DNA of 32,000 nt from an uncultured Erysipelotrichaceae bacterium (GCA_942492995.1 OW818653.1:1320001-1352000), one strand, 5' to 3'; shown: positions 1-32,000, counted from the first letter of the stretch. Notes: a model not told the origin generated them from the sequence alone. Numbers and translations: made by a program.

Positions 1-416
1 AATCCATAGTTTACATCGAAAGCATATGTAAGTGTAAAGGCTTGAAACATTGCTAGGAAGACTGCCACATAACGTGTAATCTTATCCATTTGTTTCTTGC
101 CTTGTTGTCCTGATTTAGCCATTTCTGACAAAGCAGGTACTACATCCATCGCTAATAATTGAATAATAATGCTCGCAGTAATATAAGGACCAACCCCCAT
201 TGCGAAGACGGAGAAACGTTGTAGTGCTCCACCTCCGAGTAGGTTCATAATCCCTAAGACTGAGTTATCTGCAACACCTGCCAACAATGCTTCAGTATCG
301 ACTAAAGGTACAGGAATACCTGCACCTAATCGAAATACAAACAACATTGCGAGTGTGAAGAAAATCTTCTTACGAATATCCTTTTGTTTAAACAGATTGA
401 CGAACATCTTGATCAT
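1..416 (-). CDS. secY: Preprotein translocase subunit SecY, N-terminal part (gene runs off the window start)
   Basis: Minus-strand ATG at 414-416, one nt after the rplO stop. My translation reads MIKMFVNLFKQKDIRKKIFFTLAMLFVFRLGAGIPVPLV..., a typical SecY N-terminus. The frame is open to the window edge, and this is the conserved position after rplO. Confidence 0.9.
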   Translation of the reverse strand, partial: MIKMFVNLFKQKDIRKKIFFTLAMLFVFRLGAGIPVPLVDTEALLAGVADNSVLGIMNLLGGGALQRFSVFAMGVGPYITASIIIQLLAMDVVPALSEMAKSGQQGKKQMDKITRYVAVFLAMFQAFTLTYAFDVNYG

Positions 417-417
417 T

Positions 418-858
418 CTAGATGACCTCTGCTTTTCCGCCTGCTTGTTCAATCAAAGTAACAGCGGACTTAGAAAATTTGTGTGCTTTAACAGTTAACT
501 TCTTTTCTAAAGTTCCAACGCCTAGGATTTTGATTCCATTATATTCTTTTTTGACTAGTCCAGTTTCGATTAACAATTCTGGGCTAACTTCTACCCCGTT
601 TTCAAAACGGTTTAGTTGTTCAACATTTACAATCGCATATTCTACACGGTGAATGTTTGTAAATCCACGTTTAGGAATACGACGGTAAATAGGAGTTTGA
701 CCCCCTTCAAATCCTAATGCCACTCCACCTCCGGAACGAGCATTTTGACCTTTGTTACCTTTACCAGCTGTTTTACCTTGTCCTGAACCTTGTCCACGAC
801 CTAAGCGCTTGCTATCTTTACGAGCGCCTTCAGTATATTTTAATTCATGTAACTTCAT
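418..858 (-). CDS. rplO: 50S ribosomal protein L15
   Basis: 146-aa ORF with the Gly/Lys-rich N-terminus [19 protein letters not shown] typical of L15. It holds the last r-protein position of the spc operon, before secY. Confidence 0.96.
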
Positions 859-869
859 ACAAGCCTCCT

Positions 870-1382
870 CTAAGCGCGCACTTCTTCGCGTTTTAGATCA
901 CGAAGTTTTGCGACTTGTTCTACTGTCTTTAAACTCTTTAGGGCTTCAACAGTTGCACGAACCATATTGATTGGAGTGCGTGAACCCAAACATTTAGTTA
1001 AGATATCACCTACACCAGCCAATTCAAGAACGGCACGGATTGGACCTCCAGCGATAACACCAGTACCTTCTGTAGCAGGGCGAATTAATACGGATCCTGC
1101 ACCAAAGTTACCGATAGCTGTATGAGGGATTGATGTTCCAACAATTGGAACAATGAATAAATTCTTTTTAGCATCCTCGATTGCCTTCTTAATTGCATCA
1201 GGAACTTCGTTAGCCTTGCCAGTACCAAAACCGACACGACCTTTCTTATCTCCAATAACAACTAATGCAGCAAAGCGGAAGCGGCGACCACCTTTAACAA
1301 CCTTGGTTACTCGGTTGATAACGACTACGCGTTCTTCAAATTCTTTTGGTTCTCTTTCGAATCTTCTTGGTTTACGTTCCAT
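870..1382 (-). CDS. rpsE: 30S ribosomal protein S5
   Basis: 170 aa containing [30 protein letters not shown], the S5 signature. RBS AGGAGG lies upstream, and the gene sits between rplR and rplO. Confidence 0.97.
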
Positions 1383-1391
1383 GGCGACCTC

Positions 1392-1748
1392 CTAGAATAC
1401 AAGTCCGGCATTTCTTGCAGCATCTGCAAGCGCCTTGACTCTTCCGTGATAGAGGTATCCACCACGGTCAAACACTACATTTGTAATATTGGCTTTAAGT
1501 GCGCGTGTAGCGACCTCTGTACCTACCAAAGCAGCAGCAGCAACGTTACCGCCATTTTCTAACTTTAATTCTACACTATTTGCAGAAACTAGAGTAACAC
1601 CATTTACATCATCAATTAATTGTGCTGAAATGTGTGAATTTGAACGGAATACGTTTAAACGTGGGCGATCTGCAGTCCCAGAGACTTTAGTACGTACACG
1701 AGCATGTCTACGTTGTCTTTCTGAATTTTTTGAAACTTTTTTAAGCAT
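1392..1748 (-). CDS. rplR: 50S ribosomal protein L18
   Basis: 118 aa with an RRHARVR N-terminus and [21 protein letters not shown]-terminus, both typical of L18. The operon position fits. Confidence 0.96.
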
Positions 1749-1769
1749 GAACTGGTTTCTCCTTTCCCA

Positions 1770-2315
1770 CTATTTCTTACCTGCTGTCTTTCCTTCTTTA
1801 CGGCGGACAACTTCGCCTTTATAACGGATACCCTTACCTTTATAAGGTTCAGGTTTACGAACTGCACGAATATTAGCAGCCCATTCACCAACTCTTTGTT
1901 TATCAATACCTGTAACGATGATTTCAGTTGGAGTCTTGCATTCGATTGCAATACCTTGTTCGATTTCAAATATTACTGGATGTGAATATCCAATGTTGAT
2001 AGTTAATTTAGTTCCAACAACGTTAGCACGGTAACCAATACCTACTAATTCTAATGAACGAGTAAAGCCATTGCTGACTCCTTCGATCATATTGAATAGT
2101 AATGCACGAGTTGTGCCATGAAGTTGTTTTGTATGTTTCTGTTCATTAGGACGAGAAACAGTCAAAGTTTGCTCATTTAATTCAATTCCTAGAGCTGGAT
2201 TGAATTGACGAGATAAAGTTCCTTTAGAACCTTTGACCGTCACCTCATTCCCTGGGTTGATAACTACTTCAACACCAGCAGGAACGGTAATCGCTTTATT
2301 TCCGATACGTGACAT
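1770..2315 (-). CDS. rplF: 50S ribosomal protein L6
   Basis: 181 aa with an [17 protein letters not shown] start and [13 protein letters not shown] near the C-terminus. The operon position fits. Confidence 0.96.
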
Positions 2316-2330
2316 GGATGTTCCTTTCTT

Positions 2331-2729
2331 CTACCAAACGTAGGCGACAACTTCACCGCCCACATGTTGTGCGCGAGCTTGTTTGTCGGTTAGAAGTCCG
2401 TGAGAAGTTGAAACGATAGCAACGCCTAAGCCATTTAAGACTCTAGGGATACGATTAACGTCAACATAGACACGTAATCCTGGTTTAGAAATACGTTTTA
2501 AACCAGATAATACTTTTTCTTTATTTGGTCCGTATTTTAAACTGATTGTAATCATTTTAGGTAAATCACCAGTTACAACGTAACCGTTAATGAAACCTTC
2601 TTCTTTTAAAATGCGAGCAATCTCTACTTTTTCCTTGCTGGATGGTACTTCCACCACATCGTGACGCGCTTGTATAGCGTTACGTAATCTAGTAAGCATA
2701 TCCGCAATTGGATCTGTCATATTCATCAT
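2331..2729 (-). CDS. rpsH: 30S ribosomal protein S8
   Basis: Contains [14 protein letters not shown] and a GGEVVAYVW end. I place the start at the ATG at 2729 because GGAAGGAG lies 7 nt upstream. The longer track ORF to 2750 would overlap the rpsN stop. The ATG at 2726 is an alternative start. Confidence 0.95.
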
Positions 2730-2743
2730 GGGTGTTCTCCTTC

Positions 2744-2929
2744 CTACCAACTAGCCTTTTTGACTCCAGGAATTTGACCTTTATAAGCCAATTCTCTGAA
2801 ACAAATACGGCATAGTTTGTATTTTTGTAATACTGAATGTGGACGTCCACAACGTTCGCAGCGAGTGTATTCACGGACTTTGAACTTTTGAGGACGATGT
2901 GCCTTAACAATTAACGATGTTTTTGCCAT
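2744..2929 (-). CDS. rpsN: 30S ribosomal protein S14, short zinc-binding (type Z) form
   Basis: 61 aa with the CERCGRP...CRICFRE four-Cys motif. It lies between rplE and rpsH. Confidence 0.95.
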
Positions 2930-2943
2930 GATTCATGTCCTCC

Positions 2944-3486
2944 TTATTTCTTTTCAAATGGCATGCCTAAACCTTTTAGTAGGGCACGACCTTCCGCGTT
3001 AGTCTTAGCGGATGTTACGATGACGATATCCATACCGCGTACACGGTTGACTTTATCAAAGTTAATTTCAGGGAAAATTAATTGTTCCTTAACCCCTAAA
3101 GTATAGTTACCACGACCATCAAAGGCATTAGCACTTACACCACGGAAGTCACGAACGCGAGGTAGAGCGATGTTAACAAGTTTGTCTAAGAACTCGTACA
3201 TCTTAACTCCTCTTAATGTAACCTTACATCCGATATCCATTCCTTCACGAAGTTTGAAGTTCGCGATGGATTTCTTCGCTTTTGTAATAACAGGCTTTTG
3301 ACCTGATAATTGAGTTAATTCAGCAACTGCTTCTTCCAATGCCTTAGCATTAGCGATCGCATCACCGATACCCATGTTAATAACGATTTTTTCTACTTTA
3401 GGAGCCTGCATAACTGAGGAATATTCAAATTCCTTCATTAAAGCAGGAACCACTACTGTTGTGTACTTTTCTTGTAAACGATTCAT
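2944..3486 (-). CDS. rplE: 50S ribosomal protein L5
   Basis: 180 aa with MNRLQEKY... and INMGIGDA motifs. The operon position fits. Confidence 0.96.
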
Positions 3487-3495
3487 GGTGCCCTC

Positions 3496-3807
3496 CTATT
3501 CCTTAGCCGCTGCTTTTTTAGCACGCGGTTTCTTTTCTTCTGCTTTTTTAGCAGGAGCCTTTTTGGCTTTTGTAGCTTTTTTTGCTTTCTCTTCGAAGAT
3601 TACTACGTTTGAAACATGAACCTTAGATTCTTTTTCAACCATACCACCGTCTGGATTGGCTTGTGTTGGCTTTAATGACTTTTTAACAAGCTTAACGCCT
3701 TCAACAATAACCTTGTCTTCCTTAGGGAAAGCTTTTAGAACTTCACCAACGGTTCCTTTGTCATCGCCAGTAATGACTTTGACTTTATCGCCTTTTTTAA
3801 TTTTCAT
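3496..3807 (-). CDS. rplX: 50S ribosomal protein L24 with a Lys/Ala-rich C-terminal tail
   Basis: [18 protein letters not shown] (KOW motif) is followed by a [30 protein letters not shown] tail. The operon position fits. Confidence 0.95.
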
Positions 3808-3819
3808 TGAGCTTCCTCC

Positions 3820-4188
3820 CTATAAGACTTCAGGTGCTAACGATACAATCTTCATGAAATTTTTCTCACGAAGTTCACGCGCAACTGGTCCAAAAATACG
3901 TGTACCCTTTGGGGTTAAATCTTCTTTAATAATAACAACAGCATTGTCATCAAATTTAATATAAGTTCCGTTTTCACGACGTACGCCGTACACTGTACGA
4001 ACGACAACCGCTTTAACAACTTCACCTTTTTTAACAGATCCGCCTGGTGTTGCTTCCTTCACGGTGCACACCACAACATCACCAATACTAGAAGTTCTAC
4101 GACGAGAACCTCCTAAGCATCGAATAACCAATACTTCCTTAGCCCCTGTGTTATCAGCAACTTTACATCTTGTTTCATTTTGAATCAT
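3820..4188 (-). CDS. rplN: 50S ribosomal protein L14
   Basis: 122 aa with [18 protein letters not shown] and an APEVL end, both highly conserved in L14. Confidence 0.97.
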
Positions 4189-4199
4189 GATTTGGCCTC

Positions 4200-4460
4200 C
4201 TACAACACAACGGCTTTTTGTACGACCTTAAGCAAGCGGAAGTTCTTAGTTGCAGATAGTTTACGGGTTTCCATAATTTCTACTACATCACCGATCACAG
4301 CTTGGTTTAGTTCGTCATGAGCCTTGAATTTCTTCGAATACTTAACGCGTTTAGCGTATAAAGGGTGACGTTTGGAAGTGTTAACTTCAACAACAATTGT
4401 CTTATCCATTTTATCGGAAACGACTGTTCCACGATATACTTTACGACTTGTTCTTTCCAT
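4200..4460 (-). CDS. rpsQ: 30S ribosomal protein S17
   Basis: [24 protein letters not shown]... aligns with Bacillus S17 as I remember it. The start is at the ATG at 4460, with AGGAGG 7 nt upstream. The track ORF extends upstream into rpmC, which is implausible. Confidence 0.95.
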
Positions 4461-4473
4461 CGTTTCTGCCCTC

Positions 4474-4671
4474 CTATTTCTTCTCACTGAGTTCGCGCTC
4501 AGTGATGACGGTTTTGATTCTCGCAATAGTCTTACGAATTTCTTTCATTCGACCAAAGTTACTTAATTGGCCCGTAGCCTTTTGAAAGCGTAGGGTGAAT
4601 AACTCTTCTTTTAAGGAATCGATTTCTTTTAGCAATTCAACATTGCTTTTTTCACGAATGTCGTTTCTCAT
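4474..4671 (-). CDS. rpmC: 50S ribosomal protein L29
   Basis: 65 aa containing [14 protein letters not shown], the L29 signature. Its start overlaps the rplP stop. Confidence 0.95.
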
Positions 4672-5090
4672 TATAGATTCTCCTCGCCTTTCTTAACGAA
4701 ACGGGTTTTGACGGATAGTTTGTGAGAACCAAGACGTAATGCTTCACGTGCTACTTCTTCACTCACTCCACCAACTTCAAACAAGATACGTCCAGGTTGA
4801 ACAACTGCTACCCAACCTTCTGGAGCACCCTTACCACTACCCATACGTACTTCGAGTGGTTTTTTAGTGATTGCCAAGTGCGGGAATATTTTGATCCAAA
4901 CTTGACCACCACGTTTCATATAACGTGTAATTGCAATACGTGCTGATTCGATTTGACGGTTACTTACGTATGCGCCAGATTCAGCAACAATACCGTAATC
5001 ACCAAACACAACTGCACGACCTGCTTTAGAACGACCTTCATGACTAACACGGTGAGGTCTTCTAAATTTTGTACGATTAGGCATCAACAT
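4671..5090 (-). CDS. rplP: 50S ribosomal protein L16
   Basis: 139 aa with an [11 protein letters not shown] start. There is a 1-nt TAATG overlap with the rpsC stop. Confidence 0.97.
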
Positions 5091-5869
5091 TATTCAGCGC
5101 CCTCCTCTTTTACAGCTTCAGTAGCAGTAGCTGGAGCAGCTTTACGTGTATCAGGACGATCGTTGCGACGGTTGTTGTCACGACGAGGTTTACGATCACG
5201 AGCTTGTTCCTTAGGTGCTTCAGGTTCTTTAACCATTTCACCAGGTAATACTTCTCCACGGCAGATCCAGACTTTAACACCTAGACGACCATAAGTAGTA
5301 GCAGCTTCTGCATGAGAGTAATCGATATCAGAACGTAAAGTATGTAGAGGAACTACACCTTCGGAATAACCTTCGCTACGAGCAATATCATTACCACCTA
5401 AACGACCAGATACAAGAGTTTTAACACCCTTAGCACCTGCACGCATACATTGTTGAATTGCACGTTTTTGTGCAGTTCTGAACGATGCGCGAGCTTCTAA
5501 TTGATCAGCAATCAAACGTGCAACAAGTGTTGCGTCCAAACTTGGATTAGCAACTGCTAAGACTGTAATCTTAACTGTTTTGTCGCCAACGATCTTAGCT
5601 AAATCAACTTTTAAAGCTTCAACTTCTTTACCATCTTGTCCAATGATTTCTCCAGCCTTACCAGCACGGATAATGATTTCGACACGGTGTTTTGAACGTT
5701 CGATTTCAATTCTTGAGATAGACGCTTTCTTCAAACGTTTTCCTAGGAATTCACGAATTTTAATATCTTCTTGAAGCAATGCTCCGTATTCTTTTTCAGC
5801 GTACCAACGGGATTCCCAATCGCGGATAATCCCAACGCGTAATCCTATCGGACTTACTTTTTGACCCAT
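5090..5869 (-). CDS. rpsC: 30S ribosomal protein S3 with an extended charged C-terminal tail
   Basis: [24 protein letters not shown] start and a KH-domain core. It is 259 aa, against about 218 aa for Bacillus S3 as I remember it. Confidence 0.96.
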
Positions 5870-5880
5870 GATCGTTCCTC

Positions 5881-6219
5881 CTAGTTTCTCTCAGCCACAA
5901 CGACTGTAATATGACTTGTACGTTTCAAGATTTGAGTTGCGGAACCTTTAGCACGAGGCATAAAGCGTTTCAACACAACACCTTCATCAGCGTAGCATGC
6001 TTTAACATATAATTTTTCTTCTGCTAATTGGTGATTGTTTACAGCGTTAGCAATCGCTGATTTTAATACTTTACCAATTGCATCTGATGCACTGGTAGGA
6101 GTGAACTTAAGGATAGCAGCTGCTTCCTTAATATTCTTGCCGCGAACTAAATCGAGGACAAGTCTAGCTTTACGCGGTGGGACACGAAGTGTCTTTGCTG
6201 TTGCTTTAACATCCATCAT
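5881..6219 (-). CDS. rplV: 50S ribosomal protein L22
   Basis: 112 aa; [17 protein letters not shown] is typical of L22. The operon position fits. Confidence 0.96.
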
Positions 6220-6497
6220 TATTTACCCGCCTTCTTATCATCTGAACCATGTCCACCGTATTTACGAGTTGGAACAAACTCACCAAGTTTGTGACCAACC
6301 ATATCTTCAGTTACATAGACTGGAACGTGTTCTTTACCGTTATAAACCGCAAATGTGTGTTCGACAAATTCAGGGAAAATGGTGGAACGACGAGACCAGG
6401 TTTTAATTACTTCTCTTTTGCTTGCCGCGTTCAGTTTTTCCACTTTCTTCATCAAGTGGTCATCAACGAACGGACCCTTTTTTAAACTACGACTCAT
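6219..6497 (-). CDS. rpsS: 30S ribosomal protein S19
   Basis: 92 aa with an [15 protein letters not shown] start and the GHKLGEF motif. Confidence 0.97.
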
Positions 6498-6511
6498 GTG
6501 TTTCTCCTTTC

Positions 6512-7345
6512 CTACTTGTCATTACGACGTCTTACGATTAATTTAGTAGACGCTTGTTTTTTCTTACGAGTTTTAGCACCCAAGGCTTTTTTACCCCAAG
6601 GTGTCATTGGTGCGGTATGACCGATTGGGTTCTTACCTTCACCACCACCGTGTGGATGGTCAACTGGGTTCATTACTGATCCACGGACAGTCGGGCGAAC
6701 ACCCAACCAACGCATACGACCAGCTTTACCATAATTGACTAAGCTGTGGTCTTCATTACCTACAACACCAACGGTTGCACGGCAATTGCTCAAGATACGA
6801 CGTACTTCACCACTCGCTAAACGAATGATTGAATAACGGCCTTCTTGACCTAGGATTTGAGCACTGACACCAGCAGAACGTGCTATCTGTCCACCCTTAC
6901 CAGGTTTTAATTCTACGTTATGAATGACAGTACCATCAGGCATTGAGCCTAATTCCATTGCATTCCCAACTTTAACGTCAGTAGTTTTTCCACTTACAAC
7001 TTCCATTCCTACAGTTAAACCTTTAGGAGCTAAGATGTAGCGTTTTTCACCATCTGCGTAATTTAATAATGCGATATTTGACGAACGGTTAGGATCGTAC
7101 TCAATTGTTGCTACTTTAGCAATAATGATATCCTTGTTACGTTTGAAGTCGATAATACGATAGAGTCTTTTGTGACCGCCACCTTGGTGACGTGTTGTTA
7201 TACGACCGTTGTTATTACGGCCACCCTCTTTACCAAGGGATTGTAGCAATGAACGTTCTGGTTTGTTTGTTGTAATTTCATCAAACACCAAGGTTGTCAT
7301 GCCACGGCGACCAGGCGTGGTCGGCTTATACTTTTTAATCGCCAT
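6512..7345 (-). CDS. rplB: 50S ribosomal protein L2
   Basis: 277 aa with [15 protein letters not shown] and [14 protein letters not shown] motifs. Confidence 0.97.
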
Positions 7346-7409
7346 GTGTTTCCTCCTTACGCGGGTATTTACGGAAATAGCGTAATTTCTTCCGTTGTGT
7401 GAAGACTAA

Positions 7410-7691
7410 CTAAATTAAGTTAATCTTATGTCCTGCAGCTAATTTAACGATTGCTTTACGTACAGCACTTGTAGTACCAGCGTATTTACCAACACGTTTT
7501 GCTTTTGGACGGCAGTTAAGAATGTTAACTTTTTCAACTTTTACATTGAAGATTTCTTCGATTGCAATTTTAACTTGTGTTTTATTAGAACCTCTTGCAA
7601 CTTCGAATGTAACTTTATTATCTGCATCTTGTAATTTCATGGTCTTTTCAGTAATGAGTGGACGCACGATGATGTCTCTTGCGTTAGACAT
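7410..7691 (-). CDS. rplW: 50S ribosomal protein L23
   Basis: 93 aa with [12 protein letters not shown] and [13 protein letters not shown] motifs. Its start overlaps the rplD stop. Confidence 0.95.
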
Positions 7692-8320
7692 TAGGCTAAT
7701 ACCTCCCCAGCGGTTTTAACAGCCGCTTCTGTGAAGACGATCTTTGTAGCACGCATCATGTCAAACATGTTCAATCCTTCAACTGTTGTGAAGATAGCAT
7801 CAGGAATGTTTCTCATTGATAGATAAACATTATCCCAGTCTTCATTAGCGTCGAATACAAACAATGTCTTACGGCTTAAACTTAGAGCACTGTAAACATT
7901 TAAGAAATTCTTTGTCTTAGGTGCTTCGAATTTGATTTGATCAACAACTACAATCGCATTTTCAATGAATTTTTCTGATAATACAGAACGAACTGCTAAA
8001 CGTCTTACTTTACGGTTAATACGGTATGCGTATGAACGTGGAGTAGGACCGAATGCAATCCCCCCGCCTCTCCATTGTGGAGAACGGATAGAACCTTGAC
8101 GCGCGCGTCCAGTTCCTTTTTGACGCCATGGCTTACGACCACCACCGCTTACTTCGCGACGTGTCTTAACATCATGGGTACCTTGACGCATGGAAGCTCT
8201 TTGCATTAATACTGTGTCAAAGATTGCTTGTTGGTTAGGTTCAATACCGAATACCACATCCGCTAGGTCAATTGTATGAAGGGCCTTGCCTTCTTGATTT
8301 AATACTGTGATTTGTGGCAT
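7691..8320 (-). CDS. rplD: 50S ribosomal protein L4
   Basis: 209 aa containing [29 protein letters not shown], the L4 signature. Confidence 0.97.
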
Positions 8321-8323
8321 GGC

Positions 8324-9019
8324 TTAGTCCTCCTTAACTTCTTCTACTTTAGCTGTACGTACTAAAATTTGTTTAGCAGCGACAGATTTAACTGATTTAA
8401 CTGTTGTTTTAATAACAACGAATCCGCGTCTAGCACCAGGAACATTTCCTTTTACTAGTAGAACGTTCTTATCAGTATCAACCAAGATAACTTCTAAATT
8501 CTGGTTGGTAGTTGATAAATCACCTTCGTGCCCCGCCATGATACGTCCCTTATTAATGATCCCGTTATTACGACCGATGGTTGCTAATGAACCAGGGCTA
8601 CGGTGGAATCCTGAACCGTGTGAGTTAGGACCAGTAGTTTGGTTATTACGATAAACCGCACCCATGAATCCCTTCCCTTTTGATGTGCCTGAAATATCGA
8701 CCATCTCTCCTGCTTGGAATAGATCAGCTTTAATCACGGCACCTACTTCATATTGACTCATTTCTTCCGAACGAATTTCTCTGATGAATTTTTTAGGGCT
8801 TGTGTTAGCTTTTGCGACATGTCCGACTAATGGCTTGTTAGCACGTTGAGGTAAAACATCTTGATACCCTAACTGAACTGCAACGTAACCATCTGTTAAT
8901 TTTGTTTTCTTCTGAAGAACGACATTTGGCAATACTTCTAATACTGTTACTGGAATCAATGTTCCGTCAGTAGTAAAGACTTGCGTCATACCGAGTTTTC
9001 TTCCTAATAGTCCTTTCAT
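8324..9019 (-). CDS. rplC: 50S ribosomal protein L3
   Basis: 231 aa with an MKGLLGRKLGMTQVF start and the GKGFMG motif. It has a slightly extended C-terminus. Confidence 0.96.
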   Translation of the reverse strand: MKGLLGRKLGMTQVFTTDGTLIPVTVLEVLPNVVLQKKTKLTDGYVAVQLGYQDVLPQRANKPLVGHVAKANTSPKKFIREIRSEEMSQYEVGAVIKADLFQAGEMVDISGTSKGKGFMGAVYRNNQTTGPNSHGSGFHRSPGSLATIGRNNGIINKGRIMAGHEGDLSTTNQNLEVILVDTDKNVLLVKGNVPGARRGFVVIKTTVKSVKSVAAKQILVRTAKVEEVKED

Positions 9020-9036
9020 GATTTTTGAGCTCCTAA

Positions 9037-9348
9037 CTATAGCTTAATTTCGATATCGACGCCACTTGGTAATTCTAATCGACTTAATGCATCAATTGTA
9101 GCCGCTGAAGGCCCAACGATTTCGATTAAACGCTTGTGTGTACGAACTTCGAATTGTTCACGCGAATCTTTATATTTGTGAACCGCGCGTAATACTGTTA
9201 CTACTTGTTTTTCGGTAGGTAGTGGAACCGGTCCAATTACTTTCTTTGAACCAAAGTCATTTGCAGCATCTACAATTTTTTTAGTAGCAGCATCTAATGA
9301 TCTGTGTTCATAAGCTTTAAGACGAATACGAATACTATTCTTTGCCAT
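9037..9348 (-). CDS. rpsJ: 30S ribosomal protein S10
   Basis: 103 aa with [10 protein letters not shown] and [34 protein letters not shown] lies upstream. It is the first gene of the S10 operon. Confidence 0.97.
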
Positions 9349-9480
9349 GAAAATCCTCCTATTTCTTGTCGCCTCTGGGTTAAACCCAATCGCTCAATCC
9401 GAATTCTCTGACTTCTCACCAATCATGACAACGCTTATCAGTGTGTCAGTAACCTCGGACGTCATTGCGTGCGCTTCAAT

Positions 9481-9509
9481 ATTATACAGCTCTGTCAAAC
9501 AAAAAGCAA
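9481..9509 (-). promoter_or_regulatory. Candidate sigma-A promoter of the S10 operon (TTGCTT-17-TATAAT), followed by a leader of about 125 nt
   Basis: The minus strand reads TTGCTT (9504-9509), a 17-nt spacer, then TATAAT (9481-9486). The -35 element lies inside the upstream terminator stem. The leader is roughly 9349-9474. Confidence 0.45.
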
Positions 9510-9532
9510 GACATTTTTGTCTCGCTTTTTTT
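9501..9532 (-). terminator. Rho-independent terminator after the citrate synthase gene
   Basis: The minus strand reads GCGAGACA-AAAA-TGTCTTGC, an 8-bp stem with one G-U pair, followed by TTTTTGTTT. It starts about 10 nt after the stop at 9542. Confidence 0.7.
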
Positions 9533-9541
9533 GTTTATTTT

Positions 9542-10897
9542 CTATCTATTTTTTAAAGGAATATAGGACTGATTTTCACCCAGTGTAATATACGCTGGAC
9601 GCATGATTTTATCATCTAAAATCTGCTCTAATCGATGTGCTGACCAACCTGCTATACGACTTATCGCAAAAACCGGTGTATACAAATCTTCAGGGATATT
9701 TAGCATATCTAATACAAACCCTGCATAGAAATCTACATTCGCTGCCATACTGTTATCATTCTTCACTTTTTCATTAAGTAGTGCACAACCATAACGTTCA
9801 ATGTCCGCATAGAGATTATACTCTTTAACCCTATTCTTGTGAAGTGCTAATTGATACGCTTTTTCTTTTATGATGATTGTTCTAGGATCGGATAAGGTAT
9901 ATACCGCATGTCCTAATCCGTAGATTAAACCTTTATTATCAAATGCCTCTTTCTTTAATATCTTTCTTAAGTAATCTTTTAATGATTCTTCTGTATAATC
10001 CAACGATATATGTTCCTTTATATCACTAAACATTTCCGCAACCATCTTATTCGCTCCACCATGTTTTGGACCTTTTAGTGCACCAAGTGCTGTCGCAATC
10101 GCTGAATATGTATCTGTGCCAGTTGATGAAACCACATGTGTTGCGAACGATGAGTTATTCCCCCCACCATGTTCAGCTTGGATAACGAGTAGTAAATCGA
10201 GTATTTCTATTTCTTCTTGGGTTACTTTACCATCTGGACGAATAAGGTATAAGAAGTTCTCCGCAGTACCTACACCTTTTTTAGGAGTATGGATAACTAA
10301 GCTATCATGATTGAAGTAGTGGCGTTTCGCTTGATAGCTATAAGCCGCTAATAAAGGGAGTTTAGCAATCAAGTCAATGGATTGTCTAAGTACATTCACA
10401 ACGCTTATATCATCAGGATTATCATCGTATGAGTAAAGTGTTAAGACCGTACGTTGAAGTTTATTCATTATATTAGGCGCTGGTATTTTGAGTATGACAT
10501 CCTCTTTATAATGACGTGGTAATTCTCTACGATCTTCAAGTGCTTGATTAAATTCTTTTAACTCTTGAGCATTTGGACATTTACCAAATAATAGTAAATA
10601 GATAGTTTCTTCGAAACCCAAGCGTTTCTCTTCTTGGAATCCTTTGACTAAATCAAACAGATTATATCCACGATAGTAGAGTTGTCCATCAATTGGAATC
10701 TTCTTATCATTTTCTTTACGATAGCCTATAACTGAACCTACACGTGTAATCCCAACTAAAACCCCTGTTCCATTTTCATTACGTAATCCACGTTTAATGT
10801 TATGTTCAGGATATAGTTTTGGATCAATTGTATTTTTTTCTTCAATGATTTTTGACCATTCTTCTAAATGGGTATCAAATTCATTATTTTTTCGCAT
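9542..10897 (-). CDS. gltA: Citrate synthase (Si-type citrate synthase family)
   Basis: Contains HGGANKM and GLGHAVYTLSDPR motifs, typical of citrate synthase. I prefer the ATG at 10897 (AAAGGTG 6 nt upstream) over the GTG at 10906 used by the ORF track. The start lies 14 nt inside the end of the upstream gene. Confidence 0.88.
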   Translation of the reverse strand: MRKNNEFDTHLEEWSKIIEEKNTIDPKLYPEHNIKRGLRNENGTGVLVGITRVGSVIGYRKENDKKIPIDGQLYYRGYNLFDLVKGFQEEKRLGFEETIYLLLFGKCPNAQELKEFNQALEDRRELPRHYKEDVILKIPAPNIMNKLQRTVLTLYSYDDNPDDISVVNVLRQSIDLIAKLPLLAAYSYQAKRHYFNHDSLVIHTPKKGVGTAENFLYLIRPDGKVTQEEIEILDLLLVIQAEHGGGNNSSFATHVVSSTGTDTYSAIATALGALKGPKHGGANKMVAEMFSDIKEHISLDYTEESLKDYLRKILKKEAFDNKGLIYGLGHAVYTLSDPRTIIIKEKAYQLALHKNRVKEYNLYADIERYGCALLNEKVKNDNSMAANVDFYAGFVLDMLNIPEDLYTPVFAISRIAGWSAHRLEQILDDKIMRPAYITLGENQSYIPLKNR

Positions 10898-11933
10898 AGA
10901 ATTCACCTTTTAATTCTTGGATAATCATTATTAATTTGTGTGTAAATGCTTTGGTATCTAATGGACCTTTAATATCCTTCGTAAAGTTTTCCTTATTCTG
11001 ATATACGTTATTAATCGAATATCTTAATAATTTAGCTTCTCTTGGATAATTCAAATAATCCAGCATTAAACTCGCACTTAATAACATGGCTGTTGGATTC
11101 GCAATTCCTAATCCCGCAATATCTGGCGCTGAACCATGTGTCGCTTCAAATAATGCTTTATCTACCCCAATATTCGCACCCGGCACAAAGCCTAGTCCAC
11201 CGACTAGTGCGGCACCTAAATCAGATAAGATATCACCATATAAATTCTCGGTCACAATCACATCAAATTGATTTGGATTTAAGACCATTTGCATGCACAT
11301 ATTATCAACGAGGATTTCAGTAAACTCGATACTTGGATAGGATTTTGATACATCTCGTACTGTATCTAGGAATAACCCATCACTTAATTTCATAATATTC
11401 GCTTTTGTGACAACCGTTACTTTTTTACGTTTATGTTGAATCGCATAATCAAATGCGGCTAACGCGATTCGTTTACTCGCAGGTCGTGTTATTACTTTTA
11501 TACTACGCGCTTCATCATCACTTACTTTCTCTTCTAAACCCATATAAAGATCTTCAGTATTTTCTCTAAACAACACGATATCTATATCATGATAATGACT
11601 TGGTACATTACCAATGGATTGAATTGGACGTACACAAGCAAATAAATCATAACGTTTACGTAACTCAACATTTATACTGCGAAATCCGGTTCCTATCGGT
11701 GTTGTGATTGGCCCTTTTAACGCTACTTTATTTTTCTCAAAGCTTGTGTAGATTTCTTCTGGCACAAGTATTCCTTTTTCTTGATAAACCGCTAGTCCTG
11801 CATTGTGCTCTTCCCAGACAATATTTACATCAAGTGCTTGAATTACTTCTTTAGTAGCTTGCGTTATTTCAGGTCCAATTCCATCACCAGGAATTAGTGT
11901 TACGACAATTTCATCACGATAATGATTTTGCAT
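10884..11933 (-). CDS. icd: Isocitrate dehydrogenase of the isocitrate/isopropylmalate dehydrogenase family, probably the NAD-type short form
   Basis: 349 aa with LIPGDGIGPEI, FRENTEDLY and ENLYGDILSD motifs of the beta-decarboxylating dehydrogenase family. The isocitrate specificity is inferred from the flanking aconitase and citrate synthase genes. Confidence 0.8.
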   Translation of the reverse strand: MQNHYRDEIVVTLIPGDGIGPEITQATKEVIQALDVNIVWEEHNAGLAVYQEKGILVPEEIYTSFEKNKVALKGPITTPIGTGFRSINVELRKRYDLFACVRPIQSIGNVPSHYHDIDIVLFRENTEDLYMGLEEKVSDDEARSIKVITRPASKRIALAAFDYAIQHKRKKVTVVTKANIMKLSDGLFLDTVRDVSKSYPSIEFTEILVDNMCMQMVLNPNQFDVIVTENLYGDILSDLGAALVGGLGFVPGANIGVDKALFEATHGSAPDIAGLGIANPTAMLLSASLMLDYLNYPREAKLLRYSINNVYQNKENFTKDIKGPLDTKAFTHKLIMIIQELKGEFYAKK

Positions 11934-13827
11934 AGTTAAGATAACCTCCTTTGATTAAGATTTCACGTTCTCTTGGAGTCGCGTTTAGCTTAACTACGAT
12001 ATCTTGGTTTTTTGTCTTATTAAATACAGTAAATACTTCATCTTTTTGAACATGTTCTAAGAGATTACTAAATACAAGTTCATCGCTTAATTCGAAATCA
12101 GTAGATTCGATAACTAATGGTAATATTCCAACATTGATTAAGTTTGAACGATGGATACGTGCATAACTCTTCGCAAGAACTGCTTTTATTCCTAAATATA
12201 AAGGAATAAGTGCCGCATGCTCACGCGATGATCCTTGTCCATAGTTTTCTCCACCAATGACAATTCCACCTTTAAGTTCTTTAACACGATTCACAAATTC
12301 TGTATCGATTCCGTGGAAACAATAATCTGCTAAATAAGGGATATTCGAACGATATGGTAAGAGTTTTGCGTAGGATGGGACAATATCATCTGTTGTCACA
12401 TTATCTTTTGTGATAAGTACAACATTACGACTAAATTCATCGTCTAACGCGTTTGCCTTAGGGAATGGTTGAATGTTTGGACCTAATGCGATTTCAATGG
12501 ATGAAGGGTTATCACTTGGATAAATAAAGTATCCATCAACTTTACCGAATGATTCGGGTTCTTGAATATCAAAGCTTAGATTTAAATCATTTGGATCAGT
12601 TAAAACACCCATTAGGGCTGATGCGGCAGCTGTTTCAGGTGACACTAAATAAACTTGTGCATTTGCAGTACCAGATCTTCCTTTGAAATTACGATTAAAC
12701 GAACGAACGGAAATACCATTCGAGCGAGGTGCTTGTCCCATCCCAATACATGGTCCACAGGATGATTCTAGAATACGTGCTCCTGCAGAGATTAATGTGG
12801 ATAATCCACCATTTTCGGATAGTAATCGCAATATATTTGCGGAACCTGGCGAAATAACTAAACTAACATTTGGATGTATTGTTTTACCTTTTAAGATTGA
12901 GACAACTTTCATCATGTCTGTATACGAAGAATTTGTGCAACTTCCTACCGCTACTTGATCAACTTTTAAGCCTTGTACAGCTCTTACTTCTACAACATTA
13001 TCTGGCATATGAGGTTGAGCAACCATTGGTTTTAATATACTTAAATCAATCGTAAGTGAATAATCATATTTGGCATCATCATCAGCTGATAATTCGAGAT
13101 AATCCTCCGGACGTCCTTGTTGAGTAAGATAATGAAGTGTGTTCATATCACTTGGGAAGATTGAAGTGGTCGCACCAAGTTCAGCTCCCATGTTACAGAT
13201 TGTTGCACGATCGGTAACGCTAAGATGTTTTAATCCATCTCCTGTATATTCCATCACAAAGCCAACACCACCTGTAACACTTAGTGTTTGTAATACTTTA
13301 AGAATAATATCTTTTCCATTTATGATAGAGTTTGGTTTATTTATTAATTTTATATTATAGACTTTTGGCATAATGATTGTGGTCATACCCGTTGCCATCG
13401 CAACTGCTACATCCAAACCACCCATACCAATCGCAATTGCGCCTAATCCACCTGCAGTAGGTGTATGGCTATCTGAACCTAGGAGGATTGTGCCTGGTTT
13501 AGCAAATCGTTCTAAATGTACCTGATGACAGATGCCCGCTCCAGGTTTACTAAAAATAATGCCGTGTTTTTGCGCTACCGATTGGATGAACGCATGATCA
13601 TCCGCATTTTCATATCCAGTTTGAAGCATGTTGTGATCAATGTACGCAACGCTACAATCCGTCTTTACTTTATCAACATCCATAGCTAAAAACTGTAAGT
13701 AAGCCATAGTACCTGTTGTATCCTGTGTTAAGGTTTGATTTACTTGTAGTCTTATTTCCTGTCCAGGGGTTAAAGACCCCGCACGTAAGTGATTTTCAAA
13801 TAGTTTATACGTAAGTGTTTTTTTCAT
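11914..13827 (-). CDS. acn: Aconitate hydratase (short form of about 640 aa)
   Basis: 637 aa with the Fe-S ligand context GSCTNSS and CGPCIGMG, plus the GSDSHT motif. GGAG lies 5 nt before the ATG. The TGA stop at 11914-11916 lies inside the icd start region. Confidence 0.9.
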   Translation of the reverse strand: MKKTLTYKLFENHLRAGSLTPGQEIRLQVNQTLTQDTTGTMAYLQFLAMDVDKVKTDCSVAYIDHNMLQTGYENADDHAFIQSVAQKHGIIFSKPGAGICHQVHLERFAKPGTILLGSDSHTPTAGGLGAIAIGMGGLDVAVAMATGMTTIIMPKVYNIKLINKPNSIINGKDIILKVLQTLSVTGGVGFVMEYTGDGLKHLSVTDRATICNMGAELGATTSIFPSDMNTLHYLTQQGRPEDYLELSADDDAKYDYSLTIDLSILKPMVAQPHMPDNVVEVRAVQGLKVDQVAVGSCTNSSYTDMMKVVSILKGKTIHPNVSLVISPGSANILRLLSENGGLSTLISAGARILESSCGPCIGMGQAPRSNGISVRSFNRNFKGRSGTANAQVYLVSPETAAASALMGVLTDPNDLNLSFDIQEPESFGKVDGYFIYPSDNPSSIEIALGPNIQPFPKANALDDEFSRNVVLITKDNVTTDDIVPSYAKLLPYRSNIPYLADYCFHGIDTEFVNRVKELKGGIVIGGENYGQGSSREHAALIPLYLGIKAVLAKSYARIHRSNLINVGILPLVIESTDFELSDELVFSNLLEHVQKDEVFTVFNKTKNQDIVVKLNATPREREILIKGGYLNYAKSLS

Positions 13828-13848
13828 ATATTCTCCAAGATTAGCTCT

Positions 13849-13877
13849 ATTCTAGAGCAAGCCTTCCAATTATTCAA
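13849..13877 (-). promoter_or_regulatory. Candidate sigma-A promoter of the acn-icd-gltA operon (TTGAAT-17-TAGAAT)
   Basis: The minus strand reads TTGAAT (13872-13877), a 17-nt spacer, then TAGAAT (13849-13854). It lies about 20 nt upstream of the acn ATG, and the -10 element overlaps a palindrome. Confidence 0.5.
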
Positions 13878-13960
13878 CATTTTCTTTCTGAAAATTTTCT
13901 GTAAATATTGTTTGTGTATCATAAGTATGGTTTAATTGAACAATAAAAAAGGGGTATGCC

Positions 13961-15145
13961 ATGGAATATCGTTTCGCAAAAAGATCGAGTAATGTAGAAG
14001 ATTCATTTATTGTTGAGATTTTTAAGTACCTACAAGACAAAGAAATGATTTCATTTTCTGGTGGTTTTCCTAATCCCGAATCATTTCCTGTTGAACAACT
14101 TAGACAAGCTTCAAATAAGGTTTTCGAGTTAGATGGTAAGTCTGTTTTACAATACTCCCAAACCGAAGGCTATAAACCATTACGCCAATTCATCTCGAAT
14201 CGATATAAGAATTTGTATAATCTTGAAATTCCTTATGACGAAATACTTATTACATCTGGTTCCCAACAAGCCCTTGATTTTATTTCTAAGACATTTATTG
14301 ATCCAAATGATTCAGTTATTGTGGAAGAACCTTCTTATCTTGGAGCTCTGCAAACATTCGGTAGTTATGAAGCTGACTTTCTAACTGTAGAGTTACATGA
14401 GAACGGAATTGACTGTGAAGTCCTTGAACAAAAGCTTATTCAATATAATCCAAAATTGATCTATATTATTCCTAACTTTCAAAATCCAAGTGGTGTTTCC
14501 TATTCAGAAGAAAATCGCCAATTATTTGCGAGTATTGTTAAACGCTTTAATGTGATCGTGATTGAAGATGATCCATATGGAGAAATCTATTTTACGAATG
14601 ATAAACATACACATATAAAATCACTTATTCCTGATCAAGTATTGTTAATGGGTAGTTTCTCAAAGACTATTTCTCCTGGTTTACGTTTAGGTTGGGTGTG
14701 TGCACCTAAAACAATTCATAAAAAGTTATTCACATGTAAAGAAGCTTCTGATTTACATAGTAGTTATTTAGATCAACGTATTATCTATCAATACTTATTG
14801 GATAATGATTACGATGAACATCTTAATAAAACACGTTCTATGTATCATTTTAAACAAACGCAAATGTTAGACGCAATTACGAAGTATTTCCCAGAAAATG
14901 TTAAAGTATATCCTTCAAACGGCGGTATGTTTTTATGGGTTGTATTACCAGAGTATATTTCTTCATTAGATTTATTCTATGAAGCAGTTAAAGAAAAAGT
15001 AGTATTTGTGCCAGGTGATCCATTTTATGTAAATAAACAGAACACGAATGCATTTAGATTAAATTTCTCAAATGCGTCTACCGAGAATATTGAAGAAGGT
15101 ATTAAACGATTAGCAGGTGTTATATCAAATAAAATAAAAAAATAG
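13961..15145 (+). CDS. PLP-dependent aminotransferase, class I/II fold, ARO8/LysN-like (COG1167 type without an HTH domain)
   Basis: 394 aa with ISFSGGFPNPESFP near the N-terminus, the SFSKTISPGLRLGW PLP-lysine motif and an NFSNAS C-terminal motif. RBS AAGGGG lies 6 nt before the ATG. Confidence 0.85.
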   Translation: MEYRFAKRSSNVEDSFIVEIFKYLQDKEMISFSGGFPNPESFPVEQLRQASNKVFELDGKSVLQYSQTEGYKPLRQFISNRYKNLYNLEIPYDEILITSGSQQALDFISKTFIDPNDSVIVEEPSYLGALQTFGSYEADFLTVELHENGIDCEVLEQKLIQYNPKLIYIIPNFQNPSGVSYSEENRQLFASIVKRFNVIVIEDDPYGEIYFTNDKHTHIKSLIPDQVLLMGSFSKTISPGLRLGWVCAPKTIHKKLFTCKEASDLHSSYLDQRIIYQYLLDNDYDEHLNKTRSMYHFKQTQMLDAITKYFPENVKVYPSNGGMFLWVVLPEYISSLDLFYEAVKEKVVFVPGDPFYVNKQNTNAFRLNFSNASTENIEEGIKRLAGVISNKIKK

Positions 15146-15170
15146 ATTGTCGCAAGACAATCTTTTGTTT
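15144..15170 (+). terminator. Rho-independent terminator of the aminotransferase gene
   Basis: AGATTGTC-GCAA-GACAATCT, a perfect 8-bp stem, followed by TTTTGTTT. It begins at the stop codon. Confidence 0.75.
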
Positions 15171-15180
15171 ACTGATAATA

Positions 15181-15208
15181 AATAAAAAAGCCAGAAAATC
15201 TGGCTTTA
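15181..15208 (-). terminator. Rho-independent terminator after tuf
   Basis: The minus strand reads AAAGCCAGA-TTT-TCTGGCTTT followed by TTTATT, about 10 nt after the tuf stop. It is convergent with the aminotransferase terminator. Confidence 0.75.
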
Positions 15209-15217
15209 ATTCATTAA

Positions 15218-16402
15218 TTAAGCAACGATGGAAACAACGTTTCCAGCGCCTACTGTACGGCCACCTTCACGGATTGAGAAAGTAGTACCTTGTTCAACAG
15301 CGATTGGGGAAATCAATGTAACTTCCATTTCAACGTTGTCGCCTGGCATAACCATTTCAACGCCTTCAGGTAGTTTGATAACACCAGTAACGTCTGTAGT
15401 ACGGAAGTAGAATTGTGGACGGTAGTTAGCCACGAATGGTGTATGACGTCCTCCTTCTTCTTTACTTAGTACGTAAACTTGTGCTTTGAAAACTGTGTGA
15501 GGTTTAACGGAACCGATTTTAGCTAAAACTTGTCCACGTTCGATTTCATCACGGTTAACACCACGAAGTAATGCACCGATGTTGTCACCAGCTGAAGCAA
15601 AGTCTAATAGTTTACGGAACATTTCGATACCTGTAACAACAGTTTTCTTAGTGTCATGTAAACCAACGATTTCAACTTCTTCACCTAGTTTTAACATACC
15701 ACGTTCAACACGTCCTGTAGCAACAGTACCACGACCTGTAATTGTGAATACGTCTTCGACGCTCATTAAGAAAGGTTTGTCTGTTTCACGAACTGGGTTA
15801 GGGATGTATGAATCAACAGCATCCATAAGTTCTTGAAGTTTAGGTTCCCAAACTGGATCGCCTTCTCCGCCTTTAAGCGCAGAACCACGGATTACAGGAG
15901 CGTTATCTCCATCAAATCCGTTAGCAGTTAAAAGTTCACGAACTTCCATTTCAACTAAATCGATTAATTCTTCATCATCGACCATGTCGCATTTGTTCAA
16001 GAATACAACCATGTGTGGTACACCTACTTGGTGAGCCAACAAGATGTGTTCGCGAGTTTGAGGCATTGGTCCGTCAGTTGCAGCAACAACTAAGATTGCG
16101 CCGTCCATTTGAGCAGCACCAGTGATCATGTTCTTGACATAGTCAGCGTGGCCTGGGCAGTCTACGTGTGCGTAGTGACGTGCAGGTGTTTGGTATTCAA
16201 CGTGAGCTGTATTAATAGTAATACCACGAGCTTTTTCTTCAGGTGCTCCGTCGATTTGGTCGTATGCCATAACTTTAGCACCACCGGACTTAGCCAAGTA
16301 GTGTGTGATCGCAGCCGTTAAAGTAGTTTTACCATGGTCAACGTGTCCAATGGTACCAATATTTACGTGCGGTTTTGATCTGTCAAATTTTTCTTTTGCC
16401 AT
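15218..16402 (-). CDS. tuf: Elongation factor Tu
   Basis: 394 aa with [36 protein letters not shown] and NKCD GTPase motifs. Confidence 0.98.
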
Positions 16403-16447
16403 AATGCTTATTTTCCTCCTAATTGGTTATTGTTAAAATGCAATTCT

Positions 16448-16476
16448 ATTTTATGCCAATCCACCTTATAAATCAA
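16448..16476 (-). promoter_or_regulatory. Candidate internal promoter for tuf in the fusA-tuf spacer (TTGATT-17-TAAAAT)
   Basis: The minus strand reads TTGATT (16471-16476), a 17-nt spacer, then TAAAAT (16448-16453). A tuf-proximal promoter is known in other Bacillota. Confidence 0.35.
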
Positions 16477-16479
16477 GGA

Positions 16480-18558
16480 TTAGTTATCTCTGGCGTTCTT
16501 TTTAGCAACCTTTTCCGCAATGGACTTTGGAACTTCAGTGTAATGATCAAATGTCATTGCATAAGTACCGCGGCCTTGTGTAAAGGAGCGTAAGTCTGTC
16601 GCATAACCGAACATTTCGGAAAGTGGTACTTCGGATTTTACGATAATCGCATTTCCACGTTCTTCTTGATCTTTAATTGTTCCACGACGACTTGAGATGT
16701 CACCCATAACTGAACCTAAGTATTCGTTTGGTGCTGTGACTTCAACTGACATGATTGGTTCTAATAGTACAGGGTTACATTTTGTAGCAGCTTGTTTAAA
16801 CGCTAATGATCCCGCAACTTTAAACGCCATTTCATTCGAGTCGACATCATGGTATGATCCATCGAATAAGGTAGCCTTAACGTCGATGACAGGGTATCCA
16901 GCGATTAAGCCGTTGCTTAATGAAGCTTCGATACCTTCCATTGTAGGTTTGATATATTCACGAGGAACAGTTCCGCCTACAATACCGTCTACGAACGTAA
17001 AGCCTTTGCCTTTTTCGTTTGGTTCAAATCTAACCCAAACGTGACCGTATTGTCCACGACCACCGGATTGACGAACGAACTTACCTTCACATTCTGCAGA
17101 TGCACGAATCGTTTCACGGTAAGCAACTTGAGGAGCACCCACGTTAGCTTCAACCTTGAATTCACGTCTCATACGGTCAACAATAATGTCTAAGTGTAAT
17201 TCACCCATACCAGCGATAATCGTTTGCCCAGTCTCTTGATCGGTATAGGTCTTGAAAGTTGGATCTTCTTCAGCCAACTTGCTCAACGCTAAGCCCATCT
17301 TATCTTGATCGCCTTTTGATTTTGGTTCAATTGCGATGTTGATAACAGGTTCTGGGAATGTCATTGATTCCAATATAATTGCATGTTTTTCTTCACAAAG
17401 AGTATCACCCGTTGTAGTGTTTTTCAAACCAACAGCAGCTGCGATATCGCCAGAGTAAACTTGTTCGATTTCAGCACGGTGGTTTGCATGCATTTGCATT
17501 AAACGTCCGAAACGTTCGCGTGTATCTTTTGTGGAGTTAAACACGTATGAGCCGGAAGTAATTGTTCCTGAATAAACACGGAAATACGTTAAGCGTCCAA
17601 CAAATGGGTCAGTCATAACTTTGAAAGCTAGAGCTGAGAATGGTTCACTATCGTCACTGTGACGAACATCTGCTTCACCATCCATTGTAAGACCTGTAAT
17701 AGCTGGAACATCAAGAGGAGAAGGTAAGTAATCAACAACTGCATCAAGCATTGCGGTTACGCCTTTGTTCTTATATGCTGCACCACATAGTACAGGGTGG
17801 AAATCACCAGTAATTGTTGCTTTACGAATTGCAGCTTTAATTTCTGCAACCGTTGGTTCTTCACCTTCTAATACCTTCATCATAAGTTCGTCATCGAAGT
17901 CCGCAACCATTTCAATTAATGCATTACGGTAATTTTCGACTTCTTCCTTCATTTCAGCAGGAATTTCAGTGAATGTGTCTTCTTTTTCTTTAACACCTGA
18001 GAAGATACGTGCTTTACGCTCAACAATATCAACTAGACCATCAAAGTAGTTTTCAACTCCGATAGGTAATTGGATTGGAGCAGCTTTCGCAGCTAGACGA
18101 GTTAATAAAGATCTGAAAGACATATAGAAATCTGCACCTGTCGCATCTAATTTATTTACGAATACGATACGAGGTACACCATATTTAGTAGCTTGTCTCC
18201 AAACAGTTTCTGTTTGAGGTTCAACACCTGACTTACCATCTAATACAGTTACAGCTCCATCTAATACACGTAGTGAACGTTCAACTTCAACTGTGAAGTC
18301 AACGTGTCCTGGGGTATCGATGATATTGATGCGATGGCCATTCCATGCGGCAGTTGTTGCTGCAGAGGTAATGGTAATCCCGCGTTCTTGTTCTTGGGCC
18401 ATCCAGTCCATGGTAGCTGCGCCATCATGAACCTCACCAATTTTATGTGTTTTCCCGGTATAAAAGAGAATACGCTCAGTTGTTGTAGTTTTACCTGCAT
18501 CAATATGCGCCATAATCCCTATATTACGAGTATTCGCTAAAGAAAATTCACGTGCCAT
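16480..18558 (-). CDS. fusA: Elongation factor G
   Basis: 692 aa with [28 protein letters not shown] and NKLD motifs. The str-operon position fits. Confidence 0.98.
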
Positions 18559-18599
18559 GTGTGAGTAGCCTCCTTTCCTAGTTAGTTAAGCTCTGCATC

Positions 18600-19070
18600 T
18601 TACCAACGGTAATGTGCAAATGCTTTATTCGCTTCAGCCATTCTATGAACATCATCACGTTTCTTAACAGAAGCACCTGTTCCATTCGCTGCATCCGCAA
18701 TTTCGTTTGCTAAGCGTTGTTCCATTGTTTTTTCGTTACGAAGACGAGCATAGTTCACTAACCAACGTAAACCTAAAGTTAAACGTCTTTCAGCTGTTAC
18801 TTCTACTGGTACTTGGTAGTTAGATCCACCAACACGACGTGCTTTTAGTTCTAACATAGGCATAATATTTGAAAGTGCTTGTTCAAACACTTCCATTGGG
18901 TTACGTCCAGTTTTTGCTTCAATCAAATCGAATGCATCGTATAAGATTGTTTGTGCAATACCACGTTTACCATCAATCATAATCTTGTTAATCAAACGAG
19001 TAACAAGTTTTGAGTTGTAAATTGGATCAATTAATACATCTCGTTTAGCTATATAACCTTTTCTTGGCAT
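18600..19070 (-). CDS. rpsG: 30S ribosomal protein S7
   Basis: 156 aa with an MPRKG start and a KAFAHYRW end. Confidence 0.97.
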
Positions 19071-19084
19071 TAGATTTGACCTCC

Positions 19085-19504
19085 TTACTTCCCAGCTTTA
19101 GGACGCTTAGCGCCATAAAGCGAACGACTTTGTTTACGACTTGCTACTCCAGCACAGTCGAGTGTTCCACGGATAATGTGGTAACGAACCCCAGGTAAGT
19201 CTTTTACACGACCCCCTCTGATTAAAACAACGCTGTGTTCTTGTAGATTGTGTCCGATTCCTGGAATATAAGCTGTTACTTCCATTCCGTTACTTAAGCG
19301 AACACGAGCATACTTACGTAATGCTGAGTTTGGTTTCTTTGGTGTCATCGTACCAACACGTGTACAAACACCTCTCTTTTGAGGGGATGAAATGTCAGTT
19401 GGGCGACGTTGTAATGTATTTAAGCCTCTGTTTAATGCTGGAGACTTTGATTTGTACGTTTTATCAACACGACCTTGGCTGACCAATTGGTTAATTGTAG
19501 GCAT
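19085..19504 (-). CDS. rpsL: 30S ribosomal protein S12
   Basis: 139 aa with [19 protein letters not shown] and the [13 protein letters not shown] motif. Confidence 0.98.
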
Positions 19505-19604
19505 ACGCTACTCCTTTCTTTTATTGCACACACTTCCGGGTGTGCCTAACTTTTCACTAAAATGATATTTCCCTTCCGGAAAATGTCATTTCATAAGCTA
19601 ATAC

Positions 19605-19633
19605 ATAATAAATCGTTTTTAAATACTTGTCAA
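19605..19633 (-). promoter_or_regulatory. Candidate sigma-A promoter of the str operon (TTGACA-17-TATTAT), followed by a structured leader of about 95 nt
   Basis: The minus strand reads TTGACA (19628-19633), a 17-nt spacer, then TATTAT (19605-19610). An AT-rich stretch lies upstream. Confidence 0.55.
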
Positions 19634-19646
19634 TAAAATCTAGCAA

Positions 19647-19671
19647 GATACGCTAGAAATTCTAGCGTATC
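19647..19671 (-). terminator. Perfect 11-bp stem-loop directly after the rpoC stop; a possible leaky terminator or RNA-stabilising hairpin
   Basis: GATACGCTAGA-ATT-TCTAGCGTATC abuts the TAG stop. The downstream tract TTGCTAGATTTTATT is an interrupted U-run, so termination is probably weak. Confidence 0.4.
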
Positions 19672-22600
19672 CTAATAATCAGCTTCTTCTTCCTTACCAT
19701 CCCGAGTCATTTCAGGAGGAAGGGTTAATTCTTCTTGTAATCTACGATTCACTTCATCGCGTTTTTCTTTCATCGCTGCAGCCATTGCGGTAATCGTAAT
19801 GGTACTTTCACGACTTGTATGTGAACCCGTTCCTGCCGGTATTAATTTACCGATAATAACGTTTTCCTTAAGACCTAACAAGTGATCCACTTTACCCTTA
19901 ATTGACGCATCAGTTAAGACTTTAGTTGTTTCTTGGAAGGACGCAGCTGATAAGAATGAATCTGTTTCAACGGATGATTTAGAAATACCTAACAAGACAG
20001 GTTTGAAGGTTGCAGGGCGTTTACCGCTCAATAAGACTTTCTTATTAATGTTTGTAATGTTTGGTAAACTCAATTGAACACCAGCACTTAAGTGTGTATC
20101 GCGTCCATCAGTAACAACAACTTTACGTAACATTTGCTTAATCATAACTTCAATATGTTTGTCAGAGATTTCAATCCCTTGACTTTGGTAAACTTTTTTA
20201 ACTTCCTTCATGATGTAGTTTTGTACACTGTGTACGCCACCTACTTCAAGAAGTTCCTTAGGATCGATATGATCTTCGGTTAATTTATCCCCTGCTTCAA
20301 TAACAGTACCCACTTTAATCCATGGTCTGATATGTTGCGTCAAGGATGCGAAGTGTTCAACACTTTCCTTTTCGTTTGTAACAACGATACGCATTAGTAA
20401 GTCTTTATTACCACGTGTTTCTTCAGAACCTTCAATTGTCTTGAATGATTCTAAGTCACGGATCTTCTTGAACTTAAGTTCTTCTGCGTTAACAACGGAT
20501 AGTAAGTAAGAATAGATATTCGGGTCAACCCCTTCAATCGTAGTAACAGTTCCAGAAATCTTCGATAATAGCGCAGGTTTCTTAGGACGACGTGCTTCAA
20601 AGAGTTCTTCAACACGAGGTAAACCTTGTGTAATATCTCCCCCTTCAGCAGCCGCAACCCCACCAGTATGGAAGGTACGCATGGTTAACTGAGTACCTGG
20701 TTCCCCAATGGATTGAGCAGCCATAATACCAATCGCTTCACCAACTTCAACTTCTTTACCAGTCGCCATGTTACGTCCGTAACATTTCTTACATACACCG
20801 TAGATGGATTCACAACTGAATACAGTACGGATTAAGACTTTCTTGATTCCAGCTTCTACAATACGACGAGCGATATCATCGGTAATGATTTCATCACTTT
20901 CGATAATAACTTCGTTTGTTGTAGGATCAACAACATCTTCTTTAACATAACGTCCAATTAGACGATCGAATAAACTTTCAATAACTGAGTTTGTCTTACG
21001 ATCTACGATATCTTCCATAACGTATGCACGATCGGTTCCACAATCCTCTTCAGAAATTAGAACATCTTGCGCAACGTCAACAAGTCTACGTGTCAAGTAA
21101 CCAGATTCAGCTGTCTTCAATGCAGTATCGGTTAGACCTTTACGCACACCGTGTGTAGAGATAAAGAACTCAGACACGTTTAGACCTTTACGGAAGGAAG
21201 AGTAGATAGGGACTTCGAATATGGATGTCGCATATTTACGTTCACGTAATGCTTCAACCTTAACGGCATCTCTGACTTCAGTTCCAACTGATTCAGGTGT
21301 ATAGGATACTTCGTTATCTTTAACTTCTAAGAAACGTTTGTATGAAATCTTGTTCGAATCAACGAGTTTCTTCGCTAAATCAATGTATGATTTCTCGAGA
21401 TCTGCGTTGTTTTCTTTTAATTGTTTTAATTCTTCTTCATTTAAGTGTTGAAGAATCTTTTCAGAATCAGATTGGATCAACTTACGTGTCTTAGAAATTA
21501 ATTCACGACGTTGCCATTTTGTAATATGTTCTTCTGAAACTTTGTTTTCTGCGATTAGATTTTCCGCAACACCACGGATTAGTTCAAGATTCTTACCTTT
21601 TGATTCAATCAAAATTTCAGCTTGAATTCCAGTTAATGCACTACGGATTTCTGCCGCATCAGAGATTAACATTTCGATGATTAGTTTCTTAGTATCTAAA
21701 CGATCTAAGAAGTCTTGATCAATACGATTTGCTTTAATTAACTCTAAAGCGATAATTGGGAATTGTTTACGTTCTAATTGGTCTAATTCATATGTTTCTT
21801 CCACAATTGACAAGACTTCTTTAGCCCCTTCTTCTAAATAACTAACAGTCTTAGTTACCATAGATTTTAGGGTTAAGTATTCTTCTAATTGTACTTGAGT
21901 GAAACGTCCATCTTCGATGACCACATCACTAATATGTTTGTATGAATCAGCTTTTAGTTTCTTATCTTTGTGTTCATTTAACGCAATTACTTCTTCAGCA
22001 CTGAGTAATTCAATGATGAAATCGTCTTGGTTCTTTAAGCCTTCGATAATAACTTTACGTAATTCAGCTTTTTGTAATAATTCATCGTCAAGACGAAGAT
22101 CATTGATTAAGCTTTCGATTAATGGTTTTAATTCTTCTGAACGTTGTTTCTTACCTTTGATGTTTTTAAGAATGATCTTATCATCATCACTGAGTAAGTC
22201 GACAATTTCAGGAGTTGCTAAGGATAAATGTTCAGCCAACAAGGAAGATTTTTCCTTACGGATATCACTTTCAAGTTTTTGTAACATGGACATTGATACA
22301 CGGTTTTCATCGACCAAGTGTTCAGACAATACATTAATGTACTCATCTTTATTGGTACGTTTTAGACGTAGTGAATCGATATCTCTAGCGGAAGTCATAT
22401 TCTTAATGAAGCTACTTTCTTTTTCAAGGTGCTTCTTAATAAATTCAGGAACAAGTAATAACATATGCGCTTGTTGAACGCGTTTTAGATTCAATGAATT
22501 ATCATTCATTAATTCTAATGCGAAGTTACGCAATGCTTCATGGTTCTTTGTACGGTTAATGGATTGAAGTTCTAATTTCTGATCTGGTGTAAGTAAATCT

Positions 22601-25458
22601 ACAATCATTTCAGATTCTTTGTTTAACAATTCCATAACAGTTACGCGTAATTGACGAGAGATTTCAGCTTTATGCAAGGTTTCTTCAGTTACACGGTTTT
22701 CTTCAACTAAACGACGAGCAAGTGCTTTTAGTACTTCTGAGCGTTCTTTCAAGTCTTTAATTGTTTTTAACGTTTTAATTTCGTTAGCGTGTAATTCACC
22801 AAAGATTTCCTTGGATTCTTCTTTCAATAAATCGAGAATTAAGCTTTGTTTTTGCCAAGAAGATGTTGCTTTACGCAAGATATCATCTAAGCCTTCTTTT
22901 TTCTTACGATCGACGATACTATCCCCAACGCTGCGAATAAACTCAGCACGTTGAGTATGATCTTCAATTGTTTTAATCTTTTCAATATCATCACTTGGAA
23001 TCAAGTAATCAAGTACACCCCATTCAATCAATGCAGTAACTTTATCGATTAGAGGTTCTTTGTTCTTAGTAACATCTTCTGATTCGTATTGTTGTAGTAC
23101 ATCACCACTTGTAGCCGCTTTGAATGGTTTACCCATTAATCCACGAGTACCCGCTAATTGCGTAAAGTGAGACGCATTACCACGCGCACCAGATGTTTTC
23201 ATCATATTGATTGGATTCTTACGAGGTAAATGTGCTTCCAAGTCTTTTCCAATTTCTGATTTGATACGATCCCATAATAACGTAACATGGCGTTCCCACT
23301 CACGAGGCGTTAGACGTCCACGTTGGCGTAATTCCATTAAACGAGATTCTTGGATCTTACCTTGTTCTACAAAGTTCGCAGTATTAGGAGATACGACGAT
23401 GTCGCTTAACGCAACGGTCATACCAGCAATCGTTGAGTACTTAAATCCATTGTCTTTGATCTTATCTAAGATGATCGAAGTTTGGGATGTTCCATAACGA
23501 TTGAACACTTCGGAGATAATTGTTCCTAAGTCTTTCTTCTTATAGTCCTTACTGATTGGTAATTGTGCAATGTAATCTTTGACGTTTTGACCTTGAGCTA
23601 AGAAATAACGTTCAGGTGTTGCGACAAAGTTTTCTTTAGTGACTTCATTTAAGTATGGGAAATCACTTGGGAACATTTCATTGAAGATTAACTTACCAAC
23701 AGTTGTGATTAAGTATGATTTGTTTTGAGCTTCTGTAAACGCATCTTTGTGTAATGTACTTGCTTTAACCGCAATACGTGTATGCAAGTGAATTTGCTTA
23801 TTTTCATACGCAATTACTGCTTCATTGATATCACGGAAAACATGACCTTCATTCTCACCGAATAAATGCCACATCTTAGCTGCTTCTTTATCACCAAGTG
23901 CTTCAAGAATTAATGCTTTTTCATAGTATTCAGATGCTTTTTCTTCCATGTTTAAGTAGAAGTTACCCATAACCATGTCTTGGGATGGTGTAACGATAGG
24001 CTTACCATCTTTAGGACCAAGAATGTTATTGGAACCTAACATCAACACTTCGGCTTCAGCACGTGCTGATTCAGAAAGTGGTACGTGTACCGCCATTTGG
24101 TCACCATCAAAGTCCGCATTGAACGCTGGGGTAACAAGTGGGTGTAGACGAATTGCACGTCCTTCAACTAGTTTTGGCATAAATGCTTGGATACCAAGTC
24201 TATGAAGCGTAGGCGCACGGTTTAGTAATACTGGGTGGTTTTGAATAACTGCTTCAACAACGTCCCAAACGCGTGGATCTTGACGTTCAATCAATTTCTC
24301 AGCACTCTTAGGATTTGATGAAATACCACGGTTTACGATTTCGTTAATAACGAATGGTTTGAATAATTGGATAGCCATTTCACGTGGAATACCACATTGG
24401 AACATTTTTAGATCTGGTCCAACGGCGATAACGGAACGTCCGGAGAAGTCAACACGTTTACCAAGTAAGTTCTGACGGAAACGACCTTGTTTACCTTTTA
24501 AGCTATGGGACAATGATTTTAATGCACGACCGCCAGCCCCTGAAATAGGTTTTGAACGACGTCCATTGTCAATCAATGCATCAACTGCTTCTTGAAGCAT
24601 ACGTTTTTCGTTTTGTACGATAATCGCTGGTGTACCCATATCAATGAGTTTACGTAAACGATTATTACGAGTGATAACACGACGGTATAAGTCATTTAAA
24701 TCACTTGTTGCGAAACGTCCACCATCCAACTGCAACATTGGACGTAAATCTGGTGGAATAACTGGAAGCATGGTTAATACCATCCATTCCGGTTGGTTAT
24801 GAGAATTTCTGAATGCATCAATGGTTTCTAAACGTTTGATTAATTTCTTACGTTTATCGCCTTGTGCTTCTCTTAAATCTTCAATAACTGCTTTATGTTC
24901 TTTTTCAAGATCAACACGTTCAAGAAGTTCTTTAACCGCTTCAGCCCCAGTTTTAGCTGTGAATGAACCGTATCCGTAACGACGTGAGAAGTTACGGTAT
25001 TCTTGTTCGGATAAAATTTGTTTGAATTGAAGAGGTGTGCTTCCTGAGTCAGTAACAACCCATGAAACGAAATATACAACTTCTTCTAAGTTCTTAGGTG
25101 TAATCCCTAAAAGTAAGCTCATACGTGAAGGAATACCACGTAAATACCAGATATGTGCAACTGGTGCAGCAAGTTCAATATGACCCATACGTTCACGACG
25201 TACAGATGATTTAGTTACTTCAACTCCACAACGGTCACAAACAACCCCTTTGTAGCGCACTTTCTTATATTTTCCACAGTAACATTCCCAGTCCTTGGAA
25301 GGTCCGAAGATACGTTCGCAGAATAAACCATCACGTTCAGGTTTTTGTGAACGATAGTTAATGGTTTCTGGTTTCTTAACTTCACCATGGGACCATTCAC
25401 GAATTAATTCAGGAGAGGCTAATCCAATCTGAATCGCAGCAAAATTGTTTATACTCAT
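19672..25458 (-). CDS. rpoC: DNA-directed RNA polymerase subunit beta-prime, unusually long (1928 aa) because of a large internal insertion
   Basis: N-terminal Zn finger CYCGKYKK...CDRCGVEV, catalytic [12 protein letters not shown] (aa 447-458), bridge helix [34 protein letters not shown] (from aa 1432) and trigger loop [10 protein letters not shown] are all present and collinear. There is a 12-nt gap after rpoB. Confidence 0.97.
21226..23124 (-). other. In-frame lineage-specific insertion of about 633 aa in beta-prime (aa 779-1411), built of degenerate tandem repeats of about 60-69 aa
   Basis: The insertion is flanked by the conserved [12 protein letters not shown] (ends aa 778) and [14 protein letters not shown] (starts aa 1413). 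From memory, B. subtilis has only about 3-5 residues between the equivalent segments. Confidence 0.85.
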
Positions 25459-25470
25459 GCCGGTCTCCTC

Positions 25471-28400
25471 CTATTCTTCTTCGCCAAGGTCTTCGTAATC
25501 ATCGGCTCCGACGATCGCGGCCTCAGCGATAAATTCTTCATCATTTTGTAGATCTGCAACTGCTTCAATCTCTTCATCAGGATTAACCGCAACCGCATCT
25601 TCTACTTCTATTTTCTTCATACCAACTTCATCCCCTTGTTCATCAAGAAGACGTACATCGATACCTAATGCGTTTAATTCATGTTTTAGAACTCTGAATG
25701 ATTCTGGAACTCCAGGTTCAGGAATATCTTTACCCTTAATGATGGCTTCATACGTCTTAGTACGACCCATGATATCATCGGATTTAATGGTTAAGATTTC
25801 TTGTAATGTATGCGCAGCACCATATGCTTCAAGTGCCCAAACTTCCATTTCCCCGAAACGTTGTCCACCATTTTGTGCTTTACCACCTAAAGGTTGTTGC
25901 GTTACTAGAGAATAAGGACCTGTTGCACGTGCATGCAATTTATCGTCAACCATGTGGGCTAACTTGATCATATACATGACCCCTACAGAAATACGTTCAT
26001 CGAATGCTTCACCAGTACGACCATCAAATAGAGTAGTCTTACCATCTTCACTCATTTCAGCTTCACGTAGAATGTCTTTTAAATCTTCATTGTTAATACC
26101 GTCAAAGACTGGAGTCGCAAATTTAACGCCTAATTTCTCAGCCGCTAAACCTAAGTGAATTTCAAGTACTTGTCCGATGTTCATACGAGATGGAACGCCG
26201 AATGGGTTTAACATGATATCAACTTGTGATCCATCAGGTAGGAATGGCATATCTTCCACTGGTAAAATCTTAGAGATAACCCCTTTATTACCGTGACGTC
26301 CAGCCATCTTATCCCCTTCAGAGATCTTACGTTTTTGAACGATATATACTTTTACAACTTCATTAACTCCTGGAGGTAAATCATGTCCTTCTGAACGTTT
26401 GAATATACGTACAGATTGAACAATACCACTACCACCATGAGGAACTTTAAGTGAGTTGTCACGAACTTCACGTGATTTATCACCGAAGATTGCTAATAAT
26501 AATTTTTCTTCTGGAGAGATTTCGCTTTGTCCCTTAGGTGTAACTTTACCAACAAGGATATCGCCTTCTTTAACTTCTGCCCCGATCATAACGATACCGC
26601 GTGCATCTAAATGACGGCATGCATCTTGAGAAACGTTTGGAATATCACGAGTGATTTCTTCAGCTCCTAATTTAGTATCGCGTACTTCAATGTCATATTC
26701 TTCAATATGGATTGATGTGTAGACATCTTCTTTAACGAGACGTTCTGACATGATGACCGCATCTTCATAGTTGTAGCCATACCAAGTCATAAATGCTATT
26801 TTAACGTTTTGACCTAAAGCCAATTCACCATTTTGCATCGCTGGTCCGTCCGCTAAGACATCCCCACGATCAACCATTTCGCCTTTTTGTACAAGAGGTT
26901 TTTGATTGATACATGTTCCTTGGTTAGAACGTTTGAATTTTTGTAGAGCATAAACTTTTTCGCCTAAATCACCCATGATTACAATCTTATTCGCATCAAC
27001 ATATGTAACTAGACCTTGTTGAGTTGCGATAACAGCAGAACCTGAGTCAGATGCGATACGGTGTTCAATACCTGTACCAACATATGGAGAATTAGGACGT
27101 AATAGAGGAATTGCTTGACGTTGCATGTTCGCTCCCATTAGGGCACGAGACGCATCATCGTTTTCTAAGTAAGGAATACAAGCAGTCGCAACAGAAACAA
27201 TTTGCTTAGGTGAAACGTCGGCTAGTTCAACCATTTCTTTCTTCGCAAGAATGTGGTCTCCCTTATAACGTACGACAACTTCATCATGTGCAAGTTTTCC
27301 ATCGATAACTTCATTTGCTTGCGCAATGTAGTAATCCATTTCATCATCAGATGATAAGTAAAGTACTTTTTCATCAACGGTTCCATCTTTATTAACAACA
27401 CGGTATGGTGTTTGGATAAATCCATATTCATTCACACGACCATAAGATGTTAAGTTAGAGATCAAACCGATGTTTGGTCCTTCTGGTGTTTCAATCGGAC
27501 AGATACGGCCATAGTGGGATGCATGTACGTCACGGACTTCAAAGCCAGCGCGTTCACGAGTAAGACCACCAGGTCCTAGAGCTGAGATACGACGTTTATT
27601 GGTTAATTCAGCCAATGGATTGGTTTGATCCATGAACTGTGATAATTGAGATGATGAGAAGAATTCTTTAATCGCCGCTGTTAATGGACGGATATTTGTT
27701 AAGTTCTTCGGCGTTAAGTTTGTATTGTCAGTAATTGACATTCTTTCCTTAACAACTCTTTCCATACGGGATAGACCAATACGGAATTGATTTTGGATAA
27801 GTTCTCCAACAGTACGAATACGACGATTACCTAATTGGTCAATATCATCTGTTTCACCCACTCCATCATCAAGATTGAGTAAGTAATCAAATGAAGCGAT
27901 CATATCACTCATCGTTACAGTCTTCTTCGTCATTAATGGATCTGTACCGATGACTTTAACAACATCTGTACTTTCCTTAGCGTAACAAAGAACTTGTTGA
28001 ACAGCTGCACCAATCAACCAAGCTTCAATACCATTGTTTGAACCAACTAGATTCACAAGAGCTTGTTCTTGATCTGATTTAAGTTTCGCAACTGCTTCAC
28101 TTGGTAAGTAACGATCAACTAATAATTCTTGATTGCTTGTAAATACGTCTTGATCCTTCGCAGTAATACGACCTAAGACAAACAAACGTTGTCCATAGTT
28201 CAACACTGCACGAACATTGTTCTTATCTAAAACAACACGACGCGCAATAATACCACCATAGATTTCAATGTGTTCATAAACAGATGCTAAAGCTTCGACA
28301 TCATTGGATGTTAAAACTAAGCCCTTATCATATGTAACACCATTTACTTCACATTCAATCGCTAATACACGACCGATTAGTGCAAACGGATAAGCTGTAC

Positions 28401-29652
28401 TTACTTTTGCATTTTCAGGATAGGAGAATAAAGCATTGAAAGGGAATGCTTCCATATGATGACCTTGATTCAAGATTTCATTTAGGATAGCTTTTTCTTC
28501 ACGTTCAATCTTAGTACCCTTCGCAATAACAACTTGACCTTTTGAGTTAACAATGTCCTGTGCAACGATATTATTGATTAAACGATTTGTAACACCTAAT
28601 TTTTTACCTAATTTAAAGCGTCCTGCTTTAGTTAAGTCATAACGACGTACATCAAAGAATTTTGCACGCATTAAGTTAATCGCACCTTCTTCAGTCGCGA
28701 TTTCATCTGAACGTTGGTTGTTATAGATTTCGTATAGAGCTTCTTTAGTTGTTTTGATTTTGTCAGATACTAGTGTATTAACAACTTCAGGATACTGACC
28801 AAAGAACGCAGTATAAAGTAGAATATAGAGATTTAAAAATTCTCTAGGTTCAACTTCCATTTCAATTTCATTAACAGGAAGTTTTAATGATTGTAGGAAG
28901 ACTTTGAACGCAGACGTATCAAAAGCATCTTCACCACGTTCCATATCTAAAGAGAAACCAATCGCTTTAAATAGGATGGAAGATAATATTTTACGTTTAC
29001 GATCAATACTCACATTAAAGTGGAAGTCTGATGTATTTTGTCCCACATTTTCGCCAGAATAACTAGCTTGTGGATTATTTGCTTTTTTGTAAGCCGTCAT
29101 AAATTCAAGCCATGTACCACGACTTGGAATTAATTCGCTCTTGTAAACTTCATTTAAGCTTGCTTCTTTATCCTTCATATAGAAAGAGTCATAGTAAGCT
29201 CCAGGAGAACGAACAATTTGGGAAACGATAACACGTTCAGCCCCATTAATAACAAATGTTCCTGTATCAGTCATAAGTGGGAATTCACCCAAGAAGACTT
29301 CTTCATGACGTTCTGTTATTTCACCGGTGGTTGGGTTTGTGATTTCTAACATCATCGTCGCTTTTAATGGCGCCGCATAGTTAGCTTCTCGTTCTTTACA
29401 TTCACTGACGGAATATTTTGGTTCTTGAAATTCATAGTTTAAGAAATTTAAACGAATGTTCCCTGTATAGTTGGTTACAGGATAAATTTCTTCAAATACT
29501 TCACGAATACCCTCGCGTTTAAACCAATCAAAAGAATCGGTTTGAATTTCAACTAAGTTAGGAAGTTCTAAGCTTCCACTAACTTTTGAGTAATCGCGGC
29601 GTTTAGCTTTTTTACCGAATTCGACAACGCGGTAATTCTGTTTTTTCTCCAT
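25471..29652 (-). CDS. rpoB: DNA-directed RNA polymerase subunit beta (1393 aa), with expanded N-terminal lobe regions
   Basis: Contains the Rif-cluster sequence [34 protein letters not shown], plus NYEDA and GRHGNKGV motifs. I place the start at the ATG at 29652 because AAGGAAGG lies 5 nt upstream. The track ORF adds 20 implausible residues. Confidence 0.97.
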
Positions 29653-29733
29653 ATACGCCTTCCTTTCATATATAAATGACACAAAAATGGGCATTCTTTC
29701 CCATCGTATCATTTAACATTTATGCAATTTATA

Positions 29734-29762
29734 ATACTACCAAAAAGATAGTATTAAGTCAA
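29734..29762 (-). promoter_or_regulatory. Candidate promoter upstream of rpoB (TTGACT-17-TAGTAT), overlapping the last codons of the methyltransferase gene
   Basis: The minus strand reads TTGACT (29757-29762), a 17-nt spacer, then TAGTAT (29734-29739). An 80-nt leader follows, containing a small hairpin ATGGG..CCCAT plus TTTTT. Confidence 0.3.
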
Positions 29763-30353
29763 TGGTTTTTGAGCAAATAGTATCTCAAAACCTTTATTTA
29801 GATCCAGACGTTCTACATGCGCAAAACGTTCCTGAAGTGCTTTATGAGCAGATGCGGCTCCTTGTTGGCGACGAATCACCACATAGAAACCTCCATCTTG
29901 ATTCAAATGTGATTGAGCATAATCGAAGAAAGCATAGACTACTTTCTTTCCAGCTCGGATTGGTGGGTTCGTCACAATACAATCAAATGTTCCTTCAAGC
30001 CCCAATAATATATCTTGGTTTATAAAGTCAACATCCAACTTCATTGCCTTAGCACTCTCAATCGCACAAGTAATGGCACGTTCATTCACATCAATACCTG
30101 TTACATCTAATTCTTTAATTTGATGCTTCAGTAAGAGTGAAATTAATCCATAACCACAACCCATATCCAATACTTTACCGTTCGGAGCATGTTTTAGTAC
30201 GTTCTCAACTAGCAACAAAGATCCATCATCTGGCTTTGTCTTCGAGAAAACTCCCGCATCAACTTGCAAAGTATAGAAAATGCCCAAAAACCGGAAAGTT
30301 ATTTCCTTCCGGTTATGGGGTAAATTTTCTGAGTTTTTAAAGTAATGTGTCAA
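29754..30353 (-). CDS. Class I SAM-dependent methyltransferase (RsmC/RsmD-like small-domain family; positional equivalent of B. subtilis ybxB)
   Basis: 199 aa with SAM motif I VLDMGCGYGLISL and the substrate motif IVTNPPIRAG. It has a TTG start at 30353, with GAAGGGGGG 5 nt upstream. It lies between rplL and rpoB, as ybxB does in Bacillus. Confidence 0.85.
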   Translation of the reverse strand: MTHYFKNSENLPHNRKEITFRFLGIFYTLQVDAGVFSKTKPDDGSLLLVENVLKHAPNGKVLDMGCGYGLISLLLKHQIKELDVTGIDVNERAITCAIESAKAMKLDVDFINQDILLGLEGTFDCIVTNPPIRAGKKVVYAFFDYAQSHLNQDGGFYVVIRRQQGAASAHKALQERFAHVERLDLNKGFEILFAQKPLT

Positions 30354-30394
30354 AATGACCCCCCTTCACAACACTAAGTGTTTGTGAAAAAGGA

Positions 30395-30766
30395 TTACTT
30401 GATTTCTACAGTTGCGCCAGCTTCTTCTAATTTCTTCTTAACTTCAGCTGCAACTTCTTCGGAAACTTTTTCCTTAATTGCACGTGGTGCTGAGTCAACA
30501 ACGCCCTTCGCTTCAACTAAGCCTAAGCCTGTTAATTCACGAACAACTTTGATAACTGCAACTTTGCTTGGTCCAACTTCTTTTAAGATTACATCAACTT
30601 CAACTGGTCCAGCTGGAGCTGCTTCTTCAGCTGCTGCTGCTGCTGCAACAGGTGCAGCTGCGGATACGCCGAATTCTTCTTCGATTGCTTTTACTAAGTC
30701 ATTCAATTCTAAGATTGTCATTTCCTTTAGGGAAGCAATCACATCTTGTGCATTTAATTTTGCCAT
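30395..30766 (-). CDS. rplL: 50S ribosomal protein L7/L12
   Basis: [34 protein letters not shown], an Ala-rich hinge and a C-terminal [15 protein letters not shown] prefer the ATG at 30766, which is 9-10 nt from AGGAG. The ATG at 30772 is only about 3 nt from the SD. Confidence 0.96.
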
Positions 30767-30788
30767 GTTCATTTTCTCCTTGATTAAA

Positions 30789-31280
30789 TTACGCTTGTTT
30801 TTGTTCAGCTACTTGTGAAATCGCATAAGCGAATTTACGAACTGGGGATTGTAACATACCCAAGATCATAGAAATCATGCCTTCGCGACCTGGTAAACTA
30901 GCCAATACTTTGATTGTAGCTACATCGACAACTTTGCCTTCAATAACTCCACCTTTTAATACTAAATGCTCATGCTTTTTAGCGAATTTCGCTAATACGC
31001 GCGCTGGCGCTACTGCATCTTTGCTGAATGCAAAGGCATTAGGCCCTTTTAGACTTTCTGCTAAAGCAGCATAACCGAGATCGTTTGCAGCGCGTTCTAC
31101 CATTGAATTCTTATAGACTTTAAAGTCTATACCATCAACTAGTAATGCACGGCGCAATTCGGTAACTTCTTTAACGGATAGCCCGCGATATTCGACGACT
31201 ACGCTTGATGCTGAAGCTTCTAGTTTTTCTTTGACTTCATTAACAACCGCAATTTTACTGTCGATAATCGTTTGGTTCAT
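30789..31280 (-). CDS. rplJ: 50S ribosomal protein L10
   Basis: [20 protein letters not shown]... with [14 protein letters not shown], typical of L10. The ATG at 31280 has AAGGAGG 8 nt upstream. The GTG at 31289 used in the track sits inside the SD. Confidence 0.95.
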
Positions 31281-31428
31281 CTGTTGCACCTCCTTGATTT
31301 ACGCAATATCCCAAAATAATAAAACTCACACTAGACAGCGTGAGTAAAAAGATTTTTCTATCTTTTACACCTCGGCAACTTTATTAAGCACTAGGCCGTT
31401 GCTGTCTTTGGTCTATTGAACAGACTTT
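31281..31428 (-). promoter_or_regulatory. rplJ 5' leader with an intrinsic-terminator-like attenuator (L10-leader-type regulation expected in Bacillota)
   Basis: The minus strand reads ACTCACGCT-GTCT-AGTGTGAGT (9-bp stem, 31324-31345) followed by TTTTATTATTTT (31313-31323). It lies between the candidate promoter and the rplJ SD. Confidence 0.5.
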
Positions 31429-31456
31429 ATTCTATCAAACTATAAGAATAAGTCAA
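31429..31456 (-). promoter_or_regulatory. Candidate sigma-A promoter for rplJ-rplL (TTGACT-16-TAGAAT)
   Basis: The minus strand reads TTGACT (31451-31456), a 16-nt spacer, then TAGAAT (31429-31434). It lies immediately downstream of the rplA terminator. Confidence 0.5.
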
Positions 31457-31486
31457 GAAAAAACGTGTCGATTGACACGTTTGTTT
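31455..31486 (-). terminator. Rho-independent terminator after rplA
   Basis: The minus strand reads AAACGTGTC-AATC-GACACGTTT followed by TTTTC. It begins 4 nt after the TAA stop at 31487-31489. Confidence 0.7.
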
Positions 31487-32000
31487 TTAGAATGTTGCGA
31501 CGTCTAATTTAATGCCAGGACCCATTGTTGTAGATAACACTACATTCTTCATGTAGATACCCTTAACAGCAGCAGGACGAGCACGTAAGATTAGGTCATA
31601 GATAACTTTCATGTTTTCTTGAATTTGTTCATCAGTGAATGAAAGTTTTCCAACTAACACACCAATGTTTCCTTCTTTATCAACACGGTATTCAACTTTA
31701 CCTTTTTTGATATCGTTAACAGCTTTAGTAACATCCATAGTAACTGTACCTGTTTTAGGGTTTGGCATTAAGCCCTTAGGACCTAAGATCTTACCTAATT
31801 TACCAAGTTCAGCCATCATGTCTGGAGTTGCGACGATAACATCGAAATCAAACCAACCGCCTTTGATCTTTTCTAAGATTTCTTTGTTCCCAACGAAATC
31901 TGCACCAGCATCAAGAGCTTCTTTTTCCTTAGGACCTTGAGTAACAACTAATACGCGTTGTGTACGTCCAGTACCGTGAGGTAATACAACAGCACCACGG
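31487..32000 (-). CDS. rplA: 50S ribosomal protein L1, C-terminal part (5' end lies beyond the window)
   Basis: The frame is open to the window end. My translation reads [37 protein letters not shown]...[30 protein letters not shown], a conserved L1 sequence. The track ORF at 31487..31819 starts at an internal Met. Confidence 0.95.

Follow-up and report, generated by a model that had tools for sequence, protein, structure and literature searches.

The rpoC gene of an uncultured Erysipelotrichaceae bacterium encodes an RNA polymerase β′ subunit that is interrupted by a long array of degenerate repeats, which raises the question as to what this array is, where exactly in the enzyme it resides, and what it may do there. 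The gene lies on the minus strand of the window, i.e., the 32,000-nucleotide stretch analysed (GCA_942492995.1, OW818653.1:1320001-1352000), and was identified from the ORF list and its translation at positions 19672..25458, encoding 1928 amino acids. A Pfam scan of the product detected all five Rpb1 core domains (RNA_pol_Rpb1_1 to Rpb1_5) in order, with E values from 3e-84 to 1e-10, and these domains, together with the F-loop and bridge-helix motifs, identify the protein as RpoC. The neighbourhood within the window is standard (rplJ ... rpoB-rpoC ... rpsG-fusA-tuf), with no unusual gene beside rpoC. An antisense ORF within the array (21899-22477) was ruled out as a gene, since synonymous divergence in the insert is not lowered.

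The array forms part of a clade-specific folded domain of ~630 aa, housed in the tip of the F-loop hairpin of β′. Pfam domain 4 ends at residue 791 and domain 5 resumes at residue 1425, and the flanks of the insert align with solved β′ chains in a phmmer search of the PDB (query positions 2-140 with residues 599-752 of E. coli β′, and positions 3-139 with residues 619-755 of B. subtilis β′). This comparison places the motif RGLMGKP (residues 772-778; 23125..23145, minus strand, as for all features below) in the first strand of the F-loop, and aligns P778 with P750 of E. coli β′, at the hairpin tip. The second F-loop strand and the start of the bridge helix were located in the translation at residues 1412-1437 (21148..21225), a 26-residue motif common to all related β′ fragments. 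Between the two strands lies the whole lineage-specific insert (residues 779-1411, 633 aa; 21226..23124), delimited by comparing the RGLMGKP-to-FISTHG distance with that of relatives, and with KP/FKAA and YATS/IFEV as its junctions in the translation. The repeat region previously delineated from this DNA alone (21319-23043, equivalent to residues 806-1380) falls inside these limits. The exact host site, the F-loop tip after P778, was absent from that earlier note.

The RGLMGKP-to-FISTHG distance amounts to 653 aa in this protein as well as in 11 orthologues. Of the related β′ fragments, 71 have a distance of 22 aa and a further 15 one of 31-32 aa, and no intermediate insert lengths were found among those compared. 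The 12 insert-bearing assemblies are independent, and all belong to one clade of uncultured Erysipelotrichaceae. In the closest insert-less relatives the site holds a loop of 12-13 aa, making the insert ~621 aa longer. This short F-loop tip of related Erysipelotrichales/Tenericutes β′ subunits (KP-TQSKSKxGYQxS-IIEVPIY) occupies the same position and contains no repeat, in contrast to the long insert of ~633 aa, the ends of which (FKAATSG ... KYATS) match both ends of the short loop.

The insert contains nine units in tandem, each 51-69 aa long, of which seven are clear and two (units 0 and 6) weak; the 8-9 degenerate helical units of 60-69 aa proposed earlier are thereby borne out, with a count of nine. 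Nine anchor motifs and six companion motifs were located at exactly the β′ residues given for them, consecutive anchors being 69, 66, 65, 69, 63, 60, 61 and 64 residues apart. An almost invariant N-terminal connector (residues 779-800; 23059..23124), which adopts no confident structure in isolation, leads into unit 0 (801-851; 22906..23058), a weak copy with the anchor IVDRKKK that is recognised through in-register alignment and the unit-1 profile (8.0 bits over residues 822-851), and for which AlphaFold2 predicts helices at insert residues 23-34, 39-41, 44-52 and 56-77. Anchors, profile, alignment and model concur for unit 1 (852-920; 22699..22905; LVEENRV), unit 2 (921-986; 22501..22698; LMNDNSL), unit 7 (1244-1304; 21547..21729; LIAENKV) and unit 8 (1305-1368; 21355..21546; LVDSNKI), while unit 3 (987-1051; 22306..22500; LVDENRV) is defined by anchors, profile and alignment and forms part of a two-unit model. 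The best conserved copy is unit 4 (1052-1120; 22099..22305; LINDLRL), assigned by profile, conservation and the two-unit model, which carries an invariant KGKKQR.EE.KP and scores 22.7 bits with the unit-1 profile. Unit 5 (1121-1183; 21910..22098; VIEDGRF), with an invariant KDKKLKA, rests on anchors, profile, alignment and conservation. The most divergent and least conserved copy, unit 6 (1184-1243; 21730..21909; LIKANRI), has 20% of its columns invariant and is missed by the unit-1 profile; it retains an in-register alignment and, in the model, the predicted four-helix pattern. The array closes with a C-terminal connector (1369-1411; 21226..21354), comprising one further long helix and then a conserved 18-residue helix, of low confidence in isolation. 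The connectors are among the most conserved parts of the insert, with 65% (residues 779-821, across 12 orthologues) and 53% of columns invariant, beside 57% in unit 4.

Significant internal repetition was found by four independent tests. Gapped Smith-Waterman alignment of the nine units in all pairs gave a mean score of 43, against 27.0 ± 0.9 for shuffled units (z = 18). In a comparison with reversed units, a control that preserves composition and helical periodicity, the means were 39.7 and 28.2, respectively (Mann-Whitney p = 9e-6), and 28 of the 36 best unit-unit alignments were in register to within 6 residues. A profile made from unit-1 orthologues alone matched seven of the eight other units in register at 8-23 bits; reversed sequence did not exceed 0.5 bits with this profile, or 5.2 bits when all unit profiles were tried. 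Finally, an anchor-free hhalign profile-profile self-comparison yielded an off-diagonal alignment of 408 columns (98.2% probability, E = 4e-14) and a second of 300 columns (97.3%, E = 2e-11), both offset by whole units. Periodicity thus stands well above the shuffled and reversed controls, and the insert qualifies as a generic tandem repeat protein by its internal similarity. Ungapped autocorrelation of the insert did not reach significance, its best z of about 3 falling short of the 95th percentile of shuffled sequences (3.56); this measure is weak here because unit length varies.

The structure of the array was modelled with AlphaFold2, using alignment rows from the window sequence and clade-fragment (P) rows only, and a pseudo-alignment of the array stacked from non-overlapping double units. 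The model of the whole insert is of moderate quality (pLDDT 68, pTM 0.52; pLDDT below 50 for insert residues 1-37), and that of units 3 and 4 is better (pLDDT 83, pTM 0.66); both contain helices and no strand. Four helices are predicted per unit, one of them long, one of a single turn and two of medium length, a pattern seen eight to nine times, as anticipated for repeated units and not for unrelated globular domains. The helices are short and interrupted at regular intervals, so that they do not form a continuous coiled coil. In these models the anchor motif is a five-residue turn or loop joining consecutive units; we infer that it first provides a helix C-cap, and then a hydrophobic staple and an N-cap, and it is most simply read as a structural turn between units rather than a functional motif. 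The array may have the elongated solenoid or rod shape suggested earlier, although an insert at a hairpin tip requires neighbouring ends, which a straight rod without long connectors would not supply.

As regards origin, no long repeat exists at the DNA level, the only matches being of 15-31 nt beneath conserved motifs. Repeat number was compared among related genomes and is nine in all 12 orthologues, with zero indels down to 55% identity. The earlier suggestion of an old amplification agrees with this absence of DNA identity, with units that are 15-31% identical and with the fixed number of copies. A single unit was duplicated internally, long ago, within a loop that already measured 12-13 aa in related bacteria, and the repeat family appears to have been created inside the essential gene rpoC.

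That the family could not be named from the sequence alone is in keeping with the database searches, which returned no match in Pfam, PDB sequences, 1.84 billion representative proteins, or the PDB and BFVD collections searched with Foldseek. Comparison of the nine units, each taken separately, with Pfam at a cut-off of E = 10 gave no family shared by two or more units (best E 0.004), and families such as HEAT, ARM, TPR, PPR, Sel1 and ankyrin, among others, were not recognised by sequence. The unit profile retrieved, from the representative proteins, clade fragments and one marginal HEAT-like NTPase protein, which we regard as spurious (E = 4e-4 over just 26 profile positions); these representatives are clustered at 50% identity, and full-length insert-bearing RpoCs are probably placed behind insert-less ones. 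A word-indexed search with the insert or an eight-orthologue profile found four same-clade fragments and nothing else; with the flanking core, its matches were all of 464 aa or less, so its silence on full-length relatives means little. The top Foldseek match of the predicted model, sigma-70, is not significant (E = 1.9, TM 0.12-0.32), and a SAP or Rho-N-like helix-extended-helix reading of the anchor region was dropped after no profile or fold match was obtained.

The HEAT, ARM, TPR, PPR and Sel1 units measure about 34-47 aa and comprise two or three helices. The insert resembles these classical alpha-solenoids in being a tandem, predicted all-helical array with low identity between copies, and differs in its longer units of 60-69 aa with four predicted helices. 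Among polymerase inserts, catalogued lineage-specific inserts of β and β′ are likewise clade-restricted domains in a conserved subunit, and the closest parallel is Si3, the cyanobacterial and chloroplast β′ insert 6, a trigger-loop insert of 645 residues that is built of tandem modules and is described as the largest lineage-specific insert known (PMC10895346). Si3, at 645 aa, and the present insert, at 633 aa, are nearly equal in size; both have about eight tandem copies of one module, occupy the tip of a mobile hairpin next to the active site and are fixed within their clade. In contrast, Si3 is hosted by the trigger loop and occurs in cyanobacteria and Gram-negative bacteria, its modules being interdigitated, beta-rich sandwich-barrel hybrid motifs (SBHM/HABAS), whereas the insert is hosted by the F-loop, between RGLMGKP and IFEVPIY and upstream of the bridge helix, in Erysipelotrichaceae, with contiguous modules that are predicted four-helix units. 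It is therefore not of the Si3/SBHM type, being outside the trigger loop and without a strand in either AlphaFold2 model, nor of the beta-containing BEAN/BBM2 bracket type, given its all-helical prediction and lack of a Pfam match. A 2024 survey lists seven β′ insertion sites, under names not mapped onto the F-loop, with HABAS, BEAN and sLC as the only folds (PMC11515920); a helical-repeat insert is absent from it, and the word 'helical' appears nowhere in its text. No Erysipelotrichia rpoC insert or F-loop insert was found in the literature searched, in which the inserts of Lane and Darst 2010 were not compared.

What might such a domain do at this site? The F-loop modulates trigger-loop transitions (PMC3874190) and belongs to the bridge-helix cap, which has a ligand pocket that gives onto the secondary channel (PMC4029172), and the P750L substitution alters translocation, catalysis and the pause response (PMC3959191). 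Since the F-loop controls trigger-loop folding and the bridge helix, and the insert directly follows the P750 equivalent, we propose a role like that of Si3. By this analogy the insert is probably an Si3-like module coupled to the dynamics of the F-loop, trigger loop and bridge helix, or else a docking arm. The array, tethered through its two highly conserved connectors, would be a mass on the outside of the enzyme, coupled mechanically to a moving element of the active site, and this coupling may tune catalysis and pausing, as Si3 may in the trigger loop. The F-loop location also implies that the domain probably lies close to the enzyme's secondary-channel side, a position from which it could restrict or mediate the entry of other factors; Si3 shields the site used by secondary-channel factors and swings as the trigger helices fold (PMC10895346). 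According to the abstract of that report, this swing is without effect on catalytic activity, so that tuning of catalysis need not follow from a large insert next to the active site. The conserved basic clusters of the insert, too, suit contact with nucleic acid or protein as well as they suit a purely mechanical role. Taken as a whole, this best explanation, an F-loop domain acting in an Si3-like fashion on active-site elements, is one to which we give an even chance.

Rather less probable, we feel, is a nucleic-acid-contacting arm, in which a line of conserved basic loops would make contact with DNA, downstream or upstream, or with RNA, whether nascent or backtracked, and so alter promoter opening, processivity or termination. 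Basic residues are indeed better conserved than any other class in the insert, at 58% invariant compared with 47% of hydrophobic and 41% of acidic residues, 74% of basic positions are basic in all 12 orthologues, and the invariant clusters RKKK (residues 851-854), KGKKQR (1101-1106) and KDKKLK (1164-1169) recur at one and the same place in successive units, namely the loop that connects helix 2 with helix 3; the Si3 head, too, reaches the upstream DNA (PMC10895346). However, the insert is net acidic in every orthologue (-16 to -31, pI 5.3) and matches no known nucleic-acid-binding family or fold. A built-in protein-docking scaffold that recruits a clade-specific factor, or replaces a lost transcription factor, is similarly doubtful: this role is common among helical repeat arrays, and the predicted all-helical array displays unit-specific invariant surface residues and a strict length that suggests precise binding geometry, but no partner is known and the genes beside rpoC are, as noted, ordinary.

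A functionless lengthening of a surface loop, neutral or weakly tolerated, i.e., low-complexity, coiled-coil-like filler, would suit its K-, E- and L-rich composition and its faster evolution (55% identity to orthologue L007, against 81-88% in the core), yet is highly improbable: the dN/dS of the insert is 0.06-0.09, close to the 0.044-0.059 of flanking core segments, and therefore that of a folded, selected domain, and the freedom from indels in 12 assemblies, the conserved connectors and the regularly broken helices of the models likewise speak against it. The strict length invariance and strong purifying selection had not been remarked upon in the earlier note. An intein, other mobile element, fused foreign gene or assembly artefact can practically be discounted, in spite of the large, sharp-edged insertion in a conserved gene and a G+C content slightly below its surroundings. 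Pfam detects no Hint, intein, LAGLIDADG or homing-endonuclease domain, the insert opens with F and closes with T-S, unlike the residues used in splicing, the prediction is all-helical, no homologue exists outside the rpoC clade in the databases searched, and the insert is in frame in all 12 independent assemblies.

The F-loop, bridge helix and trigger loop are the moving heart of cellular RNA polymerases and the target of several inhibitors. The F-loop tip can evidently bear a large load, as a natural enzyme tolerates and conserves a 630-aa domain there, and the insert offers a handle on the coupling of F-loop motion to catalysis, as Si3 does for the trigger loop. Both site and fold appear to be new among the polymerase inserts reported in the literature searched, and the range of insert folds, beta-rich in the known SBHM/HABAS and BEAN examples, would be widened by one predicted to be all-helical. 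Clustering at 50% identity masks such inserts behind insert-less representatives, and more may therefore exist unnoticed. We tentatively advance, as a reading that is bolder and for now rather less than probable, that this is the first large structured F-loop domain described in a multisubunit RNA polymerase, built of repeats that were born within rpoC and are without relatives in other proteins, and serving as a lever or gate of roughly 70 kDa that links the F-loop, trigger-loop and bridge-helix catalytic cycle to the outside, whether to DNA, to a factor or to secondary-channel access. If this lever or gate reading is true, the clade would possess a form of elongation control without counterpart in model bacteria.

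The rpoC gene (window positions 19672-25458, minus strand) encodes a β′ subunit of 1928 aa and lies within a minus-strand cluster of ribosomal-protein and transcription genes, arranged as rplJ, methyltransferase, rpoB, rpoC, rpsG, fusA and tuf, the G+C content of the window being ~36-42%. Pfam analysis revealed all five Rpb1 domains in β′, with domain 4 ending at residue 791 and domain 5 restarting at residue 1425, and no credible Pfam match between the two. This interruption is bounded by the motif RGLMGKP (residues 772-778) and a conserved segment at residues 1413-1437. In alignments to solved β′ chains, P778, the residue preceding the insert (residues 779-1411, 633 aa), stands opposite P750 of E. 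coli and the equivalent residue of B. subtilis, and the alignment never extends more than ~10 residues into the insert. Hence, as judged from these alignments, the insert takes the place of the three residues at the tip of the F-loop hairpin, immediately upstream of the bridge helix.

The rpoB ORF (window 25471-29712, minus strand) is long, at 1413 aa, with the true start likely to be the methionine of MEKKQNY, 20 codons into the ORF. Numbered from this methionine, and relative to solved Firmicute β chains, the lobe region of the product contains two additional segments, at residues ~190-287 and 407-565, which contribute roughly 60 and 130 aa, respectively. The β insert 4 of Mollicutes was reported to consist of two BBM2 modules (PMC2939025), and an insert of this type may account for one of the two segments. 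Downstream of tuf, genes for citrate synthase, isocitrate/isopropylmalate dehydrogenase and an aconitase-family protein stand in a row (window 9542-13827, minus strand), forming a compact block of oxidative-branch TCA genes adjoining the translation/transcription cluster; a class I/II aminotransferase gene follows this block on the opposite strand (window 13961-15145, plus).

The earlier note had described the insert as a tandem array of degenerate helical repeats at window positions 21319-23043, which correspond to β′ residues 806-1380, and each of its anchor and companion motifs was found at the residue named. Ungapped autocorrelation of the insert was not significant, as expected since unit length varies from 60 to 69 residues. 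Tandem repetition is nevertheless firmly established: the mean pairwise Smith-Waterman score of the nine units (units 0-8) was 43, against 27.0 ± 0.9 for shuffled sequences (z = 18), while comparison with a reversed-unit control gave mean scores of 39.7 and 28.2, respectively (p = 9e-6). The best unit-unit alignments are in register in 28 of 36 cases, and a profile of unit 1, built from its orthologues only, matches seven of the eight other units in register at 8-23 bits; whichever unit profile was used, the reversed sequence did not exceed 5.2 bits. Furthermore, an anchor-free hhalign self-comparison produced two alignments shifted by whole units, of 408 columns (98.2% probability, E = 4e-14) and 300 columns (97.3%, E = 2e-11). 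In a single MAFFT alignment of 73 columns, all nine units fall into place with their hydrophobic positions in register and inter-unit identities of 15-31%, the weak copies being unit 0 (residues 801-851) and unit 6 (residues 1184-1243). Matches at the DNA level are limited to 15-31 nt beneath the conserved motifs, and the duplication is therefore old, as had been proposed from the sequence.

AlphaFold2 modelling of the whole insert from a shallow alignment (pLDDT 68, pTM 0.52) predicts helices alone, in a strikingly periodic arrangement, in which a one-turn helix is followed by two helices, the first of 9-13 and the second of 13-17 residues, and then, across a loop of five residues, by a long helix of 18-25. 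This period recurs eight times and is preceded by the similar but shorter unit 0. The same helix pattern was predicted with pLDDT 83 and pTM 0.66 for a two-unit fragment (residues 987-1120), for which the alignment consisted of double units of the window itself. Confidence was low for both ends of the insert when modelled in isolation (the first 37 and the last 38 residues). In the predicted structure, the anchor L(V/I)(E/D)(E/D)N(R/K)(V/I)(S/T)xx.L reaches from the end of the third helix across the loop into the first turn of the long helix. General helix-capping rules suggest that its N acts as a C-cap, its V/I ... L as a hydrophobic staple and its S/T/D as an N-cap; its standing as the best conserved motif would then be accounted for without any need for a functional role.

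The repeat family, which the earlier note was unable to name, proved to be without a recognizable relative in the collections searched. A HMMER search of 1.84 billion cluster representatives with the nine-unit profile returned two fragments from the clade and one marginal match, and no free-standing protein containing the unit. The marginal match (E = 4e-4), a protein with HEAT-like repeats and an NTPase region, covers 26 profile positions and was rejected as spurious. Divergent insert-bearing rpoC genes could be hidden behind insert-less representatives of their clusters. PDB sequences gave no match (arginine repressor at an insignificant E = 0.38), no Pfam family matched more than one unit, and Foldseek found nothing significant in PDB (best E = 1.5-1.9) or BFVD (0.8). 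No other match to the unit was found in the window or the orthologous loci. Lineage-specific polymerase inserts are already known as a class, and a structure-based survey of 2024 lists seven β′ insertion sites with only HABAS, BEAN and sLC folds (PMC11515920); the word 'helical' is absent from that survey. Searches of the accessible literature brought up no insert either in rpoC of Erysipelotrichia or at the F-loop. Judged against these sources, the host element and the fold class are new, and the repeat family is an unnamed one.

The insert is fixed in its clade. It was detected at seven loci in a genome scan, all seven records being titled Erysipelotrichaceae metagenome-assembled genomes, and at four in a metagenome scan, with identities to the window of 99, 91, 89, 89, 80, 80, 80, 80, 79, 66 and 55%. 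RGLMGKP and FISTHG lie exactly 653 aa apart in all 12 sequences, without a single indel, and nine units are detected by profile in each. The most distant member is 55% identical in the insert and 81-88% in the core. Among pairs whose synonymous change is unsaturated, dN/dS lies at 0.059-0.086 for the insert, against 0.044-0.059 for the core on either side, so that selection on the insert comes close to that on the core. Conservation is highest in the N-terminal connector, where 65% of positions are invariant, followed by unit 4 with 57% and the C-terminal connector with 53%; it is lowest in unit 6 (20%). An antisense ORF with a GTG start (window 21899-22477, plus strand, 192 aa) overlaps the insert; pS in the insert (0.51-0.54) is not below that of the core (0.43-0.48), so that there is no sign of a second coding frame, and the ORF is most likely a by-product of K/E/L-rich codon content. 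One orthologous rpoC (L006, CAYWGS010000012.1) lacks 48 aa of highly conserved core (segment ...GRSVIAV, equivalent to window residues 308-355), a gap that probably reflects faulty assembly or binning and not a true deletion. A 2949-bp contig encoding two fragments (P0001 and P0009) 96-97% identical to the window rpoC product is labelled 'Ignavibacteria bacterium' by NCBI; it is almost certainly mis-binned, because all other insert carriers are Erysipelotrichaceae.

As to origin, the two rpoC flanks were joined, leaving out the insert, and used as a query. All 120 rpoC-segment matches listed were of at most 464 aa, even from megabase contigs, and full-length RpoC of the clade was absent, so that negatives for long proteins from this search are not reliable. 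Among the junction-spanning matches listed, the F-loop tip is of three residues in 71 of 86 and of 12-13 aa in 15; intermediate lengths did not occur, inserts above ~400 aa being invisible there. The closest of these proteins (63-70% identical) carry the 12-13-aa loop, e.g., KP-TQSKSKHGYQSS-IIEVPIY, with which the insert aligns at both of its ends (FKAATSG ... KYATS); the array therefore grew inside an already extended loop. The K/S-rich extension TQSKSKxGYQxS (12-13 aa) occurs in β′ fragments of related Erysipelotrichales and Tenericutes (P0006-P0013, P0058 and similar) at the site equivalent to window residues 778-1412, which in Bacillus and E. coli is only three residues long. This small, lineage-specific trait of a catalytic element appears to have served as the seed site of the large insert.

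The F-loop is an adaptable element that promotes trigger-loop transitions (PMC3874190) and forms part of the bridge-helix cap, a structure with a ligand pocket that opens towards the secondary channel (PMC4029172); substitution of E. coli P750 slows forward translocation and reduces pausing (PMC3959191). A rigid mass of ~70 kDa, tied to the hairpin by two conserved connectors, would be coupled to hairpin motion and would be located on the side of the enzyme that bears the secondary channel. The closest precedent is Si3, the cyanobacterial and chloroplast β′ insert of 645 residues and some eight tandem modules, which resides in the trigger loop, whereas the present insert occupies the F-loop; Si3 swings as the trigger helices fold, and it shields the site of Gre and DksA (PMC10895346). 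In size, the present insert comes close to the largest polymerase insert on record.

The data contradict any reading of the insert as neutral filler, as an intein, as a gene fusion or as an assembly artefact. Of the residue classes in the insert, the basic one is the most conserved (58% invariant), and in several units invariant basic clusters occupy the loop that links helices 2 and 3; the net charge is acidic in all orthologues (-16 to -31). Of the two main rivals, an arm contacting nucleic acid seems rather unlikely, and we would give a similarly low weight to a scaffold for protein docking; both are compatible with the favoured reading. Based on the expected coupling and position and on the Si3 precedent, this favoured reading, to which we assign about an even chance, is that the insert serves the polymerase of these Erysipelotrichaceae as an Si3-like regulatory or steric module.
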